This document shows positions 1 through 64,000 of a stretch of 64,000 bases of DNA, one piece after another. Source of the stretch: Nannocystales bacterium (lineage in GTDB: Bacteria; Myxococcota_A; Polyangia; Nannocystales; Nannocystaceae). The position numbers were made by a program, and so were the translations under genes. The notes beneath the pieces are model-generated. The model did no database searches, was not told the DNA's origin, and saw only the letters and a program-made list of their open reading frames with translations. Numbering within the stretch: the first letter of the stretch is position 1; each line of letters starts with the position of its first letter. The stretch spans positions 64,001 to 128,000 of the forward strand of contig JBOEGF010000019.1 in NCBI GenBank assembly GCA_050633305.1, given 5' to 3'.

Positions 1-848
1 GTGGTCCGCGCCTGCGGCGTCTTGCGAAGCCACTCGAGCTCCCGTTTGAGGAATCGTTGGCGGTTGCCCTCCACCCGCTCCGCGTGGGCCGTGCGCAGGG
101 CTTTGGCTTCGAGGTACATGCCCCACCCACCGTCGTAGCTGTAGACCTCGCCGAGTTCGACCTCGAGCGTGCGCGTGACGACCCGGTTGAGCAGGTACCG
201 GTCGTGCGTGACCATCAAGAGGGCACCGCGGTATCGCTCGACCAGCCACTTCTCCAGCCACTCGATCGCGGCGATGTCGAGGTGGTTGGTCGGCTCATCG
301 AGGATCGAGAGCTCGGGCTGGGCGACGAGGACCCGGGCGAGTGCCACCCGTCGTTGCTCACCGCCACTCATGCTGGAGACCGCGGCGTCGTGCCGGGTCA
401 CGCCCAGGTTGGAGAGCATGCTCGCCGCTTCGTGGCGCAGGTCCCAGCCTCCGAGGTTCTCCACTTCGGCAGCGGCATTGGCCTGGGCTTCGAGCAGGGC
501 GTCAAAATCCCCCGATGCGGTCTCGAGCTGCGAGGACACCTCGGTGTGTCGAGCGACGGCCTCGGCCCATCCGACGATCCCAGAGAGTGCGGCATCGATC
601 GCGGTGTGGCCCTCGGTGAACTTCGGGTTTTGGGAGAGGTACCCGACGCGAAGATCGGTGCGCTTGACCACCTCGCCGTCGTCGGCTTCTTGGTCGCCGG
701 TCAAGATCCGGACCAACGTGGTCTTGCCGGACCCGTTGCGCCCGACCAAGCCGACACGCTCTCCAGCTTCGATCGCCATGGTGGCGCCTCGTAAGACCTC
801 GCGCTCGCCGAAGCTCACGCGCAACCCGTTGGCGGTCAGAATCGTCAA
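1..848 (-). CDS. ABC-F family ATP-binding protein (Uup-like), 3' end runs off the window
   Basis: Manual minus-strand translation from TTG at 848 gives MTILTANGLRVSFGEREVLRGATMAIEAGERVGLVGRNGSGKTT (Walker A). The same frame at the window edge reads KRELEWLRKTPQARTT, an ABC-F inter-domain linker. It is absent from the ORF track because it has no stop in the window. Confidence 0.85.
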   Translation of the reverse strand, partial: MTILTANGLRVSFGEREVLRGATMAIEAGERVGLVGRNGSGKTTLVRILTGDQEADDGEVVKRTDLRVGYLSQNPKFTEGHTAIDAALSGIVGWAEAVARHTEVSSQLETASGDFDALLEAQANAAAEVENLGGWDLRHEAASMLSNLGVTRHDAAVSSMSGGEQRRVALARVLVAQPELSILDEPTNHLDIAAIEWLEKWLVERYRGALLMVTHDRYLLNRVVTRTLEVELGEVYSYDGGWGMYLEAKALRTAHAERVEGNRQRFLKRELEWLRKTPQART

Positions 849-890
849 GAGGTCGGCATCCTTAGCATGACTTCCCTCGGCACGGCCGGC

Positions 891-1730
891 CTATCCGGGG
901 GCGGGAAGTGTGACGCCGGGGGCCTGCAGGAATGGAAGCTCCTGAATCTCCTCGAGCGCGTCCGCGATGAACTCCTTGACTGGCTCAGCGTCGTGATACG
1001 CGAACTGGGCGGGAGAGCCCACGTAGTCGAACCGCGCGTCATGGAGCAGCGCGATCCGGTTGGCCGCTGTGAACGCGGTGCGCATGTCGTGGGTGACGAC
1101 GACGGAGGTGGCCCGTAGCTCGGCCCGCAGGCGGATGATGAGGTTGGCGATGCGGGTGATGCTCTGCGGGTCGAGGCCTTGGGTCGGCTCGTCGTACAGA
1201 AGCATCTTGGGCTTCATGGCGATGGCCCGGGCGATACCCACGCGCTTGCGCTGTCCGCCGCTGAGTTCGGCGGGGTACAGCTTCACGCGCCAGCGCTCCA
1301 GCCCGACGAACTCCAGGCAGTCCTGAGCCCGATCGAGGATCTCCTTGTCGTCGGCCTTTGTATGCTCGCGCATGCCGTAGCCGATGTTGTCGAGCACGCT
1401 CATCGAGTCGAACAGCGCGTCGTTTTGGAACACGTAGCCGACCTGCTTGCGCATCACCCCGAGTTCCTCGAGGTTCATGTCGTAGACGGACTTTCCGCGG
1501 AAGAGAATCTCCCCGGCGTCCGGCTCCATCAGTCCCATCATCATCTTCAGCAAGACGCTCTTGCCGCAGCCACTCTCACCGATGATCGCGAGGGTTTCGC
1601 CCTCGTAGACGGTGAGGTTCGCGTCTCGAAGCAGCGGCACATCCGCATCGAATGCCTTACACAGCCCGCGCAGCTCGAAGAGCGTCGCGGGCATCTGCAT
1701 CGTGGACGACGGATGGCGGGTGCCTGCCAC
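891..1730 (-). CDS. ABC transporter ATP-binding protein, MlaF/Mkl-like
   Basis: GESGCGKS Walker A, YVFQNDALFDSMSV, LSGGQRKRVGIARA signature, LLYDEPTQGLDP and VVVTHD. Confidence 0.88.
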   Translation of the reverse strand: MAGTRHPSSTMQMPATLFELRGLCKAFDADVPLLRDANLTVYEGETLAIIGESGCGKSVLLKMMMGLMEPDAGEILFRGKSVYDMNLEELGVMRKQVGYVFQNDALFDSMSVLDNIGYGMREHTKADDKEILDRAQDCLEFVGLERWRVKLYPAELSGGQRKRVGIARAIAMKPKMLLYDEPTQGLDPQSITRIANLIIRLRAELRATSVVVTHDMRTAFTAANRIALLHDARFDYVGSPAQFAYHDAEPVKEFIADALEEIQELPFLQAPGVTLPAPG

Positions 1731-1742
1731 GGCGCCAGCCTA

Positions 1743-2561
1743 TCAGTCTCCCGGGTTGGGGTCGTACTCGGTGGACGGGTCGTAGTCGGGATCGTTGGTG
1801 ACCACCAGCGCGGCAAGTCCGGCGAAGTCGAACTCCGGACCGCCGGAGACCGGTCCGACGTTGTTGATCTGCAGGTGATGCTCACCAGCGTCGAGCGTTG
1901 GCTCGAGTTCGCCGCCGGGCTCGCACGCGCGACCGGTGTCTCGCACCCTGTACCAAGCCCACCGCCGCTGCTCGTTGTCGCAGCCGTACTCCCAGTACGT
2001 GCCGCTATCCGCGACCTGCTTGGTGTCCTGGTTCAAACCGACCTGGAAGGCGTCGGAGTTGTCGACGGTGCCCGCGGCATCCCAAGTCAGTGCCCACAGG
2101 ATGACGTCATCGGAGCACGGCACCTCGAAGGAGAGTGCGGCCGTGCCTTGGTTCGCCATGATCGAGCGAAGGAAGACCACCTGTTCCTTGTCGATCAGGG
2201 GCAGGATCGGGGACTCTGTCTTGGCAAACGTCGTGTCCTCGTCGGGCACGTCCGTCGCCCAAAGCCACTGTGCGAACGGATCGCACGCCGGCTCGGAACC
2301 GGTCGAAGTGGTATCTCCTTCGTCCGTCGTCGTGGGTGCGGACGTTGAGGTTGAGGGGGTCCCTGAGGTGCTCGTCCCTGCAGTGGTCGAGCCGGTTGAG
2401 GTCGCCGGTGCTGTCGTTGCGCCAGGGCCGCCCGTCTGAATCTCAACCGCCTCGGTGTCCGCCTCGGTGTCGCCGTCCGTATCGGTGTCTTCGGCCCCCG
2501 AAGAGAACTGACACCCAGACGCGATGAGGGAAAGGAGTACCCACTTAAGCCCGTTCTCCAC
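1743..2561 (-). CDS. Hypothetical lipoprotein with S/T/G-rich linker and C-terminal beta-rich domain
   Basis: Lipobox-like LIASGC followed by a low-complexity stalk. The start (GTG 2561 or ATG 2579) is estimated within ORF 1743..2765. Confidence 0.65.
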   Translation of the reverse strand: MENGLKWVLLSLIASGCQFSSGAEDTDTDGDTEADTEAVEIQTGGPGATTAPATSTGSTTAGTSTSGTPSTSTSAPTTTDEGDTTSTGSEPACDPFAQWLWATDVPDEDTTFAKTESPILPLIDKEQVVFLRSIMANQGTAALSFEVPCSDDVILWALTWDAAGTVDNSDAFQVGLNQDTKQVADSGTYWEYGCDNEQRRWAWYRVRDTGRACEPGGELEPTLDAGEHHLQINNVGPVSGGPEFDFAGLAALVVTNDPDYDPSTEYDPNPGD

Positions 2562-2825
2562 GACTTGTGAGATTACCATCGCCAACTGGCGGCTGGCTGT
2601 GCGGATGAGCGTGTCTAGGGTCACGCGGGCCGCCTGCGGGGCCGAACGACGTTTCGGACTCCCCGTACGGAGGCCGAATCGGGCATTCACGTGTGCCCAG
2701 ACGTGCATTGCGTAGCGTCTACCGCAGCGAAACGTCGAGAAATCGTGGAGAATGCCGCGAATCACGGACCTGTCGTCCGTCTGTTCTCTGTCGGCCTTTC
2801 CCGTGTCCGCCGTTCAACGTCCACG

Positions 2826-5486
2826 ATGACGAACGCTCCCGCCAACGAGCCCACTCCTCACAATCCCTTCATCGGGAGAGTCATGGGGGGGCGCTACCAG
2901 GTCGACCGACTGATCGGCCGGGGCGGGATGGGCTTGGTCTATCTAGGCCGTGAGCTGCTCGATGACCGTGAGTTGGTGCTCAAGATGCTCGCTCCGCACT
3001 GGGCGGAGGAGCCGACTGCGGTCGCTCGTTTCGAGCGTGAGGGCAAGCGCCTCAGTGAGCTGCGACACCCCAATATCGTCGAGCTTTTCGACATCGGTCA
3101 CCAGGACGACCATCCCTACATTGTGATGGAGTTCATTCGCGGCATCCCGCTGCGAAAGGTGCTCAAGAAAAAAGGCCGGCTGTCGTTGGCCGAGTTCTAC
3201 CCCGTCGCCGCGCAGATGCTGGAGGCCGTCGCGTACGCCCACGACAAGGGCATCATGCTTCGCGACATCAAGCCGTCCAACGTCATGCTCTGTGAGCGGG
3301 GCGGCAAGGCCAACGTGGTCAAGGTCCTCGACTTTGGTCTCGCGAAGATGGTCGAGGGTGACGACGTCGAGGTCACCAAGTCGAACGTGATCGGTACGGC
3401 GGGCTTCTTGGCTCCCGAGCTTATCCGCGGCGGCGATGCCGACGTTCGTGTCGACGTCTACGCGCTGGGCATCATGTTCTTCATGATGCTCACCGGGTCC
3501 TCGCCGATCGTCGGCGAGAACGACGGTGCCATCCTCTACAACCACGTCCACGGCACTCCGAAGTCGTTCGAGGACGCGCTCCCGGCCGACGTTTCGATAC
3601 CTCAGCAGGTCCAAGACTTCGTGTACGGGGCACTCGCCAAGGACGCTGCCGAACGCCCCGCGAGCGCCGGGAAACTCCTCGAGTCGCTTCAAGAGATGTG
3701 CAGCGCAGAGGAACTCGCGTTGCCGTCGGCCTCCGATACCGGGCACAGCGAGATCGAGCGCTACTGGGAACGGAAAAAAGAGGGCGTCGGCTTGAGTGAC
3801 GCCAACCCTTCGAGTTCGCTGTGGACGCGGCCTCGACTCCAGAAACTTCTCGAGGGCGGGGTGGAGGAGGCTGAGGCCGTCAAACCCAGCAACCACGACC
3901 CATACGGATCTTCGCCCAGCATCGAGCTGATGTTGCCCGAGGGCGATGCCAGCCCGGAGGACTCGACGCCGAAGCCGAACTCGGAGTCCAAGGTCAAGGC
4001 CGACGAGGGTCCGAACGTCGTCGCCTCGGATCCCGGGGGGTCGCGGAACCTCCCGCCCCAGCCGTCGGCGGCCATTCGGGCCAAGACAGCGGGGCGCCTC
4101 CCTGCTGCACCGACGTCCTCGGCTCGCCCCGGCCGCCCTGCGGTCGAGGCCGACGACAGCAACGAACCCCCGGTGCCGCCGCCCAACGCACGGCGCCCCA
4201 AGCCCGCTCGTACGGTTGCGAGCTCCAACATGAACCGAGCGTTGCCGGGCCCGCCGCCTCGGCGCCACACTGTGCCCGCGACGACGTCCGGGTCGAGCGA
4301 TGCGCCCGGGTCGGCGCGCCCCTCGACGTCGACGCAGGTTCCATCGGACGCGGCACCCGTGGCGAAGCCCGGTCCGATGAAGAGTTCGTCGGTGACCCTC
4401 GTACCGTCACCCGTCCAGACCCCGTCGCCGTTCGAGGGGGAAGGGGAAGTGGGGCCGCTGCATCTGGAGCTTCAGTCGGCGCCCAAGCGGAGGCCTCGCC
4501 CTCCGGGCAGCCGTCCAACACTTCCAATGGGTGCGATGACGGCCGACGTTCAAGCCGTCGTCCCGAAAGCTGAACCGGTCGAGGTCGATGAGCTCGACAT
4601 CGATGTGGATGTCGAGATGGACGTGGACGTCGACATGGAAGTCGACGTCGAGCCGGATCCCGTCACCGACCCCGTCGCGCCAGCGAGGTCGCCAGCGAAG
4701 ACCGCAGCCGCAGCCGTAGTCGCAGCCCCCGCTCCCGTGCCGGTCATGCACTCGGCGGAGCCCGTGCCGACCCCAAAGAAGGGGATCGGAACCATCTTGG
4801 CGATCTCAGTCGCCGCCGCGCTCGTCTTCGGGGGCATCGTCACGTGGCTCGCTCTTCGCTCGGGCGACGACGATGACGTCACAGCGCAGGCCACCGAGAA
4901 CGAGGCCGACGAGCCTGCAGCACCCTCTGGCTCCAAGGCCGATGGCTCCGATGATGATGAGGAGGCCGAGGCCATCCCGGCGGTGGGGCTCGATGACGAC
5001 ACCAACATCGACCCGGATGCGCCCGGGACGATCCGAGTCGAGGGACCCGCGGGCGGTGAGGCGTTCATCAACGACGAGTCGGTGGGCACCGTTCCTGCCA
5101 AGGTCACGCGGCCGCCGGGGCTGTACACCATCCGCGTCGAGGCGCGTGGGTTCGAAGACTGGTCGGCGGACGTGCAGCTGCAGGCCGACGGGCGAGCCAA
5201 GCTCGTGGCGGCCAACACGGTCAAGCTCGGCTCGTCCCGCTCGAACAACAACCGCCGACGAGGCGCGGGCAAGGGAGCAAGCAAGCCCAATCCCGTCGCG
5301 CCCAAGGACCCGACGCCAGCGTCCGAGCCGACGCCAGCGACGAAGCCAGAGCCGAAGCCAGAGCCGAAGCCAGAGCCGAAGTCGGAGCCGGCTCCGAAGA
5401 CAAACCCACCGCCCGCAGAAGACGACGTCTTCATGAAGCGTGGCGAAAAGAAGGACGACGGGATCTTCCTCCCCGTCGGCAAGTGA
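2826..5486 (+). CDS. Hanks-type Ser/Thr protein kinase with Pro-rich linker, TM helix and PEGA-like domain
   Basis: IGRGGMGLVY, VLKML, RDIKPSNVM, DFGLAK and GTAGFLAPE; TM segment ILAISVAAALVFGGIVTWLAL; PEGA-like GTIRVEGPAGGEAFIN...PGLYTIRVEARGF. Confidence 0.92.
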   Translation: MTNAPANEPTPHNPFIGRVMGGRYQVDRLIGRGGMGLVYLGRELLDDRELVLKMLAPHWAEEPTAVARFEREGKRLSELRHPNIVELFDIGHQDDHPYIVMEFIRGIPLRKVLKKKGRLSLAEFYPVAAQMLEAVAYAHDKGIMLRDIKPSNVMLCERGGKANVVKVLDFGLAKMVEGDDVEVTKSNVIGTAGFLAPELIRGGDADVRVDVYALGIMFFMMLTGSSPIVGENDGAILYNHVHGTPKSFEDALPADVSIPQQVQDFVYGALAKDAAERPASAGKLLESLQEMCSAEELALPSASDTGHSEIERYWERKKEGVGLSDANPSSSLWTRPRLQKLLEGGVEEAEAVKPSNHDPYGSSPSIELMLPEGDASPEDSTPKPNSESKVKADEGPNVVASDPGGSRNLPPQPSAAIRAKTAGRLPAAPTSSARPGRPAVEADDSNEPPVPPPNARRPKPARTVASSNMNRALPGPPPRRHTVPATTSGSSDAPGSARPSTSTQVPSDAAPVAKPGPMKSSSVTLVPSPVQTPSPFEGEGEVGPLHLELQSAPKRRPRPPGSRPTLPMGAMTADVQAVVPKAEPVEVDELDIDVDVEMDVDVDMEVDVEPDPVTDPVAPARSPAKTAAAAVVAAPAPVPVMHSAEPVPTPKKGIGTILAISVAAALVFGGIVTWLALRSGDDDDVTAQATENEADEPAAPSGSKADGSDDDEEAEAIPAVGLDDDTNIDPDAPGTIRVEGPAGGEAFINDESVGTVPAKVTRPPGLYTIRVEARGFEDWSADVQLQADGRAKLVAANTVKLGSSRSNNNRRRGAGKGASKPNPVAPKDPTPASEPTPATKPEPKPEPKPEPKSEPAPKTNPPPAEDDVFMKRGEKKDDGIFLPVGK

Positions 5487-6337
5487 TCGTGAGCCCGAGC
5501 CTGCATCTCCTCGCTGCCGCATCGGTGGCGCTCTCCAGCTTCCCCGCCGCCGCTTTCGCTCAGGCCGCGCCTCGCACCCATGACCTCACGGGGGCGGCGC
5601 ACCTGGCCGAGCCCGAGCCCGAGCCCGAGTCCACGGCGGAGGTTGATGCCATCAACGCCGAAGCGGTTGCGGCGTTCAAGGCCGGCGAGTACGACGAGGC
5701 AGCTCGGCTGTTCGAGAAGGCCTACGAGACCAGCCCTGAGCCGAACTACCTGTTCAACATCGGGCGCGTGTACGAGGAGGGAAGCAACTTCCCCAAGGCG
5801 ATCGAGTTTTACGACCGTTTCATCAATGAGCCAGGCGTTTCGCTCGACTCGCGTGGCGTCGCCCTCGAGCGGCTTCAGGTTCTGCGGGCCATCGTCGAGG
5901 AGGCCGAGGCGAAGAAGCGGGCCGAGCAGGAACCCGAGCCCGAGCCCGAGCCCGAGCCTGACCCCGAGCCCGAACCCGAGCCTGATCCCGAGCCCGAACC
6001 GGAAGGGATGCCCCCGTTGCGCAAGGGCGGCATCGCGTTGCTGATCGTTGGAGGTGTGGTTCTTGGGACCGCGGGCGGACTCGCGGCCGCCGCGAATGGA
6101 CGGTCCAACGACCTCGACACCCTCTCCGCGCTCGAACCGCGCCGTGACGCGGTCAAGCAGGGAAAAAACTTCGCGTTGGCAGCTGACGTCATGTTCGGGG
6201 TCGGTGGTCTGGCCCTGGTCAGCGGCGCCGTCTTGCTGGGACTGTCCTACCGCAAGGGATCCGACAATCGTCGGGCTCGGCTCGCCCCTTCGTTTTCCCC
6301 CCATGGCGCAGGCGTCTCAGCGCATCTCCGATTCTAG
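5483..6337 (+). CDS. Exported TPR-containing protein with C-terminal hydrophobic hairpin and terminal RF
   Basis: Signal peptide (AAAFAQ); TPR-like AFKAGEYDEAARLFEKAYE...YLFNIGRVYE; (EP)n linker; GTGA overlap with the kinase stop. Confidence 0.8.
   Translation: MIVSPSLHLLAAASVALSSFPAAAFAQAAPRTHDLTGAAHLAEPEPEPESTAEVDAINAEAVAAFKAGEYDEAARLFEKAYETSPEPNYLFNIGRVYEEGSNFPKAIEFYDRFINEPGVSLDSRGVALERLQVLRAIVEEAEAKKRAEQEPEPEPEPEPDPEPEPEPDPEPEPEGMPPLRKGGIALLIVGGVVLGTAGGLAAAANGRSNDLDTLSALEPRRDAVKQGKNFALAADVMFGVGGLALVSGAVLLGLSYRKGSDNRRARLAPSFSPHGAGVSAHLRF
5930..6002 (+). repeat. Intragenic 6-bp tandem repeat (GAGCCC-type) encoding a (Glu-Pro)n linker
   Basis: gaacccgagcccgagcccgagccc... run. Confidence 0.8.
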
Positions 6338-6359
6338 ACTCACGCGCCTTCGAACCGTC

Positions 6360-7952
6360 ATGAACCGCCATCGCCCCTTCGCGTTTCGACACGCCCTGCT
6401 TGCTGCGGCCACATCTTGTCTGCTCGGCAGCTGTTCCCTCGTGCTCGAGTTCGACGAGTGTCGGACGGACGACGATTGCCTCAACGCCAACGGCGAGACC
6501 TTGGTCTGCAATACCGAGACCTTGGTTTGCGAAGACCGTCCGGAGCCAGTCGATGTTGTGTGCGACGACTTCGACACGTGCACGGACCTCTACGGTGAGG
6601 ACTCGACCTGCGGCGCCCAGGGCCGCTGTGTGCTGCTGACCTCGGACGAATGCACCAAAGTCGTGCATCCCTCGGGAGCGTCCCCAGACGAGGTCGTCTG
6701 GGTCGGTTCGATCCTCGCGACGTCAGAGCCCTTCACGAGCACGATCGTTCCGATCGAGAACGCCATCGAACTCGCGATCGAGGATTTCAACTCGGTCACC
6801 TCCTTGCCCGATGGCCGCAAGGTTGGATGGATTGGGTGCGACTCGAGGGGGAGTGCGAGCACGGCTGCCGATGCGGCTGAGCACTTGATCGAGGACGTGG
6901 GCGTCCCGGCGATCATCGGTCCGGCCTTGTCCGCAGAGCTCCTCGGGCTCGCGCCAACCGTGGTCGACTCCGGCACGTTCATGATCTCTCCGAGCGCCAC
7001 CGCGGCATCGATCGCTGGCCTGGATGACTCGGGGTTGATCTGGCGCACGATCAGCAGCGATGCGGTGCAGGCCAATGCGATCGCGGACCGCATCGCATCG
7101 CTCGACCCGCCACCGGAAAGCATCCTGGTGTTGGCGAAGAACGACGCGTACGGCGTCGGACTGTTTGAGCCGATGATCCAGCGGCTGGCAGCCGAGCTTC
7201 CTGGCGTTCCTACGGGGTCTTTGCTGTATCCCGACCCCGTCGGACTCGACAGCGCGGAGGTGGAACGGGCCTACACGACGGTCATCGCCGAGGGCTTCGC
7301 CCAGGAAGCGGACACCATCGTCATCCTGGGCGCGTCCGAGATGTTGGAGCTGCTGCGCGTCTATCTGGTCGCCTGGAACAACACCGGCATTCTGCTGCCA
7401 CGTTTCGTTGTTTCACACGGGGCGGTGCCTTCGTTGCTGCTCGCCCCCGAGCTTGTGGCTGAGTCCTTCGCGCCCACGCTCATGGCGTCGCTCGAAGGGG
7501 TCTCTCCTGCGATTCAGGACCCGGACAACTTCGACGCGTTCAACATCCGTTACCGCGTCCTGACCGACGACACCAACCCCCTGTCGGCCAGTCCTCTGGG
7601 ATATGATGCCGCGCTGGTCACCCTGCTGGGCATGGTGGCTGGGGGGGCAGACCGTGGCGTAGACATCGCGAGCGCCATCCCGAGGCTCGCGGACACGGCA
7701 GGTACAGCACTTCCGCTCGGGGATCCACGCGCTCTGCTGGATGCTCGAGAGCTCCTCGTCAGCGGGGCCAACCTCGACATCGGCGGCGTGAGTGGGCCAC
7801 TCGACTTCGACTTGGTCGCGGGCGAGATCTCGAGCAACTACGTCGGATGGGACATCGTCCCGCAGAGCGGGGACTCGGCGGCAGGCCAGTTGGTGCCAGG
7901 CCGCGCGTATGTCCTCGAGAACTCGGTCGAAGGCGCCTGGACCGAGCTTTAG
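6360..7952 (+). CDS. Lipoprotein with Cys-rich N-terminus and branched-chain amino acid-type (type I) substrate-binding domain
   Basis: Lipobox LLGSC; LAIEDFN, AIIGPALS, ISPSATA, WRTISSDAVQA and GVSGPLDFD are typical of the LivJ-like periplasmic binding fold. Confidence 0.8.
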   Translation: MNRHRPFAFRHALLAAATSCLLGSCSLVLEFDECRTDDDCLNANGETLVCNTETLVCEDRPEPVDVVCDDFDTCTDLYGEDSTCGAQGRCVLLTSDECTKVVHPSGASPDEVVWVGSILATSEPFTSTIVPIENAIELAIEDFNSVTSLPDGRKVGWIGCDSRGSASTAADAAEHLIEDVGVPAIIGPALSAELLGLAPTVVDSGTFMISPSATAASIAGLDDSGLIWRTISSDAVQANAIADRIASLDPPPESILVLAKNDAYGVGLFEPMIQRLAAELPGVPTGSLLYPDPVGLDSAEVERAYTTVIAEGFAQEADTIVILGASEMLELLRVYLVAWNNTGILLPRFVVSHGAVPSLLLAPELVAESFAPTLMASLEGVSPAIQDPDNFDAFNIRYRVLTDDTNPLSASPLGYDAALVTLLGMVAGGADRGVDIASAIPRLADTAGTALPLGDPRALLDARELLVSGANLDIGGVSGPLDFDLVAGEISSNYVGWDIVPQSGDSAAGQLVPGRAYVLENSVEGAWTEL

Positions 7953-7969
7953 GCTGCGACCCGAAGGGG

Positions 7970-8377
7970 TCAGCCTTTCTTCCCGAACTTGCTCGCCAGG
8001 GTGTGTTGACCCGGCCCGATGAGCAGGACCGAAGCGAAGAGGATGCCCGCCTCGATCGCGTGGCTGGCCCCAGTGAAGCCATCGTTCTTGCGAATGTGCA
8101 TCGTCGCTGCGACCACCATGGTGCTCAGGAGCAGCAACGTCGCGGGCACGAACCCGATGCCGAGTGCGAACGCGAGTCCTCCGAAAAACTCGGCGATGGC
8201 GGCCATGAACCCCCAGAACGTCGGGGCGAAGTCGATGCCGACATGGACCATGCTCTTGCCGAGCTTGGTCCAAGCGCGCTCACCACCCGCGAGCTTGGGC
8301 CACCCGTGCGCCATGAACATGCCGCCGATCCCGACGCGCAACAGCAGCAGGCCGAGGTCGCGGAATCTATCGCCCAT
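7970..8377 (-). CDS. DoxX family membrane protein
   Basis: GLLLLRVGIGGMFMAHGWPKL, AEFFGGL and GPGQHTL. Confidence 0.9.
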   Translation of the reverse strand: MGDRFRDLGLLLLRVGIGGMFMAHGWPKLAGGERAWTKLGKSMVHVGIDFAPTFWGFMAAIAEFFGGLAFALGIGFVPATLLLLSTMVVAATMHIRKNDGFTGASHAIEAGILFASVLLIGPGQHTLASKFGKKG

Positions 8378-8421
8378 CGCCTCCGGCTAACACCGAACGC
8401 GAGAACCTCCAAGAAAGCGGC

Positions 8422-9201
8422 TCAGTCGTAGCTCTGGTAGTAGGCGCCAACGCCAGAGACGTACATGACGCCTTGTTGGCCCAGGTTCACGTTGGCGAAC
8501 CGTTGCTCGAACTGCATGACGAAGGAGTTTCGACCTCGCGGTCCCGGCAGGTTGGGCGGGAGTCGGGGACGGCGACTTGCGGAGTAGTCCTTGGGGTCGC
8601 TGGGGTCTCGGACCCAGATCGGGCACCCGCCGATGCGAGCGGGCGCCTGCCAGATCGCGTCGTGGAGAAGGGCGATGGGAGACTCTTCGTCTTCGTGCAG
8701 GTCGAACACATCACCGGGGACGTCGACCTGGATGAGGCTGAAGCGGCGGCTCTTGCGGCCTTGCGAGCGACGAGGCAGTGGACCTCGGTAGGCACCGCGG
8801 GCGAGTTCTTCCTCTGACAGAAAGACGACGGCGGTGTCGACGTTGCCGTTCTGGTCCGCGCGATTGGCGTTGGCGTTGCTGATGAACAGCATCATTGCCC
8901 GTGCGCGTGGCGGGGCGCCCAAGAGCCGGATGTCTCGGAGGTCGATCGTGAAGACGTGCTCCATCCGCAGGTCCGCAGCGTCGTACGCGTCGAGCTGGTT
9001 GGCGCCCGCGAGGAGTTCACCCAGCTGCGGGTAGAGCGGCCAGTCGGCGTCCGTGAGGCCCACTGGGGGGCCGAAGACACGGTTCAGGCTGTCCTCGCCT
9101 GGCGGAACGTTGAAGTCGGGAAAGTACAGCGGCAGGTTCCGCTCGTTGTCGCGAAATGCATCCGCAAAACGCTGGATCTCTGCGATGTACGGGGCCGCCA
9201 T
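8422..9201 (-). CDS. Hypothetical protein, weakly DUF1963/YwqG-like
   Basis: MEHVFTIDL, RIGGCPIWV and FVMQFE...NLGQQGVMYV resemble YwqG-like proteins; start estimated. Confidence 0.55.
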   Translation of the reverse strand: MAAPYIAEIQRFADAFRDNERNLPLYFPDFNVPPGEDSLNRVFGPPVGLTDADWPLYPQLGELLAGANQLDAYDAADLRMEHVFTIDLRDIRLLGAPPRARAMMLFISNANANRADQNGNVDTAVVFLSEEELARGAYRGPLPRRSQGRKSRRFSLIQVDVPGDVFDLHEDEESPIALLHDAIWQAPARIGGCPIWVRDPSDPKDYSASRRPRLPPNLPGPRGRNSFVMQFEQRFANVNLGQQGVMYVSGVGAYYQSYD

Positions 9202-9392
9202 ATTCCATCCCGAAGCTTCTACGAGCGCGTGCGCCTGTCCCACTTTCCAAAAAGACGAGCCCGATTGCACGCAGTTGCAGGCCGATTTCAGACTTTTCCG
9301 GGCCGCGCGAAAACCGGCCCGGAAGAATTTCTAGCCGGGACTCGGTGGCACAACGCCCAGAGGGCCCGAGCTGCCATGGCATCATCGACCGG

Positions 9393-12300
9393 TTGGACGA
9401 GGGGCCTATCGACACGGAGCCCGCGGGTTCGGCCCTCGGGGCGGGCGGGGCCCAGCCCTCTCCGGACTCGGCAGCGTTCTTGTCGCGCCTTCGCGAGAAC
9501 CTACGGGGCAAGCTGTTCGGCTCCACACTGAGACCGCCGAGCGTTCAAGGGCCAGAGGGGACCACGTCTCACCCGGCGGAAGCGGGACAACCGAAGATGA
9601 TCGGCCGATACGAGGTGCTTGGTCGCATCGGGAGCGGGGGGATGGGGGTCATCTATGCCGCGCTCGACCCCAGCCTCGGCCGAAAGGTTGCCGTCAAGCT
9701 GCTCAACCCGAAGGGGGGCCAGCACAAGGACGCCCGGAATCGCCTCCTTCGGGAGGCGCAAGCCCTGGCCCGGCTCTCTCACCCCAGTGTCGTGCAGGTG
9801 TACGAGACGGGGGAGTTTGCGGACCAGGTTTTCGTGGCGATGGAGTTCATCGAGGGCACGACGCTGCGTCAGTGGCAGCAGAGTGCAGAGCGATCGTGGC
9901 GAGCGATTCTCGGTGCCTACAAGGCCGCGGCCGAAGGACTCGCGGCGGGTCATAGCGCGGGCATCGTCCATCGTGACTTCAAGCCCGACAACGTGCTCGT
10001 GGGTTCGGATGGTGAGGTGCGGGTGATCGACTTTGGCCTCGCTCGCACTGAAGCCGAGGTGCCGACCGGGGGCGAGGGCGTGCGGTTGCTTCCCGTGGAC
10101 TCGGACCTGGCGTTGACCAAGACAGGAACCCTGATGGGGACGCCCGCGTACATGGCCCCCGAGCAGTTCAAGGGCGAAACGGCGGACGCTCGGACCGATC
10201 AGTTCTCGTTCTGCGTCGCGCTCTACGAGGCCCTGTATGGCTATCGGCCCTTCTCCGGGGGGACGATTCACAAGCTCGCCGCAAACGTGCTGCTTGGCAA
10301 TGTGGAGTCTCCGCCGCGCTACACGGACGTCCCCGAGCGAATGATGCGGGTGCTGTTGCGCGGGCTCGAGGTCGACCCTGTCGAGCGGTACGATGACATG
10401 GACGGGCTCGTGACCGAGCTTCCCGTTGGCGGCTCACGCGTGTGGATGGTTCTACTGGGTGTCGTTGGGGCGCTGGTGGTGCTCGCCGTCGCGAGTGCTG
10501 CGGGCTGGGCGTGGCTCGAAGGTCTGCGCAGGGAGGAGCGCGTTGCTGCGATCAAGGCGGACTACGTCGCCCAGCGGGGCGAAGAAGCCGAGGCTCGGCT
10601 TCGGACGATGGTGGCCCGAGACCCGTCCGAGCGGTACGACGACTTGTTGCTTCGAGGCGCGGAAGCCCGCATCCAGGACGATCCCGCAGCGGCCATCGCC
10701 ATGCTCAAGGCGTTGTCGAGCCCTTCCTCGTCGTTGGTGCCCGCTCGCCTCTTGGGCGCGTCTGCGGCACGTTCGGAGTTGCAAGTACGCCAGGTCCCTG
10801 TCGGGGCTGGACCCATTTCGAGCCTGGCCACCTCGCATGATGGGCGGACGACCGTGGTGGGAACCCGGGGGTTTGGAGCCTACCGAATCGACATCGATGG
10901 TCCCGCCCGTCCGCTGCGGAACTCCCCAGACTTGGTCTCATCGGTGGATGTGTCGGCTGATGGCTCGACCATCGTCGTGGGCGGTGACGATGGAACGACC
11001 TCGATTGTCACGGCGCAGGGAGAGCCGGCCAAGCGTTGGGGGCGCGGCGGTGAGGGAGCGGTGTTCGTGGGAGTGTCGCCGGACGGGAAGACGGTGGCGT
11101 CCGGAGACGCGACCGGGCGCGTCATGCTCGGGACACCCGAGGCCCGGGTTCGAGCGGATCAGCTGCACACAGACGCCGTCACCGCGTTGGCGGTCGGGGA
11201 AGAGGGGCGCACGATGGTGACGGCCGGAAAGGACAGCAAGGTGAAGGTGTCCTTCCTGAAGGAGAAGCGGCGCTGGGACCTTCCGCATCGGGCTGGGGCC
11301 ACGGTGACGTCGATCCAGTTTGGCCCCGAGGAGCTGTTTGCCGACTGTGTGGGCTCCGACGGGCAGGTCTGGCGGGTCGCGACGGCCGAGCGTCGGACGG
11401 CGATCGTCGAAGGGCTGGAGTCGGTTGGACTCTACGCGATCGCCTCCGGCGGTGAAGCCGAGGTTTCGTATGGCGCAGGGCGGCCGCTGCGGCTCGTCCG
11501 GGCCGAAGACGCTCCGGCGCGGGAGCTGTACCAAGGAAAGCTCTCGGCGGTTGCGATGTCCGGCGATGGGCAGGTGGTCGTCGCCGCGGATGCTCAGGAC
11601 ACGGTCCGGGTCTGGCGGGTCGTTCGGCCGCGCGATACGTCACACACGATCATCGACGCCAACGTGCTGACCCTCGCCTACGACCGGGTTCACGATCGAC
11701 TCGCCTTGGGCGGAACCGGTGGACTCGTTCGCTTGTGGACTGGCACCGGAGAAGAACGCGATGGGTTGGGGCAGCTCATCGGCGGCGTGCACGAGCTGAG
11801 CTTCTCCCCGGGTGGGGACAGGCTCGCCGCACTTGGCGGCCTGGGGGGTATCACGGTGTGGGAGGTGGACAAGGACCGCGGACCCCTGAGCCTGCAGCCC
11901 GCGTCGTTCGAGAGTCCGATCGCTTGGTCGAGCGATGGGACGCGCCTCATCGCGCAGAACTGCGAAGGCCCCCGGCGTTGCGGTCTGATCGTCCACGCGC
12001 TGGATACCGACGAGCGGCTTCTATCCACGCTTCTTGGGCACCGTATCGAACGATTCTCTCTCTCGGAGGGCTCGCGTTTTGCCGCGCTTGTGCGCAGCTC
12101 GAAACCCGCTGATGTGGAAGTGTTCGACCTTTCGACCCGGATGTCTTGGAAGCCGCCATGGTCCGAGTTGGACATTCCGGCCGAGATCGTCGGCGTCGCG
12201 TTCACGGATAACGCCCGTGCGCTCCGGCTGGTGTCGCGAGACGGGAACTCGATCCGTCTTTGGCGCTGGGAACCGCAGACGCAGATCGTGACCGAGCTCG

Positions 12301-12695
12301 ATGAGGTGGAGACCGACGCGGTCTATGACCTCGCCGACGGTAGCGCTCTACTGCTGCGCATGCCCGAAGGCGGAGAGCTGTGGATGGTGGATGAGTTTCT
12401 GCGTCACCGGGTTGGGACGCTGCCCAACATCGTTGAGCGCTTCGAACTCTCGCCGAACCGCGATGTGCTTCTGGTCGAGTCGACAAGCGGCGTTGAGCTC
12501 ATTCATGTTCCCACGGGGATCCGGCACACGGTCGATGACATCGAGCCGCCGTATGCGTGGCGCGGGCTGTCGGCGTTCGCGCTGGGGCGTCCCCGAGCCG
12601 TGATGTTGCGGGACGATCCAACGCCGGACAGCGCCGAGGCGTTTGCCCTGTGGCTCGACACGCTGACCGACGCGGCGCCTCGAGAGCTCCGCTGA
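9393..12695 (+). CDS. Ser/Thr protein kinase with TM segment and WD40-like beta-propeller repeats
   Basis: IGSGGMGVIY, VAVKLL, HRDFKPDNV, DFGLAR and GTPAYMAPEQ; repeats such as VSPDGKTVASGD and FSPGGDRLAA. The start is uncertain (in-frame TTG 9393; the ORF opens at 9156). Confidence 0.88.
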   Translation: MDEGPIDTEPAGSALGAGGAQPSPDSAAFLSRLRENLRGKLFGSTLRPPSVQGPEGTTSHPAEAGQPKMIGRYEVLGRIGSGGMGVIYAALDPSLGRKVAVKLLNPKGGQHKDARNRLLREAQALARLSHPSVVQVYETGEFADQVFVAMEFIEGTTLRQWQQSAERSWRAILGAYKAAAEGLAAGHSAGIVHRDFKPDNVLVGSDGEVRVIDFGLARTEAEVPTGGEGVRLLPVDSDLALTKTGTLMGTPAYMAPEQFKGETADARTDQFSFCVALYEALYGYRPFSGGTIHKLAANVLLGNVESPPRYTDVPERMMRVLLRGLEVDPVERYDDMDGLVTELPVGGSRVWMVLLGVVGALVVLAVASAAGWAWLEGLRREERVAAIKADYVAQRGEEAEARLRTMVARDPSERYDDLLLRGAEARIQDDPAAAIAMLKALSSPSSSLVPARLLGASAARSELQVRQVPVGAGPISSLATSHDGRTTVVGTRGFGAYRIDIDGPARPLRNSPDLVSSVDVSADGSTIVVGGDDGTTSIVTAQGEPAKRWGRGGEGAVFVGVSPDGKTVASGDATGRVMLGTPEARVRADQLHTDAVTALAVGEEGRTMVTAGKDSKVKVSFLKEKRRWDLPHRAGATVTSIQFGPEELFADCVGSDGQVWRVATAERRTAIVEGLESVGLYAIASGGEAEVSYGAGRPLRLVRAEDAPARELYQGKLSAVAMSGDGQVVVAADAQDTVRVWRVVRPRDTSHTIIDANVLTLAYDRVHDRLALGGTGGLVRLWTGTGEERDGLGQLIGGVHELSFSPGGDRLAALGGLGGITVWEVDKDRGPLSLQPASFESPIAWSSDGTRLIAQNCEGPRRCGLIVHALDTDERLLSTLLGHRIERFSLSEGSRFAALVRSSKPADVEVFDLSTRMSWKPPWSELDIPAEIVGVAFTDNARALRLVSRDGNSIRLWRWEPQTQIVTELDEVETDAVYDLADGSALLLRMPEGGELWMVDEFLRHRVGTLPNIVERFELSPNRDVLLVESTSGVELIHVPTGIRHTVDDIEPPYAWRGLSAFALGRPRAVMLRDDPTPDSAEAFALWLDTLTDAAPRELR

Positions 12696-12749
12696 TGCTC
12701 GAAGCCCATGCGGGCCCGTGGGACGTGTGGTCGGAGTCCAGGCGGAAGT

Positions 12750-14105
12750 TCAGGTGAAGAAGCCGGGCAGGCCGCCCGAGGCTGGGTCGTTGTTGCCGAA
12801 GGTCTGGATGTCGACATCCATCGCTTGGGCCAAGGAGACCAGCAGTCGGTTGTGTGGGACGCGGTCGTAGGTCAGGTAACGACCGGTCTGAAGGGCACCG
12901 CCGCCACCACCAAAGGTGACGAACGGGACGGGGTGGTTTCCGTGGCTGTTGCCGCGTGAGAGCTCGTTGCCCCACACCACGATCGTGTTGTCCAACAGGG
13001 TCCCGTCGCCTTCGGGCACTGCCGCCATGGCGTCGAGCAGATACTTGACCTCCTCGGCGTACCAGACGTTGATCGATGTGATCTGGTCGATCATGGACTG
13101 GTCCTCGTCACCGAGGTGCGACAGGTCGTGGTGACGCGTCGCGCCGACCCAGCTGAACTCGGTCTGGCTGACGGAGCGGGACCACTGAAGGCTCGCCACA
13201 CGCGTGAGGTCGCAGGCGAGCGACATCACCATCTGGTCGATCATCAGCCGCGAGACGGCGGGGAAGTTCTCGTTGGCGTCGAAGTTGAAGCCGTACTTCT
13301 GGGTCGGCGGCTCGCAGATCGGAGTCGCCAAGTCGTTGCGCTTCTCGATCTCGCGGATCGCCTCGAGGTGCGCGCTGATCTTCTGCTTGTCGGCGCTGCT
13401 GTACTTCGACTCCAGGCCTTCGAGGTCGCTGTGGACGAGGTCCAGCACACTGCGGCGCTCCGCCTTGAGGCGGTCGAGCTCGCCGGTGTCGACACCCAGG
13501 TCCGCGAACAGGCGGGCGAACATCGCCTCGGGGTTGTTCTCGGCGGCGACGGGGTTGTCCGAGCCGCCGTAGATCATCCGGCTCCAGTTGTTGGCACCGC
13601 CGTTTTGAACGCCGAACTCGAGTGACTTGTACGCGGTCTCGTTGCCGAGCTGATCGGCGATGGCCTGGTCGATCGATGCCGCGCCTGCCCAGCCCGCGGA
13701 ACCGCCGTCGCCGCCGCCGAAGTCGCCCGCGTTGAGTTGGTTGCCCGTCCAAAGACAGGCCATGCCTTTTTGGTGGCCATCACCGAGGCCCTGTCGCACA
13801 ACCTCGAGGCCATCGAGGATACACATCTGGTCCTTGTAGTCCTCGAGCGGCGCCAGCAGCTCGCGCAGCTGGAAGTCGTTCTCGGTCCCGGTGGGTGCCC
13901 ACCGCTCGTGCAGTGTCCCGTTGGGCGTGAACAGCAGCACCAGACGCTTGGGAAGAGGGTCTGCGCCGGCCTGCGACTCGAGCATCGGGATGAATGGCGC
14001 CAAGGCAGCGGAGGCGCCGATCGATCCCAAGAAGCCACGCCGAGAGAAGCCTCGGTTTTTACGCTTCGGCGTTGCGGTGGAGGGCGTGATGCGTCGGTGG
14101 GTCAT
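12750..14105 (-). CDS. DUF1552 (HXXSHH-type) family Tat-exported protein
   Basis: Tat motif SRRGFL; PKRLVLLFTPNG, SIDQAIAD, ACDLTRVAS, HHDLSH and GTLLDNT. Confidence 0.88.
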   Translation of the reverse strand: MTHRRITPSTATPKRKNRGFSRRGFLGSIGASAALAPFIPMLESQAGADPLPKRLVLLFTPNGTLHERWAPTGTENDFQLRELLAPLEDYKDQMCILDGLEVVRQGLGDGHQKGMACLWTGNQLNAGDFGGGDGGSAGWAGAASIDQAIADQLGNETAYKSLEFGVQNGGANNWSRMIYGGSDNPVAAENNPEAMFARLFADLGVDTGELDRLKAERRSVLDLVHSDLEGLESKYSSADKQKISAHLEAIREIEKRNDLATPICEPPTQKYGFNFDANENFPAVSRLMIDQMVMSLACDLTRVASLQWSRSVSQTEFSWVGATRHHDLSHLGDEDQSMIDQITSINVWYAEEVKYLLDAMAAVPEGDGTLLDNTIVVWGNELSRGNSHGNHPVPFVTFGGGGGALQTGRYLTYDRVPHNRLLVSLAQAMDVDIQTFGNNDPASGGLPGFFT

Positions 14106-14119
14106 CGTCTCGTCTCCTT

Positions 14120-15832
14120 TCACGCTGCACCCTTGCGGAATCGGAACGCGCTGGAGAGGGCGATCTCCCGCAACAAGACGCGTACGTCTTGCCCCGATTC
14201 GTTGAACGCCTCGCTGATGCCATCGATGGCACATGCGTCGGCATCTCCTTCGACGCGACCAAGCGCGTACCTGAACCATTGGCGGCTGAAGCAGGTCCCC
14301 ACGAACTCACTCTGGGCGAGCATGGCGGCGAGCTCAGGGCCGCCGACGAAGGGCCCGTCGACATCGGAGAGGACGATCTCACCCGCGTTGTCGATCGGAA
14401 GACCGCTGGCCTCCTCGGTCCGGAAGGCGCCGATGGAGTCGTAGCCTTCGAGGCCAAAGCCTAGGGGGTCGATCTGGACGTGGCACCCGGAGCAGGCCGG
14501 GTCGGAGGTGTGCTGAGCGAACCGCTCGCGTGTCGTCGCGTCCGGGCTGGGGCTGGGCGGCACGTTGTCGACGTCGGGAGGCGGGGGAGGGAGTTGTTGG
14601 CAGAAGAACTCCTGCCGCAACAACACGCCGCGATGGATCGGGGAGGTTTGGTCCGGGTGAGCGTGCTCGGCCATCACGCCGGGCATCGTCAACAGTCCGG
14701 CACGCTCATCGGCGGGAAGCTCAATCGGCTCCCCGGGAGCCCGCCCCGCGGGAGGGGTCACACCGTAGACCTCGTGGAGGCGAGGATCGTCGGTCAACGT
14801 GATGTTGGCGGTGAGCAGGGTCGACAGGCGGCCGTCTCCTTCTTCCAACACCCACTGCGCGAAAGAGGCGACGTCATCCTTCATCGACTCTGCGAGCGTG
14901 GTGTCGTAGCCCGGGAACATCTCCGGGTCTTTCTCAGCATGCTCGAGCTCGTCCATTCCGAGCCACTGCTGGTGGAAGGACGCGATGGTGTCTCGCGCCT
15001 TGGGGCTCGCGAGCATGCGGTCGACTTGTTCGCGAACACCGTCGGCGCTGGTGAGGGTTCCCGCGCCAGCGGCGTCGAACAGGGCGTCGTCGGGCATCGA
15101 GTCCCACAGGAAGTAGGACAGACGGGACGCGAGTTCGTAGCCATCGAGGGCTACGAGGTCGTCGCCGGCTTCGGGCTGACCGAACTCGACGTGGTAGAGG
15201 AAGAATGGGGACTGCAATACGGCCGCGATCGCGACGCGGAGGCCGTTTTGAACGCTACCGCCGCCAGCGTCCTTGCCGGACATGTAGACGGCGACGACCC
15301 GGTCGAGCTCGCCGGTTTCGAGCGGACGTCGATACGCGTGCATCGTGAATTCGGCGAGGAACTGCTCCGCGCAGGCGTCTCCCTCGGCGGCGTCACAGGG
15401 CAAGAGCTGGGTGAGGTCGCTTGTCGCATCGACGGCGACCGCTTCGGCCGCGGTCATGTACTCCTCGACTTGTAACTCGACGACAGCGGCGTTGCCGTTG
15501 CTCTTGAACGCACCGATGCGCTCGTCGGGCGAGAAGTCTGTGGTGTATCCACCATCGAGCCCCAGCAGGTCACGGACCGTGTGGTCGTACTGTTGAGCCG
15601 TAAGGCGGCGCAGGGACGTCGGGCCGACGTCCGCATCCATGCACAGCGAGGCGGGATCGTCGGGGTCCACGTCGTCGCCCGAATCTCCAGATTCTCCGCC
15701 GTCCGGGTCTCCATCGGTGACTCCGGCCGCGCCGGTACCAAATCCGTTGGCGTCGGCCTCGAAGCCCGAGTAGCAGGCGGTGAGTCCCCAAAGACTCGCC
15801 ACAGCTCCAAGCGTCATGAAACGTGTCGTCAT
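14120..15832 (-). CDS. DUF1592/1588/1595/1587/1585 (PSD/PSCyt) domain lipoprotein with a heme-c motif
   Basis: LRRLTAQQYDHTVRDL, AYRRPL, ELASRLSYFLW, TSPIHRG and CSGCH..IDPLGFGLEGYD; canonical partner of the downstream DUF1552 gene. Confidence 0.88.
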   Translation of the reverse strand: MTTRFMTLGAVASLWGLTACYSGFEADANGFGTGAAGVTDGDPDGGESGDSGDDVDPDDPASLCMDADVGPTSLRRLTAQQYDHTVRDLLGLDGGYTTDFSPDERIGAFKSNGNAAVVELQVEEYMTAAEAVAVDATSDLTQLLPCDAAEGDACAEQFLAEFTMHAYRRPLETGELDRVVAVYMSGKDAGGGSVQNGLRVAIAAVLQSPFFLYHVEFGQPEAGDDLVALDGYELASRLSYFLWDSMPDDALFDAAGAGTLTSADGVREQVDRMLASPKARDTIASFHQQWLGMDELEHAEKDPEMFPGYDTTLAESMKDDVASFAQWVLEEGDGRLSTLLTANITLTDDPRLHEVYGVTPPAGRAPGEPIELPADERAGLLTMPGVMAEHAHPDQTSPIHRGVLLRQEFFCQQLPPPPPDVDNVPPSPSPDATTRERFAQHTSDPACSGCHVQIDPLGFGLEGYDSIGAFRTEEASGLPIDNAGEIVLSDVDGPFVGGPELAAMLAQSEFVGTCFSRQWFRYALGRVEGDADACAIDGISEAFNESGQDVRVLLREIALSSAFRFRKGAA

Positions 15833-16027
15833 CGTGTCTCCCCCTGCCAACAAGATGCCGCGTTTTTCGGGGAATAGGGCAGGAGTCCCGCGGGAAACCG
15901 CCGTCGGGTTCGGACTGTAGGCTGACCACCCCACTTTTCGTCACCCAGCGTCTCGGCGCTGAAATCAGTGTGAGCCGGACCGACCCTCCACCAGAGGCAC
16001 GCACCTCAGGCTGTGGACGAGGGGCCC

Positions 16028-18148
16028 CTACTGCTGGACTTGCTCTCGGATTCGCTCGGCGAGTGACGCACCTACACCTCGCACCGCGCTCAGTTCCTCG
16101 ACCGTCGCTTCGCGGATGGCCGCGACGGATCCAAAGTGCTGTACCAGGGCGCGTTTGAGGCTTGGGCCCACGCCCTTGATGTCGTCGAGGACGCTCCGAA
16201 CCGCGCGCTTGGACCGTCGTTTTCGGTGATGCGTGATCGCGAAACGGTGGGCCTCGTCGCGAACCCGCTCCATCAGGTAGCGCTCCGAGCTCCCCGCTCG
16301 CAAGGCGATCGCATCCTTGAGGTCGGGGACAAAGACTCGCTCGGGTCGCAGACGGAATGCTCGTTTTCCGTCCTCATCCACGGCCCAGTCCCGGTAGGCC
16401 GCGCCTGGTGAGGCGTTGCTGCCTCTCTTGCTTGCGCGCAGACGCTCGAGGCCGTCCTTGGTCATCTCGATGGTGTCTTTTCGCTCCTTGGCGAGCGACA
16501 CCACATCGACCCCCTCGGTGCCGGTGGGAACCCCCATGTCCTGCATGACGGTGATGACTTGCCGCAGCTGCCCCTTGCCGCCGTCGATGACGATCAGATC
16601 GGGAAGCGCCCAGGCGTCATCCTCTTCGTCTGCGTTTTCGCGCTTGCGCATGGCTCGCTTGAAACGGCGACCGAGGATCTCGTACATGCTCGCGAAGTCG
16701 TCGTTCTGGAACACGCCCTGCCGCTTGCCCTCCCCGTCGCCCATCAGGCCGCGGATCTTGAACGAGCGGTACCGCGACTTGTCGGGAGCGCCGTCGACGA
16801 ACACCACCATGGAGGCCACGGTGTCGCTGCCCTGAAGGTGGCTGACGTCGTAACACTCGATCACCCGCGGCAGCTTGGACAGCTGAAGTCGGTCTCGTAG
16901 GCGGGTGAGCGCCGCGTTGTGGTCCTCCCGCTTGTTGCGGCGTGTGGAGAAGTTGGAGGACGCGTTCTTGTTGGCCAGCGCGATCAGCTTGCGGCGGTCA
17001 CCGCGTTCGGGAACGACGAGCGAGACCTTCTTGCCTTTCTTGTCTCGCAGCCACGCCTCGAGGGGCTCGGCATCGTCCTGGGCCAATGCGAACGGCAGGA
17101 CCACCTCGTCAGGAACGAAGGGCGCGCTGTCGTAGTAGGCGGAGAGGAAGTTGGCCATGACCTCCGGGTCGGGGTGCTCGAGGCCGCGGTTGGAGAACGC
17201 CTGCGAGCCCAGAACTTTTCCTTGCCGAATGTGCATGAGGACGAACTCCACGCTGCCACCTTCGCGATACATACCGACCGTGTCTTGGTCGAGGGACGCG
17301 GTGCCCACGATGCGCTGCCCTTCTGTGGCGGATTCGAGCGCTCGGAGCTGGTCGCGCAGGCGGGCTGCGGTCTCGAACTCGAGGACCTCGGCGGCGGACT
17401 CCATGCGCTCACGGAGTCCGACGATCAGCTCGTTGTGTCGGCCCGCAAGGAAAAGCGAGACGTCTTTGACCTGCTCGTCGTAGTCGTCCTTGGGGACGTC
17501 GTACACACAAGGGGCGGGGCAGCGGTCGATCTGATACTGCAGGCACGGCCGCTTGCGGCTGCGCAGCGTGAAGTCGGTGCATGTCCGCAGCTTGAAGTGG
17601 CGGTTGACCACGCGGAGCGTCGAGCGAGCGGTGCGAGCGGAGTGGTAGGGGCCAAAGTAGTAGGCGCCGTCGTGCTTGATGTCTCGGCGCAGCTCCAAGC
17701 GGGGCCAATCCCCCTTGGGGTCGAGTCGGAGCACCAAGTAGTTGGAGTCGTCGCGCAGCTTGACGTTGAATCGCGGGCGGTGCTCCTTGATGAGGTTGTT
17801 CTCCAGGAGCATCGCCTCCTTGTTGGAGGAGACGACCACGGTCTCGATGTCGCCGACGAGCTTGGCGAGCAGCGGCACGAACATGCGGGTGTCTGTGCCG
17901 TTGAAATACTGGCGCACCCGGACCCGCAGGCTCCGGGCCTTGCCCACGTAGACGACCTCGCCGTCGCGACTGCGCATGATGTAGACACCCGGCGACGTCG
18001 GAAGGCGCTTGAGGGCGGCGTCGAGCTCGTCGGGGCTGGTGATCCGCGGTTTCCACCCCTCGGGGGTCGAGCGCGTGGGGGTACGGCTGATGTCCTGAGG
18101 GCGCGCGGATTTCTCCGTCGCCTTCTTTCGGGTTCGTGCGCGGGCCAT
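16028..18148 (-). CDS. uvrC: Excinuclease ABC subunit C
   Basis: GIY-YIG domain PGVYIM...YVGKARSLRVRVRQYF, ENNLIK, CLQYQIDRCPAPC, IECYDVSH, PDLIVIDGGKGQ, RDEAHRFA and C-terminal HhH. Confidence 0.97.
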   Translation of the reverse strand: MARARTRKKATEKSARPQDISRTPTRSTPEGWKPRITSPDELDAALKRLPTSPGVYIMRSRDGEVVYVGKARSLRVRVRQYFNGTDTRMFVPLLAKLVGDIETVVVSSNKEAMLLENNLIKEHRPRFNVKLRDDSNYLVLRLDPKGDWPRLELRRDIKHDGAYYFGPYHSARTARSTLRVVNRHFKLRTCTDFTLRSRKRPCLQYQIDRCPAPCVYDVPKDDYDEQVKDVSLFLAGRHNELIVGLRERMESAAEVLEFETAARLRDQLRALESATEGQRIVGTASLDQDTVGMYREGGSVEFVLMHIRQGKVLGSQAFSNRGLEHPDPEVMANFLSAYYDSAPFVPDEVVLPFALAQDDAEPLEAWLRDKKGKKVSLVVPERGDRRKLIALANKNASSNFSTRRNKREDHNAALTRLRDRLQLSKLPRVIECYDVSHLQGSDTVASMVVFVDGAPDKSRYRSFKIRGLMGDGEGKRQGVFQNDDFASMYEILGRRFKRAMRKRENADEEDDAWALPDLIVIDGGKGQLRQVITVMQDMGVPTGTEGVDVVSLAKERKDTIEMTKDGLERLRASKRGSNASPGAAYRDWAVDEDGKRAFRLRPERVFVPDLKDAIALRAGSSERYLMERVRDEAHRFAITHHRKRRSKRAVRSVLDDIKGVGPSLKRALVQHFGSVAAIREATVEELSAVRGVGASLAERIREQVQQ

Positions 18149-18150
18149 CG

Positions 18151-18289
18151 CTAGCAGCCCGTGGTGAAACCCAGCGCGGAGGATCGCGAAGGTTTTTTCG
18201 CTCCTGGGTCGGAGCCAGAACGCTGCTGTACCGCCAGGAGCGAGAAAGGCGAGTGAGACGTCGTGTTGGGTTTCACCACGGGCTGCTAG
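18151..18289. mobile_element. MITE-like non-autonomous element with 28-bp terminal inverted repeats, bounded by CTAG
   Basis: ctagcagcccgtggtgaaacccagcgcg (18151-18178) matches the reverse complement of 18262-18289 at 26/28 positions, the first 23 perfectly. Internal IR tcgctcctgg / ccaggagcga at 18198-18207 / 18234-18243. Confidence 0.7.
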
Positions 18290-19755
18290 TGTTGGGTTCC
18301 GGAGACGGTGACCGCCTCGATCGCTGGCGAGCGGATGAACTCCGGGCGCCGGAGAAGGAAGCGGTACTGGACGTAGCGACCGTGAAGTCGAAGGCCAGAG
18401 AGGTCGATCGTATGGTCGGCTTGCAGACCCGGGTCGAGGTAGCCGGTCTCGATATCGTCTCCTCCGGGCCCGGAGAAGTCTCGGTCGCTGCAATCCGGCT
18501 CGTCGCAAGCGCGCACTTGGAATCGAGCTTCGAGCGCGCCCCGCTCGTACAGGTTGGCGAGCTCATCGGGCTCGAGCGCGCGGTTCCACAACGCGAACTC
18601 ATCGTACGCGCCTGCGCCCGAGTAGGGTCCGTCGTTGCCGCCGGCGAGGGTGAACTCTTCGGGGGCGGCCGCTGAGGAGTTCACCGACACGTCGGCGATC
18701 TCGGCGGTCAGGTTGGGTGTTTGTCCGGAGAGTTCTCCGTCGACGAAGAGCTGCACGGTTTGGCCGCCCCCGACGACGGAACGTCGAAGCGCGATGTGGT
18801 GCCATCGGCCGTCGTCGATCACAGCCGTGCTGCAAACACGCGTTGCAAGCTGCCCTGCTCCTCGAATGAAACCGATCGCGTGTGACGGGTTGTTGTCCTC
18901 ACAGATGAACTCATCACCGCCGCAGCCCAGGAAGTGCAGCCCAGTGTTGGTGGGATCCACCGCGGCCGAATCGAGCGCGACCATGTACATGCTCTCGCAC
19001 GACTCAGAGCGGTACCACAGGGTCCAGGTGAAGGCCCCCAGACCTGGCTCCACGGGGTCGAGAACCTCGATCCGGTAGGCGTCGTTGTCGTTGTCGTCAT
19101 CGTGCGCGAGCCCGCGCCCGAATACGCCGCGGATGTCTGCTGCAGCGTCGTTGTTCGGGGCACCGAGCCAACGCGCAACATGGGACCCCGTGGAATCGAC
19201 GATCGCAGCGTCGTGGACGTAGGGCCCGCCGTCGAGATGCGAGAGCAGCACCAGATCGTCCAGCCCCGTGTTGCCCGACGGGTACGCGGCCGCTACGCCG
19301 TCGATCGGGAGCTGCAGCGGGGTGCGGTACGGCGCACGAGGTGTCCACCGCAGCGTCTCCCAGTCCGTGTCGCTGCCCGCGTCGAAGATGCGCGATTCGA
19401 GGACGCTCTCATCGCTCGATCGTTCAAGCTGGATGCTGTTCTGAGTCCATCTCAGCTCGCCGAGCTCTTCGGCCAGCGCGAACTCTCCGTCCCAAGCGTC
19501 GTCAGTGAACTCGACGTTCATGGGGCCGTCTGTGGTGCTTGCGCTGGTGCCGATGCTGGACGCCGTCGACACCTTCGTTGTTGAAGAGCCTCCTGCGGAC
19601 GCGGTGGGTTGGGCGGAGGTCGAGGTGTCTGCATTGGGCGAGCCGGTGGCTCCGCTGGCCGACTCGCCGTCGATTTCGGACTCCTCGAAGCTGGGGTTGA
19701 TGCGTACGCAGCTGGTGGCGGCGAGCAGACACGCGAGTTGTACCGGGTGGCGCAT
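18286..19755 (-). CDS. LamG/concanavalin A-like domain lipoprotein
   Basis: Lipobox ATSC-VRINP; IDDGRWHHIAL, LFVDG and YDEFALWNRAL. Confidence 0.82.
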   Translation of the reverse strand: MRHPVQLACLLAATSCVRINPSFEESEIDGESASGATGSPNADTSTSAQPTASAGGSSTTKVSTASSIGTSASTTDGPMNVEFTDDAWDGEFALAEELGELRWTQNSIQLERSSDESVLESRIFDAGSDTDWETLRWTPRAPYRTPLQLPIDGVAAAYPSGNTGLDDLVLLSHLDGGPYVHDAAIVDSTGSHVARWLGAPNNDAAADIRGVFGRGLAHDDDNDNDAYRIEVLDPVEPGLGAFTWTLWYRSESCESMYMVALDSAAVDPTNTGLHFLGCGGDEFICEDNNPSHAIGFIRGAGQLATRVCSTAVIDDGRWHHIALRRSVVGGGQTVQLFVDGELSGQTPNLTAEIADVSVNSSAAAPEEFTLAGGNDGPYSGAGAYDEFALWNRALEPDELANLYERGALEARFQVRACDEPDCSDRDFSGPGGDDIETGYLDPGLQADHTIDLSGLRLHGRYVQYRFLLRRPEFIRSPAIEAVTVSGTQH

Positions 19756-19760
19756 CGGGC

Positions 19761-21224
19761 TCAGTCTTCTTCGGCCGGTTCGGCGACGATGGACACCGAC
19801 GGGATGAGAGGCGAGCGCAACGCGGCCGAGTCTCGCGTGATACGAAGCTCGTACTGGAATGCGATACCGACGTAGTCGGATGGCTCGAGAGCGTGCGCGT
19901 GTCCCTCGTCTGGGCCGCTGTCGAGAAAACCTACGCCCGAGGCTCCTGCGGGGCCGAGGAAAGGTGGGTCGTCACTACAGTCCTCGAGTGTGCAGGCGCG
20001 CAGCCGTAGTTCGACCCCCGCGGCACCACGGGCGTGCAGGTCTCTGATCTCGTCGTCGGTGAGCGGGCGGTCCCAGAGCGCGATCTCATCGTATGTCCCG
20101 GCCCCCGTGTGCGCGGGGGACGGATTCCCTGCGGTCGTGAAGTCCTGCAGCGGGCCCTGGGCGAAGTCGTGTTGTGATGGAGAGTCCTCCCGCGCGGACT
20201 CGTCGGGGACGCCATCGACGAACAGCGAGAGCCTGGAACCACCACCGCTGTGGTTCATCCGTACGGCAACGTGGTGCCACTGGTCGTCATCGATCTCGGC
20301 AAGGCCGCAAACCCTGGGGCCTTGACGCGAGCCGTCGTTGGCGATGGCAAACGCGACCGCCTCGAAGATCCCGTGGTCAGGGTCGGGAGCACCCGAGCAG
20401 CCAATGTTGTTGTTGCAGACCAACCACACCGAGCTGGTGCCGTTGTCGTTGTTGTCCGGAGCGTCGAACGAGACGATGGACGCTCCGGTGCAACCGTCCA
20501 TGCGATACCAAGCCGTCCATGTAAACTCATTGGTCCCCGGGGCGAGCTGTGTCTGCGCGTGCTCGACGAATCCGTCGCCAGGGTTGCTCACCGCGCGTCC
20601 GAAGACCCCTCGCGTGACGGCGAGCGCGGTGCCGCCGAGGGTGCCGTGAGCGCCCGCGAACGATGTGTCGGGAACGAGGTCGCCGACCTCAACCGTGTCG
20701 GCTGCGAGCTCGAAGCGGAGCAGGAGCTCCAGCCCGACAGAGCTTGTGCCCCCGAAATCGTAGCCTTCCACTTCGTCGACGTCCGGGTTGGACAGACCGA
20801 TGCCGTAGGGCGCCGGCGGAGTCCACTCGAGCTCAGTGAGACGGGCTGGATGCCCTCCGGTGGTGAATACGCGGGAACGAAGCGTTCCGAGCCTCATGCT
20901 TGGCTCGAGCTCAACGGCCTCTTGGTCTGACCAATACACGTGGTCGAGCTGGCCTGCTTCGAACTCGTGAGCCTCGTCGTCGGTGAAGACCCACTCCGCC
21001 GGGGGCTCGGTGTCGGGCGGCTCTGTGGTTCCTTCGCCTTCGCCTTCACCGTGCGTCTGGGAGGAAGACCCGCCCGATGAAAGCGTGGTGCCTGAAGGCT
21101 TGCCCCGTCCTTCGGTGGCGGCCCCGGCATCGGTGCCGCTGTCTGCGTAGCCCGGGTTGATACGGGTACAGCTCAGCACCGCGAGCGAACAGCCGATGAG
21201 CCTGAGCGGGCGCATGGAGGTCAC
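19761..21224 (-). CDS. LamG/concanavalin A-like domain lipoprotein (paralog of 18286..19755)
   Basis: Lipobox VLSC-TRINP; IDDDQWHHVAV, LFVDG and YDEIALWDRPL; the start may be ATG 21215. Confidence 0.82.
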   Translation of the reverse strand: MTSMRPLRLIGCSLAVLSCTRINPGYADSGTDAGAATEGRGKPSGTTLSSGGSSSQTHGEGEGEGTTEPPDTEPPAEWVFTDDEAHEFEAGQLDHVYWSDQEAVELEPSMRLGTLRSRVFTTGGHPARLTELEWTPPAPYGIGLSNPDVDEVEGYDFGGTSSVGLELLLRFELAADTVEVGDLVPDTSFAGAHGTLGGTALAVTRGVFGRAVSNPGDGFVEHAQTQLAPGTNEFTWTAWYRMDGCTGASIVSFDAPDNNDNGTSSVWLVCNNNIGCSGAPDPDHGIFEAVAFAIANDGSRQGPRVCGLAEIDDDQWHHVAVRMNHSGGGSRLSLFVDGVPDESAREDSPSQHDFAQGPLQDFTTAGNPSPAHTGAGTYDEIALWDRPLTDDEIRDLHARGAAGVELRLRACTLEDCSDDPPFLGPAGASGVGFLDSGPDEGHAHALEPSDYVGIAFQYELRITRDSAALRSPLIPSVSIVAEPAEED

Positions 21225-22294
21225 AAGAGGCGCCGGATGTCGCCGATCGTGACGAGCAGAATGAGGCTGAGAAGCAGCAACATTCCGTAGCCGTGCACGG
21301 CCTCCTCGATCCTGGGGTTCGCACGTCGCTTGGCGATGGCCTCGTAGGCCAGGAATGTCAGGCGGCCTCCGTCCAACGCTGGAAGCGGCAGGAGGTTGAA
21401 CAGGCCCAGAAGCGTGGAGATGATTGCGACCATCTCCAGGAAGTCGGGCAGTCCTACGGCGGCTGCCCCCGCGACAGTGCGGACGATCTCGACCGGGCCT
21501 CCGACACGGTCGGTGCTGACCTCGCCCTGAAAAATGCTCTTGAGCCCCTGCAGCTGCATCTTGCTGACTTCGATGGGCTGCTCGAAAGCGGCCCCAACCG
21601 CGGTTGCGAACGGAACATCAGCTCGCTCGAACCGGACGCCTTCCATCCGGACCGAGAGCGGAGACGCGGTCCCCTTGGGAACAGCGAGCTGGAGCTGGAG
21701 TTCTTCTCCGTCTCGGCGCACGACCATCGGGATCGTCGAGCCTCGATGGGCGGTTGCGGCGGGCTTCACGTCGTTGCCACCGAGCGCTGGGTCGATGTCG
21801 AGACCCGCGATGCGAATCACCTCATCTCCGAGCTCGGCGCCCGCGGCTTGGGCGGGTGAGTCCTCGCCGAAGCTCGTGATCGCGATCGCCTGCGGTGGCT
21901 GCTTGACGCCGTAGAGCGAGAACACTGCCAGGAAGGTGAAGAACGCGACGATGTAGTTGGCGATGGGCCCCCCCGCGATCGTCAGGGCCCTCTTTGCGAT
22001 CGGCTTGTCCCGGAAGTTGAACGAGCTGGGGTCCGTCGGCGTTCCGGCGGGCGGAGGGTCCTCCTCGGCTTCCATGCCGCGGATGAGCACGTACGCTCCG
22101 AAGGGAATGGCACCGATGACGAACTCGGTCCCTCTCCACGTCCCGAGCTTGAGAATGGCAGGGCCGATGCCGAACACGCTGAAGCGGTCGACCTTCATTC
22201 CAGACCACACTGCCGTCACGTAGTGACCGCCCTCGTGCAGCATGATGACCACGCAGAGTGCGAGCGCGGCGGTGGCGTAGTCCAGTGCACTCAT
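21221..22294 (-). CDS. rseP: RIP metalloprotease RseP (M50, PDZ)
   Basis: HEGGH zinc motif, GAIPFGAYV, AGGPIAN, PDZ-like SPAQAAG..GD and FNLLPLPALDGG. Confidence 0.93.
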   Translation of the reverse strand: MSALDYATAALALCVVIMLHEGGHYVTAVWSGMKVDRFSVFGIGPAILKLGTWRGTEFVIGAIPFGAYVLIRGMEAEEDPPPAGTPTDPSSFNFRDKPIAKRALTIAGGPIANYIVAFFTFLAVFSLYGVKQPPQAIAITSFGEDSPAQAAGAELGDEVIRIAGLDIDPALGGNDVKPAATAHRGSTIPMVVRRDGEELQLQLAVPKGTASPLSVRMEGVRFERADVPFATAVGAAFEQPIEVSKMQLQGLKSIFQGEVSTDRVGGPVEIVRTVAGAAAVGLPDFLEMVAIISTLLGLFNLLPLPALDGGRLTFLAYEAIAKRRANPRIEEAVHGYGMLLLLSLILLVTIGDIRRLL

Positions 22295-22379
22295 GAACCC
22301 CCTACGATGGCCCGAGTTCGCGGATCGTGCAATGGCGGCGACTCGAACCGAGCCGCAGCCGGGAATCGGGCTTCAGCGG

Positions 22380-23465
22380 TCAGGAGCGGGCAGGGGTTCC
22401 GCCCTCGACCATGCCGGGGAAGCGCTCCAAGTAGGTCAGCAGATCGGCCCCCACTGCGGCATTGCGCAGCATCTGTGGCCCCCACGGTGGGCGTTTCGGT
22501 GAGAACGACGGGTCGTCGATGTCACTTGGCCAATCGGGGTGTGCGATCGCGGCTCGGCCGACGACGACGACGTCCGCGCCGCACTCCCGGACAGCCTGCG
22601 CGTCGGCGCGGGTCCACACCCCACCGGCGGCGAGCAGCGCGACCTCGGAGGGGAGGGCCTCGCGGAGTTGCGTCACCACGGGCTGCGCCGAGTCTTCGAA
22701 GGGGGCCGAGCCCGCCGCGTCGCGAAGCGAGAGGTGAACGTAGTCGGCACCGTCCTCGGCGAGTGAGGCGACAAGCGGCCGAGCGTCCGCGAGCGTGAGT
22801 CCGCGGCGGTCCCAGGTATCGACCGGAGAGATCCGAACCCCCACGATGAAGGAGGACGAGGTTGAGGCTCGTACCGCGTGCATCGTTTCGCGGAGAAAGC
22901 GTGCGCGTCCGTCGAGGTCGCCTCCGTACTCGTCGGTGCGTTTGTTGTCCAGGGGGGCCAGGAACTGGGTGAAGAGGTAGCCGTTGGCGCCGTGGACTTC
23001 GACGCCAGCGAAGCCCGCCCGCTCGGCGCGGCGCGCTGCCGCCACGAAGGCGTCGGTGACCCGCTCGAGGTCCGAGGGGGTCGCCCCACGCACGCCGGCT
23101 TCCGCGTCATCCTCGGTCGAGAGCTTCACCTCGGCCTCGGTCGCTTTGGCCCCAGCGTGGTGCAGCTGGACGAGACCCAACGAGTCGGTCTCCCCGATTG
23201 CGGTGGCGAGCCGGGCCAGGCCCGGCTCGTGTTGTTTTCCGGCGATTCCCAGTTGCCCGTCCCACGCCTTGCCCTCGTCGCTGACGTACGCGGCACACGT
23301 GGAGACCAGCGAAAACGATCCCGCCCGCCGCGTGAGCCAGCGGAACTCGTCCTCGTGCAGCGTGCCGTCGCTGTTGGATTGAAGGTTGGTCAACGGTGCC
23401 AGCGCGACCCGGTGTGGGAGTGTGGCGCCGCAGCGGAGGCTCAGCGGCGAGGCGAGTGAGGTCAT
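22380..23465 (-). CDS. NADH:flavin oxidoreductase (Old Yellow Enzyme family)
   Basis: APLT, VQLHHAG, AGFAGVEVHGANGYLFTQFL and NKRTDEYGG. Confidence 0.92.
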   Translation of the reverse strand: MTSLASPLSLRCGATLPHRVALAPLTNLQSNSDGTLHEDEFRWLTRRAGSFSLVSTCAAYVSDEGKAWDGQLGIAGKQHEPGLARLATAIGETDSLGLVQLHHAGAKATEAEVKLSTEDDAEAGVRGATPSDLERVTDAFVAAARRAERAGFAGVEVHGANGYLFTQFLAPLDNKRTDEYGGDLDGRARFLRETMHAVRASTSSSFIVGVRISPVDTWDRRGLTLADARPLVASLAEDGADYVHLSLRDAAGSAPFEDSAQPVVTQLREALPSEVALLAAGGVWTRADAQAVRECGADVVVVGRAAIAHPDWPSDIDDPSFSPKRPPWGPQMLRNAAVGADLLTYLERFPGMVEGGTPARS

Positions 23466-23542
23466 GTGGCTTGATACCAGGGCGCGGCATCGAGCTACAT
23501 CAACTCCTCGGGGCGAGCGTCTCGTCCTCGCGTGCAGCTTGT

Positions 23543-24121
23543 CTACGGTCGGTCGAAGCGGCCGAGACCGAGGCGACCGAGGCCTCCGCGGAGCAGCCGC
23601 TTGGCGCGGGCTTTCGCGCTGCCGTCCGGCGCAGGGCTAAATGCTGCGGGTTCGCCGATAGCCTTGAGGTGTCTACGCAGGAGGTTCTGCGCGGAGACCA
23701 GGCCGCCGGTGTGCTTGAGCAGCGAGCGGCCAAGCTCTCGATCCAGGGCGAGGAGTTCTCCGGGGACGAAGGCCGCGCGCTGCCCTCGGAGGACCTGCGT
23801 GACCGCCCAGCCGGCGAGGTCCGGATCGATGGCGTGGTCGAGGACCAACCATACATCTCCGCGTGCCACCTTCGCCGCGCGGCGAATGCCCGAGCCCGGT
23901 TCAACGTCCTGGAGAGTCCGCAGGTTGGCAATCTGTCCATGCAGGACACTGAGGACGGAGAGCGTGTTGTCTCCCGAGCGCTCGTCGAGCGCGAGAATCT
24001 CTGCGCTGACCGGCTCACCGCGAGCGTCGACGTGTTCTTCCACGCGGACCGCAGCTCGCACGAGCGAGGCGACGTCGTTTTCCTGGTCCCTCACGGGGAG
24101 GATGATCGAGACCTCAGGCAC
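23543..24121 (-). CDS. Short GT2-like glycosyltransferase-fold protein
   Basis: VSIILPVRDQE, EILALDERSGDNT and ARGDVWLVLD; only 192 aa. Confidence 0.65.
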   Translation of the reverse strand: MPEVSIILPVRDQENDVASLVRAAVRVEEHVDARGEPVSAEILALDERSGDNTLSVLSVLHGQIANLRTLQDVEPGSGIRRAAKVARGDVWLVLDHAIDPDLAGWAVTQVLRGQRAAFVPGELLALDRELGRSLLKHTGGLVSAQNLLRRHLKAIGEPAAFSPAPDGSAKARAKRLLRGGLGRLGLGRFDRP

Positions 24122-24391
24122 GCGGTGTGATTGGGATATTCGCTAGGTCGGTGTCGGGTCAACAGGCGATTGCGCCGGGGCGATCTCCCGGAGGCGCAGC
24201 GCTACGCAGGGCGCGCATCCGTACCCGGGGGCCACGATCCTGGCGGCCAGGTGCGAAATAGGCCCCAGAAACCCTGCAACAGACCGCTCCGACGGCCGAG
24301 ATCTCTATCGCTAGGTTTCTTGTACTCTCCAAACCCTTTCCCGTTCGGGCCCGCGTTTTTGCCGGGCCTGATCACCAAGGAGTTCCACGAC

Positions 24392-24994
24392 ATGGCCGGT
24401 GTCAACAAAGCAATCATCGTCGGAAACCTCGGGCGCGACCCCGAGCTTCGCTACACCCAGGGCGGCAGCCCCGTCTGCCAGTTGAGCGTCGCGACCACGC
24501 GCGCCTACACCAACAAAACCACCAACGACCGGGTCGAGGAGACCGAGTGGCATCGCATCGTGGTTTGGGGCAAGCAGGCCGAGCACTGCAACAACTACTT
24601 GGCCAAGGGCCGCCAAGTCTACGTCGAGGGTCGAATCCAGACTCGCAACTACGAAGACAAGGAAGGCATCAAGCGCTACTCCACCGAGATCATCGCGGAC
24701 GTCGTCCAGTTTCTGGGCGGCCGTGGCGGTGGTGACGGCGGTGGCGGTGGCGGAAACTACGGCGGAGGCGGAGGCGGCGGCGGCGGCGGCGGAAGCTACG
24801 GTGGTGGCGGCGGCCAAGGTGGCGGCGGCCAAGGTGGCGGCGGCCAAGGTGGCGGCGGCCAAGGTGGCGGCGGCCAAGGTGGCGGCGGCCAAGGTGGCGG
24901 CGGCCAAGGTGGCGGCGGCGGTGGCCAAGGCGGAGCCGGGTGGAACGACAACTACATCCCCTCCGACCCGGGCGACGACGACATCCCGTTCTAG
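24392..24994 (+). CDS. ssb: Single-stranded DNA-binding protein
   Basis: GVNKAIIVGNLGRDPELRY, TEWHRIV and KGRQVYVEGRI; Gly-rich linker; DDDIPF tip; AAGGAG SD upstream. Confidence 0.98.
   Translation: MAGVNKAIIVGNLGRDPELRYTQGGSPVCQLSVATTRAYTNKTTNDRVEETEWHRIVVWGKQAEHCNNYLAKGRQVYVEGRIQTRNYEDKEGIKRYSTEIIADVVQFLGGRGGGDGGGGGGNYGGGGGGGGGGGSYGGGGGQGGGGQGGGGQGGGGQGGGGQGGGGQGGGGQGGGGGGQGGAGWNDNYIPSDPGDDDIPF
24806..24910 (+). repeat. Seven perfect 15-bp tandem repeats (ggcggcggccaaggt) encoding (GGGQG)7 in the SSB linker
   Basis: Counted directly in the sequence. Confidence 0.9.
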
Positions 24995-25013
24995 GACTCG
25001 TCGATCATTCGAA

Positions 25014-25044
25014 GAAAAGGGCCCGCGATGTGCGGGCCCTTTTC
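25014..25044. terminator. Probably bidirectional intrinsic terminator between ssb and the convergent gene
   Basis: gaaaagggcccgc-gatgt-gcgggcccttttc, a perfect 13-bp stem with A/T flanks. Confidence 0.85.
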
Positions 25045-25101
25045 GTTCTACGAGCTCGGTGCTCCGTCAGGCGCACCGCACCGATGTTGGCTCGGGCGAC
25101 T

Positions 25102-25641
25102 TCAGAGGCACTCGAGCGTGACTTGGTGTTCGTGTCCCGAGCCGAAGGACGTTGTTGCCGTCACGCTCTCGCCCGCGAGCAGAGCGTTGACCTGCGCACC
25201 GGTGAGGTCGAGCGAGTGGGGGTGCCCCGAGCCAAGGATCGCAAGGCCCTCGAGCGCCGTGTCTGCCTGAAGCATGTCAGCTGTGATCTCGAGCGTGTGG
25301 TCGTGCAAGTCGAACTCGGCCCCCGTCGCCCCGTTCTCACTACAGTCCGGCGCTCCACCGCCGCTGCTGCTGCTGCTGCTGGTCGCGCCGCTCTCGCTGC
25401 TGTCCCCGCTCGTTTCGCCCGTCGAGGTCGAGGCCGAGTCGGACGTGGACGGACCCGTCGTCGTCGCAGGTCCGGCTGAGGTTGTGCCCCCCGTGGTCGA
25501 CGGATCTGAGTCCCCGGTGGTTCCAGAAGGCGCCCCGTCGGTTCCGTTGCCCGAGTCGCTCTCACATCCCACCGCGCCGGCAGCGAGAGCGCCCAAGGAC
25601 ATGCGGAGGAACGTCTTTCGGGTCAGGCGAGGCGGCTGCAT
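25102..25641 (-). CDS. Putative Tat lipoprotein with His-x-His metal-binding motifs
   Basis: TRKTFLR, lipobox AVGC, S/T stalk, then HDH, GHPH and GHEH flanked by two Cys. Confidence 0.7.
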   Translation of the reverse strand: MQPPRLTRKTFLRMSLGALAAGAVGCESDSGNGTDGAPSGTTGDSDPSTTGGTTSAGPATTTGPSTSDSASTSTGETSGDSSESGATSSSSSSGGGAPDCSENGATGAEFDLHDHTLEITADMLQADTALEGLAILGSGHPHSLDLTGAQVNALLAGESVTATTSFGSGHEHQVTLECL

Positions 25642-25810
25642 GCATGCGTGATAGCCGGCTCAGCCCCGCGATGCCAAGGAAAAGCCCCCACGGCGGCTTG
25701 CGTCGCTGTCTGATGTCCCGGCGTCACGGACGTCCGAACCGCTGTTCAACGACTCGAGCTTGGTCGGTCTGTGGGCCGCAGGCAGTCGGAGGACACTGCG
25801 TCCGAGGTAA

Positions 25811-26815
25811 TCACCCGGGTTCGTTGGGCTCCCAGCCTTCGTACGCCCACGGTTGGACGTCTTCGGCGCTGAGTGCCTTCAGGAACGAAACGAGCGCTCG
25901 CGTTTGAGGGCCTGTGAACTCTTTGTCGAGTTGGTGGCGGGCCATCAGGCGCACGGCTTCTTCGAGGGAGTCGACGCTGCCGTCATGAAACCACGGTCCA
26001 GTTTCCGACACGTTGCGCAGAGACGGCACCATGAAGACCATCTCGTCCTTCGGATCTCCGGTGAGCTCGAACCGTCCCTTGTCCGCACGTCGCTCTTGTG
26101 GCCACGCCACCTCGTCTCCGAGTTTCTTGTAGTCCGTGCCGCCGACGCCCGCCCCATCGTGGCAGTCGGTGCAATTGCGCCGAAAGATTCGGTATCCGCG
26201 ACGCTCGCTCCGGCTCAGGGCGTCGCGGTCGCCGTCGAGAAAACGGTCCACTCGCCCCCGGCGTGGAAGCATCCGTTCGTAGGACGCCAACGCGGTCGTG
26301 ACCTGCTCGAGGGTCGGGCCGTCTTCTCCCGGAAACGCCGATTCAAACTCGGGTCCCCACGCCGCAGCCACGTGTGCGAGCAGTCCCTCTTCGGTCTGTC
26401 CCATCTCATCGGCGGCGAACAGGGGGCCGCTCGCTTGTTCCTCGAGCGTCTCCACGCGACCATCCCAAAACTGGCGGGCCTTGAGCGCCGCGTTGAAGAC
26501 CGAGGGCGAGTTTCGACCCACGAGCACACCGCCTGTCCCCTTGGAGCGGGGGAGCGCATCTGTGCCAAATTCGGCGGGTTCGTGACATGACGAACACGAC
26601 ACGTCGCCAGCTCCGGACAGCCCCGGGTCGAAGAAGAGGTCGTGCCCGAGACGAACGCGAGCCAACGCCGTGTCATCGAGTTCGCCCAGGTCCGGATTTG
26701 AGATCGACTCCAGGTCGCCGCATCCCACCAGAGCGAGGCCGAGGATTGCCAATCGAGCCAGCCCCACGCCTGCTGGGCGTTGAGGCTCGCGGGCGGTGTC
26801 GAAAGTCTTAGACAT
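25811..26815 (-). CDS. Di-heme cytochrome c peroxidase (Ccp/MauG family) lipoprotein
   Basis: LGHDLFFDPGLS, CSSCH, RNSPSVFN, QFWDGR, CTDCH and VPSLRNV..TGPWFHDGS. Confidence 0.92.
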   Translation of the reverse strand: MSKTFDTAREPQRPAGVGLARLAILGLALVGCGDLESISNPDLGELDDTALARVRLGHDLFFDPGLSGAGDVSCSSCHEPAEFGTDALPRSKGTGGVLVGRNSPSVFNAALKARQFWDGRVETLEEQASGPLFAADEMGQTEEGLLAHVAAAWGPEFESAFPGEDGPTLEQVTTALASYERMLPRRGRVDRFLDGDRDALSRSERRGYRIFRRNCTDCHDGAGVGGTDYKKLGDEVAWPQERRADKGRFELTGDPKDEMVFMVPSLRNVSETGPWFHDGSVDSLEEAVRLMARHQLDKEFTGPQTRALVSFLKALSAEDVQPWAYEGWEPNEPG

Positions 26816-26933
26816 TTCAACAGCCTGGCGTGCGCCCCCCCGCAGCGGCAGTGACCGAAGTCGTCAAACCGTTGCCCGATCCTGCCAACGCCAAGACCGA
26901 AGCCTCATCGCGTCGGCTACGGCGGCGCTGGGA

Positions 26934-28478
26934 CTACATGTATCGCCGTCGACGGACGAAGAGTAGGAGACCCCAGAGCATCGCGGTCGATCCCGGTCCG
27001 CCGTCGCTGGTGCAGCCACACCCAGCATCGGACCCGTCGCTCGACGCATCGCCGTCGGCCGATTCAGAGCCTCCGCTCGATGTCTCATCCCCGGGGGTGG
27101 CGGGTCCGGCCGTTGCGGAGCCGGACCCAGTACCGCCACCAGTACCACTTTGAGGCGCGGCGGAGCCGGAACTCGAGCCCGCGGCTCCGGTGTCGTCGCC
27201 CAGAGGAGGGGACCCTGTGCTGGAGGTGGTGCTGTCTCCACCGCTCGCGCCACCGTCATCCCCGGCTCCGGGCGGGTCGACGTCCGCAATCAGCTCGGTC
27301 AGGTCCATGATGCCCTCGAAGAGTTCGTCGCAAACCGGGATGATGTCCTCGGGAGGCAGGACGAACCCGAACGGCGGTTCGGCGTCTGAGTCGGGGCGGA
27401 GCTCGATACCGTATGCGTACGCGCCTCGCTCGCCGTACGCCCAGTCCATGATGTTGCCGGCCGCGGGATACAGGCCTGCTCCGGGAATGGCGATGTAGTC
27501 CGTGGCCCACGGTTCGCCCATGCCGTCGGCGAGGGTCTGCGCGGCAGGAGCGAGGATGTCGTCGTCGGGTGCGGGATCGAGCTCGAACCCCCACGGATAA
27601 AGGACCAGCTGACCGTAGGCGTGCACGTCGACGAGAGCCAGCAGGGGGTCGAGCCCGTCCACGAGGTCCCGGACCGCGGCCGCTTCGGGCTCCGAGAACG
27701 CGGCGTCGCCATGGTAGTTGCCCGCGCCGGGGTTGCCCGAGGCTCCTGGACCTCCGAAGGCAACCGGGAAGTTTCGGTTGAGGTCGACGCCCTCGGGGGG
27801 ACGTCGGTTCTTTCGCCAGAATCGGTCGCCGTCCGTGGCCCAGGTATGCGCGTAGCCGTCGGGGTTGACCACCGGGAGAATGACGAAGCGGATCTGTTCG
27901 AGCGCCGCCGCGACTCTGGGGGTGTCGGCGTTTCGGACCAGGCGGTCGGCCAGGCACGTGGTGGCGGCGATCGAGATCCATTCGCGCGCGTGTTGGCCTC
28001 CGTTGACCAGCACCACGGGGGCGTCCTTCGCCGCACCGCTGATCTGAAGGGCTCGGAGCGGTCGCCCATCGAAGCTCTCCCCCGGCGACGTGGCTGTGAC
28101 CAGGTCGGGTCGCAGCGCCGCGAGCGACTCGAGGTGGAGCTCGATCTCATCGATCGGCGCGTACTCCGAGAAAAAATCCTCCGGTGGCATGCCACCGTGC
28201 AGGACCGGAGCACTCAAGCGCACGCGCTCTTCTTGGACAGCAGGGCCCAGATCGACGGCGCGCAGAGAGTAGTCGAGACCCGTCTGGTCGAGGAGGGCCT
28301 GCTCGCCCGCCTTGAGCCGGACGTCGAGCCAGGGTCCTACGTTGCGCTCGGTCCAGACGTCGAGGCCCAAGTCATGGACGGTGTCCACGTCATGGGCCGT
28401 CGGGGTGTGGACCCGTACGACCTGGTCTCCGTCGTTGGTGACAGCGGAGAGCAACAACCACGAGAGCAAGACCGACAA
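26934..28478 (-). CDS. M14 zinc carboxypeptidase with MYXO-CTERM-type tail
   Basis: GQHAREW, NPDGY, WRKNR, GVDLNRNF, DVHAY and IELR; tail GCGC...LWGLLLFVRRRR. Confidence 0.92.
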   Translation of the reverse strand: MSVLLSWLLLSAVTNDGDQVVRVHTPTAHDVDTVHDLGLDVWTERNVGPWLDVRLKAGEQALLDQTGLDYSLRAVDLGPAVQEERVRLSAPVLHGGMPPEDFFSEYAPIDEIELHLESLAALRPDLVTATSPGESFDGRPLRALQISGAAKDAPVVLVNGGQHAREWISIAATTCLADRLVRNADTPRVAAALEQIRFVILPVVNPDGYAHTWATDGDRFWRKNRRPPEGVDLNRNFPVAFGGPGASGNPGAGNYHGDAAFSEPEAAAVRDLVDGLDPLLALVDVHAYGQLVLYPWGFELDPAPDDDILAPAAQTLADGMGEPWATDYIAIPGAGLYPAAGNIMDWAYGERGAYAYGIELRPDSDAEPPFGFVLPPEDIIPVCDELFEGIMDLTELIADVDPPGAGDDGGASGGDSTTSSTGSPPLGDDTGAAGSSSGSAAPQSGTGGGTGSGSATAGPATPGDETSSGGSESADGDASSDGSDAGCGCTSDGGPGSTAMLWGLLLFVRRRRYM

Positions 28479-28490
28479 GTCACGAGCGTA

Positions 28491-29408
28491 TCAGCTCGCT
28501 AGGTCATCGCCCGCGCGCGCCCAGTCTTCGAGCTTGGTCTGAAGGTCGATCGCTACGCCGCTGTGGAACGGATGCGCAAACTGAAGCCGCCAGGCGTGCA
28601 GATGTAGCCGTGAAGCGTCGGTGTCACCGCCGCCGTAGCGACGGTCCCCGTACACCGGGAAGCCGCAGTGCGCAGCGTGCACCCGAATCTGATGCGTCCG
28701 GCCGGTGACCAGGGAAACCTCGAGCAGTGACGTTCCTGCGATGTCGAGCACAGGTTCGACGCGCCGGAACTTGGTCGCCGCTGGCTTGGCGCGGGCCTGC
28801 CCTGACTTGGCGACCTGCATACTGTCGGTGCCAGCTTTCTCGATCAGCGGGGCGTTGCACTCGAACGCAGCGGGGGCTTCGCCTGTCACACGCACACGGT
28901 AGATGCGTTCGATGTTGTGGTGCTCGAACTCGCGGTGGAGGCTCTTGTTGGCGACGCTGCGGATCGTGATCAACACCAAGCCGGATGCGCCTTGGTCGAG
29001 CCGATGCACGACGCCGACGTAGGGTCGCTCCAGTCCTTCGGCGCGGAGCTTGCGTCGAAGCGCTTCGCTGAGGGTCCCGCGGGCCGTTGCCTTGGTGGCC
29101 GCGACGGGGATGCCCGCGGGCTTGTCGAGGACGACGAAGGACTCCTCGCGGTGCACGAAGTTCAGCACGTCATCGGGCTCGAGCTCTTCCACGTCGAGCG
29201 CATCGGGGTAGACCGTGACTCGATCTCCGGTCGCGACGCGGGTCGAGGGCACACGGACCCGCAGGTGGCCGATGTAGACGGCGCCGGCTTTGACGAGCTC
29301 GATGCCGTCGCGCTTGGATTTCTTGGGCAGTCGGTTGCCGACCAGGGAGCCAAGCGCGGTGCCCTGCTCCTGAGGGACCACGCGAAACCGCATCGGACGA
29401 CTCGCCAT
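28491..29408 (-). CDS. RluA/RluD family pseudouridine synthase
   Basis: LDKPAG, VHRLDQGASG, TGRTHQIRVH and LHLHA. Confidence 0.93.
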   Translation of the reverse strand: MASRPMRFRVVPQEQGTALGSLVGNRLPKKSKRDGIELVKAGAVYIGHLRVRVPSTRVATGDRVTVYPDALDVEELEPDDVLNFVHREESFVVLDKPAGIPVAATKATARGTLSEALRRKLRAEGLERPYVGVVHRLDQGASGLVLITIRSVANKSLHREFEHHNIERIYRVRVTGEAPAAFECNAPLIEKAGTDSMQVAKSGQARAKPAATKFRRVEPVLDIAGTSLLEVSLVTGRTHQIRVHAAHCGFPVYGDRRYGGGDTDASRLHLHAWRLQFAHPFHSGVAIDLQTKLEDWARAGDDLAS

Positions 29409-30304
29409 CAGCTCATCTCGTTTCGCATCTGTTCAGCAAGCTCGAGCAGGTCGGTCTTGGAGAGCACATAGTCATCGTTGCAGTAGTTGCAGGTGACCGC
29501 GGTCTCGTCCTGTTCGGAGGCGAGCTTCTCGATGTCTTCGGCGCCGAGCGTGGAGAGAATCGCGAGCGCGCGTCGCCGGCCGCACGGGCAGTGGAAATTG
29601 AGCGTCCGACGCTCCATCGCTTCGTAGGACTCGCCCAGGAGCGCAAAGCCGACGACTTCCTCCACGGTGCGGTCCGATCGCAGCAGGTCCGCCAGGCCTC
29701 CGTCGCGCACGAAATCTCGCAGCGGTTCGAACACCTCAGGTGGCGAACCCGGGAACGTCTGACAAAGGATGCCTGCCGAGCGAAGCACGTTGCCTGCGCT
29801 GTCGAGTTCGACTTCGCACGCGAGCACCGAAGGAAGCTGTTCGGAGTTGGTCAGGTAGCGTTCGAGGTCGACGTCGATCTCCCCGGTCTCGAGCGCAACG
29901 ATGCCTTGGTACTCCTGCTCCAGGCCCATGTCGCGGGTGACGACGATCTGGCCCTCGCCCACGAGGTGGCCGACGCGGGTGCGGTACGCCTTGGGGTCAG
30001 GAGCGGGTACGGGGACGGGCCCCGGCCGGGTGGTGAGCATGCCGCGGATCGTTCCGTCGCTGTGCGCGTCGATCAGGATCTGACGAATTCGGCGTTGCCC
30101 GCGGAGCTGAATCCGAACTCGCTCGTCATCGTTCTTGGTCAGCGTCGCGAGCAGGCAGGCGGCCGTCATCGCGCGCCCGAGCACGACGGCGTCCAGGCCC
30201 TGGAGGCTGTGGCGACGGCACGCCTCGGTGACCAGTTCAGTGGTCACCGCACCCACCACGCGGGTGTCTTTGCCGGTGTTGATGCCGCGCAGGAGCTCGT
30301 CCAT
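29408..30304 (-). CDS. hslO: Hsp33 redox-regulated chaperone
   Basis: LGRAMTAA, YQGIV and YLTNSEQLPS; zinc motif CPC...CNYC. Confidence 0.92.
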   Translation of the reverse strand: MDELLRGINTGKDTRVVGAVTTELVTEACRRHSLQGLDAVVLGRAMTAACLLATLTKNDDERVRIQLRGQRRIRQILIDAHSDGTIRGMLTTRPGPVPVPAPDPKAYRTRVGHLVGEGQIVVTRDMGLEQEYQGIVALETGEIDVDLERYLTNSEQLPSVLACEVELDSAGNVLRSAGILCQTFPGSPPEVFEPLRDFVRDGGLADLLRSDRTVEEVVGFALLGESYEAMERRTLNFHCPCGRRRALAILSTLGAEDIEKLASEQDETAVTCNYCNDDYVLSKTDLLELAEQMRNEMS

Positions 30305-30439
30305 CGCGCGGAGGGTAGCAGCAGCCTGCGGCCGGGCCCACGGGGCCCGCAAATGTCCGATCCGAGGTGGATTGGGGTGCCTCGCCCGCGGGTGCGGCGG
30401 TGCTGCGCTTTGAGCGAACCCTCGACCCGCACCCTCGGG

Positions 30440-31696
30440 CTACTTCAGCCGGGCAAGCTCGACTTCGACCGTCTCGACCTTCTTGGAGGGACGTCGCTCG
30501 ACCATGATCTCGACCTTGTCTCCGGCGTTCTTGGCCTCGAGGGCGCCGTAGAGGTCGTCGAAGTTCGTGATGCGGGTCTCGCCGACCGCGACGATGATGT
30601 CGAACTGCACACCACCGCCGGCCTCGGTGATCGAGCGAAGCCCTGCCTTCGCAGCCGGGGAACCCGCGGGGACCTTGCGGATGATCACCCCTTTCGTGAC
30701 GCCCAGCCGGCGTGCCTTGTTGGGGGACAGGACACCAACCCCCAGGCCGACGCGCTCGGCTCGGCCGGAGCGGATGAGCTGAGGGACAAGGCGCTTGATC
30801 GTGGTCACCGGGACCGCGAAGCCGATGCCGGCCGAGCTACCGCTGGCGGAGAAGATCATCGTGTTCATGCCGATTAGCTCGCCCGCGGAGTTGAGCAGAG
30901 GGCCCCCGGAGTTGCCCGGGTTGATCGCGGCGTCGGTCTGGACCATGCCCCGAATGGTCAGACCTCCCACGCCCTTGACCTCGCGCCCGAGCGCAGAGAC
31001 GACCCCTACGGTGAGCGTGTGATCGAGGCCGAAGGGGTTGCCGATCGCCAGAGTCTTTTGGCCGACCTCGAGCTCGTACTCTTTGGGCGGGCGGCGAAGC
31101 GCGGTGAGCCCTTCGGGAGCGGTGATCTTCAGCACCGCGATGTCCTTGGCGGCGTCGAAGCCGACGATCTCCGCCGGGTATTCTTTCTGGTCGTACAGCG
31201 TGACCTTGAGCTTCGGTTTGTTGCGGAGCTGGCAGTTGGGTAGGGCGACGTGGCAGTTGGTGACGATGTGCCCTTCTTCGTCCCAGACAAACCCGGTGCC
31301 CGTGCCCGCGGGGGCTTCGGTGGCTTTCATCGAATAGCGGTCGTAGACGACCTGACTCTGGGTCACGAAGACGGTGGCCGGCGCGGCCGCCTTGAACACG
31401 GAGGTCGAGTTCTGCTCGTCCTGCGTGCGGGCGCCCAGAGGGAGCGGAGCCACTGCGGGGGTCGCGGTCGGCTGAGGCTCGGCCTTGGCCAGCACGGCTC
31501 CGACCGGCTCGGTATCGACCACCGGCTGGGCCTCGGGTTGGGCCTCAGGACTCGCACGGGCTGGCTTGGGCTCGGCCGGCGCTGGAGCAGGCGCGGGAGC
31601 AGGTGCCGCGGCGACCGCAGGTTCTGCGGGGGGGGCAGCGGTATCGCAGGCCGTGGTGACGAGCAAGGCGGCGCCGAGACAGAGGACTCGGTGCAT
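30440..31696 (-). CDS. HtrA/DegP-like S1C serine protease with one PDZ domain (lipoprotein)
   Basis: GTGFVWD..GHIVTNCHV, DIAVLK, AIGNPFGL and QTDAAINPGNSGGPL; PDZ GSPAAKAGL. Confidence 0.93.
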   Translation of the reverse strand: MHRVLCLGAALLVTTACDTAAPPAEPAVAAAPAPAPAPAPAEPKPARASPEAQPEAQPVVDTEPVGAVLAKAEPQPTATPAVAPLPLGARTQDEQNSTSVFKAAAPATVFVTQSQVVYDRYSMKATEAPAGTGTGFVWDEEGHIVTNCHVALPNCQLRNKPKLKVTLYDQKEYPAEIVGFDAAKDIAVLKITAPEGLTALRRPPKEYELEVGQKTLAIGNPFGLDHTLTVGVVSALGREVKGVGGLTIRGMVQTDAAINPGNSGGPLLNSAGELIGMNTMIFSASGSSAGIGFAVPVTTIKRLVPQLIRSGRAERVGLGVGVLSPNKARRLGVTKGVIIRKVPAGSPAAKAGLRSITEAGGGVQFDIIVAVGETRITNFDDLYGALEAKNAGDKVEIMVERRPSKKVETVEVELARLK

Positions 31697-31897
31697 GGCA
31701 TTTCCGGCGTGAGAGGTCATTGCGGTTCGAGCAGGCCCAGAAGGCGAATGTAGGCCGCTACACCGCGGCCGCAAGGTTTGTTCCCAGGGAGGCCTTCCTA
31801 GGTCCTCGCCCGTGGTGTGTTGTTCAGGCCTAAACAGACCGCAAACCCCACCGGAGCGTACGTCTGGGGGAGGCCTATCGTGCTATATCTCGCTCCA

Positions 31898-33898
31898 ATG
31901 ACCGGGCTTCCTCCGTGTCCGCATTGCGGCCAGCACCACGCCGAAGACGTGCTGCTTTGTCCAAATGCCGAAAAGCTGATCCCGCTCGCAGGGCGCGTCC
32001 TCGACGGCAAGTTCCGTTTCGAAAAGCAGCTCGGTGAGGGCGGCATGGGGGCGGTGTGGGCGTGCGAGAACATTCTCGTCAAGAAGACGGTCGCCATCAA
32101 GCTGATGCACGTCCAGTTTTCCAAGGACGAGGGGGTGCTCGGCCGCTTCCGCAACGAGGCGACTGCGGCGGGTCGCATCGGCAGCAAGCACATCTGCGAC
32201 ATCCTCGACCTGGGGCGCTCCCAGCTCGGCCCGTACATCGTCATGGAAATGCTCCATGGCGCGGACTTCGCTGGCTTCATGCAGCAGCGGTCCGCGGTCG
32301 ATCCGGGCACGATCGTGATGGTCATGCGGCAGGCGCTCGAAGGTCTGCAGGCCGCGCATGCCGCGGGCATCGTTCACCGAGATCTCAAGCCCGAGAACAT
32401 CTTCCTGCATGAGCCCGAGCCAGGGCAGCTGTTGGTCAAGCTCATGGACTTCGGCATCTCGAAGTTCACCGAGGGAGAGATGGCCGGCAAGACAGGCATG
32501 GGGGTGCTCATGGGCACGCCCGAGTACATGTCCCCGGAGCAGACCGAGGGTGCTGCGCAGGCTGACCACCGCACCGACATCTGGGCGATGGGCGTCATCC
32601 TCTACTGGGCGCTCGCCGGACGAAACCCGTTCATGGGCGCGACGATGGCCTCGACGCTGATCAACGTAACGACGCGGGAACCGACCCCGATCTCGCAGGC
32701 GGTGCCCGGAATCGATCCTGGGCTTGCCGCCGTGGTCGACCGCTGCCTCAAGAAGAGTCCTGCCGATCGCTTCGAGAGCTCCGAGGCGATGAGCGCAGCG
32801 CTCGAGCCCTTCGAGAACCTGCAGGGCGCCTTCTTCGTCCCGTTCCTCAGTAAGTCGGGAACAACGGGTCGCGGCACATCGGCTCCGAGGACGCCGCCGC
32901 CGGGTGCGACGGTCGCCTCGGTGGGGCCGCCGCAGATGCGACCTCCATCGGGGCCACCGCCTGCGGCTCCAGCTGCGGCGGCGGTGCCGACTCCGACGCC
33001 GTCGAGCAAGAGCGAGGACGTCATGGTTCTGGGCGCCGCGGGTGCCGGGGGTGGGCCGACGTTCTCCTCCGAGCTCTCCGGCGCACCTCCGGGTGCGTCT
33101 CCCACGATGGCGACCGGCGGCGACTGGGGCGGCTTGGGGGACGAATCTGACCTGCGCCCCGACAGCAACATGGGGTCCGGCAAGGGCGGTTTCCTCGTCA
33201 TCGCGCTCGTCGCGTTGGCGGTCGTCGCCGGGGGTGGGTACTTCGCGTACGCCGCGATGCAAGAGCCCGACGCCAAGGCCGTCGCGGCCAGCGCGGCTGC
33301 AAAAGCCGAGGAGCAGCAGGCCGAGGCAAAAGCGGCAGAGGAGGCTGCAAAAGCCGCGGAGGAAGCCGAGGCTGCGTTGCTGCCTGACGTTGGAGCCGGG
33401 GATGAAGCTGGCGACGAAGCCGGCGAAGAGGCAGAAGGTGGTGCAGTGGTGGCCGGAGCCGAAGGTGGTGCGGCCGAAGGTGGTGCGGCCGAGGGCGGCG
33501 CGGGTGAGGGCGGCGCAGCCGAAGGTGGCGCAGCTGAGGGTGGCGCGGCCGAAGGTGGCGCGGCCGAAGGCGGTGCAGACGAAGGTGGCGCAGCCGAAGG
33601 TGGCGACGAGGGTGGCGACGCGAAGCCATCGGGTGGCGGTTCGAAGCCATCGGGTGGCGGTTCGAAGCCATCGGGTGGCGGTTCGAAGCCATCGGGTGGC
33701 GGTTCGAAGCCATCGGGCGGAGGTTCGAAGCCATCGGGCGGAGGTTCGAAGCCATCGGATGATGATTCGGGCAAGGGCAAGCTGACCCCGAGCAAGGGCC
33801 CTCGCGACGACACGAGCGCCAAGAAGAAAAAGAAGAAAAAGAAGAAGGGCAAGAAGAAGAAGGGCAAGAAGAACAAGAAGCTGAGCCCCAGCGGCTGA
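31898..33898 (+). CDS. Ser/Thr protein kinase with N-terminal Cys/His knuckle, TM helix and repetitive C-terminal tail
   Basis: CPHCGQHH..CP, LGEGGMGAVW, HRDLKPENI, DFGISK and GTPEYMSPEQ; TM segment; (AEGGA)n, (KPSGGGS)6 and poly-K tail. Confidence 0.92.
   Translation: MTGLPPCPHCGQHHAEDVLLCPNAEKLIPLAGRVLDGKFRFEKQLGEGGMGAVWACENILVKKTVAIKLMHVQFSKDEGVLGRFRNEATAAGRIGSKHICDILDLGRSQLGPYIVMEMLHGADFAGFMQQRSAVDPGTIVMVMRQALEGLQAAHAAGIVHRDLKPENIFLHEPEPGQLLVKLMDFGISKFTEGEMAGKTGMGVLMGTPEYMSPEQTEGAAQADHRTDIWAMGVILYWALAGRNPFMGATMASTLINVTTREPTPISQAVPGIDPGLAAVVDRCLKKSPADRFESSEAMSAALEPFENLQGAFFVPFLSKSGTTGRGTSAPRTPPPGATVASVGPPQMRPPSGPPPAAPAAAAVPTPTPSSKSEDVMVLGAAGAGGGPTFSSELSGAPPGASPTMATGGDWGGLGDESDLRPDSNMGSGKGGFLVIALVALAVVAGGGYFAYAAMQEPDAKAVAASAAAKAEEQQAEAKAAEEAAKAAEEAEAALLPDVGAGDEAGDEAGEEAEGGAVVAGAEGGAAEGGAAEGGAGEGGAAEGGAAEGGAAEGGAAEGGADEGGAAEGGDEGGDAKPSGGGSKPSGGGSKPSGGGSKPSGGGSKPSGGGSKPSGGGSKPSDDDSGKGKLTPSKGPRDDTSAKKKKKKKKKGKKKKGKKNKKLSPSG
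33623..33758 (+). repeat. 21-bp tandem repeat, six units plus a partial, encoding KPSGGGS
   Basis: aagccatcgggtggcggttcg x4, then the variant aagccatcgggcggaggttcg x2. Confidence 0.9.
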
Positions 33899-33928
33899 AC
33901 GCCTCGTTCCCTTTGCGCCTCTGCTGCA

Positions 33929-34390
33929 ATGTCTCGTCTTCTTCTGTTGGTGCCTCTGCTGGCACACGCATGCGCCAAGGATCCGGGGGCGACTCCTCGT
34001 CGTGGTCCCGGCGCAGCAACCCCGTCCAAGCCGGGCGTGGGTTCGATCCGCGTCGGCAACCAGGTCAAGGGGGTCGAAGCTCAACCCGACTACAACGCTG
34101 AGGCAGAAGAGATCCGGCAGCGTGTCGAGGGCACGTTGCCGAGCCCGCTGCCCAGTCCCAAGGCGGCGTGCAACACGATGTTCGACGCGGTGCTCTCCAT
34201 GTATCGCCGCGTTGATGGGGACGGAGCGAGGTCGGTGACCCTGCTCGAGGCCACACGCGAGGCCGATCAGCTCGCGTGTGAGTCCGAAACCTCTTCGGCC
34301 GCCGCGGCGTGCGTGGCCGTGCTGATCACCCGCGACGGAGGAGAGTTCGCATGGCTTCTCGACCAGTGTTCACGCGCCTTCCCCACCTGA
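33929..34390 (+). CDS. Hypothetical lipoprotein with four additional Cys
   Basis: MSRLLLLVPLLAHAC lipobox; co-directional with both neighbours. Confidence 0.65.
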   Translation: MSRLLLLVPLLAHACAKDPGATPRRGPGAATPSKPGVGSIRVGNQVKGVEAQPDYNAEAEEIRQRVEGTLPSPLPSPKAACNTMFDAVLSMYRRVDGDGARSVTLLEATREADQLACESETSSAAAACVAVLITRDGGEFAWLLDQCSRAFPT

Positions 34391-35604
34391 TTCTCTCGGT
34401 GGTCGCGTCGACGTTGGCGTGTTCGCATCCGCCGCCCGACGGCCCTTCGGTCGAAGCGGCGGCGGCCCCGAGCGAGCCTTCGCAGGCGGCAGGTCAGCCT
34501 GACGCAGAGCCGGCGGCCGTCGCTCAGGCCGCCTCCACACCCGACACCGTGGCCGCGGCCGAGGCCGAGCCTGCCCCGCCAACCAAGCCGCCCAAGGCCG
34601 AGTCTCTGACGATGACGTTCGTCGGCGACATCATTTTTGGGCGCTATCGAGAGACGGGGTTCGACCCGATTCCCGAAGACGGTTTCGCGGTGTTCGAGGC
34701 GATGGAGTCCGCCCTGGACAGTGACGTCTTGATCGGCAACCTCGAGACCCCGCTCGTCTACGACCTGCCCGAAACCTCGCCGATCGGGTCCAAGTTCGCC
34801 TTCGGGGCGTCGAAGGAGCACGCCAAGCTGTTGGTCGACGGGGGCTTCGACGCGGTCAGCCTCGCCAACAACCACTGGTACGACCAACGTCGGACAGGCG
34901 TGGAGGAAACGCCCAAGATTCTCGAAGAACTCGGCATCGTGCCGCTGGGAGGCGCGACGAATGAGCCGGAGGTCTTCCGTGTGCAGCCGGTCGAGGCGAA
35001 GGGCTGGCGGATTGGGGTGCTCGCGTTCACCAACCGCAGCAACGCACCCCAGCGCGACGATGCGCCGACGCTTCCGTTCCTCAGCGCCCGCGAGGTTGCT
35101 GGCACCGTCGCGCCAGTCATGGAGGCGGCGAGGGGCGAGTACGACGTGTTGGTCGGCTTTGTACACTGGGGCGAGGAGTATGAAGACGGTCCCAGTGGCG
35201 CACAGAAGAAGGCCGCCCACGCGTTGATCGATGCGGGTGCCGACCTCGTCATCGCCCACCACCCGCATGTCTTACAGGGCGTCGAGGTCTATGGTGACGG
35301 ACTGATCGCGTACTCAATGGGCAACTTCTTGTTCGAGAACACGAACGACCCCGCGCGATTGACCGGAGTCCTTCGCGTCACCATGCGCGCCGATGGGTGC
35401 CGAGACGAGGTCCGTTTCCACCCGGCGTACGTCAAGCGGATTCCCGTGCAGCACCCAGTACCCGCGGCCGGGTACATGGGCCGAAAGGTTCGCGAGCGGA
35501 TGCGGATGGTCAGCCGACGATTCGGGCTGACGTGGGACGATGTCGAGGTGGACGGTGCGGTCGATCTCCGACTCGAGGATCCGAGCTCCTGCCCGACCCC
35601 GTGA
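34351..35604 (+). CDS. CapA (poly-gamma-glutamate synthesis-type) metallophosphoesterase family lipoprotein
   Basis: FVGDI, GNLETP, SLANNHWYD, HWGEEY, AHHPHVLQ and YSMGNF; start uncertain (34351 or 34366). Confidence 0.88.
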   Translation: MASRPVFTRLPHLILSVVASTLACSHPPPDGPSVEAAAAPSEPSQAAGQPDAEPAAVAQAASTPDTVAAAEAEPAPPTKPPKAESLTMTFVGDIIFGRYRETGFDPIPEDGFAVFEAMESALDSDVLIGNLETPLVYDLPETSPIGSKFAFGASKEHAKLLVDGGFDAVSLANNHWYDQRRTGVEETPKILEELGIVPLGGATNEPEVFRVQPVEAKGWRIGVLAFTNRSNAPQRDDAPTLPFLSAREVAGTVAPVMEAARGEYDVLVGFVHWGEEYEDGPSGAQKKAAHALIDAGADLVIAHHPHVLQGVEVYGDGLIAYSMGNFLFENTNDPARLTGVLRVTMRADGCRDEVRFHPAYVKRIPVQHPVPAAGYMGRKVRERMRMVSRRFGLTWDDVEVDGAVDLRLEDPSSCPTP

Positions 35605-35736
35605 GATTGGAGGGATGGCAACTGTCGTGGCCGGCAACGTCGGTCGCTCCCGGCTCGGGGGCCTGACGAGCCGTTCCGCCTGCTGTAAGTGGTTGCAACT
35701 AGGCCTGTTCTCGCATGTGTGCCTAACGTCTACATG

Positions 35737-35753
35737 TTGGCGTCGACGTTGCA
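35737..35753 (+). promoter_or_regulatory. Possible sigma54 -24/-12 promoter
   Basis: TTGGCGTCGACGTTGCA with GG-N10-GC spacing; the -12 GC lies 14 nt before ATG 35767. Confidence 0.35.
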
Positions 35754-35766
35754 TTTCCGCGCCTCC

Positions 35767-36708
35767 ATGCGAGCTCGCGCCCTACTCCTGACCCTCGGCT
35801 TCTCCCTCTTCGGTGGATGTGACGGCGGCCCCGTGAGGGGGGACGGCGGCGCGACCCCGACGAACGACGACCGTGGCGGCTTGGGGAAAGCCGACTTGGT
35901 GGGTACCTGCGAGCTGCCCGACGGCACCGACCTTTGCGACGGTCCGGGTTGGGGCAACTGCTGGTGCGACGATCTTTGTGTCGCCTACGGTGACTGTTGC
36001 AGCGACGTCGACTCGGTATGCGGCATCGAGGAGCCGGAGCCCGAGGGAGAGCCTTGCGGTGGGTTCCTTGGCGATACGTGCTCGGACTCCGAGTACTGTG
36101 CCTACGAGGCCGGCCAGTACTGTGGTGCGGCCGATGCATCGTCCACATGCGAGCCGCGCCCCGAGGCCTGCATCGAGCTCTACGCTCCGGTCTGCGGCTG
36201 CGACGGCAACACCTACTCCAACAGCTGCTTCGCAGCGTCCGCGGGCACCGGGGTCAGCTACGAGGGGGAGTGCGAGCCGCCTCCTCCTGGCGGCTTCTGT
36301 GGCGGGATCGCGGGCATCCAATGCCCCGACGGCCAAGTGTGTGTCAACGACCCGAGCGACGGCTGTGACCCTGAACTCGGCGGAGCCGATTGCGGTGGTG
36401 TCTGCGTTCTCGACGAGCCCGACGAGTGCGCCCCCGTGCTGTGCGAGCTGTTCTGTGAGAACGGCTTTGCGTTGGACGAAGACGGCTGCGAGGTCTGCTC
36501 CTGTGCCGAGCCCGAGCCCGAGCCGTGCATCGTCAGTGGCTGCAACGCGGAGATTTGCGCCGCCGAGCCGATGTTCTCGCCCTGCGTTGCGCTGCCCCAG
36601 TTCGCATGCTTCGACGATGCCGAGTGCGGTCACTTCGCGGCGGACGGCGGCTGCGGCTGGAAGCAGACCGAGGCGCTGACCAGCTGCCTCGAGGGGTTCG
36701 ACGCGTAG
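35767..36708 (+). CDS. Cys-rich mosaic lipoprotein (somatomedin-B-like, Kazal-like and antistasin-like modules)
   Basis: Lipobox FGGC, GKAD, CWCDDLCVAYGDCCSD, CIELYAPVCGCDGNTYSNSC and CELFCENGFALDEDGCEVCSC. Confidence 0.8.
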   Translation: MRARALLLTLGFSLFGGCDGGPVRGDGGATPTNDDRGGLGKADLVGTCELPDGTDLCDGPGWGNCWCDDLCVAYGDCCSDVDSVCGIEEPEPEGEPCGGFLGDTCSDSEYCAYEAGQYCGAADASSTCEPRPEACIELYAPVCGCDGNTYSNSCFAASAGTGVSYEGECEPPPPGGFCGGIAGIQCPDGQVCVNDPSDGCDPELGGADCGGVCVLDEPDECAPVLCELFCENGFALDEDGCEVCSCAEPEPEPCIVSGCNAEICAAEPMFSPCVALPQFACFDDAECGHFAADGGCGWKQTEALTSCLEGFDA

Positions 36709-36833
36709 GCGCGTACGCCGACGCTCGAGACGACCATCCGGCGCCCAGGGGTGCCGTCGACCGGACCGAAGTGGCCACCGCAATGGCCGCGACGGTCCGC
36801 GTTTCGTTGAGCCTCCCGAGTCACCTTGAGGTC

Positions 36834-37538
36834 ATGAAAACGACTTGGACCTGGTTCTTCGATGTGACGCTTTGTGCCCTGACCGGCTGTGTTCTGGCCG
36901 GCTGTCCGTCGGAGGATGATGACGGCGGAGAGGTGGGGGCTGCGACGACCTCGTCGACCGGTGAGGCGGCAGGGGAAGCGACCGGCGGTGCAACCCCTTC
37001 GAGCGGAGGGGCAGAGTCGACGAGTACGAGCGACGCCCCGACCAGCGCATCGGGGACCACCACGACGACGGCGGCGGAGACCTCGGACTCCGCTGCTTCG
37101 AGCTCGGAAGGCTCCAGCGAGGGCGGCGACACCGAAGCTGCAACGTATGCGGTGTCTGGAACTGTCACGCGCAGTGCGATGCTGCCCAACGACGGAGACG
37201 GGGTGGGCACTCTCGTGGTGGGCGCATTCGCGGAGTGCACCCTGCAAGCGCCGATTGTCCTCGGTGCGGCGATCATCCCGAATGCGGATCTCTCGGCCGA
37301 CGATGCGTCGGTCGAGTTCATGATCGAGCCGCTGCCAGAGGGGTCCGTCTTCCTGGTCTCGTTCTTGGACGACGATGGCAACCTGGATCCGGACAACCCG
37401 TTGCCCGATGATGGAGACCCGGTTCTGGCCGAGGGCGTGGGCGACGGGATCCTGACCTGTATCGAGGTGGTGATCGACGGTGACGACGTGCCCGACGTCG
37501 TCGTCGACCTCAACGAGATTGCGATGCCACAGGGCTGA
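36834..37538 (+). CDS. Hypothetical lipoprotein with S/T stalk and acidic beta domain
   Basis: LAGC lipobox; VSGTVT...FLDDDGNLD; GAGG SD before ATG 36834. Confidence 0.7.
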   Translation: MKTTWTWFFDVTLCALTGCVLAGCPSEDDDGGEVGAATTSSTGEAAGEATGGATPSSGGAESTSTSDAPTSASGTTTTTAAETSDSAASSSEGSSEGGDTEAATYAVSGTVTRSAMLPNDGDGVGTLVVGAFAECTLQAPIVLGAAIIPNADLSADDASVEFMIEPLPEGSVFLVSFLDDDGNLDPDNPLPDDGDPVLAEGVGDGILTCIEVVIDGDDVPDVVVDLNEIAMPQG

Positions 37539-38490
37539 AGCTGCGCGGCGAGTTCCCAAGCCACCTTCGATGGGCGCGGCGAAACGCGGAGGCGTCGGAG
37601 TAGCCCAGCTTTGACGAGGCGTTTTCGACGGTGCCGCCTTCGAGCAGTTCGAGGGCAGCACTCCGCAGCGCGTCGTCGAGCACCGACTGAAACGAGCTTT
37701 GCTCGGCGGCGAGTTTGCGCCTCAACGTGCGAGCGCTCAGCCCCAGGGCGGACGCGACGTCGGCGCATGGGAGCCCCGCGGTCGGTCCGAGGACGGCGAT
37801 CGCGGCTTCGACCCGAGCCTGCATCGTGGTCTCGGTGTGGCTGCGCCACCGCGCGTGGTCCTCGAGGAGGTCTCGAAGCTGGGGGTCCGCCGTACACAGG
37901 GGAGCGTCTAGGTCGGCGGCGTCGTATTCGAGCCCGAGCGTAGGCTGTCCGACTTCGGTGGGGCAGCCCAGCCACCTGCAGGCCGCGTGTCCTTGCTCGG
38001 CGGCGACTGCCTGCCCCAGGAATGCTCGACGGGGGCGGACGCCTGCGTGGTGCCATGCAAAGCTGGCCACCACGGCGACCGAAAACAAGTCCACGGAGGC
38101 CGGGCGGGGGTGAAACGAGTTGACGCTGAGGCGGACGCGGCTTCGGCTCGACTCGACTCGGTGCGTGGTCGCGTTTCCGAGCAAGGCGCCGTAGTGGCGG
38201 CACAGGGTTCGGAAGGCATCGCCGACGGTGGGTGCCGCCGCGAGGAGATACGTGAGGTGTCCGTAGCTGGCCGGGCCTACCGTGTCGGCGATGCGCAGCG
38301 GCAACTCCGGGTCCGAGTGACCGACCGCAGCTTCCCAGACCGCGTCTGTCTTTGCGCTGGGTAGCCGAAGGTCGAGCTGCAATGTTGCGCAGGAGAGTCC
38401 GACAGCTCGCAAAGCATCGGGGCCCCGCTCACCCACTGCGTCGCGGATAGGCCGAAGGGCGCGGGCGTCCAGCGTACGTAGGGCGGGCAC
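37510..38490 (-). CDS. AraC family transcriptional regulator (OruR-like)
   Basis: VASALGLSARTLRRKL and LGYSDASAFRRAHRRW; N-terminal AAPTVGDAF; start estimated. Confidence 0.88.
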   Translation of the reverse strand: MPALRTLDARALRPIRDAVGERGPDALRAVGLSCATLQLDLRLPSAKTDAVWEAAVGHSDPELPLRIADTVGPASYGHLTYLLAAAPTVGDAFRTLCRHYGALLGNATTHRVESSRSRVRLSVNSFHPRPASVDLFSVAVVASFAWHHAGVRPRRAFLGQAVAAEQGHAACRWLGCPTEVGQPTLGLEYDAADLDAPLCTADPQLRDLLEDHARWRSHTETTMQARVEAAIAVLGPTAGLPCADVASALGLSARTLRRKLAAEQSSFQSVLDDALRSAALELLEGGTVENASSKLGYSDASAFRRAHRRWLGNSPRSFSPVASQSR

Positions 38491-38552
38491 ACCTTGATGG
38501 TGCCCGCCGTCGACCAAACGATCACGCCTTTGTGGCGGGAGGGAGTTGGGCT

Positions 38553-39101
38553 CTACACCCGGAGCGCAGGAAAGTCGTAAACCACAGCGCCCTCGTCGGT
38601 GATGTCGACGTTGGCATGTCCTGCCTTGGCGATCTCGGTGAGCTTGGCGTCCGCTTCGGAGACCGGGATCGCGAGCTCTGCCGCGGTCGACGCCGCTGTG
38701 AGGCGGCCGCTGCGAAGCCGAGCCAGCTTGAGAACTCGGAGCTCGAGGTCGACCGTTGGGTCACGCAGGTCGGCGTTGGGATCCTGAGGCGGCGCGTACG
38801 CTGGGCCTGGAGGCGGGTACCCTGGGTTCGGCGGGTACGCTTGGTGGGGCGGATAGCCGCCTGCGTACGGCGCGCCGCCGGGCGGGAGCATCGCTTGACC
38901 AGCCGGAAGCGCGTACCGGTTGGACTCACGCACCTGCGACTCCATGGTGATGAGATCGTAGATGGTGCCCAGCATGAACAAACCACCGGTCAGGAACCAG
39001 ATGATCCCGGTCACCGGCTTGCCCAGGTAGAAACGATGAACGCCTGACACGCCCAAGAAGCCCAACGCGGCGAGCAGGTAGGAAACAGTCAGGCTGCGCA
39101 T
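38553..39101 (-). CDS. TM2 domain protein with Pro-rich linker and C-terminal wHTH-like domain
   Basis: GVSGVHRFYLGKPVTGIIWFLTGGLF.LG.IYDL. Confidence 0.85.
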   Translation of the reverse strand: MRSLTVSYLLAALGFLGVSGVHRFYLGKPVTGIIWFLTGGLFMLGTIYDLITMESQVRESNRYALPAGQAMLPPGGAPYAGGYPPHQAYPPNPGYPPPGPAYAPPQDPNADLRDPTVDLELRVLKLARLRSGRLTAASTAAELAIPVSEADAKLTEIAKAGHANVDITDEGAVVYDFPALRV

Positions 39102-39136
39102 GAATGGGAGGATAGCAGCGGGGCGTGCATAGGTGG

Positions 39137-40177
39137 TCATGGGGCGGGCGAGAGTGCGAACCCCGAGCCCGACGTCGGTATTCCTTCGGGCGTTAGACCG
39201 CGAAGGAGGGACGGGAGGTCCTGACTGCGCTTGAGGGTCGCGAACAACCCGGCGTAGACCTCGGACGCCGGCGCTGCGAGCCGTAGCCACTGTTTGCACC
39301 GTCCCAGCGCGACCGCCTCCGTGCCCCCACCATCGAGGATGCGCTGCGCATAGTCTCGGAGTCGCTCGCAGAGCCAGATCGGGTCGAGCTCGGGATCCCG
39401 GTGTCCGCGCAGCTGCCTGAACAGGCGGGGCCGACCCATGGCGCCACGCCCGATCATGAACGCGGTGCAGCCGCTGACCTGCTGACAGGCCTCGACAGCC
39501 TCGACCGTGTTGAGGTCGCCATTGGCCACGACGGGCATGCGTACCGCCTCACGGGCGCGCCCGATGCTGCCCCAGTCGACGGGCGGCCGATATCCCTGCA
39601 TGCGAGTCCGGGCATGGATCGTCAGCCATGACGCGCCGCCCTGCTCGATCGAGCGGGCGATGTCCTCCACGTGGTCGGCGTTCTCCCAGCCGAGCCGGAT
39701 CTTTACGGTGACTGGGATGGAGTCGGGGACCGCCTGGCGTACTGCCGTGGTGATCGCTTCCAGACGGTGCGGGAACTGTAGAATTGTCGCGCCTCCATCG
39801 CTCTTGTTGACCGTCTTGGCCGGGCAGCCGAAGTTGATGTCGATCCCTGGAGCTCCCATCTCGACACATCGAGCGGCCGTCGCGGCCATCGGCTCCGGTT
39901 GTCCTCCGAGTAGCTGAACGAAGACCGGTACACTCGAGGCTGTCGTTCCGCCGGTCTGTACTTCGGGGCAGTGCTTGAGGATGACCTTGGGCACCACGGC
40001 CATGCGGGTGACCCGGACGAACTCCGACACACACATGCTGATGCCGCAGGCGCCACCGTGCAGGCCCGTGAGCAAGTCGCGATAGACCCAGTCGGTCACG
40101 CCGTCCATCGGCGCGAGTGCTGCGAACAGACCCGGTGCGCCCGGGGTGCGAGCGACGCGGGGGTCGATGACGGTCAC
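39137..40177 (-). CDS. dusC: tRNA-dihydrouridine synthase, DusC-like
   Basis: LAPMDGVTD, SEFVRVT, VQLLG, DINFGCPAKTVN..GGATIL, VTVKIRLGW, TIHART and NGD. Confidence 0.88.
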   Translation of the reverse strand: MTVIDPRVARTPGAPGLFAALAPMDGVTDWVYRDLLTGLHGGACGISMCVSEFVRVTRMAVVPKVILKHCPEVQTGGTTASSVPVFVQLLGGQPEPMAATAARCVEMGAPGIDINFGCPAKTVNKSDGGATILQFPHRLEAITTAVRQAVPDSIPVTVKIRLGWENADHVEDIARSIEQGGASWLTIHARTRMQGYRPPVDWGSIGRAREAVRMPVVANGDLNTVEAVEACQQVSGCTAFMIGRGAMGRPRLFRQLRGHRDPELDPIWLCERLRDYAQRILDGGGTEAVALGRCKQWLRLAAPASEVYAGLFATLKRSQDLPSLLRGLTPEGIPTSGSGFALSPAP

Positions 40178-40458
40178 AGCGTGAGCTCGAGCTGGCCGTC
40201 GAGCTTGGGGGACCACGGGACCAGGAGGAACTCGTAGGTGCGGGATGGGGTCGCCCCGGCCCGGCTCCGAACCTTGCGGCAGATGAAGCCGGCGGGGGTC
40301 AGTCGCCGAGCTTCGAGCATCGCCCAGATCTCATGCTCGGTGTCCTGGGCCGCATACCCGTTGTGCTCGAGGGTATCCACGACGGAGCCCATCGCCATGC
40401 CTTGGTCGGGGGCGGATTCGACGAGGGCGACGATCGCCTGGCGGAGGGCTGAGCGCAT
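40174..40458 (-). CDS. Small hypothetical protein translationally coupled to dusC
   Basis: 94-aa ORF from ATG 40458; GTGA overlap with the dusC start. Confidence 0.6.
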   Translation of the reverse strand: MRSALRQAIVALVESAPDQGMAMGSVVDTLEHNGYAAQDTEHEIWAMLEARRLTPAGFICRKVRSRAGATPSRTYEFLLVPWSPKLDGQLELTL

Positions 40459-40518
40459 GGACGGCGGAGCATCGCGTGGGCGCCCCTCCGGCGCAAACGG
40501 AACTTTGGTGAAAATGCT

Positions 40519-40537
40519 GTTGACTTTCATTTTCATT
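40519..40537. promoter_or_regulatory. Fur-box-like operator overlapping a TTGACT -35 element
   Basis: GTTGACTTTCATTTTCATT in an AT-rich island; resembles the Fur-family TGAnAAT-n-ATTnTCA pattern with a perfect right half. Confidence 0.5.
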
Positions 40538-40547
40538 GTGGCAAAGT

Positions 40548-40678
40548 GGCTCTCGTTGGAGCCCGGTCACGAACGTCTTCGTTCGGCTCCTTGCAGGCAT
40601 CACCGGGCGAAAACGCCAAATGGCCAGTCGGCCCAATCGTAGCGTGGTGCGTCGCTGCGGTTGGGCCGACGTTTTTTT
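40548..40678 (+). ncRNA. Candidate structured small RNA (about 125-130 nt)
   Basis: Promoter-like signals upstream, several internal hairpins and a + strand intrinsic terminator, with no + strand gene nearby. Confidence 0.5.
40627..40678 (+). terminator. Intrinsic terminator on the + strand
   Basis: gtcggcccaatcgtagcg pairs with cgctgcggttgggccgac (18 bp including two G-U), 8-nt loop, then G and T7. Confidence 0.8.
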
Positions 40679-40715
40679 GCGGCGCGGGGGATCTCCGAGA
40701 ACCCGGGGAGCGCGC

Positions 40716-41771
40716 CTACGATTTGGCGGGGAGGTTGCCGGGCGCTTGGAGCTCGTCATCTTGCGCCGGGAACCACCGACTCGCGACGCGGATCGCGTTG
40801 GTCGCCGCGCCGAGGCGGAGGTTGTCGCCAGCAACCGTGAGGCACACGGTCCTTCCGCTCTCATCGCGGGGGTCGAGACGCAGTCGGCCGGCCAGCGTTC
40901 GGTCTCGATCGTGCACACACGCAAGCGCGGTGAGTCCCTCGCCCACCGGGCCTTTGTTCACGCTGACGAACGGCGCAGCGCTCGTCTGTTGTAGCGCGGC
41001 TTCGATCTCAGCCAGAGGCGCGGCGCGTTCGAGCTCGAGCCACACGTTCATGAAGTGCCCGATCGCCACGGGGACACGACAGCACTGTGCGCTGACCTTG
41101 AGGTGAGCCGCATCCAAGATCTTGCGGCTCTCCTTCATCAGCTTGCGCTCCTCGGAACTGAAGCCAGTTTCGTCGGTCTTTCCGCTATGCGGGACGGTGT
41201 TGCCAACGTACCCGGCTGGGTCGAGCTGCGACCCGACGCGGTTGGGCTCGGCATACCCCGCGCGAGAATCCTCGAGGAAGCCATCGAGAGCACCGATGCC
41301 GGCGCCACTGATCGCTTGGTACGAGCTGATCGCGACCGAGGTCAGACCGAACGCATGGGCCAAGGGAGCCATGGCCATCGTAAAGGGGATGGTGGTGCAA
41401 TTTGGGTTGGCGACGAGTTGGGTTTTCTCGCTCACGACCCCACAGTTGACGCCCGCCGAGACCAGCGGAACGCTCTCCTCCATCCGGTAGGTGTTGCTCT
41501 TGTCGACGACCTTGTACCCAAGCTCGACCAACCGCGGGACGTAGCGCTTGCTGTGCTCGTCATCGAGCGCGACGAGGGCGAGGTCCCCGCGCGGCGCGTT
41601 GTCTTCCTCGAGTTCAGGCGCAGCGAGCACGTCGAAGGTTTCCCCGGCGTGCTCCAGTTGTTTTCGTCGGCTCGCAAACCCGATGATCTCCGCCGTCGGC
41701 CAGGCGCGGCGGATCAGCGTGATGGACTCGCGGCCGACGAGGCCTGTGGCACCAAGGATACAGATGCGCAT
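40716..41771 (-). CDS. asd: Aspartate-semialdehyde dehydrogenase
   Basis: ILGATGLVG, ANPNCTT, YQAISGAG, EERKL..ESRKIL, CRVPV..GH and DNLRLGAATNA. Confidence 0.93.
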   Translation of the reverse strand: MRICILGATGLVGRESITLIRRAWPTAEIIGFASRRKQLEHAGETFDVLAAPELEEDNAPRGDLALVALDDEHSKRYVPRLVELGYKVVDKSNTYRMEESVPLVSAGVNCGVVSEKTQLVANPNCTTIPFTMAMAPLAHAFGLTSVAISSYQAISGAGIGALDGFLEDSRAGYAEPNRVGSQLDPAGYVGNTVPHSGKTDETGFSSEERKLMKESRKILDAAHLKVSAQCCRVPVAIGHFMNVWLELERAAPLAEIEAALQQTSAAPFVSVNKGPVGEGLTALACVHDRDRTLAGRLRLDPRDESGRTVCLTVAGDNLRLGAATNAIRVASRWFPAQDDELQAPGNLPAKS

Positions 41772-41929
41772 GGGCGTGCTCTAGCACGGAGTGCGGAGGC
41801 GAGCGAATCCGTCGACGCACCGTTTGCGCACCCAAACACAGTGAAATCCACGTCTCAGCCCTCACCAAGAAACGCAGAAGCCCGATGCCGGGTTGTGTCA
41901 TCATCTGGAGGGGAATGCAGGGAGACAGC

Positions 41930-42976
41930 ATGAACGGAACTACGAGTCGGCAACGCTTGTTTGGACGCGCCGCGATGGGGCTGGTGACGGGGGCGCTGAG
42001 CTTGGGTTTGGTGGCTTCGCCTCTCACCGCGCATGCCCAGACCCTGCCGACGACCACATCGGTCAGCCCCGGGGCGGTCCCGCTGGCTCTCATCAAGAAG
42101 AAGAAAAAGAAGAAGAAAAAGAAGAAGAAAAAGAAGCCTGCAGCCGAGCCCGGCCTGTCTCCGGAGTCCGCCGACGCCAAACGGCAGGCGATCCGAGATT
42201 CGGTCGCGAGCGATCTCGACGCGGGCAACCTCGATGGCGCAGCCAACGGCCTCGAGGAGAACGCTGTACTGCTCGGTGACCCCGTCACCATGAAAGAAGC
42301 GGGCGCTCTGCGGCTCGAAGCTGCCCGCAAAGAGCGCAGCATCGAGCAAGCCGAGGCCAGCATCGCCACGACGACGGTCGCCCTCGACATCCTGCACTTC
42401 TACGATGGCGTGTCCTCCGGTTCCGCCGAGTCGCGCTGGCTGGTCATCGACCCCGCGTCCGCGGCTGGCATGATCTCCGAGGCCGAGGCGCAGATCACCG
42501 AAGCCGAAGAGTTGATCGCCGAAATCGAGGAGGAGCAGGCTCCTGACGATGAGGCCGTCGCGAAGAACGACAAGTCGTCGAAGAAGAAAAAGAAGAAGAA
42601 GCGCGGAAAGGCCAAGCCTGGCACCGGCTTCCTGATCGGCGGTAGCGTGGCTACGGCCGTCGGACTGGGCGGCGTGGGGCTTGCTGTTGCAGGTCTGCTG
42701 CAGAGTTCGTCCGCGCAAGACGAGGTCGAAGGCCTCGGTGGCGATCCCGCAAATCAGCCGCGCATCGACGAACTCGACGAGGAGGGCGCTCGCGGGAACA
42801 TGTTCGGTTACGTCGGCATCGGTGTCGCCGTGGCCGGGCTTGCGATCGGCGTCCCGCTCATCATCGTCGGCGCCAAGAAGCGCAAGGAAGCTGGCCCGTC
42901 GGGGAATGCAAGCGTTCGCGTCGCCCCGCTGGTCGCCGGCCGTATTCAGGGCCTCGCGGTCTCCGGCCGCTTCTAG
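41930..42976 (+). CDS. Exported hypothetical protein with poly-Lys tracts, helical domain, hydrophobic hairpin and terminal GRF
   Basis: Signal peptide ending AHA; K14 and K7 tracts; two hydrophobic segments; ends GLAVSGRF; GGAG SD before ATG 41930. Confidence 0.75.
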   Translation: MNGTTSRQRLFGRAAMGLVTGALSLGLVASPLTAHAQTLPTTTSVSPGAVPLALIKKKKKKKKKKKKKKPAAEPGLSPESADAKRQAIRDSVASDLDAGNLDGAANGLEENAVLLGDPVTMKEAGALRLEAARKERSIEQAEASIATTTVALDILHFYDGVSSGSAESRWLVIDPASAAGMISEAEAQITEAEELIAEIEEEQAPDDEAVAKNDKSSKKKKKKKRGKAKPGTGFLIGGSVATAVGLGGVGLAVAGLLQSSSAQDEVEGLGGDPANQPRIDELDEEGARGNMFGYVGIGVAVAGLAIGVPLIIVGAKKRKEAGPSGNASVRVAPLVAGRIQGLAVSGRF

Positions 42977-42994
42977 TACCGAGTCAACATCGCC

Positions 42995-43690
42995 ATGCGA
43001 CTGCTTCGAATCCTCACCGTCACGGTTGGGCTGGGATGCTTCGGCCTTTCGGCTGGTGGAGCCGGCTGCAATCCGGTCTCAGACTTCCAGTGTTCGACCA
43101 GCGAAGACTGCATCGCTGAGGGCGCGGGTGGGGTCTGCGAAACGAACAGCTTCTGCACGTTCCCCGATGCTGCGTGTCCCACGGGCAAACGCTGGCATGA
43201 CCGGGCTTCGTCGCTCGCGGGGATGTGTTTCGGCGATGAAGGGGGTGCAACGGACACCGACGACTCGGCGGGGAGCTCTGGCGAGTCGGGCGAGGACTCC
43301 ACGACCGACGTGGAGCCGGGCACGAGCACGTCCGGCGAGCCCACGACGGCCCCATCCACGGATCCGACGATGGATACGACGACGGATCCGACGATGGATC
43401 CGACGACCGGAGATCCGACCACAAGTGGGAGCTCCACCGGCACGGGTTCCATGGCGAGCTGCGACGAGATGTACGGAGCCGCCACGGACTACATGCTCTG
43501 CGACGAGGAGGTCGACAGCTGCAGGTTCGGGGTCACGGTGACGATGACGCCGTGCAACTCCATCTGCGAGGCGTTTGGTGGCACCTGCCAGGGCGCGCAG
43601 CTCAACGAGAAGCCTGTGTGTACCTCGACAGGCGACATCACTTGCGATGACATGACCTCCAACACGGTCATCTGCATCTGCAGCCGCTGA
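42995..43690 (+). CDS. Cys-rich lipoprotein with T/S/D stalk
   Basis: GAGC-NPVSDFQCSTSEDC; two Cys-rich domains separated by TTDPTMD repeats. Confidence 0.75.
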   Translation: MRLLRILTVTVGLGCFGLSAGGAGCNPVSDFQCSTSEDCIAEGAGGVCETNSFCTFPDAACPTGKRWHDRASSLAGMCFGDEGGATDTDDSAGSSGESGEDSTTDVEPGTSTSGEPTTAPSTDPTMDTTTDPTMDPTTGDPTTSGSSTGTGSMASCDEMYGAATDYMLCDEEVDSCRFGVTVTMTPCNSICEAFGGTCQGAQLNEKPVCTSTGDITCDDMTSNTVICICSR

Positions 43691-43771
43691 GCGCTCGCTC
43701 CGCACAAACACGTCGGGATCCGCACGCGACGGAGGACGGCGCGCGTCCGCCATCGTGATACGCACCGCGGC

Positions 43772-45778
43772 ATGTCGCAGCGTGCAGCCTTCGCCCCGCG
43801 GGACATCTCCGCGTCCGACCACGCCACGATGGTTTCGACCGTCAAGGGCCTCGCCATGGACGCGGTCCAGAAGGCGAACTCGGGTCACCCCGGAATGCCC
43901 ATGGGAACGGCCTGCATGGCCAGCACCCTGTGGACTCGCTTCCTGGTCCACGACCCCGCGGATCCGAACTGGCCAGACCGCGATCGCTTCGTCCTCAGCG
44001 CAGGCCATGGCTCGATGCTGCTGTACTCGCTGCTGCACCTCTCGGGCTACTCGCTGACGCTCGACGACCTCAAGAACTTCCGCCAGTGGGGGTCCAAGAC
44101 GCCTGGCCACCCCGAGGTGCATGACACCGAAGGCGTGGAGGTCACGACCGGTCCTCTGGGGACAGGGTTTGCAACGGGGGTCGGCATGGCCGTCGCCGAA
44201 CGTTGGCTTGCGACTCGCTACAACCGGCCTGGCCACGAGGTTGTCGACCACTTCACGTACGGAATCGTCAGCGACGGCGATCTGATGGAAGGCGTCGCGT
44301 CGGAGGCGGCCAGCTTCGCGGGACATCAGAAGCTCGGCAAGCTCATCTACCTCTACGACGACAACCAGATCACGATCGACGGCGGAACCGACATCTCCTT
44401 CACGGAAGATGTTGGCAAACGCTTTGAGGCCTATGGCTGGCAGGTACTCAAGGCCGACGGGCACGACGACGCGGCGGTCACGGCTGCACTGACGGCTGCA
44501 CGCGCCGAAACTGAAAAGCCCACACTGATCTGCGCTCGCACGGTGATTGGACACGGGAGCCCGTCGAAGGCTGGCAAGTCCAGCTCGCATGGAGCCCCGC
44601 TCGGTGCCGAAGAAATCGAGGCGACCAAGAAGGGCATGGACTGGCCGCTCGAGCCGTTCCACGTCCCGGACGCCCTGCCGAACAAGATCGCCGAGGTCAT
44701 CGCTCCGGGGGTCGCACAGCATGCGGCTTGGAACGAGCGCATGGTCGCCTATCGGACCGCACATCCGGAGCTGGCGGCAGAGTTCGAAGCCGTGCTCGAG
44801 GGCAAGGCGACGGACGCGGACTTCGCAGGTCTTCCCGAGTTTGAAGTCGGCACCAAGTTGGCGACCCGCAAGGCCAGCGCGAAGGTCCTCAATGCGTTGG
44901 CTGATCGCTTCCCATCGCTCGTCGGCGGCTCGGCGGACCTGGCCGGAAGCAACGGCGTGGGCTTCCCCGAAGGCGGCGTCCTGAGCCCTGAGCAGGGCGA
45001 TGGTCGCAACGTCCACTTCGGCGTGCGAGAGCACGGCATGGGCGGCATCGTCAACGGGATGGCCCTGCACGGTGGCATGCGTCCCTTCGACGCCACCTTC
45101 CTGATCTTCTCGGACTTCATGCGCGGTGCCGTCCGTCTGTCGGCGCTACAGCAGATCCCCGTCGTCCACATCTACTCGCACGACAGCATCTTCCTCGGTG
45201 AAGATGGCCCCACGCACCAGCCCGTCGAGCAGACGATGAGCCTGCGGATGATCCCCAACCTCCACGTCGTTCGCCCCGCGGACGCCAAGGAGACGGTGGG
45301 GGCCTGGAAGATGGCGCTGCAGCGCACCGACGGACCCACGGCGATCTTGCTGACTCGTCAGGGCCTTCCGATCCTCGAAGGCACCGACCGCGACATCACC
45401 CGGGGGGCGTACATCGTCCTCGAGCCCTCGGGCGAGGGCGAGCTGCACGGCATTCTGGTCGCGACGGGATCCGAGGTCTCCCTGGCGGTCGAGGTCGCAG
45501 GCCGGCTCCAGGCGCAAGGCAAGCGCACCCGCGTCGTCTCGATGCCATGCTGGGAAGCCTTCGAAGCGCAGGACGGCGCCTACAAAGAGAGCGTGCTGCC
45601 CAAGGCGGTGACTCGCCGACTCTCGGTCGAGGCCGGCGTCGGGATGGGATGGGAGCGCTACGCCGCTCACCAGCAGAGCATCGACCGCTTCGGGGCTTCA
45701 GCACCGATGGGGGTGTTGGCGGAGAAGTTTGGCTTCACCGCGGATGCCGTCCTCGCCCGCTACCTGGATCTCGATTAG
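43772..45778 (+). CDS. tkt: Transketolase
   Basis: [44 protein letters not shown] and GEDGPTHQP. Confidence 0.98.
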
Positions 45779-45810
45779 GGCGCACCTCAAGAGGACGCCG
45801 GCTTGCCGCG

Positions 45811-46176
45811 CTAGTTGAGCCGCTTGTTCGGGTCGCTGACGCGGTAGGGGCTCTGCGTCGGAGTCGGCGGTCGGGTCCAAGGCTTGGGGCCCTCGCCCGC
45901 TTCGTCGCGATGTTCTTCGGTCTCGAGCATGCAGATGACCGCCGAGTTGGCGTGGTGCGGCAGGAAGGCCGAGTTCACGTCCATGAGCGCGTTGCCCATG
46001 GCGGCTCCGCCGACGGAGCCCCGAAACCCGGATGTGCCCTTCCTGCGCCGCCACGCGACGAGGATGAGGGAGGCGACGAACAGCCCAAGCGCCAGTCCTG
46101 GCAGTCCCGAGAATCCCATCACGGGGTCCGGAGTCTGAGAAGCCTGCGCGCCTTCGGGTCCCCACATCGCGAGCAT
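45811..46176 (-). CDS. Small hypothetical membrane protein
   Basis: One TM segment (LPGLALGLFVASLILVAW) followed by RRRK; start uncertain. Confidence 0.45.
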   Translation of the reverse strand: MLAMWGPEGAQASQTPDPVMGFSGLPGLALGLFVASLILVAWRRRKGTSGFRGSVGGAAMGNALMDVNSAFLPHHANSAVICMLETEEHRDEAGEGPKPWTRPPTPTQSPYRVSDPNKRLN

Positions 46177-46651
46177 CACGCTTCTACTGTACGCGGTTCC
46201 TTGGGGACGGTCGGAGCGCACCTCGAGCGAAACGGTTCGGGCGCGTTGTGGTGGTGCGCTGCGTAGAGGGCGCCAACTCGGGCCGCGGTCGTGTTGGCCC
46301 CGCCGTGCTCACCTCGCGCAGGGCGAGGGCAGAGCATTCACCGAGGTCGAATCCGGTCTCGACGCAGTGCGGTTCCCGATGGTCCGCGGCGCTGTCGCAC
46401 GCGGTCGCGGTTGCCCGAAACCGGCTGTTTGCGACTGCTGGAGCGGTCCTAGCGAGGACGGGGCTGCTAGCTCACGTCCCGGATCGGCGCACCTTGCCCC
46501 CGGGCGTGAGCACCCACGCAAGCCGCGCGGATGCCGTGGGGTGCTCCATGGTGCAGGTTGTGGCATTCTCCGCGCGCCTCGCCCCCGATCCTCGGGTCTT
46601 GCGGGGCTTTTGCAGACACGTTCTTCAGACGCCTAAAGGCAAAAAGCAGCC

Positions 46652-48751
46652 ATGGTCGACCTCGCCAACACCCGCAACATTGGGATTTCCGCCCACATTG
46701 ACTCCGGAAAAACGACGCTCACCGAGCGCATCCTTTTCTACACGGGTCGCATCCACAAAATCGAGGAAGTCCGTGGCAAGTCCGGCGTCGGCGCTGTCAT
46801 GGACAACATGGAGCTGGAGCGTGAGCGCGGCATCACCATTCAGTCCGCTGCCACCTTCGTGACGTGGGGTCAGACCCACATCAACATCATCGACACTCCC
46901 GGACACGTCGACTTCACCGTCGAGGTGGAGCGCGCGTTGTCGGTGCTCGACGGCGCCATTCTCGTTCTCTGTGGGTCCTCCGGTGTGCAGTCACAGTCGA
47001 TCACGGTCGACCGTCAGATGCGTCGCTACAACGTCCCCCGCGTCGCGTTCATCAACAAGATGGACCGCACCGGTGCCGACGCGTACCGCGTGACGAGCCA
47101 GCTTCGCGAGAAGCTCAAGCACAACGCCGCGATGGTGACGATCCCGATCGGTGCCGAAGACGACTTCGACGGCATCATCGACCTTCGTATCCGCAAAGCC
47201 TTCTTCTTCGACGGCGACAACGGCGAGAACCTCCGCGAAGAGGAGGTCCCCGAGGACATGAAGGAGAAGACCGAGGAGATGCGCAACAAGCTCGTCGAGA
47301 CGGTTGCCGACTTCGACGACGCCATCATGGAGAAGTTCCTCGAGGGCGAGGAAGTCTCGGCCGAAGAGCTGAACCCGGTCATTCGCAAGGCCACGCTCTC
47401 CCTCGACCTCACGCCGGTGTTCTGTGGCTCCGCCTACAAGAACAAGGGCGTCCAGGTCTTGCTCGACGGCGTCGTCTCGTACTTGCCCAACCCCACCGAG
47501 GTGGAGAACAAGGCATTCGAGATCGCCGGCGACGGCAAAGAGACCGAAGTGGTCCTCGCTACCGACGACGAGAAGCCCATGTGCTCGCTCGCGTTCAAGC
47601 TCGAGGACGGCCGCTACGGACAGCTCACCTATGTCCGCATCTACCAGGGCAAGGTCACCAAGGGCATGTCCATCTACAACACGCGAACCGGCCAGAAGGT
47701 GAAGCTGGGTCGCATCGTCCGGATGCACTCCGACAAGATGGAGGACATCGAGGAAGCCGGCTCCGGCGACATCATCTCCATGTTCGGTGTCGACTGCGCG
47801 GCGGGTGACACGTTCACCGACGGGCAGGTCAAGTACTCGCTGCGTTCGATGTACGTGCCCGCGCCCGTCATCGAGTACTCGCTCGAGCCCAAGGACAAGA
47901 CGAACCTTTCGAACTTCTCCAAGGCGCTCAACCGCTTCTCGAAAGAGGACCCCACCTTCTCGGTGCGTCGCGACGAAGAGTCCGGCGAGACCCTGATCGC
48001 GGGCATGGGCGAGCTTCACCTCGAGGTCTACATCGAGCGGATGAAGCGCGAGTACAAGGTCGAGACCATCGTCGGTGAGCCGCAGGTTCGGTACCGCGAG
48101 ACCATCCAGAACGAGATCCCGTTCGCGTACACCCACAAGAAGCAGACCGGTGGCTCCGGTCAGTTCGCGAAGATCGGCGGCACCATGCGTCCGCTGACCG
48201 AGCCCGAGTCCGAGGATGAGATCTACCGATTCGTCGACAAGATCGTCGGCGGCATCATCCCTCGCGAGTACATCCCCTCCTGTGACAACGGGTTCCAGCA
48301 GGCGATGGCTCGCGGTGTGGTCATCGGTTTCCCGGTCGTGAACGTGGAGATGGAGCTTTCCGACGGTGGCTTCCACGCGGTGGACTCCAGCGACATGGCG
48401 TTCCAGATCTGCGCCCGAAACGCCTTCAAAGAGGCCATGCGTGCCGCCAAGCCGGTCGTGCTCGAGCCCGTCATGAAGGTTGTCGTCGAGACGCCCGAGG
48501 AGTTCCAGGGCGCGGTTCAGACCATGCTCATCCGTCGCCGTGGACTCATCAACGGGTCCGAGACGGCCTACGGCACCACCGCCGTCGACTCGAACGTCCC
48601 GCTTTCCGAGATGTTCGCCTTCTCGAACGAGCTTCGTTCCGGAACGCAGGGCAAAGCCGAGTTCACGATGGAGTTCGCGAAGTACGACCCCGTCCCGCAG
48701 AGCGTCCAGCAAGAGCTGGCTGAGAAGTACAAGGATCGCCAGAAGGGCTGA
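46652..48751 (+). CDS. fusA: Elongation factor G, stand-alone, spdEFG1/mtEFG1-like subtype
   Basis: [59 protein letters not shown] and VDSS. Confidence 0.97.
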
Positions 48752-48778
48752 TCAACGCCGAGTCTCGAGAGACTCTCG

Positions 48779-48812
48779 AAGGCCGCGCTTGGGTTTCCCG
48801 GCGCGGCTTTCT
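48779..48812 (+). terminator. Probable intrinsic terminator after fusA
   Basis: aaggccgcgc...gcgcggcttt stem followed by a short T-rich tract. Confidence 0.6.
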
Positions 48813-48878
48813 CGTTGGTTTGGCCTCGAACGCAGGCCTTGCGGGCACCAGCCTAACTCTGGCCCGCACAGACCGGGC

Positions 48879-49382
48879 ATGGCGATACCCAAGACGCGTG
48901 AGGAGCTCGACTCGGCCATGGAGACGGCGTTCGGAAAGCTCAGTCTCGACCTGGACCGACTCTCGGCCAGTCAATCTCGCGAGGTCTGCATCGACGACTG
49001 GACGGTGGTCGACGTGCTGACGGTCCGTACGTGGTGGGGCCATGCGGTCGTGGAGTGGATCGAGGCGGGGCAGCGCGGTGAGATCCCACAGACGCCCGCG
49101 CCCGGATTTGCGTGGAAGGACACGCCTCGGCTCAACGCGGGGATCATCGCCGACGCCCCCAAGCGCCGATCGTGGAAACGCGTTCGGGCCGACTTCGCGG
49201 CCAGCCGCGAGGCGGTTCTCGCCGCGCTCGAGCAGCTCAGTGACACCGAACTCGAAGGGGAGGGCGAGTTCGAGTGGGCCGGTCGCTGGCCCGTCCTTCG
49301 GTGGGTGTCCGTCGCGACGACAACGGGCTACGCCTCGTCGCGAAAGTACGTCCGGGCCCTGCTGCGCCGGCTCGAGGGGTGA
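48879..49382 (+). CDS. ClbS/DfsB (DUF1706) family four-helix bundle protein
   Basis: MAIPKTREEL, W...VVEW, PAPGFAW, LSDTEL and WAGRW...RWVSVAT...Y. Confidence 0.78.
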   Translation: MAIPKTREELDSAMETAFGKLSLDLDRLSASQSREVCIDDWTVVDVLTVRTWWGHAVVEWIEAGQRGEIPQTPAPGFAWKDTPRLNAGIIADAPKRRSWKRVRADFAASREAVLAALEQLSDTELEGEGEFEWAGRWPVLRWVSVATTTGYASSRKYVRALLRRLEG

Positions 49383-49418
49383 CCGCGTAGCGAGGGTCCT
49401 GAAACGAGGTGTCGCGGT

Positions 49419-49901
49419 TCACTTGTTGGGGGGCAGGAGTTTGATCTCCTGGTTCAGGGGGGCGATTTTTCCGCCCGTCGATCGGAGTTCGACGCCGAGC
49501 ATCAGCTTGAGCTTGTTGGTCTCACGGTCCGCGTAGAGCTTCTGCAGGTTGGCGCTCTTGTCGTCGTCCATGAAGACCATGCCGCCGCATCCTTCCCAGT
49601 CCCCGCCGACGGAGCCGGGGAAGGGGTTGTCTTCGGCACTCCAGCTGCTTCCGTCGTCGGTCTCGGTCGCCAGGAGGTCGGACTTCTCGGCCCCATCGAC
49701 CGTGTAGACCGCTGTCAACGTCGAGGTGATCGCCGTGATCACCGGGCCCTTCGTTCCCGAGACCGTGATCTGGTATTTCACGCCCGTATCGGTGACGGGG
49801 ATGCTGTCCTCGAGTTTCTTGAACTCGATCTTCGCGTCGCTGACCGGGACGGGGTCACAGGCAGCGGAGAGGACAGTGGCGAAGAGAAGGGCACGGCGCA
49901 T
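49419..49901 (-). CDS. Hypothetical lipoprotein
   Basis: MRRALLFATVLSAAC lipobox in the 3' part of ORF 49419..50609. Confidence 0.7.
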   Translation of the reverse strand: MRRALLFATVLSAACDPVPVSDAKIEFKKLEDSIPVTDTGVKYQITVSGTKGPVITAITSTLTAVYTVDGAEKSDLLATETDDGSSWSAEDNPFPGSVGGDWEGCGGMVFMDDDKSANLQKLYADRETNKLKLMLGVELRSTGGKIAPLNQEIKLLPPNK

Positions 49902-49974
49902 GGCCCTGAGGGTATCAAGCTGCCCGCATCGACGGTGTTGGTCGTGGACGCGGATCCTCGGGTAGCCTCGGGAC

Positions 49975-51798
49975 GTGGTTGGCAAACGAGGGTGGTGGGC
50001 GATGGCTGTGGTCCTTGGTGCCTGCGGGGGCGCCAGCCCGGCAGCGCCCAGCAGCGGCACGACGTCCGGGACGAGCGGAAGCGGGAGCGCGGGGACCCGC
50101 TCGAGCGTCGCGAGCACCACCGCGGCGCTGACCTCGACGACGGTCACGACCGGGAGCTCGACGGGAGGCAGCGTCGTGGACTTGGGGAGCGTCGAAGTGT
50201 GCTCGGAGGTCACCATGGATGCGCCCACCGGGGGGAGCTGGTCGGTGCAAGGGCTGCTCGGTTTTGACGAGCCCCGGCCCGCCGATGGGGCGTGGGTGTA
50301 CCGGGCACCGGCGGTCGTGGTGGATACCCCGGTCACGCTGACACACAGCAGCGGGTGGACGGCCGCACTGACGGTGACCGGGGCCGCCGCGCCTCCCGGG
50401 TTGGCGGATGGGATGGTGCCTGGGTGCGGCCCATTCCCATTTGGCGTCGCATCGGGCGACCCTGGGCCACAGAGTGTGTGGCTGTGGACACGGGTCGACT
50501 CGGAGCAGGCGGAGACGGTGGGTTGGGAGGTCTCGACCGATCCGGCCTTCGCCGACGTCGTGGATTCGGGGACGGTTGAGCCCAATGCCGAGCGCGACTT
50601 CACCGTCAACGTTCATGTCGAAGGGCTGCTGCCGGCCACGACCTACTACTACCGATTCTCGAACGGTATGCCCTCTGTGGGCACATCGTCGACGACGGGG
50701 CGTACGCGAACCGCTCCCGCTGGCAGCGCGGACCGACTTCGATTCGCGGTGACAAGCTGCACCAGTATCTTCTCGGGCTACTTCAACGGCTACCGTGCGA
50801 TCGCTCGACGTCTGGATCTCGATGGGCTGATCCACGTCGGCGACTACACGTATGACTTTCCGGACGAGGACGAACTCGTACGGATTCCCGATCCTCTGCC
50901 CGACGATCCCGACACGCTGGACGGTTGGCGAAGACTGCACGCTTATCACCTTGGAGACCCGGACCTGAGGGCGGCGCGGGCGGCCCATCCATGGGTGATG
51001 CTTTGGGACAACCACGACGTGAACAGCGGAGCTCCGGTGGCCGGGGGCGGAGTGCAGGCGTTCCGCGAATGGAACCCCGTCTCTGGGCCGCAGGGAGCAC
51101 GTGGATCCGATGTCGTGTATCGCCGCCTTCCGTTCGGTGACTTGCTCGATGTGGTCGTGCTCGACGTCCTGTTGTTCCGAGACGACGCGGATGACCCCGA
51201 TTCGCCGGACAAGACGATTCTTGGGGACGCCCAGGAAGCGTGGTTCCACGAGACGCTCGCCGACTCCGCTGCGACCTGGAAGCTGGTCGGAAACCAGAAG
51301 CCCGTGGCGGTCATCGACGGGTTGCTCGTCGTGCTCGGCGGGAGCACGTGGAACGGGTTTCCCGATGCTCGCGCTCGAATGTTCGACCGGATCGCCTCCG
51401 ATGAGGTCGACAACGCCCTGTTTCTCAGCGGCGACGCTCACATCACTGCTGTGACCGATCTGGTCACGTCCCCGGGCGACCCCAAAGCCTACGATCCGCG
51501 CACGGGTGAAGGGGCGGTCGCAGTGGAGTTCCAACCGGCGAGTATGAGTCGTGGCAACGTGGATGAGTTCTTCCCTGCGCAGCCTGGTCTGCCCGCAGCG
51601 ATCGAGAAGGACTCGGCGACGAACAACCCGCACTACCGGTTCCTCGATACGACCCGGCATGGCTACGGGGTTCTCGACATCGATGCCGAGAGGATTCAGG
51701 CCGAGGTTTGGTACTTGGACATTCTCGAGCGCACCGATGTGGAGGAGCTTGGCGCGACGCTCGAGGTGCGGGCGGGCGAGAACCACTGGGAACGGTGA
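49975..51798 (+). CDS. phoD: Alkaline phosphatase D family lipoprotein
   Basis: FPFGVASGDP, VWLWTR, FAVTSC, HVGDYTY, WDNHD, LSGDAH and HGY. Confidence 0.9.
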   Translation: MVGKRGWWAMAVVLGACGGASPAAPSSGTTSGTSGSGSAGTRSSVASTTAALTSTTVTTGSSTGGSVVDLGSVEVCSEVTMDAPTGGSWSVQGLLGFDEPRPADGAWVYRAPAVVVDTPVTLTHSSGWTAALTVTGAAAPPGLADGMVPGCGPFPFGVASGDPGPQSVWLWTRVDSEQAETVGWEVSTDPAFADVVDSGTVEPNAERDFTVNVHVEGLLPATTYYYRFSNGMPSVGTSSTTGRTRTAPAGSADRLRFAVTSCTSIFSGYFNGYRAIARRLDLDGLIHVGDYTYDFPDEDELVRIPDPLPDDPDTLDGWRRLHAYHLGDPDLRAARAAHPWVMLWDNHDVNSGAPVAGGGVQAFREWNPVSGPQGARGSDVVYRRLPFGDLLDVVVLDVLLFRDDADDPDSPDKTILGDAQEAWFHETLADSAATWKLVGNQKPVAVIDGLLVVLGGSTWNGFPDARARMFDRIASDEVDNALFLSGDAHITAVTDLVTSPGDPKAYDPRTGEGAVAVEFQPASMSRGNVDEFFPAQPGLPAAIEKDSATNNPHYRFLDTTRHGYGVLDIDAERIQAEVWYLDILERTDVEELGATLEVRAGENHWER

Positions 51799-51887
51799 GT
51801 TGAGCCTCACATTTCGAGTTGAGCAAGCGTTGCCCGAGTTGGGCAACACCCGAAACGCCAAGGGCCCGTGACGTCAAGGCGTGGGTG

Positions 51888-51904
51888 TTGGCACGGTCCT
51901 CGCT
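51888..51904 (+). promoter_or_regulatory. Probable sigma54 -24/-12 promoter
   Basis: TTGGCACGGTCCTCGCT versus the consensus TGGCACG-N4-TTGCW. Confidence 0.5.
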
Positions 51905-51916
51905 AACTCCGGGGTC

Positions 51917-53851
51917 ATGAGCGAAACGCCAGCCCGACCAGACTCTGTGCCCGCCGACGCGTGGTGGGAGCCCAGCGACAACGAGTGGGTGCTCGGCCCG
52001 AAGGATGACGACGGCCAACTCCACGGCGAAGTGGCGTACTGGCGTCCGGACGGCACCCTGTGCTGCCGGTGCAACTACGAGGGTGGTCAGGCGCACGGAC
52101 AGAGCAAGAGGTTCCACGAGAGCGGTGAGGTGTCGCAGACATGCTCCTTCGTTCGCGGGACGCTTCATGGGAGGCGGACCTGGTTCTCGATCGAGGGGCC
52201 GACGACGGAGAACACGCGACCCTCGGGGGTGCCCGAGCACGTGATGCGCTCGGAAATGGACTACGAAATGGGGGACGTAACGGCGGTTCGCCACTTCGAT
52301 GCCGCCGGCCGCCGCCTTTGCGCCGACGGGACTCCGTTTCCCGACCGCCCCAGCTCGCTTCCCGAGAGCGCGTGGTGGGACGAGCGAGAGGACCGATGGA
52401 AGGACGGGCGCGCGAACGGGGACGCCGAGAAGATCGGAGCTTGGAAACACTGGGACCGCGAAGGTCTATTGTTGCTGCGGTGTGTCTACGAAGCGGACGC
52501 GCTCCATGGAGCGGCGTGGGAGCGGGTCGAGCCGGAGACCCTGCGGCTCCCCAACATCGTCGCGGCGCGCGGCGACTATCACGAAGCCGTTCGGGTTGGA
52601 CCCTGGGAGTTCCTCAACGCCGCCGAGCAGGTGGCGGGGGTGTTCGACTACGGTGCGCCTGTCGGAGCAGAGGAAGAGCTGGTCTTCCTCGACAACGCGA
52701 CGCGGCCCGCGGAAGCATGGCTCGACCTCGCGGGCAGGTACGGGGCGCAGCGGAGCCTGGGGCTGTGGCTTGCGACCCTGGGTCGTGCTGCGGGCGTGGC
52801 TCATGACGTGACGCAGCTGCGGGCAGCGCTCGCGGCACGGCCCAGCCCATGGAACTCGGAGACTGCCATGGGGCGAGCCGAGGAGGGCGACTCGGTCGGG
52901 GATGTTCTCGATGCGCTTGCAGCAGGCGCGGACGTTGCGGCGTGTCTACGGGGACTGGCGATTCAGCTCGACCAGCATGAGCGTTCTCAGGCGGCACTCG
53001 AGTTCATCGATGCGGCCATGATGCTGGCCCCCGACCGTGCCGACTACGCGTTCACACGGGCCTTGGTGAACATGAGCCTCGGACACGCGGATGCCGCTCG
53101 TTCCGACGCCGCGCGCATCCCGGACGAAGGACAGCGCGGATTCATGCAGCTGTACGCCAAGGTGTTGTTCCCCGTGTTCGACTTCTGGCCGAATCACGAA
53201 GACCCGCAGACGCACTACGACGGTCTCCCGGATGCGCCCAGTCGACCTCTTCCGGAGGTCCTGGGTCTGCTGGAGAAGTACGCGACCCGGGTTGACCAGA
53301 TCCGTACCGCGATGCTCGAGCACGAGGGGGTGACGGAGGAGACCCCGTGGCTGCTCCCCGATGTCTCGGTGTTGTTGCCCTGCGGCCCGGTCTCGCTTGG
53401 GACCGATAGGTTGGAGACGCCCGACCCCGACGACCCGGACGAGCCATTTGTCATCGAGATCGACGAGACGCTCGAGCTTGGCGATGCGATCCCGGACCTG
53501 CTCCGGTCGGCGCGCGCCGAGTGGCATTCGCTGTGTTGGTTGCTGTGGAGCTCTGGCCTCGACCGAGTGGGGCGTCCGACTCGGATGATGCCCCCGAAGA
53601 AGTTCGGGCAGGCCGCCGGGATGGCACCCGCACGTTTGTGGCGCTGCCGCGACCGGGTGCACATGCGAGGCATGGGCGCTCAAACGCAGGGCGTTCCGGG
53701 TTTCGAGTGGAACGGTGTCGACATCGATAGCCTTCCGGGCTCGCTCACGAATATGGCGATGTTCGAGTACCAAGAGATGCAGGCGCTCATGTACTGGCTC
53801 ACGGACCCCGAGGTTCGCTCGCCGTGGCAGGACAACCTGCGCGGGTCCTAG
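51917..53851 (+). CDS. MORN-variant/YwqK-like repeat protein with TPR-like segment and novel C-terminal domain
   Basis: GQLHGEVAYWRPDG, GQAHGQSKRFHESG, GTLHG and IGAWKHWDREG; TPR-like ALEFIDAAMMLAPDRADYAFTRA. Confidence 0.72.
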   Translation: MSETPARPDSVPADAWWEPSDNEWVLGPKDDDGQLHGEVAYWRPDGTLCCRCNYEGGQAHGQSKRFHESGEVSQTCSFVRGTLHGRRTWFSIEGPTTENTRPSGVPEHVMRSEMDYEMGDVTAVRHFDAAGRRLCADGTPFPDRPSSLPESAWWDEREDRWKDGRANGDAEKIGAWKHWDREGLLLLRCVYEADALHGAAWERVEPETLRLPNIVAARGDYHEAVRVGPWEFLNAAEQVAGVFDYGAPVGAEEELVFLDNATRPAEAWLDLAGRYGAQRSLGLWLATLGRAAGVAHDVTQLRAALAARPSPWNSETAMGRAEEGDSVGDVLDALAAGADVAACLRGLAIQLDQHERSQAALEFIDAAMMLAPDRADYAFTRALVNMSLGHADAARSDAARIPDEGQRGFMQLYAKVLFPVFDFWPNHEDPQTHYDGLPDAPSRPLPEVLGLLEKYATRVDQIRTAMLEHEGVTEETPWLLPDVSVLLPCGPVSLGTDRLETPDPDDPDEPFVIEIDETLELGDAIPDLLRSARAEWHSLCWLLWSSGLDRVGRPTRMMPPKKFGQAAGMAPARLWRCRDRVHMRGMGAQTQGVPGFEWNGVDIDSLPGSLTNMAMFEYQEMQALMYWLTDPEVRSPWQDNLRGS

Positions 53852-53943
53852 GACCCACCGGTGGTATCGGCTCCGGTGCGGTCGTTGGACTTCGGTGTTC
53901 GTGGCCGCGCAACCTCGGCTACGCAGCTACGTCTACCTTGTGA

Positions 53944-54369
53944 GTGTCCATTCAGCGTACGACTCTGAACTCTCTATGCATCGCGCTGTCTCTCGCCCTA
54001 GGGGGCGGGTGCGATCAGACCGACTCTGCCGCCGCGGGTGACAAGGCGGCGGCCAAGTCTGACGACAATGCCGAGGCGGTGGCGAAGGTTCTTGGGACCT
54101 GGATCGCCACCGACGATTCGGGGAACGAGCTCGAATTCACCAAGGACCGTCTGACGAGGACCTATCCCAAGTCCGGCGCGAAGCCCCTGGTCAGCGTCTA
54201 CAAGGTTGAGAAGCACGAGGGGAAGACCATCGAGATCTCGGTTCAGCTGGAGCTCAGCGGGGGGAAACTGATGCAAGCCGACAACCAAGTCATCACGTTG
54301 TCCGACGACGGTACGCTGGCGATCAAGAACGCCGCCAACGGGTCAGGCGGCACGTTCAAGAAGAAGTAG
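53944..54369 (+). CDS. Hypothetical lipoprotein (lipocalin-like beta barrel)
   Basis: GGGC lipobox, VLGTW motif, beta-strand pattern. Confidence 0.62.
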   Translation: MSIQRTTLNSLCIALSLALGGGCDQTDSAAAGDKAAAKSDDNAEAVAKVLGTWIATDDSGNELEFTKDRLTRTYPKSGAKPLVSVYKVEKHEGKTIEISVQLELSGGKLMQADNQVITLSDDGTLAIKNAANGSGGTFKKK

Positions 54370-54397
54370 GCCGCGGGCTCGCGGAGGGTCGTTGGTG

Positions 54398-56641
54398 CTA
54401 CGCGTCGGTGCCCGTCTCGCGGGGCTTGTACGTGTAGTACCCGCTGCCGCCGCCGTAGTCGTACCGTTCTTGGCGGGCGTCGACCTCGTTGAGCACGACG
54501 CCGAGCATGTTGGCGTCGCTCTGCATCAGGCTGCTCATGGCCCGTTGAAGCTCTCCACGCCGGGTCTGTTCGCAGCGGCTCACCACGATCACCCCGTCGA
54601 CCTGACTTGCGAGGATGAGGGGGTCTGCCACGGGGAGGACGGGCGGGCTGTCGAGGATGACGACGTCGAAGCGCTCCTTGAGCCCGATGAGGAGCTGGTG
54701 CAGCGCATGGGACTCGAGCTTCTCGGCGGGGTCGTCGGGGATCTCTCCGCAGACCATGATCGATAGGCTCTCGGGTGCACCGTCGGGTTGGGTGATCACC
54801 GCGTCGTCGATCTCGGCCTCGCCTGCGAGCAGAGCCGAAAGACCCGTCCGCTTGGGATCGGTCTCGAAGACCTGATGCAGCCGTGGCCGTCGCATGTCCG
54901 CATCGATCACCAGCACCGACTTGCCCGCTTGGCAGAACGACAACGCGAGGTTCATCGCGGTGCTGCTCTTGCCCTCGGAAGAAGACGGAGAGGTGATCAT
55001 GATCGTGGATGCCGGTTCGCCGCCTTGGACGAAGGCCAACGACGTTCGGATACCCCGACAGCGCTCCGCCATGAGGGATTGAGGGAATTTGTGCGCGTAG
55101 AGGTCTCGCTGCTTTCGCTGCGCTCGTGCGTTGCCCGCCCCGAGCCTGGAGTCGGGAGGAAGCAGCGGGAGCTGCCCCAGCACGGGCACGCCGAACGGGG
55201 AGAGGGAGCGCTCCAAGTCGAGCAGGCCGCGTAGACGCGAGTCTCGGAAGTCGATCGACAGGGCCAGGACGCAGCCCAAGCCCATGCCCAGGACGCCGCC
55301 GAGCAAGACGATGAGCTCTTTGGGGGGGAAGACGGCTTCGGCCGAGACGGTGGCGCGGTCGAGAATCTCGATGCCCTCGTTCTCGACTCGGTTCGTCAGC
55401 TCGATCTCGGTGTCACGACGAGCGACCAGGAGGTACTCCTCGGATGCGACCGAGGCCTCCCGCTTGAGTTCGACGTATTCGCGTTCCAGGCTCGACAGCG
55501 CGAGCGCCTTTCTGCGGGCGGTTGCGAGGACGCCGGCTTGAAAGGACTCGTGCCGAGTCGCTGCCTCGACTTGCCGCTCGAGAGACGCAAGCAACGACTT
55601 CGTTTCGCGCGCGATCTTGCCGTTGATGAGGTCGAGGTTCTGTTTGGCCTTGCGGTGCTGTTCGTGCTTGGGGCCGTAGTCGACATCGACCTCATTGAAG
55701 AGGGTCTCTGCAGCGAGTTGCTGCTTGCGCATCTCCTCGAACACGTCTCGCTTGTCCTCGGGCAACAGGTACGCGGCCGCGAGCGGGTCCTTTTTGTAGA
55801 GGTCCTTCGCCTGCTTGAACTGTTGCGAGAGCCTGTCGCGCTCGCTCTGTGCCTCTTTGTGCTGGTCAGTGGCTTTGAGGAGCGCGGTCGAGATGTCGCT
55901 GTCACGCCCGTTGAGCTCGAGCGACGTGACACGGTTCTCGTTCTTGAACGCTTCGAGGAGCCGCTCTGCCTCTTGCATGCTGCCTCGGGCCTTGTCCCGC
56001 TCTTCAGACAGGTCCTCCTCGGCTTCGAGGCCGACTCTCTTACGCCCCTCGGTGGTGTGGTCGATGTAGGCTTCCGCGACCGCGTTGGCCATGTTGCGCG
56101 CGACGAGAGGGTCCGGGTACTCGGCGGTGATCAGCACGATGCGCGAACTGGGTACCTCGGTGATCGTGAGCATCTCGCGAAGGCGCTCCACCGGATCGAC
56201 CTCGGCGGCTTCGGCCTCCCGTTCGGCGGGGTCCTCGATCTTGTGCACGCCGAGGAACTGCGGGTCGGCGGCGAGGCCCAAGGACTCCAGCGCGGCAGCA
56301 GCGACCGTCCGGCTGCTCATGATCTGCCGCTGTGTTTGGTAGTACTCCTTGTAGCCGAGCAGCCGTGCTTGGGCGTCTTCGCCAACACCCTCGACCTTGT
56401 CGAGGACCTGCGGCCCCGACATGTGCAGGACGATGGAGGCGCTGGATTGCCAGCGAGGCTCGAGGAGGCGGAGCACGCCGATCGAGCCGGCAATGCACAC
56501 GACGGTGGTGACCGCGATGACCAACCACCTCCGGCGGAGGATCTGCATCAGCCGCGAGAGCTGGGCGAGAACATCGACCTGCCCGCCATCGTCGGTCGCG
56601 GATCCGGCGCCATTGGGCGCGTGGGGAGGAGCGGATTGCAT
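54398..56641 (-). CDS. wzc: Polysaccharide co-polymerase/BY-kinase (Wzc/GumC family)
   Basis: Wzz-like N-terminus with TM, coiled coil, second TM, ITSPSSSEGKS, IDADMRRP, LDSPPVL and C-terminal Tyr cluster YDYGGGSGYYTY. Confidence 0.93.
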   Translation of the reverse strand: MQSAPPHAPNGAGSATDDGGQVDVLAQLSRLMQILRRRWLVIAVTTVVCIAGSIGVLRLLEPRWQSSASIVLHMSGPQVLDKVEGVGEDAQARLLGYKEYYQTQRQIMSSRTVAAAALESLGLAADPQFLGVHKIEDPAEREAEAAEVDPVERLREMLTITEVPSSRIVLITAEYPDPLVARNMANAVAEAYIDHTTEGRKRVGLEAEEDLSEERDKARGSMQEAERLLEAFKNENRVTSLELNGRDSDISTALLKATDQHKEAQSERDRLSQQFKQAKDLYKKDPLAAAYLLPEDKRDVFEEMRKQQLAAETLFNEVDVDYGPKHEQHRKAKQNLDLINGKIARETKSLLASLERQVEAATRHESFQAGVLATARRKALALSSLEREYVELKREASVASEEYLLVARRDTEIELTNRVENEGIEILDRATVSAEAVFPPKELIVLLGGVLGMGLGCVLALSIDFRDSRLRGLLDLERSLSPFGVPVLGQLPLLPPDSRLGAGNARAQRKQRDLYAHKFPQSLMAERCRGIRTSLAFVQGGEPASTIMITSPSSSEGKSSTAMNLALSFCQAGKSVLVIDADMRRPRLHQVFETDPKRTGLSALLAGEAEIDDAVITQPDGAPESLSIMVCGEIPDDPAEKLESHALHQLLIGLKERFDVVILDSPPVLPVADPLILASQVDGVIVVSRCEQTRRGELQRAMSSLMQSDANMLGVVLNEVDARQERYDYGGGSGYYTYKPRETGTDA

Positions 56642-56808
56642 CGTCGGACTACGAGGGAAAGACTAGCGCGGACAGGTCGCAGAGACCGTCAGGGTGGGCA
56701 ATACGGGCCGCTGCTGAACGAACGTGCGGCACCTGGGACGGCGTCGACCGCCCGCATAGGTTCGTGCAGGTGCATCCACGAATCCGTGTTGCGCAAACCG
56801 CGGAACGA

Positions 56809-59349
<2,541 letters not shown>

Positions 59350-59353
59350 GTCA

Positions 59354-60628
59354 TCAAGGGTAGCAGGTTCGACGCGAACGCCGAGACCTCCATCCGAGGC
59401 TGAACATCCATCCCCACAGCAGGAGGCCTGAGACATCGCGACCCGATCCCGTGTGGCAGTCGCAGCCTCGTTGCTCTCGTTGCTGCGCACTTGCGTCGTC
59501 AGGATCTGCAGTGGCGAGGAGCGTGATGGTTGCCTCGGACCGGTTGCCCGCGCGGTCGGTCGCGATGGCCCGCAACTGGTGTTCACCATCGGGAAGCTCG
59601 ACGTCGAACACCGCCTGCTCGTCCCACGACGTGCCTGCGTCGAGGGGGATGCCATCGAGGTCGAGGCGGATCGTGTGCACCCCGGACGCTTCGTCGCGGG
59701 CGTGCACCTCGATCGGATGCACGCCTGTCTCGACGACATCCGGTGGGTCGACGAACTCGACCGTTGGAGCCGCGAGGTCCCCTGCAGCATCGAAGCTCGC
59801 GCCACAGGTGTTGGGGGCGACCTCTCGGGGCTGTTCACAGCTCGAGCTCCAAGCCCCGAGTCCGTCATCCGGGGCGGCCGTGAATCCGTCGCAGTCCACC
59901 GTTGGACTCCAAGTCCCGTCCGGCTCGAAGCAAGGGCTGATGTCGAAGCCTGAACGCGCCTCGACCCAGGGCGTTGCGAGGTGCATCAGAGAAACGAACC
60001 CTCCGTCTCCACAGGTCTCGCCGTACGATACGACGCCGAACACTCTCCACTCGCCACCGGGGAGCTGTACGAACGCGGGTCCTCCCGAGTCGCCTTCACA
60101 CGAGTCTCGGCCGTCTCCGCCGAGCTCGACTTCATCGCCCTCCCAGGCTGTGATGCTGGTCGTCACGGAGCGTTTGTCCCCGTATCCAACCTCGGATTGG
60201 CCGAATCCCACCAGGGTTGCGGCCATGCCCGGGGTGAGAGCTTCGGTTTCACACCCCATCAGCGGCGGCACGATGGGGACGTCGTCCTGGGCCGAGGCGA
60301 GGATGCAGAATGCCCAGTCGCGACCTGCGCCCGGCAGAAAGCCGTCGGGCCAGACTTCACATCGTTGCGTCGCGACCGTCCGTGCGTGACGAGGGGCAGC
60401 CGCACTTCCGAACTCGACGCTGGAGAACCTGTCGCCGCAGTGTGCCGCGTAGACGACCACACGCGGGTGGACGAGCGTGCCTGTGCAGAGCCGGCCCAGT
60501 GACACCACGGTTGGCCACGCGCAGGGCTCGGTGGCTTCCCCGCCGACGATCGTGCTCGGATCGGCTGGCGCCGTGACGGAACCCGTGACCGCCACGAGTG
60601 CCGCAAGTACCGCCGTCGCGAGCCCCAC
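59354..60628 (-). CDS. Trypsin-like S1 serine protease with Ig-like domain and MYXO-CTERM-like tail
   Basis: IVGG, CTGTLV..VVYAAHC and DSCEGDSGGP; Ig-like HQLRAIATDRAGN; tail GCDC...LLLWGW...RSRRSRR. Confidence 0.9.
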   Translation of the reverse strand: MGLATAVLAALVAVTGSVTAPADPSTIVGGEATEPCAWPTVVSLGRLCTGTLVHPRVVVYAAHCGDRFSSVEFGSAAAPRHARTVATQRCEVWPDGFLPGAGRDWAFCILASAQDDVPIVPPLMGCETEALTPGMAATLVGFGQSEVGYGDKRSVTTSITAWEGDEVELGGDGRDSCEGDSGGPAFVQLPGGEWRVFGVVSYGETCGDGGFVSLMHLATPWVEARSGFDISPCFEPDGTWSPTVDCDGFTAAPDDGLGAWSSSCEQPREVAPNTCGASFDAAGDLAAPTVEFVDPPDVVETGVHPIEVHARDEASGVHTIRLDLDGIPLDAGTSWDEQAVFDVELPDGEHQLRAIATDRAGNRSEATITLLATADPDDASAQQREQRGCDCHTGSGRDVSGLLLWGWMFSLGWRSRRSRRTCYP

Positions 60629-60699
60629 ATTTCATTGTACCAGTCGCCCCGATGGGTTCGACCTTGGCGCCCGGCTGCTGTAGCTTCAAGGAGGTGTCG

Positions 60700-62367
60700 A
60701 TGCGCGTTTGGACGATTGCGCGGCAGGTGTGGATGGCGGGTCTCGTGCTGCCGGCGTGTGGCCGCACGCCGACGCATGTATTCACGCAGGCGGACGGGTC
60801 GTCGAGTGGGGACTCCGGGAGTTCGACCGGCGAGGAAGAAGTCTGCGACCCGGAGCTCGAGAACTGCACCTCGGTTGTCACGCTTCAGCGGGCCGCCGAC
60901 ATTTTGTTTGTCATCGACAACTCGGGATCGATGGGAGAAGAGCAGGGCGTTCTCGCCGCGAACTTTCCTCAGTTCATCAACGTTCTCGAGGGCGAGCAAG
61001 TCGGCGCGAGCTACCGAATCGGCATTGCGACGTCCGACGAGATCGGGCTCCGTGCGACGAGCTGTCGGCAGCGCCTGGGCGACTTCATCTGGGACGGGGT
61101 CCTCGGCCCCAACGATGAGCCGCTGTATGTCGACGAGCGCGAGGCGGGTTGTCTGAGCGCGTGTGAGTTCGACGAAGTGCCATTGTCGAGCACCGTTGAT
61201 TCAGACGGAAACGTCGTCTTTGGTCCCTGGATCGAGCGCTCCGGAGGCTCCACCAATCTCCCCCCCGGCATGAGCATGGCGGATGCGCTGCGCTGCCTGG
61301 GTCCGCAGGGCATCAACGGGTTTGGATACGAGGCCCCGCTCGAGGCCATGCGGCGGATCGTCGAGGAAAACGTAGACGGCTTCGTCCGCGACGATGCCTT
61401 GCTCGCGGTCATCATCGTGACCGACGAAGTCGACTGTTCGCTGCCCCTGCAAAACGTGGACACGCTGTTCACATCGTTGGGAGAGCCCTTCTGGGCCGAC
61501 CTCGAACCCCGGCCCACGTCGTCTGCATGCTGGAAGGCGGGCGTGCAGTGTCTCGGCGGCCCCGGTACGTATGACGCCTGCGTTCCGGTCGACAAAGGCT
61601 GGGATGGACTCCCCACCGAAGACCCGAATGGGTCCGTGCTCTATCCCCTCGATCGCTATATCGACGCGCTGCAGGGGGTTGCCGACCGCAAGGAGGCGCT
61701 TGGTGGCAACGGGACGATCTCGGTCGCCGTGATCAGCGGTGTGCCCGAGGACTACCCCCAGGGCGGAGAACTCATCTACCGGGACTCAGCCAACCCGATC
61801 TTCAACTCCGAGTACGGCATCGGACCTGGTTGCGACTTTGGGTTGGAGTCGCTGGGAGACCTTCCGGGCATTCCTCCTGTTCGGCTCAAGGCGTTTGCCG
61901 AGGCGTTCGCAGGAGAGCGTCGGAACATGTTCTCGATCTGCTCGGCCGACTACGCCGTGGCACTGGAGCAGATCGCCGACGAGATTGCGCAGCTCGGCTC
62001 ACGTTCCTGTATTCCCGGTTGTGCCTACGACGCCAGCCCCAACGTCTCCGGCTTGCAGCCCCGATGCACGGTCTTCGAGGAGCGAGGTGACGACGGTGGC
62101 GGGGATGCTCCCGTGCAAGCCTGCGCCGTGACGAACGCCGGTTGGGACTTCCCTCCGGGGCTCGACGTTTGCTTCCGGGCGCTCACCGACGGCGACGGCT
62201 CGACGGCGTGGCCGCATGACGACCTCACACCGCAGTGCAGCAACCGCGGGTCCAACCTCGAGTTTGTGATCGAACGAAGAGAAGGCGTACCGGTTCCACC
62301 GGGCGTTGGCGTTCAGGTCGAGTGCGTGCTGATCGGGCAGCCCGACCAGCGCTGCGACGAGCTGTGA
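60700..62367 (+). CDS. Cys-rich VWA-domain lipoprotein (CglB-like family)
   Basis: LPAC lipobox, DILFVIDNSGSMGEEQ MIDAS, FVRDDALLAVIIVTDEVDCS and SICSADY. Confidence 0.82.
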   Translation: MRVWTIARQVWMAGLVLPACGRTPTHVFTQADGSSSGDSGSSTGEEEVCDPELENCTSVVTLQRAADILFVIDNSGSMGEEQGVLAANFPQFINVLEGEQVGASYRIGIATSDEIGLRATSCRQRLGDFIWDGVLGPNDEPLYVDEREAGCLSACEFDEVPLSSTVDSDGNVVFGPWIERSGGSTNLPPGMSMADALRCLGPQGINGFGYEAPLEAMRRIVEENVDGFVRDDALLAVIIVTDEVDCSLPLQNVDTLFTSLGEPFWADLEPRPTSSACWKAGVQCLGGPGTYDACVPVDKGWDGLPTEDPNGSVLYPLDRYIDALQGVADRKEALGGNGTISVAVISGVPEDYPQGGELIYRDSANPIFNSEYGIGPGCDFGLESLGDLPGIPPVRLKAFAEAFAGERRNMFSICSADYAVALEQIADEIAQLGSRSCIPGCAYDASPNVSGLQPRCTVFEERGDDGGGDAPVQACAVTNAGWDFPPGLDVCFRALTDGDGSTAWPHDDLTPQCSNRGSNLEFVIERREGVPVPPGVGVQVECVLIGQPDQRCDEL

Positions 62368-62398
62368 GGCTCGAGCACGTTTCCCGTGACTCGGCCGG

Positions 62399-63712
62399 TC
62401 AGAGCGCGCCTTGGAACTGGAGGCGGATCACGTGGCTCGGGACGTCGGTCAGCGACTCGGACCACGTCGGGCTGTAGTCGAGCTGGAGCTTCACCGCGTG
62501 CCCGAAGAAGTAGTACCCGAGCACGACACTGGGCTGCCGTTGTCGGGGCAGGGGCGAGTCTGCGGTGGGGCGGGTCTCTGCGAATCGCCCGACGAGTTCG
62601 AACGGCTTGGGACCCCACAGGTAGCCGGCTTGAGCATTCCAGCCGTAGCCGTTGCGCGCTGGGGAGAGTCCCGCTGCGGGGATTGACGGTCCCCCGCGAC
62701 GCCTGCCTTCGCGCACGTACCCCTCGGCGAACACGGTGGCACCGCCGAACTTGAACGACGCGTCCACCGTCCCGTTGTGGACGTCGGTCGTGCCGCCATC
62801 CTCTGGTCTGGCCCCGATGGTGCCGCGTTCGAACTGGGCGCCATCGACGAAGGCGTAGGCAAAGCCCAGCGACATGCGAGGGACTCGCTCTCGCGAGTGG
62901 TCGGACTCCGTGTCGTCCGCCTCGTAGGTGCCAAACGGAAACACTTCGAGGCGAGCGAGGTACACGACCTCGAAGTTGGTCGGCTGATAGGCGTCGCGCC
63001 CTTCGCCGAGAAACATGCCCGCGTAGTAGCCGAGATGATCCAGACCAAACAGGTCGTCGGAGTGGAGGTCGAACCCGACGTCCCGGTTGAGGTTGAACTC
63101 TCCGTCCGCAATTGAGCGGTCGACGAATTGAAGGTCTCCCGAGGACTGCATCCGCGCTCGGGAGTAGGGCAGCTTGTACTGGCCGACGCGGAACTGGAGG
63201 TCCCGGAGTTTGGAGAACTCCAGCGCCCAGTCGAGAACCGGTGTGAAGCGCGGACCGCCGGGCGCCATGCCCATGTCTCGGGGGGATACACCAAGCTCGA
63301 GTTTGTAGGTGTTGTGCTGGCCGAACGTGTGGCCCGAGAACTTGACCCGAGCACGGCGTAGCGACAGCGACTGGCTAGGAGATGCGTCCGGCGCGGCTAC
63401 GACGTCGTATCGGACCTGACCTCGCAGCCCTAGGCGCAACGAGAAGCGACCGTCCGCGCTGAGCCATCGCAGTCCGTCTCCCGGTGCGCCCACCGTGATC
63501 GTCGAGCTGGGCGAAGTGGGAGGAAGCTGCGACTCCAAGGACGCCGTGAGGACTTCCGCGGTCTCGGTGGGGACGTCGGGAGGTGGGTCGGTCGCGGTCT
63601 GCGTCGCCGCAACCGGGGTGGGCGCAGGTACCGGGTAGGGAACCGCGCGGACCTCGGGGGTGCCACGCGTCGCAGGCTGCACGCACAGAAGCGCGATGAC
63701 GAGCCAGAACAT
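62399..63712 (-). CDS. OprO/OprP-like (phosphate-selective) porin family protein
   Basis: LRRARVKFSG, RVGQYKLPYS, SSGDLQFVDRS, RDVG and YYFFGHAVKLQLDY. Confidence 0.82.
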   Translation of the reverse strand: MFWLVIALLCVQPATRGTPEVRAVPYPVPAPTPVAATQTATDPPPDVPTETAEVLTASLESQLPPTSPSSTITVGAPGDGLRWLSADGRFSLRLGLRGQVRYDVVAAPDASPSQSLSLRRARVKFSGHTFGQHNTYKLELGVSPRDMGMAPGGPRFTPVLDWALEFSKLRDLQFRVGQYKLPYSRARMQSSGDLQFVDRSIADGEFNLNRDVGFDLHSDDLFGLDHLGYYAGMFLGEGRDAYQPTNFEVVYLARLEVFPFGTYEADDTESDHSRERVPRMSLGFAYAFVDGAQFERGTIGARPEDGGTTDVHNGTVDASFKFGGATVFAEGYVREGRRRGGPSIPAAGLSPARNGYGWNAQAGYLWGPKPFELVGRFAETRPTADSPLPRQRQPSVVLGYYFFGHAVKLQLDYSPTWSESLTDVPSHVIRLQFQGAL

Positions 63713-63740
63713 CGAGTCGAGGGCAGGACGAGAACTTCGA

Positions 63741-63998
63741 CTAGAACTCGATCTCGATCAGCTCGCCGGTCTGTGCATCGACCGTTGCGTGCTCTTGCCC
63801 AGCATTGACGGTCCACGTCCGGCCGTCGAGGCTGAGCGAGGCGGACTCGACTTCAGCATCCAGAAACTCGGACGCGTGGGCCACAGCCTCATCGCGTTCC
63901 ATGGGCGTCGGACACAGCACGGCAACCAGCGTCGCGCCGAGGAGCCCAAGACAGATCGCGTACAGGCGACCGCTCCGCTTCAAGTTCGTGACGCTCAT
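63741..63998 (-). CDS. Small PepSY-like membrane-anchored protein
   Basis: N-terminal TM segment, DEAVAHA, WTV and VDAQTGELI. Confidence 0.55.
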   Translation of the reverse strand: MSVTNLKRSGRLYAICLGLLGATLVAVLCPTPMERDEAVAHASEFLDAEVESASLSLDGRTWTVNAGQEHATVDAQTGELIEIEF

Positions 63999-64000
63999 GT

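Follow-up and report, generated by a model that had tools for sequence, protein, structure and literature searches.

A predicted small RNA gene of about 125 nucleotides, encoded on the plus strand between asd and a conserved gene upstream of dus in a bacterium of the order Nannocystales, probably represents a new family of stand-alone, trans-acting, RyhB-like iron-sparing small RNAs that would operate independently of Hfq. The argument is computational throughout: conservation, covariation, a promoter pattern, a Fur-type box, complementarity and co-change were all computed for this gene. Iron-sparing small RNAs are a standard example of convergent evolution, and the present one, if true, would extend the class to the myxobacteria and former Deltaproteobacteria and to an Hfq-less, high-GC organism; it would also predict a new type of target, alternative complex III, and offer a testable case of the birth of a small RNA, the co-change of its targets and its repeated loss within a single genus.

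The window, that is, the whole stretch of 64,000 nucleotides analysed here (G000:C19:64001-128000), belongs to a genome of 11.0 Mb with 66% GC and an estimated completeness of 92%. A sequence-only reading of this DNA had pointed to a 257-bp gap (40459-40715) with a minus-strand gene on either side, asd on one and a 94-aa gene followed by dus on the other, and re-checking of the coordinates bears this out. The features of the locus are as follows.

40174-40458, minus strand: conserved 94-aa protein, divergent neighbour upstream of dus (Pfam Dus), with homologs in 67 of 72 family genomes
40468-40496, minus strand: separate promoter of the 94-aa gene, TTGCGC-N17-GATGCT (-35 at 40496-40491, -10 at 40473-40468), outside the RNA gene
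40508-40519, strand-neutral: conserved 5' operator extension, which together with the main box makes up a second, weaker box at an offset of 12 bp
40520-40536, strand-neutral: Fur-type box over the -35, with 3 mismatches to WTGAAAATNATTTTCAW, assigned by consensus fit and matrix rank
40520-40525, plus strand: -35 hexamer TTGACT, invariant in 8 of 8 copies
40542-40547, plus strand: -10 hexamer CAAAGT (CAnnnT), with C, A and T invariant in all 8 full copies
40554-40678, plus strand: predicted small RNA of about 125 nt, with 8 homologs, covariation and no Rfam match
40554-40615, plus strand: 5' domain, made of P1 (40554-40557/40612-40615), P2 (40561-40566/40603-40608) and an inner hairpin (about 40569-40585), assigned by pairing and compensatory changes
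40587-40601, plus strand: single-stranded core CUCCUUGCAGGCAUC, the proposed two-part seed (an anti-Shine-Dalgarno half and an anti-start-codon half), assigned by conservation and target matches
40627-40678, plus strand: intrinsic terminator with an 18-bp stem, a GUGCGU loop and then T7; its 16 counted pairs are intact (100%) throughout the 8 copies
40716-41771, minus strand: asd, aspartate-semialdehyde dehydrogenase family, convergent neighbour (Pfam Semialdhyde_dh and Semialdhyde_dhC)

Conservation and covariation predict an independent non-coding unit endowed with its own promoter and intrinsic terminator. The TTGACT -35 and the weak -10 that had been proposed upstream of the RNA are found where listed and are conserved in 8 of 8 copies, the arrangement TTGACT-N16/17-CAnnnT recurring in every full copy within a stretch that is otherwise variable; the TTGAC of the -35 was imposed by the search pattern in the 4 metagenome copies, and the -10 was imposed by no pattern. 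A generic sigma-70 scan detected no promoter in front of the RNA gene, and the tRNA-Gly promoter of the same genome, TTGACT-N17-CAGTAT, shares the form of the RNA promoter. P1 starts about 7 nt past the -10, where the 5' end of the RNA presumably lies, and the 3' end is placed at the T-run. A small peptide encoded in the RNA gene was rejected on account of out-of-frame indels and the lack of a conserved ATG.

In the predicted fold, P1 and P2 enclose the inner hairpin and the 15-nt single strand, and the terminator comes next. Paired cells in the 8-sequence alignment amount to 96.9% for P1, 100% for P2 and 82.1% for the inner hairpin, 5 of the 16 counted terminator pairs are altered on both sides, and the GUGCGU loop is invariant across the alignment. 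For the structure as a whole, 96.8% of 247 cells are paired and 11 of 31 pairs are altered on both sides; 0 of 500 shuffles scored as high and slid controls were 27-51% paired, counts which are not probabilities because the sequences are related (G003 and G005 are near-identical) and the consensus structure was derived from four of the 8. In the four metagenome copies the search pattern placed no constraint on the stems. Stability alone does not fix the strand, because the reverse strand folds almost equally well (z = -5.1, compared with z = -5.2 for the region, with 0 of 200 shuffles equally stable, and z = -2.0 for the 5' domain taken separately); the assignment to the plus strand follows instead from the G-U pairs, the T-run and the promoter. 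Several elements of the sequence-only reading survive this analysis, namely the 18-bp hairpin at 40627-40670 with its two G-U pairs, followed by one G and the T7 at 40672-40678, the GCCCGGT/ACCGGGC stem (40561-40567/40602-40608), which contains P2, fully paired in the 8 copies, and the anti-Shine-Dalgarno-like CTCCTT at 40587-40592, now part of the conserved core. Two further hairpins had been drawn and are abandoned: ggctc/gagcc is unconserved and begins 5' of the likely transcription start, and ggcg-aaaa-cgcc is equally unconserved, its bases closing the two outer stems instead. The cgaacg-tctt-cgttcg hairpin is retained as the inner one, albeit as the weakest helix (82% paired) and in a register that varies among copies.

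The core CUCCUUGCAGGCAUC is identical in 7 of 8 copies, that of G006 having one extra U, and in the 4 metagenome copies TGCAGGCA within it was a requirement of the search pattern; the cost of opening it is about 2.6 kcal/mol. The earlier reading had regarded a match to a known Rfam family as fatal to its proposal, and none was found: the best hits had E-values of 2.2 and 8.5 and fell in unrelated families, and 7 further loci gave 0 matches at E<=1.

A DNA search of 60 relatives yielded full copies in G003, G005 and G006, all of them between asd and the 94-aa gene. The box-plus-core pattern, when run on metagenomes, gave 7 matches, four of which are true copies (L112, L115, L116 and L118; 132-158 bits) located at the orf-dus locus, L115 at a locus without an asd match, and three of which are due to chance, as are 17 of the 21 core-pattern matches within the family. 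A GTDB pattern scan returned at least 119 matching stretches; of the 80 examined only L124 scored, and since its RNA duplicates one present in the alignment it does not add to the homolog count. The covariance models R1 and R2, applied with strict filters and few candidates scored, matched strongly in 4 of 72 family genomes only, and the weak matches inspected (12 of R1 and 4 of R2) are Fur-box promoters, plain terminators or coding DNA. No second copy was found in the RNA's own genome by blastn, core scan or RNA model.

The RNA is absent from 3 of the 7 genomes of the genus. G001 has kept the Fur box and lost the -10 and the RNA body, in G002 the box seems to have decayed, and the locus of G004 shows a gap of about 60 bp; the RNA model found no relocated copy in any of the three assemblies (77%, 92% and 90% complete, respectively). 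In the orf+dus tree (supports 51-100; 71-80 for the placement of G004) lineages with the RNA make up the earliest split and also lie around G001 and G002. Ancestral presence in the genus followed by about three losses would be the simplest reading. As a separate observation, the interval from the RNA to asd is longer by about 220 bases in G003 and G005 (L005 and L004), the added sequence containing repeats of GTGAGTGCGTC-like units as well as GC-rich hairpins.

The mode of action that we propose would run as follows. In the presence of iron, Fe-Fur seated on the box over the -35 would block a housekeeping-type promoter; iron shortage would lead to synthesis of the 125-nt RNA, ending at its own terminator, and the two closing stems would keep the 15-nt core unpaired, so that Hfq is probably dispensable. 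The 5' half of the core, CUCCUUGC, would mask the extended Shine-Dalgarno sites of Fe-superoxide dismutase and rubrerythrin, and possibly also those of cytochrome bc, 2-oxoacid:ferredoxin oxidoreductase beta and hemerythrin, and the 3' half, GCAGGCAUC, would mask the AUG of actA, the first gene of a heme- and Fe-S-rich alternative complex III operon. With these starts masked, ribosome loading would be blocked and translation of iron consumers would fall. We infer, in other words, that the RNA is transcribed, that Fur binds at its promoter, that pairing takes place in vivo and that repression ensues.

The conserved and accessible putative seed is complementary to the starts of iron-protein mRNAs at the sodB, rubrerythrin, actA and cytochrome bc sites, and a co-change with the seed is seen for sodB and actA. 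The sodB gene belongs to Sod_Fe (Pfam), and by its sequence signature we take its product to be of the Fe type. Its Shine-Dalgarno sequence is covered by GCAAGGAGTC in 4 of 5 genus genomes; the leader of G006 alone reads GCAAAGGAGTC, with one more A, and among the 8 RNAs that of G006 alone reads CUCCUUUGC, with one more U. Either RNA forms its stronger duplex with the sodB leader of its own genome (-19.2 vs -15.4 and -16.9 vs -12.2 kcal/mol). Neither 10-mer occurs at any of 25 sodB loci outside the genus. An assembly error looks an unlikely cause of the double insertion in G006, whose 16,504 aligned residues contain a single frame switch, compared with 0 in each of three other genomes. The RNA-less G001, G002 and G004 retain the sodB site as well; sodB was not found in G003 and G005 (84% and 72% complete), and the search for it covered genomes other than the metagenome lineages.

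At actA, the start sequence GATGCCTGC is the exact complement of the 3' half of the core. All 4 genomes with the RNA have it, as does G002, and G004 differs in having CCC; outside the genus, 0 of 24 actA starts carry it and all have GTG plus CCG or CCC for the same residues. The 9-mer occurs at 5 of 9649 called starts, and CCT makes up about 10% of internal Pro codons. The actA product has five CxxCH motifs and a cytochrome c7/c3 Pfam domain, the next gene encodes a 4Fe-4S protein, and our reading of the operon is that it would specify alternative complex III; the actA signal may go back to a single ancestral event.

Other sites behave differently. Those of cytochrome bc, korB and xdh overlap the coding sequence of the preceding gene, persist in the majority of genomes without the RNA and show no co-change with the G006 insertion. 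The hemerythrin site is not conserved: hemerythrin was found in 2 of 7 genomes, and the site is absent from G001. As regards the targets suggested by the sequence-only reading, sodB does have a good site; sdh, acn and bfr fail, inasmuch as acnA, sdhA/B and bfr, like nuoA, offer only 4-6 bp at the start. A match upstream of acnA (-43 to -35) was set aside as a target site because it is a palindrome facing a near-palindromic seed and is also kept in the RNA-less G004; the palindrome itself, GCCTGCAGGC, stands about 35-45 nt 5' of the acnA start in 3 of 4 genus leaders (L240, L238 and L242).

Tests for enrichment, all based on translation starts from our own gene calling, give a divided picture. 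There are 104 genes with AAGGAG (100 scanned together and 3 from an earlier scan, with 1 repeat copy left out), 14 of which have the seed-matching GC extension. With iron labels set by judgement, strict counting finds iron proteins in 4 of these 14 as opposed to 3 of the 90 genes lacking the extension (p = 0.006); under lenient counting the figures are 6 of 14 and 9 of 90 (p = 0.005). Among the 14 are Sod_Fe, rubrerythrin, a cytochrome b/c fusion, a korB-like subunit, a xanthine-dehydrogenase-type subunit and a CxxCH protein. Of ten iron genes identified through family searches, 2 reach at least 8 Watson-Crick pairs, compared with 52 of 9649 starts in the background (p = 0.0013); this result is equalled by 11 of 5000 full seed shuffles and, when the anti-Shine-Dalgarno hexamer is fixed, by 676 and 560 of 5000 control seeds (11-14%), at which level it is not significant. 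Starts with at least 8 Watson-Crick pairs encode proteins with at least 2 CxxCH in 3 of 52 cases vs 83 of 9649 overall (about 0.01, calculated by hand and post hoc). In a crude genome-wide comparison, 275 motif-labelled iron proteins, a labelling that missed sodB, rubrerythrin and actA, show no stronger pairing than the 9279 unlabelled ones (p = 0.59 and 0.35). Ranking by unconstrained duplexes gave no information; an accessibility-aware ranking places hemerythrin 9th, actA 11th, cytochrome bc 20th, rubrerythrin 32nd and sodB outside the top 60, and most of its top matches are unrelated to iron.

That the genome-wide enrichment is negative, and that the terminator has an invariant GUGCGU loop for which a plain terminator has no need, would both fit a Fur-repressed RNA acting mainly by protein binding or as a compact folded module instead of by masking mRNA starts; in the module variant the invariant core and the terminator loop could pair (GCAUC with GGUGC), a pairing without covariation because both sides are invariant. 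We consider this explanation unlikely, since it leaves unaccounted for the matched insertions in the RNA and sodB of G006 as well as the genus-specific silent bases at the actA start.

The iron-sparing interpretation is supported by the Fur-type box, by a core complementary to iron-protein starts and by two signs of co-change. WTGAAAATNATTTTCAW is the deltaproteobacterial Fur consensus as given in PMC545781, and the genome holds 4, 19 and 91 sites at 2, 3 and 4 mismatches, the box of the RNA gene having 3. Ten other intergenic loci lie within 3 mismatches, of which six flank genes for an HmuY/TonB receptor, imelysin/ExbBD or a siderophore-interacting protein, a seventh flanks a flavodoxin-domain cluster and three have no evident iron link; the same type of box also precedes bfd-bfr genes. 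A matrix built from 11 iron-gene promoter boxes of this genome, with the box of the RNA gene excluded, ranks that box 5th, 5th and 4th genome-wide under three backgrounds, although the matrix is not independent of the consensus because its training sites were chosen from consensus matches. Only 5 of 2855 equally AT-rich 21-mers, and 0 of 100,000 shuffles, score as high. The Fur box formerly proposed over the promoter thus appears to be among the best Fur-type sites of the genome. The second box formed by the 5' extension scores 11.0 vs 20.1 for the main box, and 12-bp tandem Fur-type boxes are also found at C11:10400/10412. The genome encodes three FUR-family proteins (the best at 115 bits), so that both the box over the promoter and a Fur homolog are present. 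No Fur-type box was found at feoAB or fur in this genome.

The plurality of FUR-family genes, the absence of a box at feoAB and fur, and the fact that the best targets, superoxide dismutase and rubrerythrin, are oxidative-stress enzymes could also indicate that a trans-acting RNA with the same seed answers to another member of the family (of the Zur or PerR type) or mainly to oxidative stress. This is improbable to a slightly greater degree, given that the same box precedes the genes for the HmuY/TonB receptor, imelysin and the siderophore-interacting protein and bfd-bfr, and that it matches the published deltaproteobacterial Fur consensus (PMC545781).

The main alternative raised by the sequence-only reading, that the AT-rich box is simply the promoter of the gene starting at 40458, is removed because that gene has a -35 and a -10 of its own, which are present also at loci without the box: the form TTG-N17-(C/G)ATGCT recurs at the majority of the 30 family loci, and 24 of these 30 have no Fur box. 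A wider version, in which the region is a cis element conferring Fur control on the orf-dus unit together with a 3' trailer or insulator of asd, and no independent RNA exists, would accommodate the constant location beside orf-dus, the box without a body in G001 and the folding of the reverse strand, and is the least likely of all, for the orf promoter is separate and lies 24 bp from the main box, L115 carries the element at a locus without an asd match, the G-U pairs, T-run and conserved -10 indicate the plus strand, and G001 lost the -10 along with the RNA body. The neighbouring gene deserves a few remarks of its own. A longer start assigned to it by the gene caller, at 40536, was rejected, homology beginning at 40458 with the promoter immediately 5' of that position. 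Across family genomes the gene usually stands immediately 5' of dus with a near-leaderless promoter; its 94-aa product has no Pfam family above the cut-off, and its nearest Atlas clusters are without names, a DsrD-like cluster at 0.89 being a lead only.

RyhB and PrrF are similar in size to the RNA of about 125 nt described here, and RyhB targets sodB. The enterobacterial RyhB (RF00057) and PrrF1/2 of Pseudomonas further resemble it in having a Fur box over the promoter and in the sodB and ferritin-like targets predicted here, and they differ in being Hfq-dependent and in using another seed, Hfq having not been found in this 92% complete genome. RyhB acts on ftn/bfr according to PMC7762939. 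IsrR of Staphylococcus and FsrA of Bacillus subtilis share with the new RNA a Fur box or Fur repression and an intrinsic terminator, both predicted here; in PMC9410917 they are described as Fur-repressed RNAs whose C-containing single-stranded seed masks the Shine-Dalgarno sequence and whose activity is Hfq-free. They differ in having three C-rich regions as opposed to one two-part seed in a multiloop, and in that the targets predicted here include alternative complex III, whereas the search for a good aconitase start site gave none; the known iron-sparing small RNAs that PMC9410917 discusses all have aconitase among their targets, and the paper also argues that any Fur-repressed transcript can be recruited as an iron-sparing small RNA. 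Pxr and the candidate MXnc1 of Myxococcus xanthus are likewise myxobacterial RNAs of an Hfq-less organism; the available portion of the preprint (bioRxiv 10.1101/2025.09.11.675593) states that M. xanthus is without Hfq and that these RNAs pair near Shine-Dalgarno sites, and it portrays them as developmental or uncharacterised and describes no Fur link. Pxr gives no Rfam match to the new RNA, and MXnc1 is set apart by description only, as far as that portion goes.

The Rfam models give no membership in the RyhB, PrrF, FsrA, IsrR or Pxr families. It is well supported by computation that the RNA would work like RyhB, FsrA and IsrR yet belong to none of them, thereby constituting a new family. In the literature searched, which was seen in part, contained few subscription papers and had the Geobacter Fur regulon outside its scope, we came across no Fur-regulated small RNA for the myxobacteria or former Deltaproteobacteria and no regulation of alternative complex III by a small RNA.

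A more ambitious scenario can be put forward tentatively: a Myxococcota small RNA family may have been born independently at the root of one Nannocystaceae genus, Hfq-free and equipped with a single 15-nt two-half seed (anti-Shine-Dalgarno plus anti-AUG) that would throttle Fe-superoxide dismutase, alternative complex III and cytochrome bc, with target co-evolution and at least three losses readable in the genomes, and an unrelated Fur-boxed RNA of G014 may have converged on sodB. The latter stretch, from another genus (L099:1501-1690; G014:C272:3362-3551, plus strand), has TTGACA-N16-TAGAAT overlain by a Fur-type box and, beyond it, about 140 nt of structured sequence, unlike that of the present RNA, ending in a hairpin and T6, with a small gene downstream; it gave no match to Rfam or R2, and its segment GGCUCAUGCUCC can pair with the Shine-Dalgarno sequence and start codon of the G014 sodB (-14.6 kcal/mol). 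It is possibly a second, unrelated iron-sparing RNA or else an attenuated leader.

Some minor observations arose from the same scans. Strong Fur-type boxes precede genes without an obvious iron link, encoding a Ppx/GppA phosphatase, an LCM-type methyltransferase and a DUF6796 protein (G000:C10:324416-324438, C18:642155 and C43:312926-312954), and a small Cys/His-rich protein without a Pfam match lies directly behind Fur-type boxes in several genera (G000:C4:32714-32974; similar-looking in L111, L102 and L099, more loosely so in L107). In L477 (G078:C172:10479-10506, minus strand) a Fur-type box and promoter stand ahead of a gene which, by its motif, we take to be like that of ribosomal protein S4, an arrangement that suggests a metal-regulated paralog. 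Atypical tRNA gene clusters that duplicate the housekeeping ones (G000:C13:26362-26583 and C27:100925-101282) are possibly of mobile origin, and a TCAAATCGGAAATCATTTTCCGATTTGA-like palindrome found in three intergenic regions (G000:C20:141243, C37:6097 and C38:27676) is possibly a transposon end or an operator.
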